Below are positions 1 through 64,000 of a DNA stretch of 64,000 nt, piece by piece. The DNA comes from a virus (taxonomy: Duplodnaviria; Caudoviricetes): IMG/VR virus record IMGVR_UViG_3300044846_003573; one strand, written 5' to 3'. Made by a program: the position numbers and the translations under genes. The notes beneath the pieces were generated by a model. It had not been told where the DNA came from. It did no database searches and saw only the letters and a list, made by a program, of their open reading frames with translations. Numbering within the stretch: position 1 is the stretch's first letter; each line of letters begins with the position of its first letter.

Positions 1-50
1 ATTCAACCCAAAACCTTTCATATCATTTAGAATAAACTCATACGAAGATA

Positions 51-509
51 TTGAAAATGGAACAGAAAAATTCGTTAACTATTGAGTTAACCAAACAAGA
101 CGTTGAAGACTTCAATTCATTCTGTAAGATTAATGAAATAACCGACCCTAATGGTTTTGTTAAACTATGTTTCCGTAAAGGATACTATATTGAAAAATAT
201 GGTTTATTGAATCAGGGTAATCTTCCTGAGGTTATTGACAGAGAATTTGAAAAGGAAGTTATTGTTGAAGATAACTCAAAGATTGAAGAACTACAAAATG
301 AAATTTACATTCTTAAAGGTAAATTGGAAGATAAAAAGGAAGTGGAATGTGGTAAACTACAAGAAACCCTTTTTGAACTAAACAGACAATTAAGTGATAA
401 AAATAACACAATAAAAGAATTAACAAGAAAGGTGAATGAGCTTGAAGATATGACAAAAACTTCTTATGCTTTCTACCTACAGAATTCAAACTTAAAAAAC
501 AGAATATGA
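51..509 (+). CDS. hypothetical coiled-coil protein
   Basis: ORF track; heptad-rich C-terminal half. Confidence 0.7.
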   Translation: MKMEQKNSLTIELTKQDVEDFNSFCKINEITDPNGFVKLCFRKGYYIEKYGLLNQGNLPEVIDREFEKEVIVEDNSKIEELQNEIYILKGKLEDKKEVECGKLQETLFELNRQLSDKNNTIKELTRKVNELEDMTKTSYAFYLQNSNLKNRI

Positions 510-856
510 CACAGTTAGTATTATTTATGATTTTAGCCTACGGGTTTTCAACAATTATGGTTTATGGAACCATCTTCAAAGGAATGAGAGATTTCATCAA
601 AGCTTATGGAAACTCCGATTTAATTTTTTCAAACACATTCAATTTCATTTCAGGTATTTTATCCTGTATGATGTGTTGTTCCACTTGGATAGGGTTCTTC
701 TTAGGAACAGTTTTATTCTCACCGACTTATCAGTTTTTCGGAACAAGTCCATACATTTCATGGTTCTTTGATGGGTTATTCGCGTCAGGAGCGGTATGGG
801 CAATCAACGCTTTCATTGAATGGTTTGAAGTAAACCGACCAGCTAAAATAGATTAA
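506..856 (+). CDS. small multi-pass membrane protein
   Basis: 3 hydrophobic segments; overlaps previous stop (ATGA). Confidence 0.7.
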   Translation: MTQLVLFMILAYGFSTIMVYGTIFKGMRDFIKAYGNSDLIFSNTFNFISGILSCMMCCSTWIGFFLGTVLFSPTYQFFGTSPYISWFFDGLFASGAVWAINAFIEWFEVNRPAKID

Positions 857-876
857 TTTAAAAACCAAATAAATAT

Positions 877-1059
877 ATGCCAAAGTCAAGATTAAGACCA
901 AACCACAAGCAGAAGGTTGCTGCGTGGAAATTAAAAAACGCTCATGCTGAAAGACGCTACCAAAGAACAATGTCAGATTTGTTTGAAAAGATGAGACAAA
1001 CAGCTTCTGAAAAGACAGAAGAAGTAGAAACAAATGAACCTGTTCAGCCCGCAAATTAA
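877..1059 (+). CDS. small basic hypothetical protein
   Basis: ORF with A-rich start context. Confidence 0.6.
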   Translation: MPKSRLRPNHKQKVAAWKLKNAHAERRYQRTMSDLFEKMRQTASEKTEEVETNEPVQPAN

Positions 1060-1075
1060 TTTCACAAAAGTTAGA

Positions 1076-3403
1076 ATGATAAAAGATTTAGATTTTTCAA
1101 AACTTGAAAATCCTTACGTACAAGTAGTATGGGAAGATACCCCAGAGAATTTTACACAAGAAAAGTTAAAAAGTGTGAAAGCGTACTTTCAAAAAAAGTA
1201 TTCAACTACAAGCGTAAATGTTATTACCAAGTTAAAGAAAACAGAAGAGGTACAAGACAATGTTGATGTTACTATCAACATTATGGACGAGAACTATCAA
1301 CACGATTTGATTAAGTCCATCCTTCAATCTAAATCCCAAGAAAACCTTTACGAAGATATACTGAAGATTGACTCAGCGGTAAATAATAAGATGATTGCCG
1401 AACAAGATGAGATTGCTTCATTTAAGAAGTGGTATATTAAGAAGATTGAGTTTTCTAACTTTCTATCTTATGGTGAAAACCAACATATAAACTTTGAAAA
1501 GTTGGGTGGGATTACTGTAATTGAATCAGACCCACCTAACTTTGGAGGTAAAACTGTGTTGTCTGTGGATTTGTTGATGTTCTTGTTTTTTAATACAACA
1601 ACAAAGACAAACAAAGCTGAAGAAATATTTAACAGATATTCTGACAAAGATAAAGTATCTGTTAGAGGGGAAATTGTTATTGATGGTGAAGATTACATTA
1701 TTGTTCGTGAACTTGAACGTAAGAAATCTAAGTCAGGTGATTGGAATGTTAAAACAGAATTAGACTTCTTTAAGAAGTTTCCTGATGGTTCATTGGTTAA
1801 ATTTACAGGTGAACAACGACGTGAAACTGAAAAGTTTATTAAGACATCAATTGGAAGTTATGAAGACTTCTTGATGACGATATTAACCACTGGTACTAAC
1901 CTTGAGGACTTGTTGGAAGCAAAACCAACAGCTCGTGGACAAGTCTTATCAAGATTTTTAGGTTTAGATTTTCTTAAAAGAAAAGAAGAGACTGGTAAAG
2001 AAATCTATTCAGAGTTCTCCAAGTCAATGATTTCAAACATTTACAATACTGAAACATTGAAGAATGAGAACGAAGAACTATTGGTTAAAAACCAAGAGTT
2101 TGATAAGAATATTGTAGAAAGTGAAGTTAAAATTGAAGATGTTAAGGGTAGGATTGTTAAAGGACAAGAATATCGTGATAACCTTTTAAAATCAAAGGTT
2201 GTTGTTGATAGAGAAATTTCATTACTTAATCCTGACAATACAAAGAAAGAAGTGGGAAACTTTGAACACCAAATCAAACAGAATGTTCAGTTAAGAGATG
2301 GTGTTAAGATTGTTGAACCTTCAGAGTTTTATTATGAAAATGAACATGATAAGGTTAAGGAAGAGTACCAAAAGACTTACAAACAAAAGGTTGAGTTAGA
2401 TACTAACATATCATCCATCCAAAAATTAAAGAGTTCAGTAAGTGGTGGAATTAAGTGTGAACATTGTGGCATTGAACTTATGAACGCAACAATTACACAA
2501 TCAAGAATTGCGGAACTTGACGGACTTATCGGGCAAAAAACCAAGATTGAGGGGTTAATACAAGAATTATCGGACAAAGAACAAGGTTTTGTTAAACTTA
2601 AAAAAGACTTTGACGAGTACGAAAGAAACAAACTTGTCTATGAAAAATACCAAGCAACAATTGAAAACTTTGAATTGAAGAAAGAAAGTTTGTTAGATAA
2701 GTTAAAAAGATATGATGATGTACAAGATGTAATCAAATCTAACGAACAAATTGAAAGTCAAATCATTAAGGCTAACTTACGATTGGAAGATTTAAAACGA
2801 GAGGAACAACTTGTCCAACAGGAAGTGACCAATTCAAGATTTAAGATAACTAATAATCTTGAAAAGATTAATTCTAATAACAACTTAATTATTAAAATTT
2901 CTGAGGAACAACAAAAGGAAGTTAAGTATAAAGTTTATTTAGAGTTGTTTGGCAAGAACGGTATCTCAAAAAGAATTATGAAGAGTATGATGCCTTTGAT
3001 TAACTCCGAACTTCAACGACTATTACAGGATTCTTGTTACTTCAGATTGGAAATTCGTATTAGTGAAAAGAATGAGGTAGAATTTTGGATGATAGACAAT
3101 AATACTCAAATTGAAAAGTTAATGACTTCAGGTTCGGGATATGAGAAGACAATTGCTTCACTGGCACTAAGAGCGGTGATGGCTAAAGTGTGTTCATTAC
3201 CTAAACCAAATATTACAGTATTTGATGAGGTGTTCGGTAAGATTTCTAATGATAACTTGGAAATGGTTTATGAGTTCTTTATTAAGATTAAAGAATACTT
3301 TGAAAACATACTTGTTATTACTCACAACCCTATGATTTCAAACTGGTCTGATAACATTATCAAGATTACGAAAACTGACAACATTTCTAAAGTTTCACAT
3401 TAA
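1076..3403 (+). CDS. sbcC: SbcC/Rad50/T4 gp46-like recombination ATPase with N-terminal extension
   Basis: IEFSNFLSYG, Walker A NFGGKT, coiled coil with CEHCG zinc hook, signature SGSGYE, Walker B VFDEVFG, H-loop ITH. Confidence 0.9.
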   Translation: MIKDLDFSKLENPYVQVVWEDTPENFTQEKLKSVKAYFQKKYSTTSVNVITKLKKTEEVQDNVDVTINIMDENYQHDLIKSILQSKSQENLYEDILKIDSAVNNKMIAEQDEIASFKKWYIKKIEFSNFLSYGENQHINFEKLGGITVIESDPPNFGGKTVLSVDLLMFLFFNTTTKTNKAEEIFNRYSDKDKVSVRGEIVIDGEDYIIVRELERKKSKSGDWNVKTELDFFKKFPDGSLVKFTGEQRRETEKFIKTSIGSYEDFLMTILTTGTNLEDLLEAKPTARGQVLSRFLGLDFLKRKEETGKEIYSEFSKSMISNIYNTETLKNENEELLVKNQEFDKNIVESEVKIEDVKGRIVKGQEYRDNLLKSKVVVDREISLLNPDNTKKEVGNFEHQIKQNVQLRDGVKIVEPSEFYYENEHDKVKEEYQKTYKQKVELDTNISSIQKLKSSVSGGIKCEHCGIELMNATITQSRIAELDGLIGQKTKIEGLIQELSDKEQGFVKLKKDFDEYERNKLVYEKYQATIENFELKKESLLDKLKRYDDVQDVIKSNEQIESQIIKANLRLEDLKREEQLVQQEVTNSRFKITNNLEKINSNNNLIIKISEEQQKEVKYKVYLELFGKNGISKRIMKSMMPLINSELQRLLQDSCYFRLEIRISEKNEVEFWMIDNNTQIEKLMTSGSGYEKTIASLALRAVMAKVCSLPKPNITVFDEVFGKISNDNLEMVYEFFIKIKEYFENILVITHNPMISNWSDNIIKITKTDNISKVSH

Positions 3404-3404
3404 G

Positions 3405-3435
3405 TTTGGTAAATTAAAAAATTGTATTATCTTTG
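3405..3435 (+). promoter_or_regulatory. Bacteroidota-type promoter (-33 TTTG / -7 TAnnTTTG)
   Basis: tttgg...tatctttg upstream of 3443 ATG; the same arrangement recurs at ~27257, ~46495, ~60424, ~61078. Confidence 0.65.
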
Positions 3436-3442
3436 TAAGACT

Positions 3443-3997
3443 ATGATTATGAATTATATATTATTTGCATTCGGGGAATATAAAGAAAACCCACAGGCTT
3501 TAAACCTTTTAACTGAAACGGTATCACAAATATCAAAAGGTGATATAAAATTCCAACATGGAGACAGTGGTGTCATAATAACATTTGGCACGAAGTTGGA
3601 TTGGGAAGATATAGACGACTATATGAAAAAAAATATTGTTAAATTAACGGCAATGTATTTTGTTTTCCCTATTGAATCTGACATGATATATTCTATGGAC
3701 GAAGATATTAAAAAACATTTGTTTGAAAACACTGACATTTTGACAGAAAATGAAGAATTAAATCAGACTAGATACGTAAGTGATAATACAGGAGTTCCTG
3801 AATTTTTAAAGGGTATACATATTCACAGGGGTAGTCCTTTTGATGATATTCTTAAAATTCTTAATGAAGAAGTTATTCAAGATGTACCAGTTATGACACT
3901 TAATGATTTATTGGATAAGATAAAAGAAAAAGGTATAGATAGTTTGTCAGAAATTCAGTTAAAACAATTAGAAATTTACTCAAAACAAATAATATGA
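3443..3997 (+). CDS. hypothetical protein
   Basis: ORF; C-terminal LNDLLDKIKEKGIDSLS helix motif. Confidence 0.7.
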   Translation: MIMNYILFAFGEYKENPQALNLLTETVSQISKGDIKFQHGDSGVIITFGTKLDWEDIDDYMKKNIVKLTAMYFVFPIESDMIYSMDEDIKKHLFENTDILTENEELNQTRYVSDNTGVPEFLKGIHIHRGSPFDDILKILNEEVIQDVPVMTLNDLLDKIKEKGIDSLSEIQLKQLEIYSKQII

Positions 3998-4794
3998 TGG
4001 AAAAAAACCAAGTTATCCCGATTAATCAAGACGAAGTACAAATCTACCTTAAAGAACTTAGACGTATTAAGGTAATGACTCCTGAAAGAGAAAGGGAACT
4101 GTCGGCTAAGATGCAAACCCCCGAAACATCTGATAGTGAAAAGGCACGTATTTGTAAAGAATTGTTAGAGGGTAACCTACGATTTGTCATCACTGTTGCT
4201 AAACAGTATCAGGGACAAGGTGTTGATTTCAGTGATTTAGTTGCGGAAGGGAATATCGGACTTATGAAAGCTATTCAAAGTTTTGATTGGACAAAGAACC
4301 TTCGTTTTATATCATACGCAGTGTGGTGGATTAGACAATCTATTCTACAGTCTTTGAACGAACACTCAAGAACAATCCGTATCCCTGTGAATGTTATTCA
4401 AGACCTATATAAAGAGAAGAAACGAACAGACAAGACAGGTGAGAGAATTGATGACCGATTTGCTAATCTACCATCAACAATTAACCTACAAACTCAGATT
4501 AATGAAGATGGTGATACACTGATTGATTTGATTGTAAACAAAGACAGTGATATGCCTGATGAGGTATTCAATAATGGAGAACAACTTAAAGACGGATTAT
4601 TCAACATCATGAATATTTTGGATGAACGTGAAAGACAGATTATTGAAGACTACTATGGTATCTCAGGTACCCCAAGAACACTTGAAGATATAGGTTCAGA
4701 TTTCAGTTTAACTAAAGAAAGAGTTAGACAAATCAAAGAAAAAGCTCTTCGTAAGTTACGTAATGAGAGTGTTACCTTGTTCGATTATATGTAA
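3994..4794 (+). CDS. RNA polymerase sigma-70 family factor (Bacteroidota RpoD-like, no region 1.1)
   Basis: region 1.2 YLKELRR, region 2 NLRFVITVAKQY...DLVAEGNIGLMKA...FISYAVWWIRQSI, region 4 TLEDIG..FSLTKERVRQIKEKALRKL. Confidence 0.95.
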   Translation: MMEKNQVIPINQDEVQIYLKELRRIKVMTPERERELSAKMQTPETSDSEKARICKELLEGNLRFVITVAKQYQGQGVDFSDLVAEGNIGLMKAIQSFDWTKNLRFISYAVWWIRQSILQSLNEHSRTIRIPVNVIQDLYKEKKRTDKTGERIDDRFANLPSTINLQTQINEDGDTLIDLIVNKDSDMPDEVFNNGEQLKDGLFNIMNILDERERQIIEDYYGISGTPRTLEDIGSDFSLTKERVRQIKEKALRKLRNESVTLFDYM

Positions 4795-4844
4795 TCAACT
4801 ATTTATTGTTATAAATTTAATTTTAAATTAGATAAAAAAACATT

Positions 4845-5123
4845 ATGGAAAAATTACAGAAATACTTTATTCCCGCGATTTTGGTAATCGTATTATTATC
4901 CTTCTTTAAAGGATGTGGAACCTCAACCCAAGTTAAAACGACTGAAAAACAGGTTGAGTTATTAACAAAGAAAGTTGACTCTTTAAGTACTATCGTAGTA
5001 TCTCAAGATAAACTAATTACTATCATTAAAGAAACTCCAAGTTGGAAGACTTTAGAAATTGAAGAATTGTCGGATAAGAACCATATGCCCATAAACCATT
5101 ACAAGAATGAGTTGGGACAATGA
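4845..5123 (+). CDS. putative lipoprotein/membrane-anchored coiled-coil protein
   Basis: hydrophobic N-terminus ending FFKGC; preceded by TATTTAT motif. Confidence 0.6.
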   Translation: MEKLQKYFIPAILVIVLLSFFKGCGTSTQVKTTEKQVELLTKKVDSLSTIVVSQDKLITIIKETPSWKTLEIEELSDKNHMPINHYKNELGQ

Positions 5124-6061
5124 AAAATTGGTTTAGTAGAAATTTAACAAACATAATTTCTTTAGCCTTTGTTATTCCAATACTACTCGTAGCGTTTGTG
5201 TCAATATCACACGTTACGAGTTTTTATGGTTTATCTAATCCTTTTACTTGGGCTATATATCTTTCAGTAGGTATTGAAATTGCAGCATTATCAGCCTTGG
5301 CAGCTGTGTCAGTTAACATGGGTAGATTTGTTTATTTCCCATTTATTATCGTAACATTTATTCAAATGTTGGGAAACATATTCTTCTCATTTACATACAT
5401 TGATGAAACATCACAGACATTCCAAGATTGGATTTCAATGGTTGGTGGATTACTTGAGAATATGGGTATTGAGAAGACTGATTTAAATACTCACAAGACG
5501 GTACTTGCGTTTTTAACTGGCGGATTACTACCAATCATCTCTCTTACATTTGCCCACATGTTGGTTAAGTTTACTGAAAAGAATAAAGAAGTAGTTGAAG
5601 ATGATAAAACAGATTTAACTGAGGAGGACATTCAAAAAATTATTGAATTACAGGTTGAAGAAAAAGAAAAAGAAAAGTGGACACCTTCTAATGAAGATTT
5701 GGAAAAGTTAGAAAAAATATTACAAAATAATCATCCTGTTAAATTAGATGTTGAACATAAACCTTACACTCCGTCAGAAGAAGATTTACGTAAAATTGAA
5801 GAAGTTTTAAATGGGTATACTGAAATTGTTGAAGAAAATATTAATGATAACAATGAGGTAATAACTGAAGACATTGTTGAGGAATCTGTGGAAGAAGTTA
5901 AACCGATTACTGAAGAAAGTCAGTATGACAATACTGTTTACATGGGATTACTTAAAAAAGAGGAAGATATACAACCTGAGGAGGTTGAAAAAAAAAATGA
6001 TATACTCACCGAAACAGGTGAAGATTACAAGGTTTTAAACTACAGAAAAAGGGATGCTTAA
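5120..6061 (+). CDS. membrane protein, 4 TM plus acidic tail
   Basis: hydrophobic N-half; internal repeat WTPSNEDLEK/YTPSEEDLRK. Confidence 0.7.
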   Translation: MKNWFSRNLTNIISLAFVIPILLVAFVSISHVTSFYGLSNPFTWAIYLSVGIEIAALSALAAVSVNMGRFVYFPFIIVTFIQMLGNIFFSFTYIDETSQTFQDWISMVGGLLENMGIEKTDLNTHKTVLAFLTGGLLPIISLTFAHMLVKFTEKNKEVVEDDKTDLTEEDIQKIIELQVEEKEKEKWTPSNEDLEKLEKILQNNHPVKLDVEHKPYTPSEEDLRKIEEVLNGYTEIVEENINDNNEVITEDIVEESVEEVKPITEESQYDNTVYMGLLKKEEDIQPEEVEKKNDILTETGEDYKVLNYRKRDA

Positions 6062-6656
6062 TATTAAAAAATATGGAAAGTTTCCTAAATTTGAAAAAAA
6101 TAAGAAAAAAAAACAAATAATCCTTTGTCATAGTTTTCGTCCTGCTGAAAATTTTCTTAATTCATTAAAATATCGTAAAAATGGTTCTTACGATAAAATA
6201 CCAAACTATTTTATAACAAAAGAAGGGAATATTTTAAATCTAATTTCAGATGATAGTTATACTAACTATTTTGACGACCAAGAGGTAAATCGAAATTCTA
6301 TAATAATTTGTTTAGAAAATCTTGGATGGTTACAAAAAACACCATTAGGTTTATCGTATTCTAATTGGATTGGAGATATTTATAGTAAATCTATTTTTCA
6401 AAAAAAATGGAAGGATAAAATATATTGGGAACCATATAGTGAAGAACAATTAAATTCACTAATTGAACTCTCAAAAAAATTACTTGTAAAGTTTTCAATA
6501 GATAACAAGTTTATTGGACATAATACAAAAGTTGATGGTGTTAAATTATTCAACGGTATTGTATGTAGAAGTAATTATAATAGTAGATATACTGATATAA
6601 GTCCGGCATTTGATTATGAAAAATTTAAAAATTTAATAGAAAATGATGAGAGATAA
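6054..6656 (+). CDS. N-acetylmuramoyl-L-alanine amidase (amidase_2-like)
   Basis: IILCHS, YFITKEG, SIIICLEN, FIGHN motifs typical of T7-lysozyme/AmpD fold. Confidence 0.7.
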   Translation: MLNIKKYGKFPKFEKNKKKKQIILCHSFRPAENFLNSLKYRKNGSYDKIPNYFITKEGNILNLISDDSYTNYFDDQEVNRNSIIICLENLGWLQKTPLGLSYSNWIGDIYSKSIFQKKWKDKIYWEPYSEEQLNSLIELSKKLLVKFSIDNKFIGHNTKVDGVKLFNGIVCRSNYNSRYTDISPAFDYEKFKNLIENDER

Positions 6657-7254
6657 CCAAGACATTAAAGACCAAATCAAAAAAATGAGAGATTTGGTGA
6701 ATAGCAATAATTCTATTGTTAAAGAACATATCCAAGAGATAAAAAAAACTTACTTGTTTGAACAATCTGAACGACCTGAAGTTGATACAATTGCTACGAA
6801 GTATAATGTACCAACCGCAGTTGAAGATGATATACAAGATGATGAAGAGAAAAAAAATGAAATTGAACAAGGTTATAGAATTTCAGGTGGTATTTTAACT
6901 ATACATGGAAAAGATAGAAAAGATGTTGAATTAACAACTGATGATAAGAAAGCTTTCCAAGAAACTATGGATGAATTTGTTTCGGAAGTGTCAGATTTAG
7001 TTAACTTTAATCAATTAAATGTTTACCAAAACAACGTTGATTGGAGTGGTAAAATTGTTGATTTTGACATTGAATTCTATTTCACTATTGGTGAAAATAA
7101 CGGATTATATATTAGTGGTGATATGGTAAAGGTTGATGAGAACTTTACTGAGGCTATCAGTAAACTAAAAACCTATTATGAGAAGTTCAAATCTAAATGG
7201 GCTAAAATAATTGCTAGTAGAAAGAAAACAAAACCTGATACAAATGAACAATAA
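6643..7254 (+). CDS. hypothetical (possible virion) protein
   Basis: ORF track. Confidence 0.7.
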   Translation: MMRDNQDIKDQIKKMRDLVNSNNSIVKEHIQEIKKTYLFEQSERPEVDTIATKYNVPTAVEDDIQDDEEKKNEIEQGYRISGGILTIHGKDRKDVELTTDDKKAFQETMDEFVSEVSDLVNFNQLNVYQNNVDWSGKIVDFDIEFYFTIGENNGLYISGDMVKVDENFTEAISKLKTYYEKFKSKWAKIIASRKKTKPDTNEQ

Positions 7255-7588
7255 GAATAATATAATTGGAATTTTATTTTTAATTATTATTGGTTTGTTT
7301 GTGTGCAATATTATTACAACAAACCAAATTAAAACTGATGTTGAAAAATATCAAACGTCAATTGATAGTATCCAAACAAAGATTGACTCGGTATCAATTT
7401 TAAATAAAGAATTGGATAATAAATTAGCGGAACTTGATACAAATATATTAGAAATAACTCAAGAAATACAATTGGTTGATAACAACATAAACGTAATTAA
7501 AAAGAAAACAAATGAAAAAGTTGCTTCTGTTGATAATCTCGGTAATGATGACCTTCAACATTTTTTCACAGACAAATACGGTAAGTAA
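7244..7588 (+). CDS. N-terminally anchored coiled-coil protein (i-spanin-like)
   Basis: single N-terminal TM followed by heptad repeat. Confidence 0.5.
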   Translation: MNNKNNIIGILFLIIIGLFVCNIITTNQIKTDVEKYQTSIDSIQTKIDSVSILNKELDNKLAELDTNILEITQEIQLVDNNINVIKKKTNEKVASVDNLGNDDLQHFFTDKYGK

Positions 7589-7934
7589 AGATACTACTAA
7601 GGTTGTTATCAGTTCTGAAGTAGCTAGAAAGATTGCTAAAGATTTGATTAGGTTGGATGGTTGTATTGAAGAAAACCAGCAATTATATTCTAAAATCTCT
7701 TTATTGGAAAAGAGGGAAGGTGATAAAGATAAGAAAATTGAAATTTTAGAAGAAAAAGATAAAAACAATCAAATTATTATTGGTGAGAAAGACAAACAAA
7801 TTGGTTTATATGTTAATATGACTGATGACTTAAAAGATGAGATTAAAACCAATAACGATAAAACTAAATGGTGGAAAGTCGGAACCTATGCGGGTGGAGG
7901 ATTAACACTTTTATTATTAATACTTGCTTTTTAA
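7512..7934 (+). CDS. signal peptide, coiled coil and C-terminal TM protein (spanin-like)
   Basis: MKKLLLLIISVMM signal, C-terminal hydrophobic tail, overlaps the previous gene. Confidence 0.5.
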   Translation: MKKLLLLIISVMMTFNIFSQTNTVSKDTTKVVISSEVARKIAKDLIRLDGCIEENQQLYSKISLLEKREGDKDKKIEILEEKDKNNQIIIGEKDKQIGLYVNMTDDLKDEIKTNNDKTKWWKVGTYAGGGLTLLLLILAF

Positions 7935-7935
7935 A

Positions 7936-8178
7936 ATGGCATTTAACCAAACTGAAAAAAACGAAATTGAAAAAATTGTTAAATCTGAAATTAAAAGTTT
8001 TTTAGATTCACAAACTGTTAAGCAATTTGAAAATAAAATGTTAGATTTAATTGCTAAAGAAATTGAAAGAGGTAAATTAGAAAAAAACATAAGAGAATTG
8101 GTTGTTAAATCATTCAGAGATTTCTATGAATATATGTGGATGAATAGAAGTACTTGGGAAACAAAATTAAAAAGATAA
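7936..8178 (+). CDS. hypothetical protein
   Basis: ORF track. Confidence 0.65.
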   Translation: MAFNQTEKNEIEKIVKSEIKSFLDSQTVKQFENKMLDLIAKEIERGKLEKNIRELVVKSFRDFYEYMWMNRSTWETKLKR

Positions 8179-8183
8179 TAGAA

Positions 8184-8705
8184 ATGGAAAACTTGAAACA
8201 AAATTTAATGAAGGCGATTAAGTCAAATTATACGACAAAAGATTCGGATTCAGTTCGAGATTTCAATAAATTCTCAGAAGAACTGAGTGAAAAAAAAGAA
8301 GAAAATACTGAAGCAACTGGTGCCGGAAGTGCTGGTGGTTTTGAAAGTCCTTTATTTGGGGGTAAAATGGAAGAAGAAAATTCTGATGACATTAAAAAAG
8401 TTGAGGCAACTGAAGCAACAGGGGCGTCTTCTGCTGGACAATATTCAGGCCCATCATTCTTAGCAAAATCCCAAAGTAAAAAAGATTGGAGAGGTGCCGC
8501 AAAACCTTTGTATAAGGGTGGTAAGTTTGTTAAAATTAAAAAGAAATGTTTAAAATACCCATACTGTAATCAAGGGGATATTAACGCTTTAAAATTAACT
8601 GAATTAGATATTTTTGAAAGTTTACTTGAAAAATTATCAAAGGAATATCAGATTGATAAAAATATTTTAAGTAAAATAATTAAAGAAGATATTTTAAAAA
8701 ACTAA
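8184..8705 (+). CDS. hypothetical protein with repeated TEATGAxSAG motif
   Basis: two copies of TEATGA(G/S)SAG; CxxYPYC. Confidence 0.7.
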   Translation: MENLKQNLMKAIKSNYTTKDSDSVRDFNKFSEELSEKKEENTEATGAGSAGGFESPLFGGKMEEENSDDIKKVEATEATGASSAGQYSGPSFLAKSQSKKDWRGAAKPLYKGGKFVKIKKKCLKYPYCNQGDINALKLTELDIFESLLEKLSKEYQIDKNILSKIIKEDILKN

Positions 8706-8736
8706 ATTAATTAAGTATTTATATATAAAAACATAA

Positions 8737-10230
8737 ATGTCAAAATTTGATGAAATAATAAAAAGTTTAGTTAATGAAAGTTTAACTGAAAGGGCTAACG
8801 AAATTACTAGTACTATTAACAAAAAAATTGAATCAAATGAAGATGTTGATAAGTATGATTTAGAGGTTGGTATTGATTATGGTTTTGACGACGATGACGA
8901 GGATTATACGTTTATGAGAAGGGGTAAAAATTCGTCACACGGACCATTTCATTTTAAAAGAAATAAAAGAGGTAGTGAAACTGCCTTTGGAGAAAAACAA
9001 ATAGCAAACATGAAAAAAAGAATTAAAGAAGACCAAGACACTGATTTAGCATTAGCGTTAGATTCTAAAGATGTAAGAAGTGAAACAACTGAAAGACTGC
9101 ATGGTGGTCAAAAAAAATTAGATGTTGCAGAACCTAAAGGTAAACTGACTAAAGCGGATTTTTTAAAATTACAAAAAATGGAAGAAGAAGTAGAAGAAGG
9201 AAACGCTTTTACTGGAGCTTTATCGAAGGCTAAAAAAGAAGGTAAAAAATCTTTTAAAGTTGATGGTAAAGAATTTGAAGTGACTGAAGATTTAGGTGGT
9301 ATGGGATTAGGTATGGGACATGATGATTTTGAAGATATAAATCTATCTGATGATGAAAATCCAAGAGTTCAATCTTTAAAGAAAAAGTATATGAGAAATT
9401 ACCCTGAAGAAATTGACCAAGAAGTTGATTTTGTTTCAGGTAATGAAGAACCGATTAATTATAGAATTAAGATGGGTGATGGTGATTTCCTTGACTTAGC
9501 AGAATCTGAATTAATTGACATGATTGAAGAATTAGTTCTTGAAGAAAAAACCAAAGACAACCTTAAGAAGACAGGTAAATCTGCAGGAATGGTTCAATAT
9601 GATAGAGTTTCTAAAAGAGAAAAAAATGAAAACTTAAGGGCTAATAAAGAGTCGTTCAAAAAAATGGCGGATTATGTTAAGGATGGTTCTAAAGGTAAGT
9701 TTGAATCTAATCCTGTAATGTTCCCAAAGGGTAACGGTGAGATTAAGAAAATGGACAAGAAAGCATATGTTCCATCAGAATATGTTGATGAATATGTTGA
9801 CGCATTTGCTTACCCTGGTCAAACAAACCTTAGATATGATGAAGTAAAACCAAATGATGAGTGGATTGAAATGAATCTTAAAGGTCATTCTAAGACTGGA
9901 AACGCTCAAGTTGATAAAGATGGTAATCCATTAGGTAATGTTGTACCGACAAAGACAGGTGAAAGAATGTACAAAAATTTTGAAGAAAATTTATATGGGG
10001 CAGAACAAGCTGAAGCGTCATATAAAAGACAATCACAACCTGTTGATATTGCTGGTGAAACAACTCAAAAAGGTGGTTTAAAGAGAAAAGGTTCAAAAAC
10101 CTCGTCAATCCAAAAGGCTGATAAAATTTTAAATAACCTTGGTGAGTCAACTGAAAATGAATCAAGTAAGTTGTTAAACGAAGAAATGGAAAGTATGAAA
10201 AAGTTAATTGGTTATCAGTATAAAAAATAA
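8737..10230 (+). CDS. acidic/charged protein, possible prohead core/scaffold-like
   Basis: 497 aa, many (L/I/V)xE motifs; TATTTAT upstream at 8716. Confidence 0.55.
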   Translation: MSKFDEIIKSLVNESLTERANEITSTINKKIESNEDVDKYDLEVGIDYGFDDDDEDYTFMRRGKNSSHGPFHFKRNKRGSETAFGEKQIANMKKRIKEDQDTDLALALDSKDVRSETTERLHGGQKKLDVAEPKGKLTKADFLKLQKMEEEVEEGNAFTGALSKAKKEGKKSFKVDGKEFEVTEDLGGMGLGMGHDDFEDINLSDDENPRVQSLKKKYMRNYPEEIDQEVDFVSGNEEPINYRIKMGDGDFLDLAESELIDMIEELVLEEKTKDNLKKTGKSAGMVQYDRVSKREKNENLRANKESFKKMADYVKDGSKGKFESNPVMFPKGNGEIKKMDKKAYVPSEYVDEYVDAFAYPGQTNLRYDEVKPNDEWIEMNLKGHSKTGNAQVDKDGNPLGNVVPTKTGERMYKNFEENLYGAEQAEASYKRQSQPVDIAGETTQKGGLKRKGSKTSSIQKADKILNNLGESTENESSKLLNEEMESMKKLIGYQYKK

Positions 10231-10274
10231 TTAGTTACTTTAAAATATTTTAATTTATAATTCTCCATATAACT

Positions 10275-10748
10275 ATGGAGAATTTTTTTTCTTATATATC
10301 TAAGCCAGTAACTGATGAAGAACTACAATTTTGGATTGATAGTAATGACATTTGTTATCAAAAATTAGAGTTGTTTGAAGACTTTGTTAAATCTTTAGTT
10401 TCCTTAGTATATAAAACTTATTTAGGTGACCCAGAAGGTCAAGAAACTAATATAAACATAACATACGATGATAATATTAAACACTTTGAATGGTGTTGGG
10501 ATAAAACAATTGAAAATTTTAACAAAGAGGGTATCTTTTTTGGTGAAAAGGGAGACCATAAAGATTTTATAAAAAGTTTTTTAGAGGAGACTTTTTATAG
10601 ACAAAAGATTAAAGAAGTTAAAATGTCTTTGAATAAGTTTTTTGATGAAGTTTTTAATCTTGATAAATTACCAACAAAATCCGATTTAGATTTATTAACA
10701 TCAATTTATAAATCATTAGATAAATCTTTGAAATTAAGTTTACAATAG
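10275..10748 (+). CDS. hypothetical protein
   Basis: ORF track. Confidence 0.7.
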   Translation: MENFFSYISKPVTDEELQFWIDSNDICYQKLELFEDFVKSLVSLVYKTYLGDPEGQETNINITYDDNIKHFEWCWDKTIENFNKEGIFFGEKGDHKDFIKSFLEETFYRQKIKEVKMSLNKFFDEVFNLDKLPTKSDLDLLTSIYKSLDKSLKLSLQ

Positions 10749-10801
10749 ATAAATAATCCTTACTCTTGATAGTGTAATAAACAAATTTTATATTTAAGAA
10801 A

Positions 10802-10978
10802 ATGGAAACAGTAGACAAAATCAAAGAATTGACTGAATCTCTTTCTGTTGATGCTGGTAAATTTTATAGCGGTAACAAGAGTGCCGGTACTAGAGCAAGA
10901 AAAACTGCTCAAGAATTGAAAGCGATACTTCAACAGTTTAGAGGTGAAATTTTACAAGGAAGAAAACAAAATGATTAA
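10802..10978 (+). CDS. histone H1-like protein (Hc1 family), 58 aa, missed by ORF track
   Basis: manual translation METVDKIKELTESLSVDAGKFYSGNKSAGTRARKTAQELKAILQQFRGE; GNKxAGTRARK is the Hc1/Bacteroidota histone-H1 motif. Confidence 0.75.
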   Translation: METVDKIKELTESLSVDAGKFYSGNKSAGTRARKTAQELKAILQQFRGEILQGRKQND

Positions 10979-11162
10979 TTTAGAAAATTTATTTTTATTT
11001 ATTTTTGTATTCAGCATTTTAAATGTTTTGAAAATTTCAACAGTATTTATAACTTCCCTATTACAAACACCACCTAAAAAGATGGTGTTAGGTAATGGGG
11101 AAGCTTTTTTACTACATTTTACATTAACTTATTTTATTACATATATAATACTTTTAGTATGA
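10971..11162 (+). CDS. small 2-TM membrane protein
   Basis: two hydrophobic segments. Confidence 0.6.
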   Translation: MINLENLFLFIFVFSILNVLKISTVFITSLLQTPPKKMVLGNGEAFLLHFTLTYFITYIILLV

Positions 11163-11596
11163 GTTTTTACAAAGAAATTAGCCCAATATTTGAGTACTTA
11201 CATCAAGTAAGGAAACTTGAAAACTATATTGTTTTTGATGTTTTATTTTCTAAAACATGGAAAATACCAAAAAAATATATAGTTGAAGATAAATTTTTAA
11301 ACAATGGAACATTAGAGGATAAATTATATTTATCATTTGTTTCTGATTTTGATGAAAATAATCTTAACTTGATTCAAAATAATATATTAGGTATTGTTAG
11401 ATACAATTTAGAAAGAGAGGCTAAAGAAAAATTATTTGAAGATAGAGTTTCTGAACTTAAAAATATCTTTGATAAAGAAAATTTAGAAAATCTTAAAAAA
11501 TTAAAATTTGAATTAACACAAAATGTTTTAGTTGACAATGGACAAAGGCAAGGAAATACAGAAACAACTGGAATCTCTCAACTCATTGAGGAATAA
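11159..11596 (+). CDS. hypothetical protein
   Basis: ORF track. Confidence 0.7.
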   Translation: MSFYKEISPIFEYLHQVRKLENYIVFDVLFSKTWKIPKKYIVEDKFLNNGTLEDKLYLSFVSDFDENNLNLIQNNILGIVRYNLEREAKEKLFEDRVSELKNIFDKENLENLKKLKFELTQNVLVDNGQRQGNTETTGISQLIEE

Positions 11597-11729
11597 ACTC
11601 AATAAGGATTTAACGATAGAAAAAGAAAAAACTGCAGATTTTTTTAGAAATTTAAAAAAAGATGATTTGTTTAAACAACCAAAAAAAATAACATTATGGC
11701 AGAGGATAAAGAAGGTACTGAACTTTTAG
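11538..11729 (+). CDS. hypothetical protein
   Basis: ORF track. Confidence 0.55.
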   Translation: MDKGKEIQKQLESLNSLRNKLNKDLTIEKEKTADFFRNLKKDDLFKQPKKITLWQRIKKVLNF

Positions 11730-11911
11730 GTAAATTAGCGATAATTGCTGACTCTTCACAAAAAATATTCACTGGTAAGGCTAGTGTTATATTTGAATTA
11801 AAAGAACAAGAATATTATCATGTTGTTGCCAATGTTGAAGGTGATTATGATAAAGAAACATTCAAAATTGACATTTCAGGAACTGATTTCATTTTTATCT
11901 TGGATAAGTAG
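11696..11911 (+). CDS. hypothetical protein
   Basis: ORF track. Confidence 0.55.
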   Translation: MAEDKEGTELLGKLAIIADSSQKIFTGKASVIFELKEQEYYHVVANVEGDYDKETFKIDISGTDFIFILDK

Positions 11912-12527
11912 TATAACTTGTATACAAAAATTTCTTATTAAATCCCCGTTCAATCAGTAAGTTATACAGATATTTTCTTTGAATAGTTGAAATGTCTTTA
12001 ACTATTATCATATTACCTTTATCTCGTAATGTTGTAAATACTTCTAATAACCTATCACAATCTTCAGAATTTTTTAAAGAAAATAATTTGTAATCATCGT
12101 CATTTTGAAGTATAAATTTATTTTTAAGTTGTGACACCATATATATTTTATCTTTTTTTACATATTGTTTAAAAAAGTCATCAATTGAAATACGGGTATC
12201 ATTTTTAACGTCATATATTGATTCCTCAACTCTATACGTTTTAATAGTTTGAATATAATTTGTGTCATCAATTTTAGGGGATATTGTAATATTCCTACCA
12301 AATTCATCTAAATAATGGATGTTACCATTAACAAACTTATTAGTTATAATTGCAATATGAAAACGACACTCTTTACCCGATTCAAATTTCTTTTCAAAAA
12401 TTATTTCATTTGATTTTTTAATTAAATTTTCGTAATAATCTTTTGTTAGTTTTTCTCTCACAAAGGATTTGAGTTTTTTCTTTTTTTTATTATTCTTAAA
12501 GATGTATATATGAAATTTATCGTTCAT
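11895..12527 (-). CDS. hypothetical protein
   Basis: ORF track, 210 aa. Confidence 0.7.
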   Translation of the reverse strand: MNDKFHIYIFKNNKKKKKLKSFVREKLTKDYYENLIKKSNEIIFEKKFESGKECRFHIAIITNKFVNGNIHYLDEFGRNITISPKIDDTNYIQTIKTYRVEESIYDVKNDTRISIDDFFKQYVKKDKIYMVSQLKNKFILQNDDDYKLFSLKNSEDCDRLLEVFTTLRDKGNMIIVKDISTIQRKYLYNLLIERGFNKKFLYTSYTTYPR

Positions 12528-12565
12528 AGAATATAAATTAATAAACTTTTCAAAAATAAAAACAG

Positions 12566-13486
12566 TTGGAAAATTTTTACGATATTTTAGGTGTTACAGA
12601 AACGGCATCACAGGATGAAATTAAAAAGGCTTATAGAAAAAAAGCCGTTGAATCACACCCCGATAAAGGTGGGGATGAAGAAATATTTAAAAAAATATCT
12701 GAAGCCTATGATACATTAGGTGATGAACAAAAAAGAAAAGATTATGATATAACAAGAAATAATCCTTTTGGTGATATGGGTGGTGACCCGTTCAGTTCAT
12801 TTGGTGATTTTTTTTCAAATATGAGTGGACAAAAAGTTAGGAGAGCTCCCGATAAGATTATTGATATACAAATAGGGACTCTTGACTCATTCTTGGGGAA
12901 GAATATTGACATAAGATTTCAACGTAAAAATATGTGTAATAGTTGTAGCGGACAAGGAGGTGAAAGAAATAGTTGTAATACTTGTAATGGTTCAGGTAGA
13001 ATAACTCAAAGACTTGGTAATTCATTCTTCTCAAACATTTTCCAAGTTACTTGTAATAGTTGTAATGGTAAGGGTTATAGTCTTAAAAATGTTTGTTATT
13101 CATGTGCTGGCGAAGGTAAAAATAGTGAAATGCAAACCATTAATTTAAATATTCCCCATGGTATAAGTGATGGCCAAATGATTAAGGCTTCAGGTTATGG
13201 TGATTGGCATGACAGTATGTTTGGAGATGCTATTCTAAAGGTTCAAGTAGTTGAACAAAATGGTTTTGAAAAACTTAACAATGATTTAGTATATAACTAT
13301 CAGATGTCTTTGGATGACTTTAATAAAAATAATTTAGATATACCACATCCATCAGGAAATTTGAATATTAAATTACCTGAGACTATAGATACACAAAAAC
13401 CCTTACGTATCAAAGGTAAGGGTTTCAGAAATGAAGGTCTTGGTGACTTTTATGTTAAGATGTTTGTTAAACACAAGAGAGGATAA
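12566..13486 (+). CDS. dnaJ: DnaJ (Hsp40) co-chaperone
   Basis: J-domain with HPD, four CxxCxGxG repeats, C-terminal substrate domain (GDFYV). Confidence 0.95.
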   Translation: MENFYDILGVTETASQDEIKKAYRKKAVESHPDKGGDEEIFKKISEAYDTLGDEQKRKDYDITRNNPFGDMGGDPFSSFGDFFSNMSGQKVRRAPDKIIDIQIGTLDSFLGKNIDIRFQRKNMCNSCSGQGGERNSCNTCNGSGRITQRLGNSFFSNIFQVTCNSCNGKGYSLKNVCYSCAGEGKNSEMQTINLNIPHGISDGQMIKASGYGDWHDSMFGDAILKVQVVEQNGFEKLNNDLVYNYQMSLDDFNKNNLDIPHPSGNLNIKLPETIDTQKPLRIKGKGFRNEGLGDFYVKMFVKHKRG

Positions 13487-13488
13487 AC

Positions 13489-13875
13489 TTATTCGTCTAT
13501 CTCTGTTAGATACATCCAAGCGTAATCGTTGTATTCAATTGCGATGAATATATATCCTTGAGTTTCTGACGGCCCCATATGGAAGTTACAGTTACCACCT
13601 TGTGAATCTAACATTCTGTAAGTGATATATGAATCTTCGTCACTTAGTTTGGTTACTACACGATATACTTGGATTTGTTGACTAAAAATGGTTACTTTGT
13701 CGTCCTCAAGTTTAATCAGGATGTCTACGGATGTTGGTGAACCGTTCCATACGATTTCGTTATTTGTGTCTCTATAACCTGTATAGAGTTCTACGGCTTT
13801 AGCAAAACCTACTTCTTGAGAGAATGATAATAGTGTTGAAAGAACTAAAAAGACTGATAAGATAAATTTTTTCAT
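13489..13875 (-). CDS. secreted hypothetical protein
   Basis: MKKFILSVFLVLSTLLSFSQ Bacteroidota-type signal peptide. Confidence 0.7.
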   Translation of the reverse strand: MKKFILSVFLVLSTLLSFSQEVGFAKAVELYTGYRDTNNEIVWNGSPTSVDILIKLEDDKVTIFSQQIQVYRVVTKLSDEDSYITYRMLDSQGGNCNFHMGPSETQGYIFIAIEYNDYAWMYLTEIDE

Positions 13876-13946
13876 TGTGTATATTTTTTTGTAAAGATAC
13901 TATATTCTATGGATTTATGAAATAAATATTGTTATTTTTTTTAGGT

Positions 13947-16553
13947 ATGAAGAAAATATTATTTATAGTCCCACACCTATCTACTGGGGGACTACCACAG
14001 GTTACTACGAATAAGATTCAACTTCTTAAAGACGATTATATTATAAAGTGTGTTGAATACGGGTGTTATTCTTGGGATTTTGTTGTTCAGAAGAACAGAA
14101 TTAAAAATATGATTGGTGAGGACAATCTTATTACTCTATGGGATGATAAGAATGTTTTAATTGATGTTATTAACGATTTCCAACCTGACATTATATCAAT
14201 GGAGGAGTTCCCTGAATTTTTCATGGACAATAACATTACAAGACAAATTTATAGACAAAATCGTCCATATAAAATATTTGAAACCACACACGATTCAAGT
14301 TTTAAACCAACATCTAAGGTTTGGTTTCCTGACAAGTTTATCTTTGTTAGTGTGTTTAATGCTATTCAGTATTCAATGTTTGACATACCTTATGAGGTAA
14401 TTGAGTATCCTATTGAAAACAGAGAAAAAAGAAAGAACATGCTCCAAGAAAAACTTGGGTTCGATAAAGGGTGGAAACATGTTGTTAATGTTGGGTTATT
14501 CACTGAAAGAAAAAATCAAAAATACATTTTTGAAATTGCTCGTAAGTTAGAAAATAGTAAAATTAAATTTCATTTCATTGGAAATCAGGCAGATAACTTT
14601 AGAAGTTATTGGGAACCACTGATGAATAACAAACCTGAAAACTGTATTATTTGGGGTGAAAAGGATAATGTAAATGAATTTTTGGAAGCGTCCGATTTGT
14701 TTATGTTCCCATCAAAAGGGGATAGAAATAATAAAGAATTAAATCCAATTGCCATTAAGGAGGCTATTGAATATGGTATTCCTATGATGATGTATAATTT
14801 GGATGTGTATTGTGGAAAATATGATAAACTACCTCAAGTTACATTTTTAACTGGAGATATAGATAAAGATGTAAATAATATGATGGATGTATTAAATGTT
14901 GGGGGTATTGACTCTCTTTTCAGTTTTGATTTTAATGGTGATAATAATCAGATTACCATTAACTATACCGGCAATAAAAAGTTTGATTTTAATGTTAGTA
15001 TTAGAGACATAACTTCAAAGGCTCCGATGTATTGGTTTAATTTACCTTTGGAATACCCAATATTTTATTGGACAATGCCTATCCCAATTCATATTAAAAA
15101 ATTCAAAGACAATCCTAACTTTAGAGGATTTTTAGTTGAGTTCTATGATGTGGAAACAAACGAATTAGTTTTTGGTCAAGAGTTAATTGTTAATCCTAAT
15201 TTCTACCCAAGAATACCTGAATTTAAATTTAAACCTTTGGATTGTAATTACATTAACTATTATGAGTTTTTTGTTGATAGATGTTTTGATGATTTAAAGT
15301 TAGAAAATCTTGATACTGTAATTGATATTGGTGCTAATGTTGGGTTATTCGCTAAGTACATGTATACCATAAATGCTAAAAAAGTTATTTTAGTTGAGGC
15401 AAATCCATACCTAAGGGAAAGTATTGAATATCATTTAGATGGTGATTTATCTAAATCAACCATTTATATGAACCCTGTTTACAAGGAACATACCAAGATT
15501 GATTTCAGATTTTCAAAAGAAAATTCAACTATTGGGTCAAATGTTTTTGACGGTAATGTGGGAGAATATGGTCAACTTAACAATTTAATTAGTTGTGACA
15601 CTATTACTATTGATGATATCTACAAAGATAATGACTATGGTAGAATATCATTATTTAAATGTGATATTGAGGGTGGTGAATACCCAATTTTTGAATCAAT
15701 TACTGATGAACAGATTGGATTGGTGGATAGATTTATGATTGAGTTTCATGAAAATACCAATGGACAAATTAATATCATACTTGAAAAACTTGAAAAAAAT
15801 GATTTTGAATATGATATTATCATTTATGAAATGGGACGTAAAACTAAAGCGGATAAAAACGCTAAACATGGAGTAATCTTTGCTAAACCTAAAAATAAAG
15901 TTAACAATGACATTTTAGATTTTTCACAAAACAATGAACAGGAAATAATTCTATCATTTTTTGATGGGGAAGACCCAAAAACAAATAAATTTTTAGATAT
16001 TGGTGCGAATGACGGTAAAACATTTTCAAATACACACGCGCTTGCATTATTAGGATGGGATGGAGTTTGTGTTGAACCTACCCAAACTGCTTTTTTAAAA
16101 TTACAGAATTTATATAAAAAAAATAAAAATATTAAATGTATTAATGCGGGTGTTTCAAATAAAACAGATGTGATAAATATACATGAAAGTTTGAACTGGG
16201 ATGTGAGCGATGCTCCGCAGGGAATATTATCTACTATACATCCTGAAAATAAAGAAAGATTTATTGGAATGAGTTGGAAAGAAAATCAAATAATAGTATA
16301 CAATTTTAATGATATTGTTGAATATTATGATTTAGAAAAAGATACCTATGATTTCATTAATATTGACGTTGAAGGGCATGAATTAATTGTAATAGATGAA
16401 ATACAAAATAAATTAAAAAAATGTAGATTATTGTGTGTTGAAAAAACTAATGATGAAAATAGTAATCAAAAAATAATACAAAAACTACATGAATTTGGAT
16501 TTACAATTACGCATACAACAACTGATAATTATATTGCTAAAAAAATAAAATAA
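13947..16553 (+). CDS. GT4 glycosyltransferase fused to two FkbM-family methyltransferase domains
   Basis: HLSTGG, VGLFTERKNQ, PSKG..ELNPIAIKEA (GT-B); IDIGANVG...KCDIEGGE and LDIGANDG...NIDVEGHE (FkbM x2). Confidence 0.85.
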   Translation: MKKILFIVPHLSTGGLPQVTTNKIQLLKDDYIIKCVEYGCYSWDFVVQKNRIKNMIGEDNLITLWDDKNVLIDVINDFQPDIISMEEFPEFFMDNNITRQIYRQNRPYKIFETTHDSSFKPTSKVWFPDKFIFVSVFNAIQYSMFDIPYEVIEYPIENREKRKNMLQEKLGFDKGWKHVVNVGLFTERKNQKYIFEIARKLENSKIKFHFIGNQADNFRSYWEPLMNNKPENCIIWGEKDNVNEFLEASDLFMFPSKGDRNNKELNPIAIKEAIEYGIPMMMYNLDVYCGKYDKLPQVTFLTGDIDKDVNNMMDVLNVGGIDSLFSFDFNGDNNQITINYTGNKKFDFNVSIRDITSKAPMYWFNLPLEYPIFYWTMPIPIHIKKFKDNPNFRGFLVEFYDVETNELVFGQELIVNPNFYPRIPEFKFKPLDCNYINYYEFFVDRCFDDLKLENLDTVIDIGANVGLFAKYMYTINAKKVILVEANPYLRESIEYHLDGDLSKSTIYMNPVYKEHTKIDFRFSKENSTIGSNVFDGNVGEYGQLNNLISCDTITIDDIYKDNDYGRISLFKCDIEGGEYPIFESITDEQIGLVDRFMIEFHENTNGQINIILEKLEKNDFEYDIIIYEMGRKTKADKNAKHGVIFAKPKNKVNNDILDFSQNNEQEIILSFFDGEDPKTNKFLDIGANDGKTFSNTHALALLGWDGVCVEPTQTAFLKLQNLYKKNKNIKCINAGVSNKTDVINIHESLNWDVSDAPQGILSTIHPENKERFIGMSWKENQIIVYNFNDIVEYYDLEKDTYDFINIDVEGHELIVIDEIQNKLKKCRLLCVEKTNDENSNQKIIQKLHEFGFTITHTTTDNYIAKKIK

Positions 16554-16554
16554 T

Positions 16555-17208
16555 ATGAAATTAAGAACACCTGGTACATTGTCATCATCGGTTTACGATG
16601 TCACAAAAAAATTTGAAGAACAATTAGCTGAATATGCTGGTGCACCATATGCTGTTACAGTTGATAATCAAAGTAACGCTTTATTTTTAGCGTTGTATTA
16701 TGAGAAAATTAATGGTAAAACAATTAAAATACCAAGTAGAACATACCCGTCAGTACCTTGCGAGATTATCCACGCTGGAGGTAAAGTCGAGTTTGAACCT
16801 GTTTATGGGTCAACATTAAAAGGAGCGTATCAACTATCACCAACAAATGTTTGGGATTCGGCATTAAGATTTACAAGTGATATGTATATACCAGGAACAC
16901 ATATGTGTTTATCATTTACAGGCCCATATAAACACTTAAAACTTGGTAAAGGTGGTGCAATCTTAACTGACGATTTTGAGGCTTACAAGTGGTTTAAACG
17001 AGCGAGATATTCAGGTAGGAATGAAGTATCGTATCATGATGATAATTTTGATATGTTAGGATGGAATTTTTACATGATGCCTGAAATTGCTTCAAGAGGT
17101 TTATTACTTATGAATCAATTTTATAACATGGATGGTACACCTAAACATAATGAAGATTTGGAACTACCATATCCTGACTTATCAAAATTTGAAATATATA
17201 AAAAATAA
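16555..17208 (+). CDS. DegT/DnrJ/EryC1/StrS-family PLP sugar aminotransferase (short)
   Basis: FEEQLAEYAG..AVTV...ALFLAL, LSF..YKHL.LGKGGAI. Confidence 0.8.
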   Translation: MKLRTPGTLSSSVYDVTKKFEEQLAEYAGAPYAVTVDNQSNALFLALYYEKINGKTIKIPSRTYPSVPCEIIHAGGKVEFEPVYGSTLKGAYQLSPTNVWDSALRFTSDMYIPGTHMCLSFTGPYKHLKLGKGGAILTDDFEAYKWFKRARYSGRNEVSYHDDNFDMLGWNFYMMPEIASRGLLLMNQFYNMDGTPKHNEDLELPYPDLSKFEIYKK

Positions 17209-17771
17209 TGGGATTTTATAGTAAAAATGAGTTGGTCGAAATAGGTTTCAAATCTATTGGGGATAATGTTTTAATTTCTAATAGATGTTCAATTTATAAT
17301 CCTAAAAATATTGAATTGGGTAATAATGTTAGAATTGATGATTTTTGTGTGATAAGTGCTGGTAATGGAGGAATTAAGTTAGGTAATAATGTCCATATTG
17401 CAATTTTCTGTAGTTTAATGGGTAATGAAGAAATTGTAATGAAAGATTTTTCAGGACTATCTTCTAGAGTATCCATATATACATCAACAGATGATTATAG
17501 TGGGGAATTCATGACAAATCCCACAGTTAATAAAGAATTTACAAATGTGATTTCAGGTAAAGTCATATTAGGTAAACATGTTATTATTGGTGCGGGTACT
17601 ATAATATTACCAAATGTTGAGATTGAAGATTATAGTGCTATAGGTAGTTTATCATTAGTAAATAAAAACATATCTGAGTCTAAAATTGCGGTTGGAATAC
17701 CGGCTAAAGAAATAAAGGATAGAAAAAAAAATATAATAAATTTAGAATGCGAGTATCTGAAAAAATTTTAA
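17208..17771 (+). CDS. hexapeptide-repeat (LbH) O-acyltransferase
   Basis: IGDNVLIS/LGNNVRID/LGNNVHIA repeats, VGIPAKEIK. Confidence 0.85.
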   Translation: MGFYSKNELVEIGFKSIGDNVLISNRCSIYNPKNIELGNNVRIDDFCVISAGNGGIKLGNNVHIAIFCSLMGNEEIVMKDFSGLSSRVSIYTSTDDYSGEFMTNPTVNKEFTNVISGKVILGKHVIIGAGTIILPNVEIEDYSAIGSLSLVNKNISESKIAVGIPAKEIKDRKKNIINLECEYLKKF

Positions 17772-18115
17772 TTTCTGAAGATATGGTTAAAGATTTCTCT
17801 GAGTTATCAGGAGATAAAAACCCAATACACTTAGATGAGGAATACGCTAAATCAACTATTTTTGGTAAAAGAGTTGCTCACGGGATGTTATTAAGTTCCT
17901 TTTTTTCAAGATTGATATCTGAAGTATATCCTGGTAAGGGTTCAATATATCTACAACAAAATTTGATTTTTAAAAACCCTTGTTTTATTAATGATGAAAT
18001 TGAGGTGATTGTAGAACTTGATAAAAAAGACGGAAATAAGTTTTTTTTAAAAACAATAATTTTTAAAGATGATGAAATTTTAATTGAGGGGAATGCAATA
18101 ATTCTAAAAAAATAA
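17747..18115 (+). CDS. MaoC-family hotdog dehydratase
   Basis: FSELSGDKNPIHLD...AHGML...YPGKG. Confidence 0.9.
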   Translation: MRVSEKILISEDMVKDFSELSGDKNPIHLDEEYAKSTIFGKRVAHGMLLSSFFSRLISEVYPGKGSIYLQQNLIFKNPCFINDEIEVIVELDKKDGNKFFLKTIIFKDDEILIEGNAIILKK

Positions 18116-18127
18116 TAGGGATAAATA

Positions 18128-19864
18128 ATGAAAAAAATACTTACGGTAGTAGTACCATCTTATAATTTTGAAAAATATATTGAAGAGTGTATTGATTCAA
18201 TATACTCTCAAAAAATTAATTATGGGTTTGATGTGATAGTAAGGGATGATGGGTCGACAGATAATACTAAAGATGTTTTAATTAAATTAAAAGAAAAATA
18301 CCCTAATTTAATAATTTTAAATGGTGATACTAATTTAGGAGGTTTTGAAAATATTAGAACTTTATTAAATTACTGTAAAACAAAATACATTGCTTATATT
18401 GACGGAGATGATTATTTTGATAATTATACAATCTTAAATGAAGAAGTTGAATTTTTAGAGAACAGTCCAAATTATAGTATGGTTTGTACAGGAACAAGAT
18501 ATTTGCATCCCGATGGTACCAAGATACCTACAGTTCCTGAATTGTTTATTAGTTCATTTCTTGACGATATAACTACAGATGATTTATTAACTATTAATCA
18601 TGCATCTTTTGCGAGGGTATTTAGAAACATACCAAATTTAATTAAAGATTATTTTACAAATTTACCTTATGTTGATTGGCCGCTTAATTATGAAATTAGT
18701 AAACACGGTTTAATTAAGTGTATTCATAAATGTGGGGGAATTTATCGAATATCAAATGATGGTATGTTTTCAAATATTTCGGAAGAAGAAAAAAACAAAA
18801 AAAACATAATAGTTTCTAATGAACTCAAAAGACAAAATATTAAAGATGAATTTAAAACAATAACAATAGTCGATTGTTTTATCCATAATGAAAATGTTTT
18901 AAATAAGTTGGAGTTATGTATTAATAACTTAAAAAAGTATAACCATACAATACTTCTTGTGTCTAATACTATTGTTCCTGAACATATATTAAAAATTGTT
19001 GATTATCATTTATATAACTCAAATAACATTCTTTTTGAAGGTGAATACACTAATTCCGAACCAGTTATTTTTTGGAAAAACCTTGGTTCATTAACAACTC
19101 ATGAAGTTACAAATACAATACAAAAACATGGATTACCTGTTATGGTTAATTTGTTTAACTCATTAGATTTGTGTAAGTCATTTGGGTTTACACATTTCCA
19201 AAGAATTGAAGTTGATGATTTATATAGTGAAGAAGGTTATGAATATATGACAACTGTACCAGTGATTTGTTCTACTCAAAACAAAAAGGGAATGTTTTAT
19301 TTTAATGAAGGTAGAGATGTTTCGTTCCATTATTTTTATTGTGAAATAGAATACTTCCAACAGATAATTAATAGGATTAATTGTGAGGAAGATTATAAAA
19401 ATTATTTACAAAATAATGGGTATGGTACTGACTTTATAAATGTTGAAAAATATCTTTATGATAACATAAATAGAAAAGATTATGGGTTAATAATTCGAAA
19501 AGACGGAGAAGTTGATATGAACACTGATTTCCAAAATACCTTATGGAATACGGAAACAACTGTTAGTAATGTATCTTCAAAATTCAAAGGATGTTCTACA
19601 AAACTTTATAATATGTCAGGACAAAATTCTATAATGTTATTATCCTACAATTACAATCATTTTAGGTCGGAAAGAAAAATAGTTGTTAACTATATTGATG
19701 GTAGTTTAGAAACTGTGTATCATGGGTTAGAAAATTATGGACATTGGTCATTTAATATTTTTGAAAATAAAGTTGAAAAAATATCAGTGTACGATACTCA
19801 AGATGATGAATTTTTATATGATTTTATAAATAAAAATATTCTTGATTATATTGTTTTTATATGA
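18128..19864 (+). CDS. GT2 glycosyltransferase with C-terminal extension
   Basis: VVVPSYN, DDGSTD, YIDGDD DxD motif. Confidence 0.85.
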   Translation: MKKILTVVVPSYNFEKYIEECIDSIYSQKINYGFDVIVRDDGSTDNTKDVLIKLKEKYPNLIILNGDTNLGGFENIRTLLNYCKTKYIAYIDGDDYFDNYTILNEEVEFLENSPNYSMVCTGTRYLHPDGTKIPTVPELFISSFLDDITTDDLLTINHASFARVFRNIPNLIKDYFTNLPYVDWPLNYEISKHGLIKCIHKCGGIYRISNDGMFSNISEEEKNKKNIIVSNELKRQNIKDEFKTITIVDCFIHNENVLNKLELCINNLKKYNHTILLVSNTIVPEHILKIVDYHLYNSNNILFEGEYTNSEPVIFWKNLGSLTTHEVTNTIQKHGLPVMVNLFNSLDLCKSFGFTHFQRIEVDDLYSEEGYEYMTTVPVICSTQNKKGMFYFNEGRDVSFHYFYCEIEYFQQIINRINCEEDYKNYLQNNGYGTDFINVEKYLYDNINRKDYGLIIRKDGEVDMNTDFQNTLWNTETTVSNVSSKFKGCSTKLYNMSGQNSIMLLSYNYNHFRSERKIVVNYIDGSLETVYHGLENYGHWSFNIFENKVEKISVYDTQDDEFLYDFINKNILDYIVFI

Positions 19865-20580
19865 AATATAAAATTAAATTAGTTCATTTACAGACAACAC
19901 AAAATGAACACAGAGAAAAACTATCACGAAAATCTGTACAGCAAGTAATACCTTATGGTATTGAATATGTTTTACATCAAAATGAATTATATACTTCATT
20001 ACCTCCAGTTCATACCAGTGTTAGACCACATAATGTTAGAATGGGTAAATATGAAGATGTTAATGACCCTGAATACGGTAATGCGTTAACACCTGCTCAC
20101 TACGGATGTTTTGAGGCATTTAAAATTGGAATCTTATCAGAATTTGATAACGATTTAGACTTCTTAATTGTATGTGAAGGTGATTGTATTATAGAAGTTC
20201 CGATTGAGGAGTTTATAGATAAAGTTAATCAAGTATGTAGTATTGTTAATCAGGAAGATATTTCTTATTTTTCATTTGGTGACACTAAAACTTTGGATTA
20301 TGGATGGCATCAGTCTGACGTAGCTAGAGAAATACCAAATCAAGATTTATTGTTTATTACAAATAAAATAATTGGTTTACAATGTATTATGTTTTCAAAA
20401 AAATCACGTAAAACAATTATGAACCAGTTAAGAACACATAGATGGGACTGTGCTGACACATTTTTTAATATTATATGTGCGGAACAGAGATTAAATATGG
20501 GTGTTCTAAAGAAGAGAATAACGACTCAAGCGGATGGTGAGTCGTTTATTGATAAAGAAAATAAAATATTTTTAAAATAA
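19861..20580 (+). CDS. putative glycosyltransferase (GT25-like GT-A)
   Basis: AHYGCF, IVCEGDC, CADTFF motifs; cluster context. Confidence 0.55.
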   Translation: MKYKIKLVHLQTTQNEHREKLSRKSVQQVIPYGIEYVLHQNELYTSLPPVHTSVRPHNVRMGKYEDVNDPEYGNALTPAHYGCFEAFKIGILSEFDNDLDFLIVCEGDCIIEVPIEEFIDKVNQVCSIVNQEDISYFSFGDTKTLDYGWHQSDVAREIPNQDLLFITNKIIGLQCIMFSKKSRKTIMNQLRTHRWDCADTFFNIICAEQRLNMGVLKKRITTQADGESFIDKENKIFLK

Positions 20581-20592
20581 ATTAAAAATATT

Positions 20593-21618
20593 ATGATAGT
20601 AATTAATGATTTTGCTTTTTGTTTTTTGTCACAATACGATGTTGATATTGAAAGACAAGAATGTGAATTAACAAAACTTTCAGATAAATTTCAGATTGAA
20701 AGATGGTATAGAAAAGATAGGAATTTATCTAAGTATATTTCATTTTCCCAAATGATTAATGACGCTATAGATGATACCGACAGTGAATTTATGATTTTTT
20801 GTAATCCTAAAACAAATTTTACATCTAAAGATGTTGAATTTATGATAGATAAACTTTCAAATGGATATTGTTTTGTGTCAGTTGTTAGTTTTGGATTTTT
20901 TGGATTTTCAAAAGAGTTAATTAGAAGGGTTGGAATGTTAGATGAGAAATTTATTGGTGCAGAATTTGAAGATGATGATTTTGCAATAAGGTTATCTCAT
21001 TTTAAAAAGGCTGTTTGGTGGGGTTATAACTATGACAAATATATTTATTATTTGTCAAAATCTGAAAATTTAAAACATATATCATATTCTATTTTTAATA
21101 GAAAATATAAAATAGTTGATAAAAAAATTTATATAAATAAAGATTTATTTACACATAAGAAAATTAGTAAACGGCATACTAATCATTCTGATGAAATTTT
21201 TAATTCATGGAAAGACTCAAGTCAATCATTTGGTGATATACATTATGGTGAATACTTAAAAAATTTTGAAACTGAAATAGTTGATTTTAATTTAACTGAA
21301 AAATTAACAAATTTTGAAATAAAAATTAAAAAAAATATATCTGATTTTTTTGTTGAATTATTGTCTGAAAATAAATTTGTAATTAAAATTGCAATTTTAC
21401 AAAATTTTAATAAAGGTAGGACTATTCTTAAATATTTTGAAACTTTTAGTAATGGTTGGTATAAATTTAATATAATTGACCCGTATGATAATCAATTATA
21501 TACTGACGACGTTGAAATTAGAATTTTTATAGATGATAATCAAATATATAACAATACATTAAAAGAATACGAAGATTTATCTTTAAATTTTAACATACCT
21601 GTTTATGTTAATAATTAA
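20593..21618 (+). CDS. putative GT-A (GT2-like) glycosyltransferase
   Basis: VGMLDEKFIGAEFEDDDFAIR motif. Confidence 0.6.
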   Translation: MIVINDFAFCFLSQYDVDIERQECELTKLSDKFQIERWYRKDRNLSKYISFSQMINDAIDDTDSEFMIFCNPKTNFTSKDVEFMIDKLSNGYCFVSVVSFGFFGFSKELIRRVGMLDEKFIGAEFEDDDFAIRLSHFKKAVWWGYNYDKYIYYLSKSENLKHISYSIFNRKYKIVDKKIYINKDLFTHKKISKRHTNHSDEIFNSWKDSSQSFGDIHYGEYLKNFETEIVDFNLTEKLTNFEIKIKKNISDFFVELLSENKFVIKIAILQNFNKGRTILKYFETFSNGWYKFNIIDPYDNQLYTDDVEIRIFIDDNQIYNNTLKEYEDLSLNFNIPVYVNN

Positions 21619-21636
21619 AAACATTATTATAGTAAT

Positions 21637-23769
21637 ATGAGAGTAACACAAGTAACACCAGGAATTATTACAATACCACCAAATGGATGGGGGGCTGTTG
21701 AAAAGGTAATATGGGAATATTACAACAAAATTAAAGAATTAGGGCATGAATGTGATATAAAATATCTTAATGAAGTGGATACTAATAGTAGTGATATTAT
21801 TCATATTCACATGGCTAATTTAGCAATTGACGCTGCTAACAAAGGAATACCTTACATTTTTTCATTACATGACCACCACGTTGTTTATTATGGTAAGGAC
21901 TCATCTAACTACCAACAAAATTTAGAGGCGATTAAAAGGTCTGTGATATCTTTTACACATGCTGAGTTTTTAGTTGATTACTTTGATGAAACTGATAAGT
22001 TGTTCTACCTATCACACGGTGTTAATACTGAGTTTTTTAAAAATGATAATCCGAAAAGAACTGAACACAAATTATTGTGTTTGGCAAACAATGGTATTGG
22101 AGGAGATTCAACGTATGACAGAAAAGGATTTAGATACGCTATTGAGGCAGCAATCAAATTAGATTTACCTATTACTGTTGCTGGTCCTGAAAACAATAGA
22201 ATATTCTTTGAACATCATAATTACTTATTAAATTATGATAAGTTAACTTTAATGTTTTCAAATCCAAATGAAGAACAAATATTAGAATTATATAAAAGTC
22301 ATTCTATATTCTTACATCCTTCTATGTTGGAAGCTGGTCACCCAAACCTAACATTATTAGAAGCTGTCTCTTGTAATATGCCAGTTGTTGGAACTTATTT
22401 AGGTTCGCAAACAATAGAAGGAATGGTAGTGGTTGAAAGAGATGTAAATCAAATAGTTAGTGGTGTTAAACAAATCATTGATAACTACGATTTATATTTA
22501 AGTAACACTGAATTAGATAGACAAAATTATGATTGGAGTATTATTACCAAGAGAATGGTTAGAATTTATGAAGACCTGATTAACAGTAGAAAGAATTTAA
22601 ATAGTATTGAGACTAAACAAAGATTTGATAAAGTATTTGAGAATACTGAAATAAAACCAAAAGAAATGGTTGAAAAAATTGAAGTGATTAATCACTACAT
22701 CAACGGAGCATTAGTAGAAATTAAAGGTAATACTGATAAGAAATATTTGGTTGAGTTTTGGAACCAAAATGGTGATTGTGAATATCGTGAGGAGATTGGG
22801 TGTAATATGTGGGTTAGATTAAGTAAGAAGTATTTTGATGAATACACATTGAAAATTTACTCTGAAGGTAATTTAATCAGTGAAAAGAAATACAACGCTG
22901 AAAACAAACGAGTTTATATTGCATTAGATTCAAAATCTTTGGGTGATACATTTGCTTGGGTACCTTACGCTGAGGAATTCAGAAAGAAACATAACTGTAA
23001 GGTTATTTGTTCAACATTCTTTAATGATTTATTTGTTAAACAATATCCTGAGATACAATTTGTTTCACCTGGTAGTACGGTTCATAATCTATATGCAATG
23101 TATGAAATAGGTTGGTTCTATGATGGTGATAATGTTAAAACGGATAGACACCCAAGTGATTTTAAATTAGGCCCATTACAAAAAACCGCAACAGACATTT
23201 TAGGTTTAGAATATAAGGAGGTAAAACCTTTAATTAAAAACCCCAACAAGTTAAAGAAAAAACGAGTTGGACTTGGTATTCACTCAACTGCTCAATCAAA
23301 ATACTGGAACAACCCAAATGGGTGGCAAGAGATTACTGATTATCTAATATCTCTTGGTTATGAGGTTATTATCTATTCAAAAGAGGAAGATGGGTATATG
23401 GGTAATTACTATCCTAAAGGTGCTAAACAAAACCCACCAGGTTCCATCTATAAATTGATTGAAGAATTATCTACCTGTGAATTCTTCATAGGGATATCAA
23501 GTGGTATATCATGGGTTACTTGGGCTTTAGACATCCCAACGGTATTAATATCAGGATTTACTGAAGAATTTAATGAACCTTATGAAAATGTTTATAAGGT
23601 AAGTGCCCCTGAGAACACTTGTAGAGGATGTGCCAATAAGTTTAGATTAGACCCGGGTGATTGGAATTGGTGTCCGATAAATAAGGGGAATGAAAAGATG
23701 TTTGAATGTTCTAAAAAGATTACATCCGGGATGGTAAAAGATAAAATTATTGAATTACTTAGTAAGTAA
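21637..23769 (+). CDS. GT4 domain fused to autotransporter O-heptosyltransferase-like (Aah/TibC, GT9-like) domain
   Basis: GWGAVE, EAGHPNLTLLEA (GT4); RVYIALDSKSLGDTFAW, CEFFIGISSGISW..WAL (heptosyltransferase-like). Confidence 0.75.
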   Translation: MRVTQVTPGIITIPPNGWGAVEKVIWEYYNKIKELGHECDIKYLNEVDTNSSDIIHIHMANLAIDAANKGIPYIFSLHDHHVVYYGKDSSNYQQNLEAIKRSVISFTHAEFLVDYFDETDKLFYLSHGVNTEFFKNDNPKRTEHKLLCLANNGIGGDSTYDRKGFRYAIEAAIKLDLPITVAGPENNRIFFEHHNYLLNYDKLTLMFSNPNEEQILELYKSHSIFLHPSMLEAGHPNLTLLEAVSCNMPVVGTYLGSQTIEGMVVVERDVNQIVSGVKQIIDNYDLYLSNTELDRQNYDWSIITKRMVRIYEDLINSRKNLNSIETKQRFDKVFENTEIKPKEMVEKIEVINHYINGALVEIKGNTDKKYLVEFWNQNGDCEYREEIGCNMWVRLSKKYFDEYTLKIYSEGNLISEKKYNAENKRVYIALDSKSLGDTFAWVPYAEEFRKKHNCKVICSTFFNDLFVKQYPEIQFVSPGSTVHNLYAMYEIGWFYDGDNVKTDRHPSDFKLGPLQKTATDILGLEYKEVKPLIKNPNKLKKKRVGLGIHSTAQSKYWNNPNGWQEITDYLISLGYEVIIYSKEEDGYMGNYYPKGAKQNPPGSIYKLIEELSTCEFFIGISSGISWVTWALDIPTVLISGFTEEFNEPYENVYKVSAPENTCRGCANKFRLDPGDWNWCPINKGNEKMFECSKKITSGMVKDKIIELLSK

Positions 23770-23916
23770 TTCAATAATGTTTTTTGTAATGTCAACTACT
23801 GCATAAATTACTAAACCAAAAACAACTACAGACATAATAATGTATGGTGTCATTTTTTGTCTTGTTTTTTTACATTTAGTACAAGTTTTTTCTTCTGAAT
23901 TTTTTAAATTTTCCAT
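23755..23916 (-). CDS. 53 aa membrane protein with CxxC, missed by ORF track
   Basis: manual translation MENLKNSEEKTCTKCKKTRQKMTPYIIMSVVVFGLVIYAVVDITKNIIELLTK. Confidence 0.55.
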   Translation of the reverse strand: MENLKNSEEKTCTKCKKTRQKMTPYIIMSVVVFGLVIYAVVDITKNIIELLTK

Positions 23917-23936
23917 GTTTTCCATTATTTATAATT

Positions 23937-24323
23937 ATGAGACTTTTAAATTGTATTAAAAACATAATAAAGGAAGAAAGGATTGGAAAGCTTTTTGGTG
24001 ACATTAAAGTTAAAGTATCTATTGAAACTTCATCACATGGTAATACCCAAAGGTTTAGACATGGTAAAGATGAAGTGATTACTAATGATGAAATATTAAA
24101 TGTATTAAACTTAGGTCTACCTGAAATATTAGATGGTATTAAAGAAGGTGAGTTGGGACAAGATTCATCAATAGTCGTTTCACAAAAAGATTATCCATTC
24201 TTGAATGTTGTTACCAATTTAGAAGAACAAGATTGTTATAATTTCCAAATTAATATTGTTACGACAATTCGTAAGAAAAGATTTTACACAACAGGTAAAA
24301 ACGATTTCCAAATTTACGTATAA
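23937..24323 (+). CDS. hypothetical protein (N-terminal IIKEE motif)
   Basis: ORF; TATTTAT immediately upstream. Confidence 0.7.
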   Translation: MRLLNCIKNIIKEERIGKLFGDIKVKVSIETSSHGNTQRFRHGKDEVITNDEILNVLNLGLPEILDGIKEGELGQDSSIVVSQKDYPFLNVVTNLEEQDCYNFQINIVTTIRKKRFYTTGKNDFQIYV

Positions 24324-24325
24324 AT

Positions 24326-24362
24326 AAAAACCCCCAAAACATCCGATGTAATGAGGGTTTTT
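24326..24362. terminator. bidirectional intrinsic terminator
   Basis: aaaaaccc...gggttttt inverted repeat. Confidence 0.6.
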
Positions 24363-24468
24363 ATCTTTTTCACCTAACGGTTGAGGCTTTTGCCTTTGAA
24401 CACACCGGGGTTCAATTCCGACTTAATGATTTGGTTGGGTTATTAAGTTGACCCCATTCGTTTAACTT
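24330..24468 (-). ncRNA. candidate small structured RNA
   Basis: no ORF; stems ggggt/acccc, cttaat/attaag, aggc/gcct; minus-strand TATTTATATTTG promoter at 24471-24485. Confidence 0.4.
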
Positions 24469-24540
24469 GAATACAAATATAAATAGAATATCCTGAATAA
24501 AAAAATATATTTTAAACTTTTTTTGTTATATCTTTGTCGT

Positions 24541-24678
24541 ATGAAACAGGAAATACTACCACTAAATCTTCGTCATGTTGCTCAAATTGTGAGACGGAAT
24601 ATGATTACAAAAGTTGTACCATGCGGTAAGGAGTATTCGCGTAAAAGATTTAAAAAGGTTGATATCTACCAAGATTAG
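24541..24678 (+). CDS. 45 aa basic hypothetical protein, missed by ORF track
   Basis: MKQEILPLNLRHVAQIVRRNMITKVVPCGKEYSRKRFKKVDIYQD directly after a TATCTTTG promoter. Confidence 0.5.
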   Translation: MKQEILPLNLRHVAQIVRRNMITKVVPCGKEYSRKRFKKVDIYQD

Positions 24679-24700
24679 AATTATATTTACGAAAAAAGTT

Positions 24701-25540
24701 ATGCTGTCATATATTGGAGGTAAGAGTAAGATAGGTAAGTGGATTGTCCCATTCTACCCAACAGATATGGAAACGTATGTTGAAACATTTGGTGGTATGT
24801 TTTGGTGTTTTTTTAACATGGATTTGAAACAATACCCAAATCTTAAAAGAGTTGTTTATAACGACTTCAATCCTTTGAACTATAATTTGTTTATGTGTCT
24901 TCAGGACCCTCAGTCTCTTTTGTCTGTAATTAATAACATTCCGTGTCAACAACAAGGTGTGGAAGTAACGCCACCAATTTATAAAGAACAATTTAATGAG
25001 TTTCAAAAGGAAATTTTCTCTCATGGTTTAACAATTAACTATCCTGATTATAATGTTGCAGCGAAGTATGCTTATGTTCTAACACAGGTTTTCAGTGGTT
25101 CAAAACCTGAGACATCAAGTTTTATTGATTTGAAAGGTAAGTATAAGTCAAAATATCTTACCTTTAGAGATAAATTATCTAAACCTGATTGGGTGGAACA
25201 TTTCAATAGAATATCGGAGTTTAGATTAGGTGATTTTGAAGATGTTATTAAAGAGTTTGATAGCCCGACAACATACTTTTATGTTGACCCGCCGTATTAT
25301 AGGACTGAAAACTATTACTCAAACCACGATTTTGATAGTACTGACCATGAAAGATTAGCAGATTGTTTAAAAGGAATTCAGGGTAAGTTTAGTTTATCTT
25401 ACTACGATTTTCAGTTGTTGAATGAGTGGTTCCCAAAGGAGGGATACAAATGGGAGAAGAAAGAATTTGCTAAAGCTGCTGCGGCGAAGAAAGGAAAGGC
25501 ACAAAATATGGGGGAAGAACTATTAATTATGAATTATTGA
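24701..25540 (+). CDS. dam: Dam-like (D12 class) N6-adenine DNA methyltransferase
   Basis: YIGGKSK, YVETFGG, YNDFN, GDFEDVI, YVDPPY. Confidence 0.9.
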   Translation: MLSYIGGKSKIGKWIVPFYPTDMETYVETFGGMFWCFFNMDLKQYPNLKRVVYNDFNPLNYNLFMCLQDPQSLLSVINNIPCQQQGVEVTPPIYKEQFNEFQKEIFSHGLTINYPDYNVAAKYAYVLTQVFSGSKPETSSFIDLKGKYKSKYLTFRDKLSKPDWVEHFNRISEFRLGDFEDVIKEFDSPTTYFYVDPPYYRTENYYSNHDFDSTDHERLADCLKGIQGKFSLSYYDFQLLNEWFPKEGYKWEKKEFAKAAAAKKGKAQNMGEELLIMNY

Positions 25541-25564
25541 TATATTTATATAAAAACTTTAGAA

Positions 25565-26917
25565 ATGAAATTTACTAATATTTTAAAAAACATTATCTTA
25601 GAAGATTCAAGATTTAACCTTCTATATGATAAATTAGTTGACAAAGGTGGTAGAAAACCTGAACCTGGTAAAATCCCTTTTGAAACATTGAGAACTATTA
25701 TCTTTGCTGACCCTACAACAAGAGCTCCGCAAAGTTTACTTCAAAATATTGATAGTCTAACGCCTGAACAAATGGAAATTGTTAAGGTTGGTAAGTATAC
25801 TAACTGGATATTAAAGAATTTCTTAAAACCATCATTTAGTGATGAAAGAGCGGATGTTGAAGTTGGTTCACCTGAATATAAACAATTAGTTAAAAGATAT
25901 CGTGACTTATACCTTGAGGATTTATACAAGGTTACTGACGACTTAAAGAAGTTTGAGAGATTCAAAGGTCAATTAGAAGCTGACAAAAGAGATATTAATA
26001 AATTGACTGTTGATACATTATTTGATGCGGTTAAGGACTTTAAGTTAGAAAAAACAAAAGGAACAAAACAAGAAAAAGAAGAAGCTAAATCAACTTACCA
26101 ATACCCTGGTTCAACGATTGCATTTAAAGGGCCAAACTGGACTGTAGTTAAGATTGAAGACCAAAGTGAACTTGGTAAGAACGCGGCTTGTTTCTTTGGT
26201 GGTTATCACGAACCTGATATGGGTGAAACAAGATGGTGTACATCATCACCTGGTTTAAGTTACTTTAACACTTATATCAAACAAGGACCATTATATGTAA
26301 TTCTACCTAATAACAGTTCTGACTTGGGTAAGAAATCAGGTCTTCCTGTTGAAAGATACCAATGGCACTTCCAATCTAATCAGTTTATGGATAGAAACGA
26401 TAGAAATGTGAATATCGTTGAAATGCTACAAGGTAAGTTGGCTGAACTTAAAGAGTTCTTCAAACCTGAATTTGCTAAAGGATTAGCGAAAGAAAATGGT
26501 AAGAGAGTTGATATTGTTTATCCTGAATCTTCGGCTGGTAAGTTTGTTGGATTATATGGATTTAAAGAATTATTTGACAACCTACCAGATGACTTGGAAC
26601 AATTAATCATCCAAACTTCAAAGAACATTAAAGAAACAATTGCTCTTGAAGTTCCTGAAAGTATTGGAAGATTTGATAAGTTACAAACACTTTTATTAGG
26701 TGGTATGGTTAAATCTGTTCCTAATAGTATCTGTAATTTGACTAGTTTACTATTACTTGCTTTACCAAACAACCCTCAGTTAACGACTATCCCAACTTGT
26801 GTTAAAGATTTACCTATGTTAGGTTTCTTGAATGTAAGTGGAAGTAATGTTAAACTTCCTGAAGAACTTAAAGATGTTTTACATGAGGAAGGTGATGGTT
26901 ATTATTATGTAGTTTAA
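25565..26917 (+). CDS. hypothetical protein with C-terminal leucine-rich repeats
   Basis: VPESIGRFDKLQTLLL/VPNSICNLTSLLLLAL/IPTCVKDLPMLGFLNV; N-terminal IILED motif. Confidence 0.7.
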   Translation: MKFTNILKNIILEDSRFNLLYDKLVDKGGRKPEPGKIPFETLRTIIFADPTTRAPQSLLQNIDSLTPEQMEIVKVGKYTNWILKNFLKPSFSDERADVEVGSPEYKQLVKRYRDLYLEDLYKVTDDLKKFERFKGQLEADKRDINKLTVDTLFDAVKDFKLEKTKGTKQEKEEAKSTYQYPGSTIAFKGPNWTVVKIEDQSELGKNAACFFGGYHEPDMGETRWCTSSPGLSYFNTYIKQGPLYVILPNNSSDLGKKSGLPVERYQWHFQSNQFMDRNDRNVNIVEMLQGKLAELKEFFKPEFAKGLAKENGKRVDIVYPESSAGKFVGLYGFKELFDNLPDDLEQLIIQTSKNIKETIALEVPESIGRFDKLQTLLLGGMVKSVPNSICNLTSLLLLALPNNPQLTTIPTCVKDLPMLGFLNVSGSNVKLPEELKDVLHEEGDGYYYVV

Positions 26918-26955
26918 TAAATAAGTTATATCTTTGTTTCCTAATCTTAGAGCCT

Positions 26956-27246
26956 ATGAAAAATGTGGATGCGGAAATTTACTTAAATCAATTGATTACG
27001 TTCTTTGAAAAGAACCCCAACGATTTGATTGACTTAATTGGGGAACTTAAGAAAACCAAATTCTATAAAAGAATTAAAGAAAAAGTTTACGAGAATGTTG
27101 AAAATGGTTTGGAACTCATCCTTACCCAGCAACAACTTATTGATATTGTTGTGGGTATGTACGATGAGACAAACAAAACTATTAAGCCAATGGAGATTAA
27201 GACTCCTGTTATCAAAACAAATTATGGAATTATTTTTCTAAATTGA
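26956..27246 (+). CDS. hypothetical protein
   Basis: ORF after TATCTTTG promoter. Confidence 0.7.
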   Translation: MKNVDAEIYLNQLITFFEKNPNDLIDLIGELKKTKFYKRIKEKVYENVENGLELILTQQQLIDIVVGMYDETNKTIKPMEIKTPVIKTNYGIIFLN

Positions 27247-27326
27247 TGAAAAAAAATTTGGTAGATGAAAAAAAACATCTATATTTGTAAAAGAATTAGT
27301 CACAAACCCTTTAATACTTAAACACA

Positions 27327-27773
27327 ATGAAAAAGTTAATTTTGAGTTTTTTGTTTTCAGTCTCAAGTCTTCTTGTATTTTCTCAAACTATTTTGATTAA
27401 TGTTTCTGAGATGAAATATTTTAGAAGCCCGGGTAAAGTTGAATATGCTGAAGTTTTAAAAGATAAAGAGTTAGAATTTGATATATTCGAGGTTAATGGT
27501 TCGTATTCAATTAATGTGGATGATAATATTATTAATTTTGTAAATGGTGATACTAACGGTGTTAGAGTTTTAAAATCTTTTACTGAAGAAAATGGTGTTA
27601 CTGAAATTGTATTCATTGATGATTATAATTCAAATCAATCTAATAATGAAATACTTGTTAAAATAGTTATTGATAATATTAATAATACTGTATTTTACAC
27701 TTACTTTCATGACATTAAAGAAAGTACTATTGTGTATCAGTTTACAGATTTTAATGTATGTGTAGTAAATTAA
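27327..27773 (+). CDS. secreted hypothetical protein
   Basis: signal peptide ending VFSQ. Confidence 0.7.
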   Translation: MKKLILSFLFSVSSLLVFSQTILINVSEMKYFRSPGKVEYAEVLKDKELEFDIFEVNGSYSINVDDNIINFVNGDTNGVRVLKSFTEENGVTEIVFIDDYNSNQSNNEILVKIVIDNINNTVFYTYFHDIKESTIVYQFTDFNVCVVN

Positions 27774-27780
27774 TTAAATA

Positions 27781-27813
27781 AAAAAAAATCTTTGGTCACC
27801 CAAAGATTTTTTT
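27781..27813. terminator. bidirectional terminator between convergent genes
   Basis: aaaaaaatctttgg tcac ccaaagattttttt. Confidence 0.7.
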
Positions 27814-27832
27814 ATTATTTTTTGTTAATTAA

Positions 27833-28597
27833 TTATGTTCTTGAAGTTACTTGAGTTGGTTCAGATGTTGGTGCTGTTTTTGGAACACCGAATTGAGTAC
27901 CAACTTTAGCCTTTAAATAGATTTTCTTTTCGGGATTATCAGTATCGTTAGTTTTGATTACTGCAGTTCCAATTAACACTGCTTTTTCTCCTGAATCCGA
28001 AGAAACATCAATTTTTTTCGTTGGGGTGGTATAATGTAAGACAAATTGTGTTGGTCCAGGTGTTCTGCTTACAGGCATTCCACCAATGTATCCTTTTGTT
28101 TCGTCTGAATTTTTGTACCCAAGGATTGGTTTAGAATAATCTAAAGTTACTACAGGTTGACCGTATTTTTTAACCCAATTAGGGTCTGGAGTAAATGCAA
28201 ATGATGATATCATACCTGGCTTACCCCCCATTGCGTATTGACCTATTTCGTAACTTAATAAATAAAAACTACCAAAAGCTTTATCACCTGAGTTATAAGT
28301 TCCATCTGGTATTTCCACGTTAACATATTTACTCATTTCATCACCTTTAATCATTTCACTATACTGTCTCATTTTAGCCTGGTCATCAGTCCATGCTACG
28401 TTAATACCATATACGCGACCATCTTTACCAGTAAAAATCAAACGTGTTGATGGATTAAACGTTGCCTTTCCAGCAGCTTGTTGAGGAGACGCTGTTTGTT
28501 GAGGTGCCTCAGTTAAATAATTTTTTCTTGTTGCAGTTTGATGCATTTCAAGGATTCTGTTTCTTTCTTCAGAAGAAATATCTAATAGTTTTTTCAT
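27833..28597 (-). CDS. hypothetical protein (ISSEERNRILEMH...YLTE N-terminal motif)
   Basis: ORF; TATTTAT upstream on minus strand. Confidence 0.7.
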   Translation of the reverse strand: MKKLLDISSEERNRILEMHQTATRKNYLTEAPQQTASPQQAAGKATFNPSTRLIFTGKDGRVYGINVAWTDDQAKMRQYSEMIKGDEMSKYVNVEIPDGTYNSGDKAFGSFYLLSYEIGQYAMGGKPGMISSFAFTPDPNWVKKYGQPVVTLDYSKPILGYKNSDETKGYIGGMPVSRTPGPTQFVLHYTTPTKKIDVSSDSGEKAVLIGTAVIKTNDTDNPEKKIYLKAKVGTQFGVPKTAPTSEPTQVTSRT

Positions 28598-28675
28598 AGT
28601 TTGTTATTTTCTAAATAAATATGCTGCACATCTAAAAAAGTTTACTATATTTGTAGAAATAAAACAATAAACACT

Positions 28676-29422
28676 ATGAACCTACAAGATTTAAGAACAA
28701 CAGTACCAGCATTATTCCAAACTGAAAAACTTTCAAAATTGTCTGACCGTTACACCATGGTTCCTACCATTGATGTAGTAGACAAGTTCATCCAAAACGG
28801 ATGGCAAGTAAGTGGAGCAAAACAAGTGGGTAAGAGCTCATTTGGTAAACACCAAGTTCGTCTTCGTAATGCAGAACTTCCACAAGTAGGTGACTCGTTA
28901 TTAGAGGCGGTAATCACCAACTCACACAACGGAACTTCAACTCTCCAAGTAGGTGCTGGTTTATTCCGACTTGTATGTAGCAATGGTTTAACTGTTCCTG
29001 TATCAACCTTCGGGGACATGAAACAAACTCACTTGAACTTGAGTATGAGTGATGTTGAATTAATTACTGAGCAGTTCGTATTGAACACTCCAAAGATTCA
29101 AAAGTCAGTAACCCGTATGATGGAAGTGACTATGGATACTGAAAGAAAGATTGACTTTGTATCTAAGGCGGTTGGTATCCGTTGGAAGAACACCGAGGAT
29201 ATCTCAACTCTAACTTTGGAGACAATCATTGACCCACTTCGTGATGGTGATAGTGATGATAACCTTTGGACCACCTTTAACGTAGTACAAGAGAAGTTAA
29301 TCCGTGGAGGGTTCATCAAACAACAAGGACGTAACACTCGTTCAGTAAAGGGTATCCAATCCTTGAATATGGATAACATGATTAACACAAAACTTTGGGA
29401 GCTAGCTGAAACATTTTGCTAA
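28676..29422 (+). CDS. DUF932-family protein
   Basis: ITNSHNGTSTLQVGAGLFRLVCSNGL, NLWTTFNVVQE. Confidence 0.85.
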   Translation: MNLQDLRTTVPALFQTEKLSKLSDRYTMVPTIDVVDKFIQNGWQVSGAKQVGKSSFGKHQVRLRNAELPQVGDSLLEAVITNSHNGTSTLQVGAGLFRLVCSNGLTVPVSTFGDMKQTHLNLSMSDVELITEQFVLNTPKIQKSVTRMMEVTMDTERKIDFVSKAVGIRWKNTEDISTLTLETIIDPLRDGDSDDNLWTTFNVVQEKLIRGGFIKQQGRNTRSVKGIQSLNMDNMINTKLWELAETFC

Positions 29423-31101
29423 TGGACAACCTATTCACACTCATCAACGAAAAATATTATGTCGGTCACTATCTCCCCTACAATTCGGTGGGGGAGATTA
29501 CTGATAGTATTCTTGTAGAACCATTTGGTTTGAAAAATAAATATCATGCGAGAGAGTCTTTTGACGGTAAGCATTATGTTTATACATTTGATAAATCAGT
29601 TAATAACGATAAAGAGGAGTTTGAAAAAAATTATGGTAATCCTCTTTGTGATGTAACTGTTTTTAGAAGTACTTTTGTTGTTGAGGAGAATGAAGATAAG
29701 GTTTGTTTAAAAGTATTCTATTGTGGAAAACACAGAAAGGCTGGAGAAGTATTTTTTCGTAAAAGTACCAAACTAAACTACATTACATTTAATAAGAAAA
29801 CCAATATTTTTACGGTTGGTAAAAACACTGAATACCATAAGAAAAGAGGTAAGGGTAAAGGTAGTGTTGTTAGACGAAACTCATTCCCGATATCGTTAAC
29901 TACAGATGGTTATCATTCATTTATGAATGGGTTAGATGATACCAAAACATATAATTTGGAAATTACCGAAGGTATTAATGTGTTTTTATCTAAAATTGGA
30001 GCAGAAAAAGTTTTAAACTACATTGAGTTACCGATGTCTTTATTTGGATGTTTGTTGGATAAACAAGGTGTTAAGAAACCTGACAATTGGAGAGGGTATT
30101 ACAATGTATATCCAAAACCAATTAAAAAAGACTATAAGAAATACGGATTTAAGATGGTTGATGCTTATATGAAATTAAACGATGTAAGTTCAGAGAAAAT
30201 TAAAAAAGTATTACATAAAGTTCAAAATCCTTGTTTCAAAAGTATTAAAATGTTGATGGATGTCTTTGGTAGAGATTTTATTTTACAAAGACCTGAAGAA
30301 GAATTGTGTATTATTTTTAGTACTAAAACTGACGAATCACCATTTCAACCTGTAAGACATTATTTTGAAAATTTCGGTAAAAGGGATATGAGTAATTCTT
30401 ATCAGATTTACTTATTATCTAAAACCGACCATAATTTATCTACTCATACTTTTTATGACCACGTAAGATTTTTTGATATCATCTCAAGAAATGAGCCGGT
30501 TAAATGGATGTCTAAAACTTTAAAAGAATTTAATGCTGAACATACTATTTGGTCGGACAAAGTTGACTTTTATATCACAGGAAGATACTCAAGACAATAC
30601 TCTAATGAATTTGTTGAACGAGTATCAAAACCAATCATAACAAGTGATAAAATTACATTTAACCCTATTGTATTACAAAGTAGTGAAGAATATGTTGATG
30701 AGTCAGTACACCAATCTAATTGTGTAAGAACTTATCAAGATAGACCTTCATCATTAATTATATCACTTCGTAAAGAGAATGGTGATAGAGCGTCAATTGA
30801 ATATAGACCTTCAATTGGTACGAATAATAAACAACCAGTTATATTCAAACGAGTTCAGACACTTGGAAGATTTAATGGTTTATTGGATGATAGTTGGAAT
30901 GATGCAATTTCTATATTGGATAATAGATTAAAAAGTATCTCTAATGAAGTGTGGGGTAATCCTGTTGCTGAGTTTGTTACTGGTGGTGGAAGAAAAGAGT
31001 ATAACTTCATTTTTGATAAAAATGGACAACTTAACTGGGAACATTTAACAAATTCAATTGACATCGGAGACGACTTACCTTACATTGACTTTGAATGGTA
31101 A
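29422..31101 (+). CDS. PcfJ-like domain protein
   Basis: C-terminal ESVHQSNCVRTY...IISLR...ASIEY pattern. Confidence 0.6.
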   Translation: MDNLFTLINEKYYVGHYLPYNSVGEITDSILVEPFGLKNKYHARESFDGKHYVYTFDKSVNNDKEEFEKNYGNPLCDVTVFRSTFVVEENEDKVCLKVFYCGKHRKAGEVFFRKSTKLNYITFNKKTNIFTVGKNTEYHKKRGKGKGSVVRRNSFPISLTTDGYHSFMNGLDDTKTYNLEITEGINVFLSKIGAEKVLNYIELPMSLFGCLLDKQGVKKPDNWRGYYNVYPKPIKKDYKKYGFKMVDAYMKLNDVSSEKIKKVLHKVQNPCFKSIKMLMDVFGRDFILQRPEEELCIIFSTKTDESPFQPVRHYFENFGKRDMSNSYQIYLLSKTDHNLSTHTFYDHVRFFDIISRNEPVKWMSKTLKEFNAEHTIWSDKVDFYITGRYSRQYSNEFVERVSKPIITSDKITFNPIVLQSSEEYVDESVHQSNCVRTYQDRPSSLIISLRKENGDRASIEYRPSIGTNNKQPVIFKRVQTLGRFNGLLDDSWNDAISILDNRLKSISNEVWGNPVAEFVTGGGRKEYNFIFDKNGQLNWEHLTNSIDIGDDLPYIDFEW

Positions 31102-31436
31102 ACGAAAAAAAGATATTTCTATTTGAGGATAGATTGTTGGATAAAGAAGGACTTTTATCAATTCTTCAGTTATCTGATGGGCACAATCTTTTACCTAATG
31201 ATTTTTTAAAAAGAGATAACATAGAAAAAGTTTTTATCAACTCAATCATGTATAGTGATGGTGAGGTTTATTCCGACTTAATATGTAAACTACCTAATGG
31301 TAGTTTTATTTATTTATCTAAAGCAGATGGGGTTGAGTATAAAGTAAAATTATATTATAACGCTGACAAGTTGAGTGAGGTTAAGTTCTTCTTAACTCAA
31401 CTTTTGAAACAAAAAAAGGAAAGTAAAAGTTTGTAA
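31095..31436 (+). CDS. hypothetical protein
   Basis: ORF track. Confidence 0.65.
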   Translation: MVNEKKIFLFEDRLLDKEGLLSILQLSDGHNLLPNDFLKRDNIEKVFINSIMYSDGEVYSDLICKLPNGSFIYLSKADGVEYKVKLYYNADKLSEVKFFLTQLLKQKKESKSL

Positions 31437-31476
31437 TTTACGCTCTTTGGTGATATTTATAGATATAGTATTTAAA

Positions 31477-32139
31477 ATGTCTGATAATTGTAAAATATAT
31501 AAAATTACTAATATGTCCAATGGACTAAATTATGTTGGGTGTACTATTGGTAAAATGGAAGAAAGGTTCAAAGAACATGTTTATCGTTGTTTTAGTAGTA
31601 ACAATAATTCAAAATTATATAATTCAATGAGAAAATATGGTAAAGAAAATTTTATCATAACTTTGATTGAAGAATGTGAAATGGAAACTATGTATGATAG
31701 AGAAAAATATTACATAAAAGAATATGATACATTTAAAAATGGACTTAATTCTACTATAGGTGGTGATGGTTGTTTAGGGTATACTCATTCTGAAGAAATT
31801 AGAAAAAAAATATCAGAAAATACTAAAAATGGAAATTCACATAAAGGTAAAACATATGATGTGTTATATGGTGAAAATGCTGAATTTGAAAAACTGAAAA
31901 GAAAAACATCGGTAAAAAAAAGTTGGGATAAATTAACTGAACAGGATAAACATAAAAGAATGAAAAATATGTTAGAAAAAGTTAGAAATAATTCCAAAGT
32001 GGGTATTGAAACCATAAAACAAATTAAAGAAGAAATAAACAAAGGTTTGACAAATAAAGAACTAAAAGAAAAATATCCTGAAATAAGATATAATTTATTT
32101 AGTGAATTACGAAATAATCGTAGGTGGAAAAATATTTAA
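31477..32139 (+). mobile_element. free-standing GIY-YIG homing endonuclease (NUMOD3-like)
   Basis: KIYKITN..NGLNYVGCT...RFKEH, EKYYIKEYDT..GLNST.GG, HSEEIRKKIS. Confidence 0.85.
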
Positions 32140-32143
32140 TAAT

Positions 32144-32449
32144 ATGGAAAAAATAAATTCAATACAAATTAAAGAAAAATTAGATAAAAATGAAACGTTT
32201 TTATTAAAAATGTTTGCGGTCTGGTGTTTACCGTGCCGTCAACTAACAGAAGAATTAAATAAAATCAGAACTGATATACCAATCTATGAGTTTGATGTTG
32301 AAAGTGATATTGATTTCTCAAAGAAATTAGGTGTTAGAAATGTTCCAGTTTTAAAGTTTTATAAAGAAGGTGTTGATACTCATACTATGGTCGGATTAAA
32401 ACCAGCTCAGACCGTATCTTCATTAATCCTTGAATATATTGAAAACTAA
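32144..32449 (+). CDS. thioredoxin
   Basis: FAVWCLPC, VRNVPVLKFYKEG. Confidence 0.9.
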   Translation: MEKINSIQIKEKLDKNETFLLKMFAVWCLPCRQLTEELNKIRTDIPIYEFDVESDIDFSKKLGVRNVPVLKFYKEGVDTHTMVGLKPAQTVSSLILEYIEN

Positions 32450-32721
32450 TGGCTAATTTATTGGTTGCGTATACAATGAAAGGATGTCATTGGTGTGTGG
32501 AGTTCAAAAAACAACTTAAAGAAAATAAGATTAAGTTTAAGGAGCGAGACATTGAAAAATACGAAGAGGAGTATAACCTTTTTGTTGAAGTTACTGGTAA
32601 CGATTTTGTTCCGGCATTTATGATTGTGGATACTGTGACAGAAGATGCTAAGTTATTTGCTCCCGACAGAGATTTCCAAGATATAAACGAAGCTGTTGGA
32701 ATTATCAAAAATATTTTGTAG
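32449..32721 (+). CDS. glutaredoxin-like protein
   Basis: YTMKGCHWC, FVPAF. Confidence 0.85.
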   Translation: MANLLVAYTMKGCHWCVEFKKQLKENKIKFKERDIEKYEEEYNLFVEVTGNDFVPAFMIVDTVTEDAKLFAPDRDFQDINEAVGIIKNIL

Positions 32722-32730
32722 TTTTGTTCC

Positions 32731-33258
32731 ATGAAGGAACTAACATTTAAAAAGAAAGGGGTAGTTCATACCCCTTTGACATTTTGGCAAGTTGACCCAA
32801 CATCGAAGATTGCTATCTACCAAGGTGGAAGAGGGGCTCGTCCTGATTTAGATTTTATCGTAAAACATAAGGAAGAAGGTAAGAGATTACGGACACCATC
32901 ACATACACATTGGATTGTTGATTTGATTGCTAAGAAACAATGTGCTCCGAATGTTATTAAAGGGTTTATTGATGACCTGATAAAAATATATGATGAAACC
33001 GAACCATTTAATTGTGTAACATCAAGAGATACCTACAAGTTACAGTATGTTAATAAACTTACACCAAAGTATCTTGAGTTACAAGGATGTGGTTATTATT
33101 CTATTGAAGTTTTAATTTCGTTTATTGAGTTGTTTTCCAAGTGTGAAAAACAAACACCAGGGGCGTTCATGTTTAGAAACCTATTGGTGATGGTTAAGCA
33201 ATATATTGATGGTGAGAGGGACTTCTACCAAATCGTTGGTTATTCTAAACGTGTTTAA
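32731..33258 (+). CDS. hypothetical protein
   Basis: ORF track. Confidence 0.7.
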   Translation: MKELTFKKKGVVHTPLTFWQVDPTSKIAIYQGGRGARPDLDFIVKHKEEGKRLRTPSHTHWIVDLIAKKQCAPNVIKGFIDDLIKIYDETEPFNCVTSRDTYKLQYVNKLTPKYLELQGCGYYSIEVLISFIELFSKCEKQTPGAFMFRNLLVMVKQYIDGERDFYQIVGYSKRV

Positions 33259-33881
33259 ATAACGTTCAGGAACAATTTAGAAGGTAGTTGGTAGTCATCT
33301 GATACCTTACCTTCAAAGTTGTCGTTTAATATCGATAGGATAAGTTCTGAACTATAGTAACTATCTGATTTTACCTTTGTGAATTTCAGGTTACCTTCAT
33401 TACTTTCAAATTCCAATTTAATGTTTCTGAACTTAAAGTACGGTTGTGATTTCTCCGAGATTTTATAAAGGTAAGAATAAAGATTACCTAAATAGTTTTT
33501 AGAATAACCGTGAGGGAATGTTGATTGTATGGTTATTGATGATAGATTGTTTGTTGTGAAAGTTTCAGGATATTCAAATACGAATTTTGTATCCTCAAAG
33601 TTTGTGTCTTTGGTATCATAATCTATGATGTCCAATGTTTTAAGATTAAGAGCTGTTAAATCAGAATAGTTATTTTGTTCTTGTTCTATGAACTTATCTG
33701 TCAGATTGTAACATCCATATATTTTTGGATTCTTTGTATAACCTTTGATAATAAATAAACTATTACAATCAACAACTGATAGTTTTGTTTTATAAGTGTT
33801 ATTATCACTTATTTCTTGACATAAGAAATCTGCGAACTTATTAACAAATTCCTGATTTAAAATACAACTCTCTTTTTCCAT
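33255..33881 (-). CDS. hypothetical protein, weak resemblance to a degenerate S-adenosylmethionine synthetase
   Basis: NKFADFLCQEIS..KLSVVDCNSLFIIKGY and FPHGYS echo the MetK N-terminal and central motifs; HPDK absent. Confidence 0.35.
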   Translation of the reverse strand: MEKESCILNQEFVNKFADFLCQEISDNNTYKTKLSVVDCNSLFIIKGYTKNPKIYGCYNLTDKFIEQEQNNYSDLTALNLKTLDIIDYDTKDTNFEDTKFVFEYPETFTTNNLSSITIQSTFPHGYSKNYLGNLYSYLYKISEKSQPYFKFRNIKLEFESNEGNLKFTKVKSDSYYSSELILSILNDNFEGKVSDDYQLPSKLFLNVI

Positions 33882-34088
33882 ATCCAATTTTAAAACTAAA
33901 ATTTTAAAGGTTAAAGTCTAAATTATTTTCTATTGTATTTAAAATATTCTTTTCTGTCTCGGATGACTAAAGAAACGTTAAAAAATAAAAATATTGGAAT
34001 AAAAATTAAACTAATCATACCAATATATAGGTATGAAATGTTGAAAGTGTGTTAAGGAATTATTAACAAATCTTGAATAAATTTGTTA

Positions 34089-35201
34089 TTAGAAATAACT
34101 ATTAAACTCAATATTAAGACATTTTTTAACGTCACCTAAATCGGGGTAGTCAGGAACTCTTCCAGAACTCAACCAATTTAAATCACCACTTTCAAATAAA
34201 CTTTTAAGTAGGTTGATATAACCTCCGTAATAATTTAAATTTTCATATGGGTTATTTACGTTACTTTCAAACCAAAGTTTAATATTATAATGAGCAGTTT
34301 TTGTGACTTCATATCTTACACCCCATCTTTCTGTTGATGTACTTTTATTGTAGTCGTGTTTTTTGTATTTATACTCTTCTGATTTTTTACTATCAATAAC
34401 CTCACCGACTAATTGTCCTATAAGTGAGTCATACAATTCGTTAGCGTAAACCGACCCATAACAATTTGAGTATAATGAATATAATTCACTTCTTATATCT
34501 AATCCTAAGTTCATTATAAAGTATTCAACGCAATCATTATCTTGTAAAAGTTTAGTGATTATCTCTTCATTTAATTTTAAATTTGATTCATCACCTTGTT
34601 TTTTTGCTAAATCTTCTATTAATTCAGGAGTTATATAATCAATTGATAAATTACCAATTTTAAGTAAATCTTCTTTGATGTATCCTCTAATTTCTTCTTG
34701 ATATTTTGGTTCTAGTTCTTCATAAACATCTTTGAATTCATCACCTGTTACGTCATCATAAAAATAACCATCATAATCCCCATTTAATATTTCGGCAATT
34801 CTATCTTCACTAATATCGTTTCTACCACTACTAAAGAATTGTGCCAGTTCACCAGAATCTTCTAAATCAACATAATATTTCCCATCAATTTCAGTTATAT
34901 CTGAAAATTCCATTTCCATCATCTTATAGATGTAATTTGGGTCTTTTTGTATTAATTGATAAATTATTTTATTTTGATAATCCGACCAGTCATCATTAAA
35001 AGGGTCAATGTAATGTGTTAAATTATATTTAATTATTAACTCAAAAAATTTATCAAAACTACCCATAGCGTTTTCAATATCCTCTTCAGTAACATCTCCG
35101 TTTTGGAATAAAGTAATAAGTTTTATTAACTTATTTTGGAAACCTGTTAGTACGGGTTTTTCCTCTTCTTCGTTTAATTTTTTGAAAATTTTAAATTCCA
35201 T
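34089..35201 (-). CDS. acidic hypothetical protein
   Basis: 370 aa; KLNEEEE N-terminus; TATTTAT upstream. Confidence 0.7.
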   Translation of the reverse strand: MEFKIFKKLNEEEEKPVLTGFQNKLIKLITLFQNGDVTEEDIENAMGSFDKFFELIIKYNLTHYIDPFNDDWSDYQNKIIYQLIQKDPNYIYKMMEMEFSDITEIDGKYYVDLEDSGELAQFFSSGRNDISEDRIAEILNGDYDGYFYDDVTGDEFKDVYEELEPKYQEEIRGYIKEDLLKIGNLSIDYITPELIEDLAKKQGDESNLKLNEEIITKLLQDNDCVEYFIMNLGLDIRSELYSLYSNCYGSVYANELYDSLIGQLVGEVIDSKKSEEYKYKKHDYNKSTSTERWGVRYEVTKTAHYNIKLWFESNVNNPYENLNYYGGYINLLKSLFESGDLNWLSSGRVPDYPDLGDVKKCLNIEFNSYF

Positions 35202-35214
35202 AATTATAAATATA

Positions 35215-35239
35215 AAAAAAGGGGAAAAATTCCCCTTTT
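35215..35239. terminator. intrinsic terminator
   Basis: aaaaaagggga aaaat tcccctttt. Confidence 0.65.
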
Positions 35240-35263
35240 AGTTTTCTTATGTTGCGGGAAAAA

Positions 35264-35305
35264 TTATTTTCCACATCCGCAACCACCACCGTTGTTGTTT
35301 TTCAT
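35264..35305 (-). CDS. 13 aa micro-ORF MKNNNGGGCGCGK
   Basis: manual translation; A-rich start context; tandem with the next micro-ORF. Confidence 0.35.
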   Translation of the reverse strand: MKNNNGGGCGCGK

Positions 35306-35329
35306 TGTTTTTAATTTATTAGAGGTTTA

Positions 35330-35455
35330 TTACTTTTTCTTGTTTTTATTGTAGTACTTATCAATAGTACTTTGAACTGCGTTTTTAATACTCTCAGTTC
35401 TTAACTTTTTCACCTGTTCAGGTGAAGCGTTTTGTTTTTTACATCCACATCCCAT
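35330..35455 (-). CDS. 41 aa micro-ORF MGCGCKKQNASPEQVKKLRTES...
   Basis: manual translation; TATTTAT motif upstream on minus strand (~35473-35479). Confidence 0.55.
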   Translation of the reverse strand: MGCGCKKQNASPEQVKKLRTESIKNAVQSTIDKYYNKNKKK

Positions 35456-35545
35456 ATTGTTGGTATTTTATTATAAATATTTACCACATGTGATTTAATA
35501 GTAAATAATATAGTTATTTTAATATTTATTAATATAATTTTTATC

Positions 35546-36847
35546 ATGAGAGTTAATATAGATATATCACAAATACAAAGGGTTGTTCAGATGTTGGTTG
35601 AGGAAGAAGGACAAGAGAGTGTTGTTATAACACCTGAGCAATATATTAATTTTTTAAAGTTTACTAATTATAACGGTAAATTGGTTCAAAATATGAAACA
35701 ATTCAGAGGTAAACGAATTGTTATTGATGGTGATTTAAGTCTGAGAAATACGGATGCTAATAACATTACAAATATCACAGTTAATGGTGGTTTAGATTTA
35801 TCATATACACTAGTTAATTCTATTGAGGGTCTTATATACAATAATATTTCAACATATGGGACACCGTATCAAAAAATTCAAATCAAAAAACAAAGACAGA
35901 TTGAATTAGCCAAACAAAACGATTTACGACAAGAGGACGAATGGAATTTAGAAACTGCAACAAGTGATATTGCGATTACCGCAAATGTTTTATTTGAGTT
36001 TCTGACTTCATCTTCTGGTCTTTATGAAGCTAAAGAACCTAATCATGATGCTAGGTTACAACAACTTTACGCTGAAAAAGAAAGAATGGAAGAAATTGAA
36101 AGAAAAACGGAAGATAATGAAAATCTGATGGATTTAGAGGCGGTTGAAGAAGAAATTGAATACCTTGAACTAAGAATTGACGTATATAACTTGGTTTACG
36201 CCTACAAATATTATAATATGAGAGTTTTCTATGTGTTAACTGGCGACTTAGAAGAATCAAAAGAAAGATGGGCGGTTGGTGATAATTACGACACCCACAT
36301 GTCAGCGTATGAAAAAATTGATGAATTAATCGATGATATTGGAATAAAAGGTTTTAATCAAAGTTTTGTTGAAGATTATATTGATGTTGAAGAACTTAAG
36401 GAAACTTTCAGAGAAGATGAAGAAAGTAATGTTAGAGAAAACCTTGAAGATTTTTTTAATGAGGAAGATTTTGAATATTCAGACCCAGCAGTTCAAGAAA
36501 GAATTGATGAGATTAATAAAATGTTGGAAGATTCTGAGAACTTATCACAAGAACAATATGACGAATTAAATGAAGAGTTGGATGAATTAAAAGATAGTGA
36601 TAAAACTATTCCTGAAGATTTAATTGAGGATAAGGTTGAAGATTTAGTTAATGATTTGGTTGATGACCCTATGACCACAATTCAAAATTATGGTTTGGAA
36701 ATTGAGAATTATATAGACACACAAGGATTCAAAGAAGGATTACTTCGTTCTGATGGTATCGGTCACACATTGAACACTTACGATGGTGAATACGATACTA
36801 TTGAATTTAATGATGAAACATATTACATTTTACAAATAGAAGGGTAA
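35546..36847 (+). CDS. acidic hypothetical protein with short LRR-like segment
   Basis: DGDLSLRNT/GGLDLSYT repeats; very acidic C-terminus. Confidence 0.7.
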   Translation: MRVNIDISQIQRVVQMLVEEEGQESVVITPEQYINFLKFTNYNGKLVQNMKQFRGKRIVIDGDLSLRNTDANNITNITVNGGLDLSYTLVNSIEGLIYNNISTYGTPYQKIQIKKQRQIELAKQNDLRQEDEWNLETATSDIAITANVLFEFLTSSSGLYEAKEPNHDARLQQLYAEKERMEEIERKTEDNENLMDLEAVEEEIEYLELRIDVYNLVYAYKYYNMRVFYVLTGDLEESKERWAVGDNYDTHMSAYEKIDELIDDIGIKGFNQSFVEDYIDVEELKETFREDEESNVRENLEDFFNEEDFEYSDPAVQERIDEINKMLEDSENLSQEQYDELNEELDELKDSDKTIPEDLIEDKVEDLVNDLVDDPMTTIQNYGLEIENYIDTQGFKEGLLRSDGIGHTLNTYDGEYDTIEFNDETYYILQIEG

Positions 36848-36848
36848 A

Positions 36849-37610
36849 ATGGAAACCAAACCAAGAAAAAGAAGAACAAAAAAAAATAATCATTTCAGAT
36901 TAACGACAGACTGGTTATTAACAGAACCAATTGACTACGAACACAAATATTATATGTTGATGGACTTTTTAAAGTTCTGTGACGATAAGATTGAGAAGTT
37001 TGAGTTATACCCCTTATTTAGTGAAATGTCATTACACTTGGCTAATCTACAAGTGATGTCTTCGGAATTCAAATACATCATAGTTAACAAAAAATTTGAA
37101 GTCATTGATGATGAAATACTAATCAATGAACTTAAATTTACACCAATCCCAAAGTTAGGTGATGATGAGTTGGAGGAACTAAATAAGGTTCTAAAATATG
37201 CCGGACCAAAGTTTTTTGAATACTTTAATGTCATCAAAGCTCTTTGGACATTAACATACGATTCAGTTTCAATCAAACATACCAACGAAAACAAGAAACA
37301 GGATTTAGAAAGAGGTTACTTTTTTACACTTAATGGGAACAACAAAAGGATTTGGAAGTATACAACTGGTGGTATTGATACGGTTAAACACGACAGTAAA
37401 TTTGCGGTTCAGTTAATATTTGATGGGGAAAGTAAAAAGGTAATCAGAACAATATTAAATGAATTAACTCAAGATATAAGTTTACCTATTTTTGAATTAA
37501 TGTCTTCCAACGACCTACCATTTGAAAATACACTCCTACCAATCTTTAAAAGAAAGGTATTAAGTTACATAGTTCAGAAAAAAACAATTGTAAATCTAAA
37601 GAAAAATTAA
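36849..37610 (+). CDS. hypothetical protein
   Basis: ORF track. Confidence 0.7.
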   Translation: METKPRKRRTKKNNHFRLTTDWLLTEPIDYEHKYYMLMDFLKFCDDKIEKFELYPLFSEMSLHLANLQVMSSEFKYIIVNKKFEVIDDEILINELKFTPIPKLGDDELEELNKVLKYAGPKFFEYFNVIKALWTLTYDSVSIKHTNENKKQDLERGYFFTLNGNNKRIWKYTTGGIDTVKHDSKFAVQLIFDGESKKVIRTILNELTQDISLPIFELMSSNDLPFENTLLPIFKRKVLSYIVQKKTIVNLKKN

Positions 37611-37622
37611 TACTTTTGTAAT

Positions 37623-37784
37623 ATGGGATTCAACAAAAAAATAATAGGGGAAGAACAAATTAAAAATTTAGAAAAAGATTTAACTATTATTAATCACTAT
37701 CTCAAAGCTGATTCCATCATTTTCACAAATAACGACGTTGCTAAAAAATTTAAAGAGTATGAGAAACAATATAGACCTGAATGA
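37623..37784 (+). CDS. 53 aa hypothetical protein, missed by ORF track
   Basis: MGFNKKIIGEEQIKNLEK... after TACTTTTG promoter. Confidence 0.55.
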   Translation: MGFNKKIIGEEQIKNLEKDLTIINHYLKADSIIFTNNDVAKKFKEYEKQYRPE

Positions 37785-37959
37785 AGTTCTGTTAAGAAAA
37801 CTTGAAAAACCAGTTCATATCAATTACATTTGTGATTATATCCTACGAGTTGGAATCGATGAAACAAGAAAACGAATTGAAAAACTTGTAAGTGAGGGTA
37901 TACTTGAAGAAAGTAAATATGGAAAAGAATATTATGTCAGAACAAAAAGAAATGGTTAA
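37759..37959 (+). CDS. small winged-helix-like protein
   Basis: HINYICDYILRVGIDETRKRIEKLVSEGILEE pattern. Confidence 0.45.
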   Translation: MRNNIDLNEVLLRKLEKPVHINYICDYILRVGIDETRKRIEKLVSEGILEESKYGKEYYVRTKRNG

Positions 37960-38161
37960 TCATCCATCACACTATGGTGGTGAGGATAATCCATATGAAG
38001 CAATCAAGGTCATTGATGCTTGGGGTTTAGATAAAGATTTTTATTTGGGTAATGCGGTCAAATACCTATCACGAGCTGGTAAGAAAGACAACGTAGTTCA
38101 GGACTTGAAGAAAGCGATATGGTATATTGAAAAAAAGATAGAAAAATTACAGAATGATTGA
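37934..38161 (+). CDS. DUF3310 (SaV-like) phage protein
   Basis: VNHPSHY, FYLGNAVKYLSRAGKK, DLKKAIWY. Confidence 0.9.
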   Translation: MSEQKEMVNHPSHYGGEDNPYEAIKVIDAWGLDKDFYLGNAVKYLSRAGKKDNVVQDLKKAIWYIEKKIEKLQND

Positions 38162-39011
38162 GAATTATATTAACAGAGTCCTGAATGGTGATACCATTGA
38201 GGTGATGAGTGAGATGCCTGAAGGTTGGGTTGACTTGATTGTAACATCACCACCTTATAATGTAGGTATCCAATACGACACACATAACGATGAGATTGTT
38301 ATGGATGAATATTGGGTGTGGTCTGAAAAATGGTTAACGGAAGCGTATCGTTTACTTAAAGACGATGGAAGAATGGCTATTAACATACCATATGAAGTTA
38401 ATGTACAAGCTCGTGGTGGTAGAGTATTCTTCGCTTCAGAATTATATCAGGTAATGAAGAAAGTTGGGTTTAAGTTCTACGGTATTGTGGACCTTGAAGA
38501 AGACTCACCACATAGAAGTAAAACAACTGCTTGGGGTTCTTGGATGAGTCCATCCGCACCTTATATCTACAACCCAAAAGAATGTGTCATCTTGGCTTAT
38601 AAAAAAGTTCATATCAAGAAGGTTAAAGGTGAACCACAATGGAAGGGTGAACCTTATCTAACTGAAGAAGGAAAGAACAAAGTTGCTTATTCCGAACAAG
38701 ATAAAAAAGAGTTTATGGAATTGGTATTTGGACAATGGAAATACTTTGCCGATACTCGTTCATTAACAAAGGCAACGTTCTCTATGGATATTCCTGAAAA
38801 GGCAATTAAGATATTATCATATAGAAACGATGTAGTGTTAGACCCGTTCAATGGTTCAGGAACCAGTTGTGTAGCCGCAGTTGTTCATGATAGACGATGG
38901 GTTGGTATTGAATTGAGTGAAAAATATTGTGAAATTGCAAAACAACGAATACAAAGTTTTGTAGACCAAAAGAGTCAACAAAAATTAGAATTTGAAAATG
39001 GGGGTCAATGA
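38154..39011 (+). CDS. beta-class N4-C/N6-A DNA methyltransferase
   Basis: VTSPPYN precedes VLDPFNGSGT. Confidence 0.92.
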   Translation: MIENYINRVLNGDTIEVMSEMPEGWVDLIVTSPPYNVGIQYDTHNDEIVMDEYWVWSEKWLTEAYRLLKDDGRMAINIPYEVNVQARGGRVFFASELYQVMKKVGFKFYGIVDLEEDSPHRSKTTAWGSWMSPSAPYIYNPKECVILAYKKVHIKKVKGEPQWKGEPYLTEEGKNKVAYSEQDKKEFMELVFGQWKYFADTRSLTKATFSMDIPEKAIKILSYRNDVVLDPFNGSGTSCVAAVVHDRRWVGIELSEKYCEIAKQRIQSFVDQKSQQKLEFENGGQ

Positions 39012-39022
39012 CCTCCATTTTT
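38995..39022 (+). terminator. intrinsic terminator
   Basis: aaaatggggg tcaatga cctccattttt. Confidence 0.55.
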
Positions 39023-39055
39023 CATTTATTGATATATTTATTATAAAATATTGTT

Positions 39056-39427
39056 ATGAAAAATTCGGAAGTTGTTAAATTTTTATTAGAAACCCAAACT
39101 CAGTTCAGAGTGTTACACTGGCAAACAAAATCACTATCAAGACATAAGGCGTATGGTAAAACATATAGTTCACTTGATGATTTAATTGATAAGTTTGTTG
39201 AAGTTTGTATGGGTAAACACGGAAGACCTAGTTTTACAGGTGGTTATAGTTTAGGTGGTAGTGATATTGAAGAACTTGATTTAACTGGTTTTATTAATTC
39301 AGTATGTGAATATCTTATTGGACTTTCAGAAGTTTATGACCCAAAGATGGACTCAGATTTATTAAACATTAGAGACGAAATGTTAGCGGAAATTAACAAG
39401 TTGAAATACTTGTTAACTTTAAAATAA
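39056..39427 (+). CDS. ferritin/Dps-like four-helix protein (DUF5856-like)
   Basis: LHWQT....HKAYG..Y..LDDLIDKFVE..MGK; NIRDEML..INKLKYLLTL. Confidence 0.75.
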   Translation: MKNSEVVKFLLETQTQFRVLHWQTKSLSRHKAYGKTYSSLDDLIDKFVEVCMGKHGRPSFTGGYSLGGSDIEELDLTGFINSVCEYLIGLSEVYDPKMDSDLLNIRDEMLAEINKLKYLLTLK

Positions 39428-39502
39428 GAGGTATATTACTTTTTTACTTTAAAAGGTTCATCGTAATGATGAACTTTTTTTTTGTTACAATATTTATTAT
39501 TA

Positions 39503-40906
39503 ATGAAAAAGATAATTTCCGAAGGTGGTATCAGAAACATAAGAGAACTTTCTGATAGATACAAAAAAGCAAAGATATACTTCCACCAAGATTTAGATGG
39601 TGTTGCAACTGCATTAGCGATGAAAAAGTATTTGGAAGACAACGGAATCAAAGTTGTTGATGTTGAAGTAATCCAATACGGAGATAAGGAATTCGCGGTT
39701 AAGAAAGCAGATGCTGAAGGTGAAATCATGCCAGTTCTTGTTGACTTTGCTCACGGAAAACCAATGTTCGTGGTTCATACTGACCACCACGATAGACAAG
39801 CCGGAGCTGACGAAACTAAGTCAACTCAGTTCAGAGGGGCTCGTTCAAATGTTGAAACTCTTTCACAGATTGTCCCGGCTTCTGAAATTTTCACACCAGA
39901 AGATGTTGCGACAATATCTATGGTTGATAGTGCTGATTATGCTTCAAAAAACATTACACCTGAAATGGTGATGAATTATGTGTATGGGACATCAAAAGAA
40001 AAGAGTGCTAAAGAAAATAGAATGTTATTAGGTTTGGTTACCAACAAATTATTGTTGGCTTTCAAAAGTAAACCAGGATTTTTAGAGACATTAGTATTAG
40101 ATTGTAAACCTTCACTTCTTTCAATCTTCAATAAGATTAAGGAATTAATGAAGACAAACAGATATGCTGATATATCTTCATTAGAGAAAAACAAAGAAGA
40201 TTACGTTCAGACAATGAAAGGACATAAGAATGTTCAGGTTAAAGATAATATCATCGTTCAGTATGGTGGTGGTAGTATGATGAGACCTGGTTCGTATGAC
40301 AGATACACCCCATTTAGAAACAACCCTGAAGCTGACTTTTTAGTTATTGCTTGGCCACTTGGTTTATTACAGGCATCATGTAACCCTTTTAAAAAAGAAA
40401 GAGAACTTAAAGGTGTTAACTTGGGAGAAATTGCTCAAGAAGTATTGGGACATTGGGAATCACAATTAAAAGAAAAACAAGTCCCATTATCAACAATCAA
40501 GTGGGTTTCTGAAACTGCTGCGAAAGAAGAATCAGTTGGATTTACCTTTAAGGATTTTGCTGCAATATACGGAGACAAATACTTGGATGAGAAAGATGGT
40601 GTTAAAACACTTATGGATATTAAATCTTTGATGGAAAAAAAATCATCTGAATTGACCGAAGAAGAATGGAGTGTGTTAGATGGTGTTACTGTTCCAGTAT
40701 GGGAAGTTATCCAAGCTAATTCAGGTGGACACAAGTGTATTACAAATGTATCTGGTTTAAATTATATTGGAAGAAGTAAGAGACCACCACAAGGTAAGTA
40801 CAAGTACGATTCTGAAAAAGAAGATTCACCTTATATTAAGTTCTTAAAGATGTTACAGAATAGATTTGTGAATGTTTTACAACAGAAGATTGAGGAAAGT
40901 AAGTAA
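39503..40906 (+). CDS. DHH-family phosphoesterase-like protein
   Basis: HQDLDG, LVDFAH, TDHH, C-terminal GGHK. Confidence 0.7.
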   Translation: MKKIISEGGIRNIRELSDRYKKAKIYFHQDLDGVATALAMKKYLEDNGIKVVDVEVIQYGDKEFAVKKADAEGEIMPVLVDFAHGKPMFVVHTDHHDRQAGADETKSTQFRGARSNVETLSQIVPASEIFTPEDVATISMVDSADYASKNITPEMVMNYVYGTSKEKSAKENRMLLGLVTNKLLLAFKSKPGFLETLVLDCKPSLLSIFNKIKELMKTNRYADISSLEKNKEDYVQTMKGHKNVQVKDNIIVQYGGGSMMRPGSYDRYTPFRNNPEADFLVIAWPLGLLQASCNPFKKERELKGVNLGEIAQEVLGHWESQLKEKQVPLSTIKWVSETAAKEESVGFTFKDFAAIYGDKYLDEKDGVKTLMDIKSLMEKKSSELTEEEWSVLDGVTVPVWEVIQANSGGHKCITNVSGLNYIGRSKRPPQGKYKYDSEKEDSPYIKFLKMLQNRFVNVLQQKIEESK

Positions 40907-40907
40907 T

Positions 40908-41255
40908 TTATTTAAAGAACTCACAAACTTGTCCTTCTCTGATACCTAAATCTTCACAGGTACCACCTTCAAGTTCTAATACATACATTCCTTTACCTAC
41001 AAACCTTTCACAAGGTTGAACCTTACATGGTTCACAGTAGTGATGTATTTTATTGATTTTAAAGTTCTTATCAATAAAGATAATGTCTAAAGGGATGATA
41101 CAATTCATCATCCAAAAACTATGTGAACCATCACCCATGATGAACAACATACCGTCAAAATCGTCAAAAGTCTTGTTCATCATACCTTGACTGGTCTCAG
41201 AACTTTCAATTAACACTTTGACATTGAAACTATTTTTATTTATTTTTAACAACAT
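40908..41255 (-). CDS. DUF192-family protein
   Basis: GMM....DGMLF......FWMMNC.IPLDIIFID, YVLELEGG. Confidence 0.85.
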   Translation of the reverse strand: MLLKINKNSFNVKVLIESSETSQGMMNKTFDDFDGMLFIMGDGSHSFWMMNCIIPLDIIFIDKNFKINKIHHYCEPCKVQPCERFVGKGMYVLELEGGTCEDLGIREGQVCEFFK

Positions 41256-41275
41256 ACTTATTAATAAATATTTCT

Positions 41276-41686
41276 ATGAAACAAAGTGCAGGAATTATTG
41301 TGAAAGTAAATGATAAATGTTTGGTTTGTAAGAGAACTGCTGAGATTAATGAACCATCAAAGTGGGCAATACCTATGGGTGGAATAGAAGAAGGTGAAGA
41401 CCCAAAGGATGCTGCGTATAGAGAGTTCTATGAGGAGATGGGTGTTCCAGTTGAAGAAGATATTAAACCTTTGGGTAAAATTAATCGTTATAACAAATTA
41501 GGTGGAATAAAAACTATTCTACATGTGTTCCTTTTAAAGACTGATACCAAAATCATTCCTGATTTAGAGAATGCTATGGACGGTTTTGAACACACAGAAT
41601 GTGCGTACATGACTTTAGAAGAAATTAAAAAACTTAATATGTCATCAGGTATTAAGGAAGTTTTAACTGATGTGTTAAATTTTTGA
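41276..41686 (+). CDS. NUDIX hydrolase
   Basis: Nudix box GGIEEGEDPKDAAYREFYEEMG. Confidence 0.92.
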   Translation: MKQSAGIIVKVNDKCLVCKRTAEINEPSKWAIPMGGIEEGEDPKDAAYREFYEEMGVPVEEDIKPLGKINRYNKLGGIKTILHVFLLKTDTKIIPDLENAMDGFEHTECAYMTLEEIKKLNMSSGIKEVLTDVLNF

Positions 41687-41704
41687 TTTTTTTGATATAT
41701 TTAT

Positions 41705-41837
41705 TTGACACTACGGAATATTCGCTGTAAGTTTGTAAAAGATTTAACACTTATAGGAAATGAAAGATACTCGGTAGTTAAATCAAAAAAAAAGTTCACA
41801 AACTACTTGACAGAAAGAAAAAAAAGTCGTAAGTTTG
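41705..41837 (+). promoter_or_regulatory. tandem promoters P1/P2 (TTGAC-N18-TAAGTTTG)
   Basis: TTGAC 41705 / TAAGTTTG 41728 and TTGAC 41807 / TAAGTTTG 41830, identical spacing. Confidence 0.75.
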
Positions 41838-41846
41838 TAAAACAAA

Positions 41847-41874
41847 TCGGAAATGTCCGAGACGTTCTTTGAAA
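41847..41874 (+). promoter_or_regulatory. boxB-like hairpin plus boxA-like antitermination element
   Basis: tcgga-aatg-tccga hairpin followed by GTTCTTTGAAA. Confidence 0.55.
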
Positions 41875-41879
41875 CAAAA

Positions 41880-42757
41880 AGATTATCCATTCTCTGAGTA
41901 AGTCGTATTCCCGCCTTCGTGTGACGAATATGAGCACTGAAAAGAGATAAACGATAATGGGCCGTGTATGGTCCTTAAATAAACTACGAAAGTAGGATAA
42001 AGTGGTCTCCCCCGTGTTGAGGAGACTGCGGTTTGAAACCCCGTAAGGGGAATTGAACTCAAGTACACAAGTGGGGTATCACCAAACCTTTAGTACCGAG
42101 GATAACTTCGTAGGGAGAATGGTAGGGTGACCTGGCAAAGTAGATTGTCAGGTTGAGTTCGGAAGAACGATAAGAATAACCCATAGGAACTCTGTAAGAA
42201 ATGTGACCATCCAGTTACACAATTGCGGGTCCCAATATGATAGAGGACTTAAAACCGAAAGGTAAGATGGAGAACGAGTGGTGTCGCTACTATCCCTAAG
42301 GAAGACCTACCAAGGTCTCTTTATGAAGTAATCTTGAAATATGGAGGTGGGGACACTTCACGGAGTAGTTTAGTATTCTGTCGCTCAAAAGGAGACAGAG
42401 CTTATGTTGGACCACTACTCTGACACATCTACAACACAACCCTAAAATTATTACAAAATAACAAAGGAAAAGTGTCCATCAGGTTTGAGTGAAAGGTGAC
42501 TACATAGTAATGAGCCGTTCATTGCATACAGAGACCCCAAGTCAATGTGTATTGTTAAGAAAAACCTTTAGTCCCGCAAGGACGAACTGGGGTGGCAACC
42601 TCGGAAAGAGTTAAGTATTGATAGAGTAATTCAAACCTCAAGGAGTGGTACACCTAAAATACCGTCACTAAGAAATACTACCCAAAAGGTGGTGGATAAG
42701 AAGGGAAACAATAATCCTTCAAAAGTTTCTTAACATAAGCTGTAATCTCAGGCTTTT
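41880..42757 (+). ncRNA. large (~870 nt) highly structured RNA, GOLLD-like
   Basis: no credible ORF; GC-richer than flanks; many hairpins (ctac-gaaa-gtag, cccc-gtaa-gggg, acc-gaaa-ggt, gtctcc/ggagac, tctgtc/gacaga); own promoters and terminator; size, phage and tRNA context fit GOLLD. Confidence 0.7.
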
Positions 42758-42765
42758 CTAATTTG

Positions 42766-42789
42766 ACCTGTCAATTGACGGGTTTTTTT
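42766..42789 (+). terminator. intrinsic terminator of the large RNA
   Basis: acctgtc-aatt-gacgggt followed by a T run. Confidence 0.75.
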
Positions 42790-42810
42790 ATTTATAGACA
42801 CTTATAAACT

Positions 42811-43035
42811 ATGACAATATTAGAAAATCTTAAAGAGGTATTACCATCATGGGCGGTGGTAAAACAAAAGGAACTACCATATAAGATGGAGTATGAGATT
42901 AGACTTCAACCTACTTTGGATGAGGATGAACATTTTGCTTTAACACCAAAACTTAAGGAAGCTTGTCAGGGTAAGTTTATGGAAAGATACACTGTAGATA
43001 TTGGTGAACACTTTTATATTTATACAAAAAAGTAA
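42811..43035 (+). CDS. hypothetical protein
   Basis: ORF track. Confidence 0.65.
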   Translation: MTILENLKEVLPSWAVVKQKELPYKMEYEIRLQPTLDEDEHFALTPKLKEACQGKFMERYTVDIGEHFYIYTKK

Positions 43036-43037
43036 TC

Positions 43038-43223
43038 ATGATACCTAAAGAGATTAAAGAATTAGTTAACAAATACCCAAACAATTATGAATTGGGTGAG
43101 GAAGTTAGAAAATATTATCACAAAAATAAACAGAAAGAAAATTTTAATTCTGGTGTTCTGTGGATAGGAATTTTATTCTTTTTTATATTTGCTTCACTCT
43201 TGACTTGGATTATAACCGTTTAA
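43038..43223 (+). CDS. small C-terminally anchored membrane protein
   Basis: C-terminal TM. Confidence 0.6.
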   Translation: MIPKEIKELVNKYPNNYELGEEVRKYYHKNKQKENFNSGVLWIGILFFFIFASLLTWIITV

Positions 43224-43263
43224 TTTCCTGACTTTAAACATATTTATAATAAAATTATAAATT

Positions 43264-44097
43264 ATGTTACTAAAAGTTGGGTCTAAAGGAGAAGACGTTA
43301 AAAAACTCCAAGCAAAATTAGGTACCACCGCTGATGGAAGTTTCGGTCCTGGTACAGAAAAACTGGTTAAAGAATGGCAATCGGATAACGGACTAACAGC
43401 TGACGGTATCGTTGGTGATGGTACTTGGTCTAAGATGTTCCCAACAACTCAACCAGTTCAAGTGGTTAAAGAAGATGTTGTTATCCCGACAAGTTCTGAG
43501 TTTAAATTACAAAATCTAAAAGGACATGTTCCTGACGCAGTAATTGCTCAAATCCCTGAAACTGCTAAAAAATTCAATATTACTAACCCATTAAGATTAG
43601 CTCATTTCTTGGCTCAGTGTGGACACGAGTCAGGTGGGTTTAAAGCTGTTTCTGAGAACCTTAACTATTCTGCTGACGGACTTAAGAAAATCTTTGGTAA
43701 GTATTTCCCTGGTAACTTAAATGAGTCATACGCTCGTCAACCTGAAAAGATTGCTTCACGTGTTTATGGAAGTAGAATGGGTAATGGTGATGAGTCAACA
43801 GGTGAAGGTTTCAAGTTCCGTGGAAGAGGTTACATCCAATTAACTGGTAAGAATAACTATACAAACTTCGCTAAGTTCATTGGTGAAGATACTGTGTCTA
43901 ATCCTGATTTAGTTGCAACCAAATATCCTTTGGCATCTGCGGCGTTCTTCTTTGATTCAAATAAACTTTGGTCAATCTGTGATAAGGGTGCAGATGTTGC
44001 AACGGTCACGGCAGTTACCAAGAGAGTTAATGGTGGTACGATAGGTCTACCAGATAGAATAAAACACTTCAACGAGTATTATAACCTACTTAAATAA
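43264..44097 (+). CDS. endolysin: peptidoglycan-binding domain plus GH19 lysozyme/chitinase
   Basis: GSKGEDVKKLQ..ADGSFGPGT..ADGIVG; AHFLAQCGHESGGF, ENLNYS, FRGRGYIQLTGK.NY, VNGG. Confidence 0.92.
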   Translation: MLLKVGSKGEDVKKLQAKLGTTADGSFGPGTEKLVKEWQSDNGLTADGIVGDGTWSKMFPTTQPVQVVKEDVVIPTSSEFKLQNLKGHVPDAVIAQIPETAKKFNITNPLRLAHFLAQCGHESGGFKAVSENLNYSADGLKKIFGKYFPGNLNESYARQPEKIASRVYGSRMGNGDESTGEGFKFRGRGYIQLTGKNNYTNFAKFIGEDTVSNPDLVATKYPLASAAFFFDSNKLWSICDKGADVATVTAVTKRVNGGTIGLPDRIKHFNEYYNLLK

Positions 44098-44100
44098 TCT

Positions 44101-44127
44101 AAAACCCCTTGAAAAAGGGGTTTTTTA
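44101..44127 (+). terminator. intrinsic terminator
   Basis: aaaacccctt gaa aaaggggtttttt. Confidence 0.75.
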
Positions 44128-44185
44128 TTTTACAATAAAGAAATTATTCACTATATTTGTATCACTAATTAAAAAATAAAAAAAT

Positions 44186-45238
44186 ATGAAAAAAATCAAA
44201 TTATTTCTCTTAACTCTTTTTGCATTCATTGGAATGAGTGCATCATCACAAGTATTAACGTCTTTTAACGTTGATATAATTAACCTCGGAGGATGTCCAT
44301 ACACATTGTTCGGAAACTATTATGGAGGTGGTATTCAAGGTAGTATTACTTTAACACAACAACCTACAGGAAGTTATGTTGCAGTTGTACCAGCAATTGA
44401 TAGTCTAAATGTTAGTATCTGTGCAATTTATACTTCACCATGTTTAGGTGAGACTTGTATAAATGAAACAATATATCTTGGGTCAGGACAAGGTGTTCAG
44501 ACATTTACGATAGTACTTCAAAACCAAGACTCAGATTTTGATGGGTTCATGGATAACATTGACTGTAATCCATTTGACCCATATATCTATCCAGGTGCAC
44601 CTGAACTATGTTATGACGGTATTGATAACAACTGTGATGGTTTAATTGAGGCAATGCCGACAATTGATACTCTGTACTTTGTTCCTGATTCACTTGTATC
44701 TGAACCAAACACTATTTACGTGGTTTACCAAGGTTCAAATACTGTAGAATGGGAATGGTTTTTTGGAAATGGAGGAAATGGGACGAGTTCAAACGAACAA
44801 TACCCAACCATTACATTCCCTACCTCAACGTTTACTTCACAAATGCTCCCGATTAACTTATACGCAATTTCCATTAATGGTTGTCAGGTTTATACTTCAA
44901 TAAACTTTTCAATTGATAGTAATGGAGTTTGGACACCGGGTGGAATTTTAAATGATTATACCTTAAACGTTGTTCCTGAATTTATAATTGGGGTTGAAGA
45001 AACAATGACTAATAACGTTAAAGTTTGGCCAAACCCTGTGTTAGGTGTTGTTAATATTAATACACCTTCAAATAGTGGGATGTTAAGAATTATGTCTATC
45101 GACGGAAGATGTGTCTATCAAGAAAAATATTTAACTAACAACATTCAGTTTGATTCTGAAATATTAAGTGACGGAACCTACGTTATTACTCTTACTGACG
45201 ATAGTGGTAAGTTTTATACAACAAGAATTATTAAATAA
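44186..45238 (+). CDS. T9SS type A CTD cargo protein with Asp/Cys metal-binding motif and PKD-like domain
   Basis: signal peptide; DSDFDGF..DCN....[17 protein letters not shown]; WEWFFGNG; CTD VWPNP...GTYVI...RIIK. Confidence 0.85.
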
Positions 45239-45240
45239 TA

Positions 45241-45266
45241 AAATCCCCCTGAAACATGGGGGATTA
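45241..45266 (+). terminator. intrinsic terminator
   Basis: aatccccc tgaaacat gggggatt. Confidence 0.55.
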
Positions 45267-45283
45267 TAATTTTTATATCGGAT

Positions 45284-45547
45284 ATGAAAATTAAAATGGG
45301 GGTGGTTGAAAAACACCAATACGAAGGTGTTAGAGAATTTGAGGAAATTGACTTGGATAAGTTTCCGATTATTAAACAGTTTATGGATGTTAATCCAGAT
45401 TGTACCGAACAGGAATTACTTTCTTATATTAAGAAGATTAAAGACGAAGAGTTCAAAAAATTCATAACAGAACTAAGTTGGAACTCTATCATTAAAGAAA
45501 ACTTCAGTAAAAATAAAACTGAATTTAAAATAGAAATAGAGAAATGA
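45284..45547 (+). CDS. hypothetical protein
   Basis: ORF track. Confidence 0.6.
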   Translation: MKIKMGVVEKHQYEGVREFEEIDLDKFPIIKQFMDVNPDCTEQELLSYIKKIKDEEFKKFITELSWNSIIKENFSKNKTEFKIEIEK

Positions 45548-46512
45548 ATATATTAATAACTGGTGGATTAGGTTTTATTGGTTCTAATTTTTATAACACC
45601 TTTAAAAAGAAATATCCTGACTATAATTTAGTTATCCTTGATAGTGGGACATATGCTGCTGATGAAAATAACATTGAAAATTTTAGAAGTTCTAGAATAA
45701 TCAAATTCAGTATTACTGAACGAGAAAGATTATTTAAGTTATTTGAAAATTACAAGTTTGACTCGGTAATACACTTTGCCGCTGAATCACATGTTGATAA
45801 CTCAATATTAAATCCGATGGAGTTTGTTCAAACAAATATTATTGGAACGTTGAATCTGTTGGATGCTTCAATTAAGTATGGTATTAAATTGTTCTATCAT
45901 ATATCGACTGATGAGGTTTTCGGACATTTAGGTGCGGTGGGTTCTTTTGATGAGAAAACTGCTTATGACCCAAGAAGTCCTTATTCCGCATCGAAGGCAT
46001 CATCCGACCACTTTGTTAGAGCGTACTACCACACTTATGGATTACCTGTTGTTATATCAAACTGTTCAAACAATTTTGGACCGAACCAACACCAAGAAAA
46101 ATTAATTCCGACAATCATTAAAAGTATCCTCAATGGTGAACCAATACCAGTTTATGGTAACGGACAGAATGTTAGAGATTGGTTATATGTTCAGGACCAT
46201 GTGGATGCGATTGATATGATATTCCACAAAGGTAAGGTAGGTGAAACCTATTGTATCGGTGGACGTAATGAATTAAACAATTTAAGACTTGTTAGGTTGA
46301 TTTGTGATAAGATTGATAATATTAAACAATGGGAACAGAACTCACAGGATTTAATTACATTTGTTGAAGATAGAAAAGGACATGACTTTAGATACTCTAT
46401 TGATTCAACCAAAGTAAAAGAACAAATTGGGTGGGAACCTAAAGTTAATTTTGATGAAGGGTTAGACAGAACTATCGATTTTTATTTTAAAAAGTTTGGA
46501 AGTCAGGAATAG
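45544..46512 (+). CDS. rfbB: dTDP-glucose 4,6-dehydratase
   Basis: TGGLGFIGSN, HFAAESHVD, ISTDEV, SPYSASK, RDWLYV.DH, DRKGHD.RY. Confidence 0.95.
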   Translation: MNILITGGLGFIGSNFYNTFKKKYPDYNLVILDSGTYAADENNIENFRSSRIIKFSITERERLFKLFENYKFDSVIHFAAESHVDNSILNPMEFVQTNIIGTLNLLDASIKYGIKLFYHISTDEVFGHLGAVGSFDEKTAYDPRSPYSASKASSDHFVRAYYHTYGLPVVISNCSNNFGPNQHQEKLIPTIIKSILNGEPIPVYGNGQNVRDWLYVQDHVDAIDMIFHKGKVGETYCIGGRNELNNLRLVRLICDKIDNIKQWEQNSQDLITFVEDRKGHDFRYSIDSTKVKEQIGWEPKVNFDEGLDRTIDFYFKKFGSQE

Positions 46513-46530
46513 TTTATCTATATTTGTGTT

Positions 46531-46791
46531 ATGAAAGTAACATTAAACATCCAACACGAAAAATTCGGTAAAGTTTTAACAATGTCTTTTGTGGACGCAA
46601 TACAGACAAAGTTATTTTTAAAACTTGTGAATGACGCTATTGATAACGGAGTCGCGTTCAGATACTTCAACGTGACTGACACATTAGTACATATTCCTAA
46701 CAAGATTTTAGTTGAATCTTTAATCACAACTGAAATGGAGTTTGTGACATTTTCTGAACAAGTATTGGCTAAAGTAGGTGAGGTTAAATAG
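46531..46791 (+). CDS. hypothetical protein
   Basis: ORF after TATATTTG promoter. Confidence 0.65.
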   Translation: MKVTLNIQHEKFGKVLTMSFVDAIQTKLFLKLVNDAIDNGVAFRYFNVTDTLVHIPNKILVESLITTEMEFVTFSEQVLAKVGEVK

Positions 46792-46896
46792 TCTTTGTTA
46801 GACAAAGTGGTGGACCAACTTCCGGGTTGGGCTCAAAAGGGAACATTAGTGTTCCCTTTTTTCTTTTTATTTGTATTTATATATAAAACTATAGTT

Positions 46897-47214
46897 ATGT
46901 CAAAAATTATAATCACAGAAGAACAACTTCAAAAATTAAAAAAAGCTTTATCTGAAAATACTGAGACTATTAAAGAAGATAAAGATGGTAATTATATGGC
47001 TAAGCAACAACTTTTTACCATTGGTACTTTAGCATTACAAATGTGGGAGATTTTAGAAGATGACGAACAGTTGGATGACTGGATGGAATCTAAAATTGCG
47101 CAATCTGAACAATCAATCGTTTCAGTGGTTAAAGCTTACATGTATGACGAAGTAGTTGATGATATGAAAGGTATGGAAACTTTAAACTACAATGATATTG
47201 TAATTGGTAAGTAA
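46897..47214 (+). CDS. hypothetical protein (MSKIIITEEQ motif)
   Basis: start reassigned to the ATG after a terminator and TATTTAT. Confidence 0.7.
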   Translation: MSKIIITEEQLQKLKKALSENTETIKEDKDGNYMAKQQLFTIGTLALQMWEILEDDEQLDDWMESKIAQSEQSIVSVVKAYMYDEVVDDMKGMETLNYNDIVIGK

Positions 47215-48095
47215 TGAAAAAGAAAAAACTTATAACTGAAGAGGTCAAAAATAAATTTTACCTATATAATCCTATACCTATTGTTAAGCAGGAGGCGGTT
47301 ATTGTTATTCAAGACATTCTAAAAAGTCGCAATTTGAATTTTGAATGGGGGGAAAATGTTGATTTAAATACTTTTGATGTAGTTAACCGAATGAGGTTTA
47401 AAGATTATATCAATCGTGTTATTAAGTATAAAGAGATTAGAGGACATGCGATTGAAGGATTGATGGCTGGTTTATTTGGAGGAATTCTTAATGAAAGTAA
47501 AAGTGGGGTATGGGATTATGAAATCAGACAAGGACAAGTTGAACAGAAATTTTTAAATAGTAGTGAAGAAAGTCCGTCAATAGGTGGTTTTACAAATGCT
47601 TTAAATAGTTTAGGGTCAGACGCAGTTATAGATATTAAAAATACTATATCAAAATATGATATGACAGGAACCAATTTATTTTTGATAAATGACGATAGTT
47701 TGACTGAATATAAGAAAGAAATTTTAAGAAAGATACTTGTTGATATTACATGTATTACATTTGATTCTAATGATAGATTAAAGACATATTATTTAACAAA
47801 AGAAAACGCTGTCGAATTATTTTCAGATGCTAATAACATAAGAAAACCAAGAAAATTAAGTTCCAATGAGTTAAGGGCTTCTTCTGATGTTTTTATTAAT
47901 GGAGGAAATTCTTTTGATATTATTAAAGCGAAAGTAAAACCGGAAGAATATAAAGAATATATTGAGGTGACCCAAAGAGATATAGAAGTTGCAAAGATTT
48001 TTGGACCTTATGGTGGAAAAATTAGACCTGATATTTTAAATTGGATACAACAAAATAAAGATGAATTTAAAAATTTGGTTAATACATTGTTATAA
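47214..48095 (+). CDS. hypothetical protein, possible PD-(D/E)xK nuclease fold
   Basis: GHAIEG...WDY...VEQKF spacing; KLITEE N-terminus. Confidence 0.45.
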   Translation: MKKKKLITEEVKNKFYLYNPIPIVKQEAVIVIQDILKSRNLNFEWGENVDLNTFDVVNRMRFKDYINRVIKYKEIRGHAIEGLMAGLFGGILNESKSGVWDYEIRQGQVEQKFLNSSEESPSIGGFTNALNSLGSDAVIDIKNTISKYDMTGTNLFLINDDSLTEYKKEILRKILVDITCITFDSNDRLKTYYLTKENAVELFSDANNIRKPRKLSSNELRASSDVFINGGNSFDIIKAKVKPEEYKEYIEVTQRDIEVAKIFGPYGGKIRPDILNWIQQNKDEFKNLVNTLL

Positions 48096-49144
48096 TGAAA
48101 ATTATTATTACAGAAGAACAATATAAACGATTATTAACAGAATCACTTGGTGTTAATGAACCTGCAATTGAATATACTAATTTTATATATAATTTATTAG
48201 AACCAATTGCTATTGAAATGATTGATTTGGGTAAAAAAAAGATTGAAGAAATTGATATCACAGTAAAAGAGTTACTTAACTTTATTAAGAGTGACCCTGA
48301 AACATTCCAAGAATTACCAATTGAAGAGTTAGAACTTGATTTAGTATTTATACCTACAAAAAATGAATTAATCGGTGATAAACCATTTGCAGTTGGTGGT
48401 GGTTATTATGATTTGTTGGATGAGGAAAATGGGGGTTCATATATAATTGACTCATCATTTAGAATACCAAAAGACATACTTCAGGATGTACCAAAGACCA
48501 TTCATGCTAAATTACAATTTGAAATATATGTTAATCCATCATTTGACGAGACAATGATGGATGATTTGTTGTTTGATTTAAGAGATACAATTACTCACGA
48601 AGTTAATCATCTATATGAATCTTATAAAAGATGGGAAAACACTGGTAGAGGTAGTAACAACTTAGTTAAATCTTTTGCTGGAACAAAGAATGTCAATACG
48701 CCAAAAGTTATTTTCCAAGTGTATAGTAAATTTTTAAACTTTTTGTATTATTCAGAGCCTTGGGAAATTAATGCAAACGTACAGGAAGCGTTTTCAAAGA
48801 TTAGTAGAATGAGTTTTGATGACTTTAAAAAAACTAGTCAATGGGAGATTGCTAACGATATGGAAAATTACTCGGCTGACGGACTATTTGAAGAATTAAT
48901 TAAGACTGCTGAAAGTAAAGACCCTGACACAGTAGATTATCATATTAGAAATTTACATAAGTTTTATCTTAAACAATATAAAAAATATGACGAATCATAT
49001 AGAGAAGCTAATGATATTAAAGATACTGTTTATAAGACCAAAAACTTACTTGATTTATTTAGAAAATATGAAAAAAGAATTAATTTAGCGGGTAAAAAAC
49101 TAAAAAAGAATTACACTAGATTATATGCAATTGAAAAATCTTAA
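48095..49144 (+). CDS. hypothetical protein with HExxH zinc motif
   Basis: TITHEVNHLYE, downstream EINA; MKIIITEEQ N-terminus. Confidence 0.55.
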   Translation: MKIIITEEQYKRLLTESLGVNEPAIEYTNFIYNLLEPIAIEMIDLGKKKIEEIDITVKELLNFIKSDPETFQELPIEELELDLVFIPTKNELIGDKPFAVGGGYYDLLDEENGGSYIIDSSFRIPKDILQDVPKTIHAKLQFEIYVNPSFDETMMDDLLFDLRDTITHEVNHLYESYKRWENTGRGSNNLVKSFAGTKNVNTPKVIFQVYSKFLNFLYYSEPWEINANVQEAFSKISRMSFDDFKKTSQWEIANDMENYSADGLFEELIKTAESKDPDTVDYHIRNLHKFYLKQYKKYDESYREANDIKDTVYKTKNLLDLFRKYEKRINLAGKKLKKNYTRLYAIEKS

Positions 49145-49556
49145 CATATTATTATTTATTTTACTATTCACATCTTGTGCTAGTTTTGAAAACCTAACAG
49201 ACGACAGAACAAGACCTGAAGATGATGAAATGTATTGGAACAGGACTGAAGAGTTTTGGGTGACACATCACGAACCAAAGGAAAGACCGGTATCAAGTGA
49301 GGATTACTATGGTAACAGAGTTGTATTACCCCCAACTTATTACAACAACTATCCTGATTATAACTACTATAATAGAAACAACAATTATTACCCAACGTAT
49401 AACTATCAACAGACTACACTACCATTACCACCACCTCCACCACCACAACACAACAACCCTTCACCGACTATTAATACTCCTAAACCAAATGTAACTCATT
49501 ATAAAAGAAATAATGAACCGCAAAGAGGTAATTCTAAACCTGGTGTTAGACGATGA
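49125..49556 (+). CDS. lipoprotein with Pro/Asn/Tyr-rich low-complexity tail
   Basis: lipobox LFTSC. Confidence 0.6.
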   Translation: MQLKNLNILLFILLFTSCASFENLTDDRTRPEDDEMYWNRTEEFWVTHHEPKERPVSSEDYYGNRVVLPPTYYNNYPDYNYYNRNNNYYPTYNYQQTTLPLPPPPPPQHNNPSPTINTPKPNVTHYKRNNEPQRGNSKPGVRR

Positions 49557-49960
49557 ATAAAGAACTTAACGGGATAAATAAATTTCTTGATGGTAAAACT
49601 TTTGTTTACGACCATCGTGTTAGTTTCAGTGAAAAACCTGTAAAGGGTTATTATCAATTCCATATAGATAAAGTTGGTCAGTTAATAAGTATTGGTGAAA
49701 TGAAAGACCACCTTTTTGTATCGGTTAAGTTGGTTAATGGTGAAGGTATGGTTAATTTTTATTTATCCGCTTTTGGCAATAAACAAAAGATAACTGGAAG
49801 AGACCTTGTTAATAAACAATGGTATGAGTTTTCAGTTCAAATAGGTCATGACATTGAGGAATTCCTTAAATTCTTTAGTATTGATATGCCTGTCGTTGTT
49901 GATAACTTAGAATTTACCCCATCAAAAGATTTTGTTCCATTAATTATTTTGCCAAGTTAG
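49553..49960 (+). CDS. hypothetical protein
   Basis: ORF track. Confidence 0.65.
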   Translation: MNKELNGINKFLDGKTFVYDHRVSFSEKPVKGYYQFHIDKVGQLISIGEMKDHLFVSVKLVNGEGMVNFYLSAFGNKQKITGRDLVNKQWYEFSVQIGHDIEEFLKFFSIDMPVVVDNLEFTPSKDFVPLIILPS

Positions 49961-49985
49961 AATAATTTCGTATCTTAGCTCCCTT

Positions 49986-50156
49986 ATGAGCGACAAAACT
50001 AAATTTACAAGAACCTACGAAACGGACGAGACCATTGCTGTTTGGACTTATGATTTGGATAAGTTCAAGAACGGTCCGATTTCTGTTGACATCAAATACA
50101 AATACGACCCTGACAGGAAACTTTCCAACAGGGAAAAATACTCAAAGAAAAAATGA
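49986..50156 (+). CDS. 56 aa hypothetical protein, missed by ORF track
   Basis: MSDKTKFTRTYETDETIAVWTYDLDKF...; stop overlaps the next ATG. Confidence 0.55.
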   Translation: MSDKTKFTRTYETDETIAVWTYDLDKFKNGPISVDIKYKYDPDRKLSNREKYSKKK

Positions 50157-50725
50157 AAGTAATCTTTTTAGACCACGATGGAGTTATCTGTTTATCTGAT
50201 AACTGGGGGTCACGATTTAAGAAACAAAAAAAGGCTAGACGAAAGTTAAGTCAATCAGTAATGACAATGCCTCTTGATGCTCGTTTTGATAACTTTGATA
50301 AGAAAGCAATCAAGGTATTGAATGAAATCTTGGAACAGACTGGCGCTGAAATTGTTGTCTCTTCTGACTGGAAAGTTTGGTGTTCAGTTGAAGAGATGGG
50401 TGATTACTATGAGAAACAAGGTATCATCAAACGACCAATTGATTTTACAACCAATACGATTGATGGGGAAAAAGTTACCTGGCACCGAAATTGGGATTTG
50501 GAAGGAACAAGAAGTGTACAAATCCAAGAATGGTTAAAGGAACATCCCGAAGTTACACATTGGGTGGCGATTGATGATTTGGAGATGGGAAAGACTGGAC
50601 TACGTTACTCAATGGAATATGAACACGAATGGGGACTTGATAACTTTGTCTTAACACCTTTGAACAATGAGGGTATCAAACAACTTGGGGTTAAAGAAAA
50701 GGTATTATCCTTTTTGGAAGGGTAA
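50153..50725 (+). CDS. HAD phosphatase, RNA-repair (Swiss-army-knife HAD_SAK_2) type
   Basis: IFLDHDGV, IVVSSDWK, WVAIDD. Confidence 0.8.
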   Translation: MKVIFLDHDGVICLSDNWGSRFKKQKKARRKLSQSVMTMPLDARFDNFDKKAIKVLNEILEQTGAEIVVSSDWKVWCSVEEMGDYYEKQGIIKRPIDFTTNTIDGEKVTWHRNWDLEGTRSVQIQEWLKEHPEVTHWVAIDDLEMGKTGLRYSMEYEHEWGLDNFVLTPLNNEGIKQLGVKEKVLSFLEG

Positions 50726-50737
50726 TATTTATTTAAT

Positions 50738-51295
50738 ATGAAATACCTAATATCAGAGGAACAAAATAAATTTTTGAAGGAAGAGTTGGATAAACCAAAT
50801 TTTAAAAATTTGATTAAGAAATTGTTTGAGAAACAAGTTAGTAAAGGTGAACAACCACATATTAATGATATGATTATGGATTTCTTTGAAGTTGATGTGT
50901 GGGAAAGAGACTTTAATATCCTGATTGAATTGTTAAGGGATTTCTTGGGTAGGGAACAATCGGTTAAATTGACTGAAGAACTATTACAGAAAACCTTTAA
51001 AACAGACCGATATAACTTTTCAGGTGGATACAGTTTTGATTTCAGAGCTAAAATAATAGACCAAGAAGATGAAGAATATTTTAAAGTAGATGTTTATATT
51101 TTACCGGGTAGTGAGGTGGATTTAATAATGACAGGTGACGGAGTTCGTGATTTAAAACAAGCTCTTAACGACCAATCTATTGGATTTGAAATTGAAAGTG
51201 AAGTGAAAGAAATTATTGATGAAATTTTTACAGAAGAAATTACCTATAAGACTGGTGTTGTTGTGGATTTAGAAACACTTATTATTCAGGAGTAA
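50738..51295 (+). CDS. hypothetical protein (MKYLISEEQ motif)
   Basis: ORF; TATTTAT upstream. Confidence 0.7.
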   Translation: MKYLISEEQNKFLKEELDKPNFKNLIKKLFEKQVSKGEQPHINDMIMDFFEVDVWERDFNILIELLRDFLGREQSVKLTEELLQKTFKTDRYNFSGGYSFDFRAKIIDQEDEEYFKVDVYILPGSEVDLIMTGDGVRDLKQALNDQSIGFEIESEVKEIIDEIFTEEITYKTGVVVDLETLIIQE

Positions 51296-51951
51296 GGTAA
51301 CATATAATTAGTATTCACATGCCAACCCATCCAGTTAAAATCAACAAAAGATTTGTTGTTTGTTATATCCTCAGTTAGACATCCCCATATTAGCTCATCA
51401 ATATGGTGGTCAAACTTATCGTGAAGTATGTCAAGTATTTCATCTTCATCAAATCCATAGTAAACTTCACCATCTAATGTTATTTCCATAGATTTAACTA
51501 ATAAATTAACGTCTATGACAATCATTTCGGCATCAACTTCAATATAAAAGTCTTTAGAAAAACGACCTTCAAGAGTTATTTTTTTACGTTCATATTGGGA
51601 ATCTAATTTAAATGGTTTTCCCACAAGACAACTATTAATTTCATTTAAACTTTTTTGTGGGATATATAAATTATCGCAATCTAAATAATATAAAAATTGT
51701 GGAGCGATGTTAACCTCAGGAAAAAATTTTCTTAACGAATGTATTTCTTCATCAATGTAACCTGAGAGAGCTTCATGGGTGTATGGTAAGTTTTTAGGGT
51801 TTTCTATTGTATAGACAGGTACTTTTTTGTAATGAAATGATTTTTTTTCTTCACCTGTTAAATGCAATGTTATACCATCTGCGTTAATTACAGAAAACAT
51901 TTTAACAACAGTGTCCATTAATCTTTTTAGTTGTAATTCACTAGTGTTCAT
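51286..51951 (-). CDS. hypothetical protein
   Basis: ORF track. Confidence 0.7.
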   Translation of the reverse strand: MNTSELQLKRLMDTVVKMFSVINADGITLHLTGEEKKSFHYKKVPVYTIENPKNLPYTHEALSGYIDEEIHSLRKFFPEVNIAPQFLYYLDCDNLYIPQKSLNEINSCLVGKPFKLDSQYERKKITLEGRFSKDFYIEVDAEMIVIDVNLLVKSMEITLDGEVYYGFDEDEILDILHDKFDHHIDELIWGCLTEDITNNKSFVDFNWMGWHVNTNYMLPYS

Positions 51952-52006
51952 ATTATGTAAATAGTAATAATTTTATTTAAAATTTGAAACTAAAATGAAA
52001 AAAAAC

Positions 52007-52037
52007 TTGACATAAGAAGAAATTTATAGTACTTTTG
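52007..52037 (+). promoter_or_regulatory. tRNA-array promoter TTGAC-N18-TACTTTTG
   Basis: same spacing as the large-RNA promoters. Confidence 0.75.
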
Positions 52038-52065
52038 TAAAACAATTGATATTTAATTAGAAACA

Positions 52066-52179
52066 ATGAAACAGAACTCAACACATAACGTAAGTAATCT
52101 CCCGACAAACGTGGGCCAATCGTGGTTTACGATTAAGGGGCAGGATTGCCGTAAGTTCAGGGTTCTTAATAAGATGTAA
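52066..52179 (+). CDS. putative leader peptide, 37 aa MKQNSTHNVSNLPTNVGQSWFTIKGQDCRKFRVLNKM
   Basis: manual translation; A at -3; contains the antiterminator strand AAGTTCAGGGTT at 52153-52164. Confidence 0.6.
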   Translation: MKQNSTHNVSNLPTNVGQSWFTIKGQDCRKFRVLNKM

Positions 52180-52239
52180 TCGTATCATCAAATATATAAG
52201 GAAACCCTGGACTACAAAAAAGTTCAGGGTTTTTTTTTT
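52153..52239 (+). terminator. terminator with competing antiterminator (attenuator)
   Basis: AACCCTGGACT (52203-52213) can form 11 bp with AGTTCAGGGTT at 52221 (followed by a U tract) or with the identical copy at 52154. Confidence 0.7.
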
Positions 52240-52310
52240 GGGATAAAAGCACATAAGGATGTGCGGCTGCTAGACGGCAGAGGGCTTGGGTTCGAATCCC
52301 AGATATTCCA
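52240..52310 (+). tRNA. tRNA-like/pseudo-tRNA with 6-nt anticodon loop
   Basis: D stem gcac/gtgc, T arm ttggg-ttcgaat-cccag; anticodon arm ctgc-tagacg-gcag. Confidence 0.5.
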
Positions 52311-52315
52311 CAGTG

Positions 52316-52324
52316 GTTCTTTGA
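52316..52324 (+). promoter_or_regulatory. boxA-like element
   Basis: GTTCTTTGA at the start of the tRNA run; also at 41864 and 56396. Confidence 0.5.
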
Positions 52325-52338
52325 CGTATTGGGAAAAT

Positions 52339-52410
52339 GGTGATGTAGCTCAGAGGGAGAGCATCTGATTGTTAATCAGAGGGTCGGGATTTCGAAATTC
52401 CCCATCACCG
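52339..52410 (+). tRNA. trnN: tRNA-Asn(GTT)
   Basis: cloverleaf, loop tt-GTT-aa. Confidence 0.9.
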
Positions 52411-52420
52411 CAAAAATAAT

Positions 52421-52495
52421 GACTTCGTAGCTCAGCTGGTTTAGAGCACCTCACTTTTAATGAGGGAGTCGTGGGTTCGAGTCCCACCGGGGTCA
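52421..52495 (+). tRNA. trnK: tRNA-Lys(TTT)
   Basis: cloverleaf, loop ct-TTT-aa. Confidence 0.92.
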
Positions 52496-52571
52496 CTTTT
52501 TTAATTAGGTGGTAAAACATACGTTCAGGTGAACTTTACTAATTTTTCTGATATTTATTAATAAATGAATT

Positions 52572-53030
52572 ATGAAATTATCAGGAGTAACAAAAGAACA
52601 AATGTTTGAAGTATTATCTTCATCAAAATCAATGAGAGAAGTTATTCTTTCATTTGGATTACAACCTAATGGTTCCGGGGGATATCGGAACATTAAACGA
52701 AAAATAATGGAACTTGGGTTAGAAATCCCAAAGTATAATTACTTTGGTGAGGGTTCTAAAAAAAGAAGACATAATGATGAAAATGTTTTTTGTGAGAATT
52801 CTCAGTTTCCAAGACAACATCTTAAAAAAAGAATTATTAATAATAAAATAATTGATTATATATGCGAAAAATGTAATAATAGTGGGCAATGGGAGGGAAA
52901 TGATTTATCATTACATTTAGACCATAAGAATGGTATAAATGACGATAATAGAATTGAAAATCTGAGATTTCTTTGTCCTAATTGTCATTCACAAACCCCG
53001 ACATATGCGGGTAAATCAAGGAAAAAATAA
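52572..53030 (+). mobile_element. HNH homing endonuclease inserted between tRNAs
   Basis: CEKC..LHLDHKNG..DDNRIENLRFLCPNCHSQT; own TATTTAT motif. Confidence 0.9.
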
Positions 53031-53034
53031 ACAC

Positions 53035-53106
53035 ACGTCTGTAGCTCAGGGGCAGAGCACTTCTCTCCAAAAGAAGGTGTCGGGATTTCGAAATTCTCCA
53101 GACGTG
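53035..53106 (+). tRNA. trnW: tRNA-Trp(CCA)
   Basis: cloverleaf, loop ct-CCA-aa. Confidence 0.9.
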
Positions 53107-53112
53107 CAACAA

Positions 53113-53186
53113 GCCTCCATAGCTCAGCAGGTCAGAGCGACTGATTTGTAATCAGTAGGTCGTTGGTTCGATTCCGACTGGAGGCT
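53113..53186 (+). tRNA. trnT: tRNA-Thr(TGT)
   Basis: cloverleaf, loop tt-TGT-aa. Confidence 0.92.
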
Positions 53187-53193
53187 CTAACAT

Positions 53194-53268
53194 TCTCACG
53201 TAGCTCAGTTGGTTTAGAGTTTTTGACTGATATTCAAAAGGTCGTTGGTTCGATTCCAACCGTGAGAA
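53194..53268 (+). tRNA. trnI: tRNA-Ile(GAT)
   Basis: cloverleaf, loop ct-GAT-at. Confidence 0.88.
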
Positions 53269-53276
53269 CTTAAAAA

Positions 53277-53353
53277 CGAGTAGTTGGGGAGTCCGGTTAC
53301 CCCGCTTGCTTTGGGAGCAAGAGAACTCGCAGGTTCGAATCCTGCCTACTCGA
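53277..53353 (+). tRNA. trnP: tRNA-Pro(TGG)
   Basis: cloverleaf, loop tt-TGG-ga. Confidence 0.9.
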
Positions 53354-53360
53354 CTATGAT

Positions 53361-53435
53361 GGGGGTGCATGTACCAAGGCTTGGCGAGAAACACTTGCAA
53401 TGTTTCTGAGGTCGTTTCGATTACGACCATCTCCA
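53361..53435 (+). tRNA. trnA: tRNA-Ala(TGC), atypical D arm
   Basis: loop ct-TGC-aa; G3:U70 present. Confidence 0.8.
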
Positions 53436-53441
53436 CAACTT

Positions 53442-53515
53442 AGCCCCTTAGCTCAGTGGTTTAGAGCGATTGTCTTACAAACAATAGGTCGTGTGTTCGA
53501 TTCACACAGGGGCTA
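53442..53515 (+). tRNA. trnV: tRNA-Val(TAC)
   Basis: cloverleaf, loop ct-TAC-aa. Confidence 0.92.
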
Positions 53516-53588
53516 CATTAATCCGGTATAAATCAGTATTATTTTTACCGGAACAACAAAAAAGTTTGTATATTAGCAAACGAAATAT

Positions 53589-53661
53589 GGAGCGGTTACC
53601 AACGTGGTCAAGGTGAACGACTGAAAATCGTTTTATGAGAGTTCGATTCTCTCCCGCTCCA
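53589..53661 (+). tRNA. trnF: tRNA-Phe(GAA)
   Basis: cloverleaf, loop ct-GAA-aa. Confidence 0.88.
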
Positions 53662-53662
53662 C

Positions 53663-53815
53663 GAGGTCCTGAATTGACAGGACAACCCCCACCTCCGATA
53701 TGGCAGTCGGTCCGTTAATCCGACGAAGATGGGGTTTTTAAAAAGTGTCTCGGTACGCTCTGACGAAAGTCAACGACGAGGTCTCGGTGGACAGAAGGCC
53801 TCTGATTCCACCCAA
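53663..53815 (+). ncRNA. unidentified structured RNA(s) including an H-type pseudoknot
   Basis: gtcctg/caggac, aacccc/ggggtt, gtcgg/ccgac, tgac-gaaa-gtca; pseudoknot gaggtc/ggcctc plus ggtgga/tccacc (53778-53812). Confidence 0.5.
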
Positions 53816-53818
53816 ACT

Positions 53819-53894
53819 GCGGGTGTCGTATAACGGCTTATTATGACTGGCTTCCAACCAGTAGACGGGGTTTCGATTACCCCCACCCGCTCCA
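53819..53894 (+). tRNA. trnG: tRNA-Gly(TCC), CCA encoded
   Basis: loop ct-TCC-aa. Confidence 0.88.
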
Positions 53895-53899
53895 TATAC

Positions 53900-53986
53900 G
53901 GTCACGGCGCATAACGGCTGTTGCGCTACCCTGTCACGGTAGTAAGTAGGTAAACGAAAAAGTGGGTTCGACTCCCATCGTGACCG
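53900..53986 (+). tRNA. trnD: tRNA-Asp(GTC) with ~19-nt variable region
   Basis: loop ct-GTC-ac; unstructured A-rich expanded variable loop. Confidence 0.75.
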
Positions 53987-54053
53987 CAGGAAAAAAGAAT
54001 ATCACGGGTTCGATTTTAATGAAACCCGTGATATTTATAATAAAAGGAATGAT

Positions 54054-54875
54054 ATGAACAAGTGTTTGAATTGTGGAAAACCAGTGAAAAATAAATACTG
54101 CAATGTTTCTTGTCAAAATACTCATACTTGGACTGGAAAAAAACGGAAAAAAGAAAGTATTGAGAGACAAAAAGAATCTAATAAAAATCTATGGAAAGAA
54201 TTTGATGTTGAATGTTCGGTTTGTGGTAAGGAGTTTAAAATAAAAGAATTTAATGTTGAGTCCCCCAAAAAAGAAAAATACTATTGTGGTAGGTCTTGTG
54301 CAAATAAAAGAGTTTGGGATAGTCAACATAAAGAAAAATTAAGTAATATTTGTAAGAACTCTGATAAGGTAATTAGTGCTAATCGTGAAATTGGTAAAAA
54401 GAAAAAAGAAAAATCAATTAAAATTAAAAAAGGTGATTGTCTTTATTGTGGTGAGGCGTTGTATAAATCAAAAAAATATCATTCGGAATGTTGGTTGAAA
54501 TGTTCAGGGGGTATTAAAGAAGGTACAAGTCGAGGTAAATCAGGATGGTATAAGGGATATTGGTGTGATAGTAGTTATGAGTTGGCTTGGATTATCTATC
54601 AGATAGATAACGGACAAAAATTTGAAAGGAATAAAGAAGGGTTTGACTACACACACTCAAACAAAACTCGTAAATTTTATCCTGATTTTATATTACCTGA
54701 TAAAACTTATGTTGAAATTAAAAATTATAAGTCAGAATTAACTGATGATAAAATAAAACACTTCCCACATAAAATTGAGGTGATTTATAAAGAAGAAATG
54801 AAAGAAAAATATTTACCATACGTTACTTCAAAGTACGGTAAAAATTTTATATCATTATATCATAAAGAGGAGTAA
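54054..54875 (+). mobile_element. putative homing endonuclease (zinc-finger repeats plus PD-(D/E)xK/TnsA-N-like domain)
   Basis: CLNC..YCNVSC, YCGRSC; CDSSYE...FYPDFIL...YVEIK; own TATTTAT motif. Confidence 0.75.
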
Positions 54876-54921
54876 CTTGCGTAGGTGCCTCAGGGGACTG
54901 CAGCCCCACTACGCTCCATAT

Positions 54922-54992
54922 TGTCCTGTAGTGAAATGGCATCACACAACATTTTGGATGTTGTATTTCTGGTTCGAGTCCAGACGGGATAA
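54922..54992 (+). tRNA. trnQ: tRNA-Gln(TTG)
   Basis: loop tt-TTG-ga. Confidence 0.88.
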
Positions 54993-55034
54993 CTATTTTT
55001 TGTTTTATTAATAAACTTACCTTATCTTTGTATT

Positions 55035-55469
55035 ATGAAAAAAGAATTTGTTACATACGAAATTGCTTCGGAACTCAAGAAACTTGGATTTGATGAACCT
55101 TGTTTTGGCAGATATGACGGAAGAGGTAAAAACAAAGGTAAAATTTGGTATGAAATGCCAAATTCAGGACAAGATACTATTCCTGTTGGTGATGTATTAG
55201 CACCACTATACCAACAGGTATTCAGATGGTTTGAAGAGAAGTATTCATACTTTGTGGATGTTAAAACTGACACCACACCAAATGAGATTTTGGGATTTGA
55301 TTATTATATCAAGAGTTGGAAGTTTGGACCAAAATATTTTAATTTCTTCAAAGAAAAGGAAGAAGGTAACATTAAGGTTATCAAGATAATGATTGAGATG
55401 GTGAAGAAAGAGAAACAAAAGGAAGCTCTTATTGAGTTGATGGATAATGATAAAGATTTAGATAAATAA
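55035..55469 (+). CDS. hypothetical protein
   Basis: ELKKLGFDEPC...APLYQQVFRWF pattern; TATCTTTG upstream. Confidence 0.7.
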   Translation: MKKEFVTYEIASELKKLGFDEPCFGRYDGRGKNKGKIWYEMPNSGQDTIPVGDVLAPLYQQVFRWFEEKYSYFVDVKTDTTPNEILGFDYYIKSWKFGPKYFNFFKEKEEGNIKVIKIMIEMVKKEKQKEALIELMDNDKDLDK

Positions 55470-55470
55470 T

Positions 55471-55776
55471 ATGACACAGAAACAACAAGACGCAATTGAT
55501 AACATAATGGACTACTTCAAGTTTGAACAAGTCCGAAAAGTAATGGAAGTGTTGAATTGGGAGTGGGCGGCTTCTGACGAAGGTATTCCAACGGTTCCTG
55601 AATTGAGACAAGAAGCAAGACGATTATTAAAGATGGCGTTTAAAGAAAAAACAGATGTATCAACAGGTGGGTTCCACGTAAGATATGAATCGGACGCTGA
55701 TGGTGGAGAGTTTATTCAATTAATCTTCGCGGTTGAAGAATGGTACGAAGATGTGGAAAAAGATTTGGTTGAATAA
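55471..55776 (+). CDS. hypothetical protein
   Basis: ORF track. Confidence 0.7.
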   Translation: MTQKQQDAIDNIMDYFKFEQVRKVMEVLNWEWAASDEGIPTVPELRQEARRLLKMAFKEKTDVSTGGFHVRYESDADGGEFIQLIFAVEEWYEDVEKDLVE

Positions 55777-55783
55777 GAAAAAC

Positions 55784-55846
55784 ATGGCATCAGGTATTGT
55801 AATTGGAATCTTCATAGGATGGTTAATATGGGGAAGAGAAGAATAA
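55784..55846 (+). CDS. 20 aa hydrophobic micro-peptide MASGIVIGIFIGWLIWGREE
   Basis: manual translation. Confidence 0.4.
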   Translation: MASGIVIGIFIGWLIWGREE

Positions 55847-55847
55847 A

Positions 55848-55895
55848 AAAAGATTTGGTGGAATAAGAAAGTTGTTATATCTTTGTTGAAGTTCA
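55848..55895 (+). repeat. repeated promoter module (copy 2 at 56352-56399)
   Basis: AAAAAGATTTGGTGGAAT-n13-TATCTTTGTTGAAGTTC at both sites. Confidence 0.75.
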
Positions 55896-55922
55896 TTAAG
55901 AGATAAATAAAATAATTAGTAT

Positions 55923-56129
55923 ATGCAACATTCGGTAAAAGAAATTGCCAAAAGATACTCAGAATTGTCTGACCTCAGAAAAGATAAAAAAAGATTTGTT
56001 GAATCTAATTTTATCCAATTTGCAAAGGACAATCAACGTAAGTATACCCTTACTGAAAATGGGGATGACTTGATGGTTAGCACTTGGCATTCAAATGACT
56101 TGATTGAAGATTACCGAAAAACGTTGTAA
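55923..56129 (+). CDS. hypothetical protein
   Basis: ORF track. Confidence 0.65.
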   Translation: MQHSVKEIAKRYSELSDLRKDKKRFVESNFIQFAKDNQRKYTLTENGDDLMVSTWHSNDLIEDYRKTL

Positions 56130-56135
56130 AAAAAT

Positions 56136-56226
56136 AGTCAGGTGGACGTAATGAGGGAGGGACCCAAATCCGTAAGGTTGTCTAATCCGTCAAGAACGGT
56201 ATCCGGTTCGAGTCCGGCCCTGACTA
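56136..56226 (+). ncRNA. tRNA-like RNA, AGTCAGG family copy A
   Basis: acceptor agtcagg/cctgact-A, T arm ccgg-ttcgagt-ccgg, variable-arm-like ccgt/acgg; no canonical anticodon arm. Confidence 0.7.
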
Positions 56227-56233
56227 CTAATAT

Positions 56234-63232: not shown

Positions 63233-63258
63233 AAACCCCACCTTGAGTGGGGTTTTTT
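63233..63258 (+). terminator. intrinsic terminator
   Basis: aaaccccac cttga gtggggtttttt. Confidence 0.75.
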
Positions 63259-63397
63259 ATTTACAAAAAAACAAATTACCTTATAGTTATTAATGAAACC
63301 TTGTTGATGAGGTCCACCTGTCCGATGAGACAGTTGAGTTGGAGAAATACCAACAAAGTGGGGTTCAATAAACATAAAAAATAAAATAAGGAAAAAA

Positions 63398-64000
63398 ATG
63401 TATTACACAAAACTCAAGAAGTTTCCGTCCGCTTATATTACGACAGGGAAACAAAGATTAAAACAAAACGGCTCAAACGTTTATCTTAACAACGGGGAAG
63501 AATTTGAGGTAGAAATCTTCAACCCAAAATCAATTTCAGTTTTAGCAAAAATAAAAATCAATGGGAATTACCTATCAGGTGGTGGTATTATTATCAAACC
63601 TGGTCAAAGAGTATTCTTGGAAAGATATTTGAACGAAGCTAAGAAGTTCAAATTTGATGTATATGAGGTTAACTCATCATCAACGGAAGTCCAAGAAGCC
63701 ATCCAAAACAATGGTGAGGTTGTCGTTGAATTCTATGATGAGAGTGTTTATTTGACTAACCCAATTATGACGTTGGCGGGTAGCGCTAATAGTACTTGGA
63801 CTAATGATAAATGGCATGGTGATATAAACACTATAACCACAGGTACGTATAGTATAAATTGGGGTCAAAACGCTAAGTATTATAACACAAATGTTAGTTT
63901 AACATCTAACAGTAATACTTTCGCAGGTGACTCAAACGCTTTTTATACCAACGATTCGTATAATACGAACAGTTCACAAAACTTAAAAAAATCATTACAA
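63398..64000 (+). CDS. hypothetical phage protein, runs off the window (missed by ORF track)
   Basis: open frame MYYTKLKKFPSAYITTGKQRLKQ...GIIIKPGQRVFLERYL... with no stop before the window end. Confidence 0.8.
   Translation, partial: MYYTKLKKFPSAYITTGKQRLKQNGSNVYLNNGEEFEVEIFNPKSISVLAKIKINGNYLSGGGIIIKPGQRVFLERYLNEAKKFKFDVYEVNSSSTEVQEAIQNNGEVVVEFYDESVYLTNPIMTLAGSANSTWTNDKWHGDINTITTGTYSINWGQNAKYYNTNVSLTSNSNTFAGDSNAFYTNDSYNTNSSQNLKKSLQ

Follow-up and report, generated by a model that had tools for sequence, protein, structure and literature searches.

Positions 41705-42790 (plus strand) of the window, by which we mean the whole 64-kb stretch of phage DNA that was analysed, hold a self-contained non-coding RNA gene. 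No ORF of more than 61 amino acids overlaps positions 41705-42789, and the sequence contains hairpins capped by GNRA loops, for example CTAC-GAAA-GTAG, CCCC-GTAA-GGGG and CCC-GCAA-GGA. An earlier sequence-only reading of the same DNA had described about 870 nt of ORF-free sequence with such hairpins at this place, and this stretch is indeed present. A cmscan analysis with all 4227 Rfam families resulted in one non-tRNA match, RF02032 (GOLLD), at 42361-42754, with a score of 321.7 bits (gathering score: 150 bits; E = 2.5e-91) and an alignment to all 416 positions of the model (1-416). The GOLLD family had previously been guessed from size, context and similarity, and the comparison with the large-RNA models of Rfam bears this guess out, with a match over the full model and no competing family. 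The Rfam model covers the conserved 3' domain only and the 5' half lies outside it; leader and 5' domain matched no other Rfam family, even at E-values up to 1.

The locus therefore truly belongs to GOLLD, a known family of giant phage RNAs that was reportedly described by Weinberg et al. in 2009. The "lake-derived" in the name of this already known family is exactly the habitat here. It is hardly conceivable that the locus belongs to another class of large RNA, be it group I/II introns, ROOL or a class not yet described, or that it is a degraded coding region: RF02032 is the sole match and spans its full length, nothing else is recognised in the leader and the 5' domain, longer ORFs are missing, and the substitutions are compensatory changes of the RNA type. 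ROOL is comparable as another large and ornate RNA that is carried by phages or prophages close to tRNAs and builds a cage from RNA alone (PMC12286853), but the window contains no ROOL match, and the two RNAs are unrelated in sequence and fold.

The Rfam-modelled 3' domain (42361-42754, plus strand) includes an A-rich, G-poor linker at 42421-42476 (A28 C12 G5 T11), which aligns, with deletions, to the unpaired linker of the RF02032 model. An anchor of 24 letters, taken from the 3' domain, was used to fetch relatives from IMG/VR and resulted in more than 115 loci (L005-L119). For the 5' domain (41881-42360, plus strand), window positions 41873-42369 were aligned with 30 diverse relatives (alignment A2, 31 loci in total) and analysed with RNAalifold. 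This resulted in 110 predicted pairs, 71 of them with compensatory changes, defined as at least one sequence in which both sides have changed and pairing is kept. The conserved core of the 5' domain starts at about 41946 and is preceded by helix P1, in which ATTATC and TTCTCT (41882-41898) pair with AGAGA...GATAAT (41943-41958). The helix is kept with different letters depending on the sequence class (ATTATC/GATAAT, AATATC/GATATT or AGATCTT/AAGATC) and encloses a hypervariable insert at about 41899-41942. Because helix P1 precedes the core and the RF02032 match ends at 42754, we place the RNA body at about 41881-42754, which corresponds to roughly 875 nt. It is followed by an intrinsic terminator (42765-42790, plus strand), a hairpin with an 8-bp stem (42765-42784) and a run of seven T, as the sequence-only reading had noticed. 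The terminator has a folding energy of -11.1 kcal/mol (z = -4.2), and a hairpin with a T-run likewise stands downstream of GOLLD in 54 of 70 unique relatives.

The insert in helix P1 (window 41899-41942) behaves as a swappable cassette. In a comparison of seven loci (L006, L026, L055, L091, L093, L097 and L059), three unrelated inserts of 74, 51 and 36 nt were found on GOLLD bodies 94-98 % identical to that of the window, while the window's own insert (98 % identical) occurs in L059, the body of which is only 89 % identical. A further candidate pairing, between ATTATCC in the leader and GGATAA in the 3' domain, was rejected despite its fit to some classes: it is broken in L022, L067, L092, L058 and L096, and GGATA is kept even where the leader lacks the motif. 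ATTATC pairs locally with GATAAT in helix P1 rather than with the 3' domain.

Two promoters of the same design, TTGAC-N18-TAAGTTTG, are located upstream of the RNA body on the plus strand, at 41705-41735 (promoter P1; -33 element TTGACA at 41705-41710, -7 element TAAGTTTG at 41728-41735) and at 41807-41837 (promoter P2). Both lie where they had been noticed before, with the identical spacing that had been claimed for them, and promoter P1 is conserved in G001, the record nearest to the window. In the 64-kb window, the 14-mer GTAAGTTTGTAAAA is found at these two promoters and nowhere else. Both are of the Bacteroidota type (-33 TTG, -7 TAnnTTTG) and not classical sigma-70 promoters, which explains why a generic sigma-70 scan called neither of them. 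The -7 element TAnnTTTG is the consensus of the Bacteroidota sigma-A (PMC9723704), and the pattern TTG-N17-23-TAnnTTTG is found 25 times on the plus strand and 8 times on the minus strand of the window. As the -7 box spans -12 to -5, the start sites are inferred to lie near 41740 (promoter P1) and 41842 (promoter P2). Among 70 unique related loci, a Bacteroidota-type promoter lies no more than 260 nt upstream of boxA (see below) in 68; it ends 24-28 nt before boxA in 53, and two or more promoters in tandem are present in 21. Directly 5' of the -33 TTGACA, positions 41791-41806 consist of an A-run followed by GTTCACAAA(C/G)TAC; this element is kept in many GOLLD loci and could be an UP-like element or the site of a regulator.

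Between promoter P2 and the RNA body, a short hairpin (41847-41860, plus strand) precedes boxA, at a place like that of boxB in rrn leaders. In 28 distinct leaders, 92 % of the cells are paired and four of six pairs show compensatory changes, with stem variants such as CGG/CCG, CAGG/CCUG and UUGG/CCAA. The covariation score of 0.354 compares with 0.135 after shuffling, and none of 500 shuffles reached it. The boxB-like hairpin of the sequence-only reading is thus present and covaries. A second hairpin, module A (41741-41784, plus strand; -7.9 kcal/mol, z = -2.3), has the outer stem GATTTAAC/GTTAAATC and a loop that holds ATGAAAGATACTCGG. With a changed outer stem it recurs in L015, L017, L018, L068, L087 and others. 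Module A combines an invariant loop, ATGAAAGATACTCGG, with a covarying outer stem and occurs as a single copy in the window; in other phages it is found directly before boxA in place of the short hairpin. No Rfam family matched module A.

The boxA-like element itself, GTTCTTTGA, is located at 41864-41872 (plus strand), 26 nt after the -7 box of promoter P2 and 8 nt before helix P1, and confirms the motif proposed earlier. It is followed by a conserved A-rich spacer and by ATTATCC, the 5' strand of helix P1; a GT-rich boxC was not recognised there. The 9-mer occurs seven times in the 64 kb, compared to 1.06 expected copies, and none of 100 shuffles reached seven. Its position relative to the RNA is strongly conserved: GTTCTTT[GA]A is found 736-813 nt before the 3'-domain anchor in 95 of the 97 lake-phage GOLLD loci with at least 1 kb of upstream sequence, at a background rate of 0.061 per kb in the same loci. 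The distance in the window is 776 nt. In a second sub-clade, comprising 14 loci in which the anchor has one different letter, 13 carry GTTCTTTGA or one of the one-letter variants GTTCTTTAA and GTTCTTTGT at the equivalent place. Altogether, 3 of 111 IMG/VR GOLLD loci show no boxA. The survey covers the lake-phage clades only.

The surroundings of boxA vary. Some loci have a protein gene upstream and others a tRNA; two unrelated hairpin modules alternate before boxA among the relatives, and insertions occur as well, for example in G001. In LR745206, a 634-kb phage, the order is tRNA, hairpin, GTTCTTTGA and GOLLD, and no boxA is recognisable upstream of GOLLD in LR756502. The copy in the latter phage (L241, positions 1922-2410) scores 275 bits and has a tRNA within 10 nt downstream.

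The same 9-mer heads the rRNA operons of Bacteroidota. We fetched rrn operons by a 5' signature of the 16S gene and obtained 101 leaders; a few of the fetched loci are not Bacteroidota by title. The exact sequence GTTCTTT[GA]A is present 59-280 nt before the 16S anchor in 48 of them, and about 25 further leaders contain the one-letter variants GTTCATTGA or GATCTTTGA. Many of these host leaders show a TAnnTTTG promoter, a short hairpin and boxA in that order.

Furthermore, boxA stands before tRNA genes of these phages. Within the window, a second intergenic copy (52316-52324, plus strand) precedes the tRNA array, 23 nt upstream of its first gene, tRNA-Asn, and a third one (56396-56404, plus strand) heads another small-RNA run, 5 nt after a TTG-N20-TATCTTTG promoter at 56360-56390. 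Across 70 phage loci, 11 of 94 boxA-like sites outside GOLLD lie 16-30 nt before a tRNA on the same strand; as a control, a tRNA was found within 150 nt for 24 of 2800 random positions. A boxA before the first tRNA of a run was also seen in L018, L023, L036, L042, L068, L078, L087, L088, L097 and L100. Judging from these arrangements, the phages appear to use boxA for all their stable-RNA operons.

Since boxA is invariant, covariation cannot separate a protein site from an RNA contact. We also considered that GTTCTTTGA is not a Nus site at all and instead makes a tertiary or processing contact within GOLLD, or is the target of a phage factor, its likeness to the rrn element being a coincidence or a result of convergence. 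The invariance of the motif and its position 8 nt from helix P1 would fit such a role, as would two loci of the second sub-clade (L251 and L253) that lack helix P1 and in which boxA directly adjoins the first conserved hairpin. Against this speaks that the 9-mer also heads phage tRNA genes and host-phylum rrn operons, both of which lack GOLLD, and that the motif stays while the leader around it is swapped freely, be it the hairpin module or the upstream tRNA or protein gene. No conserved complement of the motif was found within GOLLD, and the sole candidate for a 5'-3' pairing, that of leader and 3' domain, failed on covariation. We regard this explanation as unlikely and favour a role of the element as a boxA.

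The phage itself is an uncultivated freshwater phage and, as related GOLLDs are found on viral contigs of 274-304 kb, probably a jumbo phage of roughly 290 kb. The closest record is G001, an IMG/VR contig of 110.5 kb (rated 38 % complete) with a GOLLD of 321.5 bits that is 98 % identical to that of the window from 41946 onwards. A search for near-identical sequences in cultured and deposited phages gave no match, and a search for distant relatives resulted only in two huge uncultured phages of 634 kb (LR745206) and 642 kb (LR756502). The GOLLD anchor was found in none of 185,579 prokaryote species genomes and RF02032 in none of 151 sampled Bacteroidota genomes; the clade was seen only on viral contigs (up to 304 kb) and not in the cellular genomes searched, so that the host cannot be read from prophages.

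Three features of the sequence indicate that the host is probably a member of the Bacteroidota: the -7 boxes of the form TAnnTTTG, the occurrence of the promoter pattern (25 times on the plus and 8 times on the minus strand) and a type IX secretion sorting domain. The latter forms the C-terminus of a protein encoded at 44186-45238, which also has a MopE-type metal-binding motif (sorting domain: Por_Secre_tail PF18962, 39.2 bits, cut-off 27) and serves as a marker for a Bacteroidota host. The window also contains 21 tRNA genes (52339-63034), in an array that starts 9.6 kb downstream of GOLLD. For one of them, at 57489-57576, the Rfam model for tRNA-Sec (48 bits, cut-off 47) and ARAGORN, which called a tRNA-Ser(UGA), disagree; it is probably an ordinary tRNA-Ser with a long arm.

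The upstream neighbour of the RNA gene encodes a NUDIX hydrolase (41276-41686; PF00293, 73.8 bits). Window positions 39482-41686 represent the region of those genes that are commonest upstream of GOLLD in the relatives, namely those for a 474-aa protein, present in 29 of 70 loci, for a minus-strand DUF192 protein (27 of 70) and for the NUDIX hydrolase (18 of 70). With 29 of 70 loci as the best value, none of the neighbours is generally conserved. The 474-aa protein gave only sub-threshold DHH/RecJ-like matches and no relative in the PDB. It is speculation that these upstream neighbours are linked to the processing of the 5' end of the RNA.

Downstream, a lysis cassette follows on the plus strand, consisting of two small ORFs (42811-43223) and an endolysin (43264-44097; phrog_181, E = 2.5e-68) in which PG_binding_1 and GH19 domains are combined. 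As this cassette begins 20 nt past the terminator on the same strand, and GOLLD was reported to rise during lysis (PMC12286853), the RNA might be a long cis-acting leader of the lysis genes and not a free-standing product. This is highly improbable, because a strong intrinsic terminator separates the two, the downstream genes vary among the relatives (the commonest cluster is found in 27 of 70 loci, endolysin-like genes in 16 of 70), GOLLD is followed by a tRNA in LR756502, and the GOLLD with a solved structure is an autonomous RNA particle (PMC12286853). The arrangement is in better agreement with a stand-alone RNA gene.

Sequences of this RNA are also found in environmental RNA libraries. 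In 18 RNA runs, which stem from at least 15 studies of fresh water, 31-42 % of the sampled words were present, and contigs assembled from RNA libraries of four of these runs, each from a different study, cover positions 41976-42755; some of these contigs show 0-1 differences over 239 nt. Near-identical GOLLD sequence is thus present in RNA libraries, and the contigs speak to its presence, not to ends, strand or level. While the body reaches summed depths of 10^2 to 10^4, the contigs leave 41000-41900 and 42800-43500 almost bare. Neither this gap in the flanks and the leader nor the contig depth is evidence of transcript ends, processing or level; the flanks are also less conserved among strains.

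Bacterial rrn leaders, as known from E. coli, combine tandem promoters with a boxB-boxA-boxC arrangement and direct an anti-termination that depends on NusB, NusE, NusA and NusG. From work on E. coli rrn operons and on phages, the boxA-Nus system is known to make elongation fast and resistant to Rho. Anti-termination of the rrn type is not known to override intrinsic terminators. The GOLLD locus resembles an rrn leader of the E. coli type in its tandem promoters, in the order of hairpin and boxA before a long structured untranslated RNA, in the position of boxA just after the start site, with letters identical to the Bacteroidota rrn boxA, and in the intrinsic terminator that ends the unit. 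It differs in its product, which is a phage RNA and not rRNA, and in lacking a recognised boxC and a leader-trailer processing stem, which was not found at this locus. The rrn-style design that the sequence-only reading had proposed is supported by the Bacteroidota 9-mer as boxA, the fixed site in 95 of 97 loci, the covarying hairpin and the tandem promoters of 21 of 70 loci. In the window and in about 100 lake-phage relatives, the leader repeats the promoter, hairpin and boxA that the likely hosts, Bacteroidota, place before their rRNA genes. In the literature searched, to which the 2009 discovery paper did not belong, we found nothing that links GOLLD with boxA, anti-termination or an rrn-mimic leader; new here is the quantified survey of the leaders together with their match to host rrn leaders.

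Taken together, these results point to a stand-alone GOLLD gene of about 875 nt in a Bacteroidota phage, with host-type promoters and boxA-directed expression, a reading to which we assign a probability of about 75 %. According to this model, the host RNA polymerase with sigma-A would start at the two tandem host-type promoters, and the first 20-40 nt of the transcript would contain the small hairpin and then the boxA (GUUCUUUGA) that heads the rRNA operons of the host phylum. By analogy with rrn operons, boxA in the nascent RNA may bring in NusB-S10 of the host together with its partner Nus factors, and the polymerase would turn Rho-resistant and processive across the long untranslated RNA. 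Such anti-termination would protect an RNA of about 0.9 kb, the A/C-rich and G-poor linker of which (42421-42476) resembles a Rho loading site. As rrn-type anti-termination is not known to act on intrinsic terminators, transcription would still end at 42765-42790. The RNA is then predicted to fold into separate 5' and 3' domains and, by homology, to form a multimeric cage. Given that the GOLLD and tRNA operons share the promoter and boxA design, the sequence argues for GOLLD being part of a stable-RNA or translation-related programme of the phage.

Compared with GOLLD as known so far, the RNA of the window agrees in its full-length match to the conserved 3' domain, its length, a 5' domain of about 480 nt that is structured though more variable, the A-rich linker between the domains and its origin from a phage in a lake sample with tRNA genes in the same genome region. 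Differences are that no tRNA lies inside or adjoins the RNA here, the array being 9.6 kb away, that helix P1 contains a swappable insert and that an rrn-type leader is present outside the Rfam model. By cryo-EM, the env-38 GOLLD was found to be a 14-mer cage of D7 symmetry in which the 5' and 3' domains are separate (Kretsch et al., 2025; PMC12286853). Cage formation is likewise expected for the present RNA, as an extrapolation from env-38, the one solved member.

GOLLD is among the largest bacterial and phage RNAs without a known function. Its structure was solved in 2025, but the mode and timing of its synthesis have received little attention. The present analysis indicates that the GOLLD genes of lake phages are built like miniature rRNA operons, with a host promoter, a covarying hairpin, a host boxA, a structured RNA and an intrinsic terminator. 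The design is shared with phage tRNA operons, which leads to a testable model of expression and predicts a host from the Bacteroidota. As a long shot, the rrn-mimic leader might even be what defines a lake-phage GOLLD: either the speed and the RNA-chaperone activity of the host NusB/S10/Nus complex would be needed for folding and cage assembly, or GOLLD would imitate rRNA and in this way withdraw the Nus machinery and ribosomal proteins from the making of host ribosomes. If true, either version, Nus-assisted assembly or rRNA look-alike, would fit a report that ribosomes are pulled down together with GOLLD (PMC12286853).

Follow-up and report, generated by a model that had tools for sequence, protein, structure and literature searches.

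INTRODUCTION

The leader-peptide attenuators of enterobacteria include trpL, hisL and thrL, together with the multivalent ilv leaders (Rfam RF00513, RF00514 and RF00506). In the Actinobacteria, whiB7 (wblC) is preceded by a uORF whose efficient translation leads to a Rho-independent terminator, whereas slow or stalled translation allows an antiterminator to form and the polymerase to read through (PMC10274678, PMC7157823). In M. smegmatis the whiB7 uORF specifies 19 amino acids, and its composition sets what is sensed (PMC10274678, PMC7157823). A further uORF sensor, toiL, lies upstream of topAI, acts through Rho-dependent termination and responds to antibiotics (PMC12121999). A different means of controlling termination is provided by boxA; in Escherichia coli, binding of NusB/NusE to this sequence gives a termination-resistant polymerase (PMC3177189, PMC5725501).

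The presence of tRNA genes in phages has been a matter of debate for some 50 years, the main ideas on their purpose being codon compensation and escape from tRNA-targeting defences (PMC10264068, PMC11555353). Here we analyse the leader of a tRNA array in a phage genome (IMG/VR record IMGVR_UViG_3300044846_003573). An initial annotation, made from the letters alone, had proposed a leader-peptide attenuator that switches on the array when ribosomes stall at almost any codon, and knew of no pan-codon attenuator described for phage tRNAs. The novelty of a pan-codon attenuator as such has to be given up: whiB7 is a broad, many-codon attenuator with many amino acids in its uORF, and its publication means that the idea is not new (PMC10274678). 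The attenuator itself fares better, and on comparative sequence evidence we put at roughly 0.7 the probability that the element is a ribosome-mediated (leader-peptide) transcription attenuator heading a phage tRNA operon.

RESULTS

The phage, its likely host and the parts of the leader

The window, by which we mean the whole 64,000-nucleotide stretch of viral DNA analysed, belongs to a phage from lake-water metagenomes; it is AT-rich (~30% G+C) and was found complete in 14 DNA runs. One relative is represented by a contig of 242 kb. Near and distant DNA searches of GenBank phage records returned matches from tRNA to tRNA only. Several features of the sequence point to a Bacteroidota host: a Shine-Dalgarno sequence is missing from 67 of the 68 window genes, TAnnTTTG -7 boxes are found in the promoters of other window genes, a CHU_C type IX secretion domain occurs in one window protein, and the boxA to which we come below has exactly the sequence found in Bacteroidota rRNA operons.

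The gene upstream of the leader is divergent (51286-51951, minus strand). From there to the tRNA genes, the features of the region are as follows.

52008-52038, plus strand: promoter, with TTG/TTGACA at 52008-52013 and a Bacteroidota-type -7 box, TACTTTTG, at 52031-52038; 20 nt from TTG to TA
52066-52179, plus strand: uORF (leader peptide) of 37 codons, ATG at 52066 and TAA at 52177-52179, beginning MKQNSTHN
52088-52152, plus strand: structured 5' domain, a long imperfect hairpin within the uORF (codons 8-29), -21.8 kcal/mol
52153-52166, plus strand: R2, putative antiterminator 5' strand, the upstream copy of the terminator 3' arm, in uORF codons 30-34
52180-52201, plus strand: spacer between stop codon and R3, nearly invariant in the alignment; distal part of the predicted antiterminator stem-loop
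52202-52213, plus strand: R3, shared strand, terminator 5' arm and putative antiterminator 3' strand
52221-52232, plus strand: R4, terminator 3' arm, with a ten-T run (52230-52239) at its end; the element as a whole spans 52220-52239
52240-52310, plus strand: degenerate tRNA-like insert between terminator and boxA, 27.4 bits against the Rfam tRNA family (threshold 29)
52316-52332, plus strand: rrn-type boxA, the 17-mer GTTCTTTGACGTATTGG, downstream of the predicted attenuator and upstream of tRNA-Asn
52339-54993, plus strand: first tRNA block (Asn, Lys, (HNH gene), Trp, Thr, Ile, Pro, Ala, Val, Phe, Gly, ..., Gln)

Promoter, 37-codon uORF, terminator and tRNAs thus lie in the order, and at the positions, given by the initial annotation, to which we add the -7 box of the promoter. 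The boxA behind the terminator, which also belongs to the design, was missing from that account. By the sigma-70 rule the -10 hexamer is weak, and the conserved element is instead the Bacteroidota-type -7 box, from which transcription is predicted to start at ~52043-52046. A scan for consensus promoters and terminators listed neither the leader promoter nor its terminator, and given this miss both were assigned by folding and conservation. In the case of the terminator, the scan probably failed because an A-U/G-U extension of the stem consumes the T run. The uORF is preceded by an A-rich 5' UTR of ~20 nt without a Shine-Dalgarno sequence, a context like that of 67 of the 68 genes in the window.

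Two mutually exclusive predicted folds of the leader

At the centre of the element is a repeated sequence. The 12-mer AAGTTCAGGGTT is present exactly twice in the 64 kb, at 52153-52164 and 52220-52231, just as first annotated, and AACCCTGGACT (52203-52213) can pair with either copy over 11 bp, including one G-U pair. In 5000 dinucleotide-shuffled versions of the leader, exact sharing of a word of 12 letters or more came up once, and a duplex that reached the strength of R2:R3 (-16.9 kcal/mol) 41 times. The fold of the whole leader beats 200 of 200 shuffles (z = -4.5) and contains the terminator, a hairpin of 11-16 bp followed by ten T, which stands upstream of boxA and tRNA-Asn.

The two exclusive pairings of 52203-52213 foreseen by the initial annotation correspond to two alternative folds of nearly equal predicted energy, -19.9 kcal/mol for the antiterminator (R2:R3) and -19.2 kcal/mol for the terminator (R3:R4); when both are considered in joint context, they come to -21.2 and -22.0 kcal/mol, respectively. 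An RNA ending just before R4 folds, as a single sequence, into an extended R2:R3 stem-loop that carries the stop codon in its apical part, and the consensus fold of the family shows the same two states as the single sequence. The end of R2 lies 13 nt ahead of the stop codon. A further pairing, between AGAACUC (52073-79) and GGGUUCU (52160-66), was considered as an anti-antiterminator. It occurs in full-length folds and was rejected, as the columns concerned never vary and the antiterminator wins in the shortened RNA.

Upstream of R2, the 5' domain is made up of three helices, P3 (52088-52090/52150-52152), P2 (52094-52103/52138-52149) and P1 (52110-52118/52123-52131). In the relatives described below the domain is 97-99% paired, with three compensatory pairs in P2/P3; in P1, 98.9% of the cells are paired and five pairs change on one side with pairing kept. 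We infer that this hairpin is a candidate pause or synchronising hairpin. Two other hairpins had been suggested as pause sites. For aatcg/cgatt the suggestion does not hold, since no more than 8 of 20 relatives retain the closing pair, and P1 is the hairpin with the better support; ggca/tgcc is compatible with the data and at the same time competes with P2/P3 pairing.

A 5' domain so well structured, and with compensatory changes, could also belong to a leader that works independently of translation in the manner of a riboswitch, binding a protein, a small molecule or, T-box style, an uncharged tRNA, with the reading frame as a by-product; the neutral look of the amino-acid changes in the uORF would agree with this. 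Such a leader is not recognised by Rfam, however. The interval 52000-52340 gave no match at threshold and no T-box, the sole match being rnk_leader (26.2 bits, threshold 50, E = 0.69), and within the leader the gathering scores of the Trp_leader, His_leader, Leu_leader, Thr_leader and T-box families were not reached. The behaviour of the frame, set out in the next sections, is also against a by-product: it stays free of indels where its flanks do not, it recurs in every leader of a wider class, and R2 is tied to its stop codon. We therefore consider riboswitch-like control hardly credible.

Conservation among close relatives

The close family consists of 20 distinct leader sequences from IMG/VR contigs, aligned at 83-100% identity. 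Both promoter boxes (TTGACA and the -7 box) are invariant in the 20 relatives, and the spacer between them varies, as does the 5' UTR, in each case with indels. Within the same range of identity, the start, stop and length of the uORF are kept in 20 of 20. At 17% divergence the frame is still without indels, whereas the flanks carry them. In one leader, L025, as many as 22 bases and 12 of the 37 residues of the uORF are changed, with the frame intact. The amino-acid changes appear close to neutral (at least six non-synonymous against two or three synonymous among close relatives), and on this ground, together with the 12 altered residues in L025, selection on the peptide as traced by dN/dS was rejected. 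A frame that is kept while its peptide sequence drifts is what would be expected of a leader peptide.

The terminator helix is 100% paired in the 20 relatives, with seven pairs varying on one side, and the antiterminator helix is 98.2% paired. When G52210 in R3 becomes A, a G-U pair is replaced by A-U with R2 and R4 alike, and C52158 to U in R2 and A52226 to G in R4 yield wobble pairs. All the changes in R2, R3 and R4 preserve pairing except in L025, which loses four R2:R3 pairs (three at the distal end) and gains a shifted 9-bp pairing, GGGAACCCT/AGGGTTCTT, of -12.7 kcal/mol (p = 0.015 against shuffles). In several relatives R2 and R4 are no longer identical, yet both still pair with R3, which indicates that it is the pairing that is conserved and not the duplication. 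The initial annotation had looked to relatives for the uORF and the 12-mer; the uORF is there in all of them, and so is the pairing of both copies with R3, shifted for R2 in L025 and without exact identity in every case. The key stems are almost invariant in the close family, so that the support they provide takes the form of conservation and wobble-preserving changes, with no double compensatory changes. In a distant leader, L071, a CGTATCATCAAATATA-like stretch follows the stop codon.

RNA from the leader

Contigs from four freshwater/river metatranscriptomes cover the leader, with starts at 52069, 52082, 52113 and 52123, and reach 52238. Those that reach the T run all extend past it, one of them through boxA into tRNA-Asn. 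In the four metatranscriptomes no RNA contig of the leader begins upstream of 52069, and the flanking protein genes are represented by a contig in one of the four runs only (109 nt, 51700-51808). The RNA contigs fit a start at the predicted promoter followed by real read-through; being assembled contigs, they are blind to 3' ends and open to DNA carry-over, and what they record is read-through, never termination.

A wider class of leaders anchored on boxA

The boxA sequence also allowed the design to be followed beyond the close family. Of 127 boxA contexts, only the 56 with a terminator no more than 170 nt upstream were analysed, giving 37 non-redundant leaders; the contexts left out lie inside arrays or directly behind a promoter, or are fragments resembling host rRNA-spacer contexts. 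Five giant-virus contigs (L160, L162, L163, L165 and L166; pattern ATGAAACAGAAYTC...) were discarded as chance matches without a leader. The 37 leaders fall into several unrelated peptide families, which are not fully independent of one another in the class-level tests that follow.

The first point to note is that an ATG uORF of 22-51 codons is present in 37 of 37 leaders, compared with 3.0 of 37 in shuffles. It nearly always starts with MK, and its stop codon lies 21-38 nt ahead of the terminator 5' arm (R3). Secondly, in 22 of 36 leaders a segment of the uORF pairs with the leader's own terminator 5' arm better than in 95% of shuffles, and the sequences that pair differ by family (GAGATGG/CCATCTC; AGTCGGGT/ACCCGAC; GTTCGGGC/GCCCGAAC). 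The end of the uORF pairs with its own R3 at a mean of -10.6 kcal/mol and with the R3 of other leaders at -7.5 kcal/mol (Wilcoxon p = 1.9e-5). Thirdly, measured from the end of the stop codon, R2 falls between -36 and +10 nt in all 22 significant cases, where uniform placement would give 9.7 (p = 1.4e-8), a position that in every one of them would be under a ribosome sitting at the stop codon. The simple duplex test gave no significant R2:R3 pairing for one subfamily, of the L132, L141, L152, L155 and L101 type.

Between families, then, the three parts of the design covary, and this gives the strongest grounds for regarding the window's duplicate as a working antiterminator strand. The central proposal of the initial annotation, in which a ribosome that has reached the uORF end masks the upstream copy, with termination as the result, is supported by the conservation of the uORF, by the recurrence of the same logic in other families, by the geometry of R2 and the stop codon and by the agreement, described below, of leader residues with downstream tRNA isotypes.

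The class is informative, too, about whether the uORF and its terminator might simply be an autonomous small gene or small RNA next to the array, with the tRNAs supplied by leak-through or by other promoters and the 12-mer playing no part in switching. The terminator is strong, with its 11-16 bp and ten T; some leaders (L147, L075 and L125) have a second promoter between terminator and boxA; the unpaired spacer 52180-52201 is conserved; and a terminated RNA of ~195 nt might work in trans, a behaviour seen in other systems for sRNAs derived from attenuators (PMC6614838). On the other hand, it is the architecture that is fixed, while the peptides differ between families and drift neutrally within the close family. 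R2 tracks its own terminator and sits at the stop codon, the RNA contigs cross the terminator, and in the window phage and its close relatives no promoter box was seen from the terminator to the tRNAs. We regard an autonomous gene as very unlikely.

boxA and the tRNA blocks

In rRNA operons, the spacer boxA follows the spacer tRNAs and precedes 23S rRNA. The phage 17-mer turns up in over 115 viral contigs, for the most part ahead of tRNAs, and in over 120 contigs of bacterial genomes, of which nearly all are from Bacteroidota. Five bacterial loci were checked, and in five of five it has this same place behind the spacer tRNAs and ahead of 23S rRNA; in Pedobacter, Flavihumibacter and Niabella it is between tRNA-Ala and 23S rRNA. 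Compared with GYTCTTTAANA, the consensus published for gamma-proteobacteria, it agrees at 10 of 11 positions (PMC5725501). By analogy, the phage boxA may recruit NusB/NusE and so give rise to a termination-resistant polymerase.

The tRNA-like insert between the terminator and boxA has an anticodon loop one base short and is not called by ARAGORN. It is missing from the 13 relatives first examined (13/13) and was seen in the window genome only; it does not belong to the switch.

Between the terminator and tRNA-Asn, no TAnnTTTG box was seen in the window phage or its close relatives, and from the divergent upstream gene to the tRNAs the only promoter box seen is the leader's own. With no promoter box past the terminator, the first block would be expressed only by polymerases that pass the terminator. 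The later tRNA blocks have promoters of their own, with internal promoter-plus-boxA units at ~56346-56406 and a promoter at ~62925. The suggestion that the switch controls the tRNA array can thus be retained for the first block, and not for the later ones with promoters at ~56346 and ~62925. Since boxA stands ahead of the tRNAs, the full unit would read promoter, uORF, switchable terminator, boxA, tRNAs.

Codon content of the leader and what might be sensed

The initial annotation had rested its view of a general sensor on the codon content of the uORF, and here the claims divide. The 29 distinct codons are more than expected (null mean 22.6, P = 0.011). GC-rich codons are indeed favoured, with a GC3 of 0.57 against 0.23 in phage genes (P < 5e-5), and codons that the phage seldom uses are over-represented in the uORF (P = 0.009). 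Neither the 17 amino acids (P = 0.17) nor the run of 11 different residues (P = 0.16) is out of the ordinary, and high amino-acid diversity was therefore rejected as evidence for sensing by this leader. It has no run of one regulatory codon. The high GC3 could stem from the requirements of the stems.

How far into the uORF a stalled ribosome would leave R2 free can also be estimated. The footprint of a ribosome extends ~13 nt ahead of the A site. By this estimate, R2 is free only with the A site at about codon 25 or earlier. Stalling at almost any codon, as originally envisaged, would therefore not free the antiterminator; the core of that reading, that a stall does so, is supported by the comparisons, and applies to stalls at approximately codons 1-25.

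A different signal emerges when leaders are compared with the tRNAs behind them. The fraction of leader residues with their own tRNA isotype in the block behind is 0.39 and drops to 0.31 when arrays are permuted among leaders (p = 5e-5), and in the 18 non-redundant families the corresponding values are 0.45 and 0.36 (p = 5e-5). In the window, 19 of codons 2-25 (24 codons) encode one of the first block's eleven amino acids, where 57% would be expected (p = 0.02). The match is striking in small arrays. A leader with a DDAEE motif precedes tRNAs for Asp, Asp, Glu and Glu, and one rich in Thr, Tyr, Gln, Pro, Lys and Gly precedes tRNAs for Pro, Gln, Tyr, Glu, Lys, Gly and Thr.

These figures bear on a version of the switch that depends equally on the ribosome and differs in what it reports, namely general ribosome availability or transcription-translation coupling (host shut-off, early-to-late timing or antibiotic-like stress) instead of tRNA supply, with a codon content that is incidental or set by the stems. 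The ordinary diversity of the window leader suits it, as does the coincidence of high GC3 with the stems, and with the naked RNA folding as the antiterminator, any failure of translation would give read-through. What it does not account for is a leader composition that follows the downstream tRNA isotypes across families, so closely in the small arrays just mentioned, and that in the window devotes 19 of 24 sensor codons to amino acids of the first block. We think it unlikely that general coupling is all that is reported. The more specific proposal is that Bacteroidota phages carry widespread demand sensors for their own tRNAs, in which a test mini-gene is written in the codons of the block and the block is transcribed, protected by boxA, only on slow decoding. 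It must be put forward tentatively, at a little under even odds.

DISCUSSION

A model for the switch

In the model that we favour, the host RNA polymerase would start at ~52044 from the Bacteroidota-type promoter and a ribosome would load on the uORF without a Shine-Dalgarno sequence. R2 (52153-66) and R4 (52221-32) would then compete for R3 (52202-13), and since R2 is transcribed before R4, R2:R3 should form unless a ribosome occupies R2. If the ribosome is absent, late or stalled within approximately codons 1-25, the R2:R3 helix would preclude the terminator and the polymerase would continue, transcribing boxA, presumably becoming Nus-modified and termination-resistant, and then making the tRNAs. 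If instead the ribosome keeps pace to the end of the uORF, it would cover R2, and R3:R4 together with the U run would bring about termination at ~52238. The 5' hairpin may hold the polymerase until the ribosome arrives.

As the choice of helix would be made by whether the ribosome has completed the uORF or lags, the switch would report the decoding speed of the leader codons, and the tRNAs would probably be made for the most part while ribosomes are slow in reading. The physiological trigger could be codon demand, starvation or tRNA-cleaving defences.

A conserved translation-sensing switch before the arrays would mean that the tRNAs are made on demand, and the leader codons would name the demand that is measured. 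If so, tRNA supply would be under a closed feedback loop, which would fire automatically when host defences cut or deplete tRNAs, and this would be the first attenuator known to us with the tRNA pool itself as its output. It would mean, in addition, that phages borrow the host rRNA boxA for untranslated tRNA operons. The question of what phage tRNAs are for would then become a simple one of reporters and 3'-end mapping.

Comparison with known systems

Our literature search, of incomplete coverage, found no attenuator or boxA ahead of phage tRNA genes, and gave no paper on leader-peptide attenuation in the Bacteroidota, which lack Shine-Dalgarno sequences and to which such an attenuator would be an addition. 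As far as its sequence tells, the element is thus a known type of switch, the new aspects being phage tRNA genes as the output and a boxA after the attenuator.

The enterobacterial leaders share with the phage element a promoter-proximal short ORF, exclusive helices with one common strand, a stop codon placed so as to mask, and an in-leader hairpin that may cause a pause. The phage leader differs in being without a single-codon run, an Rfam match or a clear anti-antiterminator. In the absence of a convincing anti-antiterminator, the untranslated RNA should read through, unlike that of trp, and is predicted not to super-attenuate. The output is also different, being biosynthetic enzymes there and tRNAs in the phage, and so is the type of host, here Bacteroidota without Shine-Dalgarno sequences.

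The logic of translation is the same in whiB7, where the leader is likewise long and mixed in composition. The two have no sequence in common, however, and whiB7 is a cellular transcription-factor gene with a leader rich in Ala codons, whereas the putative phage switch, which is followed by boxA, would control untranslated tRNA genes, the very molecules that are sensed. In toiL, too, a short uORF reports ribosome stalling and turns on downstream transcription; the phage element differs in its intrinsic terminator and in a leader whose content is matched to the tRNAs.

Finally, the likeness to rrn boxA/Nus antitermination (PMC5725501, PMC3177189, PMC4807359) is direct, since 52316-52332 is the Bacteroidota spacer boxA letter for letter and, as in rRNA operons, heads a long untranslated operon. 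The difference is one of position: the phage copy stands ahead of tRNA arrays and right behind the attenuator, so that the decision to terminate or continue would precede the modification of the polymerase.

boxA-like elements and a possible second promoter motif

The boxA that follows the attenuator is one of several boxA-like sites in the window, two of which lie behind promoters.

boxA-like elements in the window
52316-52332, downstream of the attenuator
56396-56406, after an internal promoter, TATCTTTG (∼56383), and followed by a tRNA at 56419
55890-55905, degenerate (GTTCATTAAGA), after a twin promoter (∼55878) upstream of a protein gene
41864-41874, perfect (GTTCTTTGAAA)

A different motif, close to ATATTTATAATAAA, precedes many start codons in the window by 10-25 nt, for example those of the ORFs at 8737, 25565, 43264, 46897, 52572 and 54054, and at 61944 on the minus strand. 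Possibly it acts as a phage-specific promoter of the middle or late class, giving very short leaders.

tRNA-like sequences and a second short ORF with a terminator

Between the terminator and boxA, at 52240-52310, lies a degenerate tRNA-like sequence that none of the relatives examined shares. Its Rfam score is 27.4 bits, one base is missing from the anticodon loop, and the acceptor stem contains a mismatch. A tRNA is also inserted at the equivalent position in the distant leader L071. Rfam detected five additional tRNA-like genes in the window that ARAGORN did not call, with scores ranging from 41.9 down to 24.1 bits; some of these are long and may have introns or odd arms.

tRNA-like genes found by Rfam and not by ARAGORN
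53900-53986
56419-56501
56756-56822
57191-57271
60698-60802

Downstream of tRNA-Tyr there is a further short ORF followed by a terminator.

63147-63255, plus strand, 24-codon ORF (beginning MKKYICKL) and then a strong terminator (ACCCCAC/GTGGGGT and a T run)

This segment gives a weak match to the Rfam Trp_leader family (E = 0.14), and no clear antiterminator was found within it.

Peptides and pairing in the analogous leaders

At least one Trp is encoded in ∼26 of the 36 leader peptides compared (loci L130-L159 and others), far above the usual frequency of this residue, and often in the context Q-S-W-F, Q-W-S or I-W-F. The excess could reflect either a slow codon read by a single isoacceptor or the demands of a G-rich stem. 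One subfamily (L132, L141, L152, L155 and L101), whose peptides begin MKNTLRHM or MKTTNKHM, shares the architecture of the class and has a conserved AGGG(T/C)ATTTTC where R2, the antiterminator strand, is expected; significant pairing with the terminator arm of the same leader was not found in these five.

Protein genes in and near the tRNA region

The order of tRNAs behind the leader varies among relatives, with either Asn or Trp first. In the window, the array is interrupted by two genes that are probably homing elements (the HNH gene and the Cys-rich ORF), and two further protein genes lie within or close to the tRNA region.

Protein genes, all on the plus strand
50153-50725, HAD_SAK_2-domain protein (E = 1e-23), with the tRNA region ∼1.4 kb downstream
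52572-53030, HNH endonuclease, interrupting the array
54054-54875, Cys-rich ORF with no Pfam match, interrupting the array
58142-58741, phage protein combining a PKD-like domain with a CHU_C type IX secretion sorting domain, within the tRNA region

The PKD-like/CHU_C protein serves as a marker for a Bacteroidota host. HAD_SAK_2 is the HAD domain of the 'Swiss Army Knife' RNA repair proteins, and the position of this gene hints at tRNA repair beside tRNA supply.
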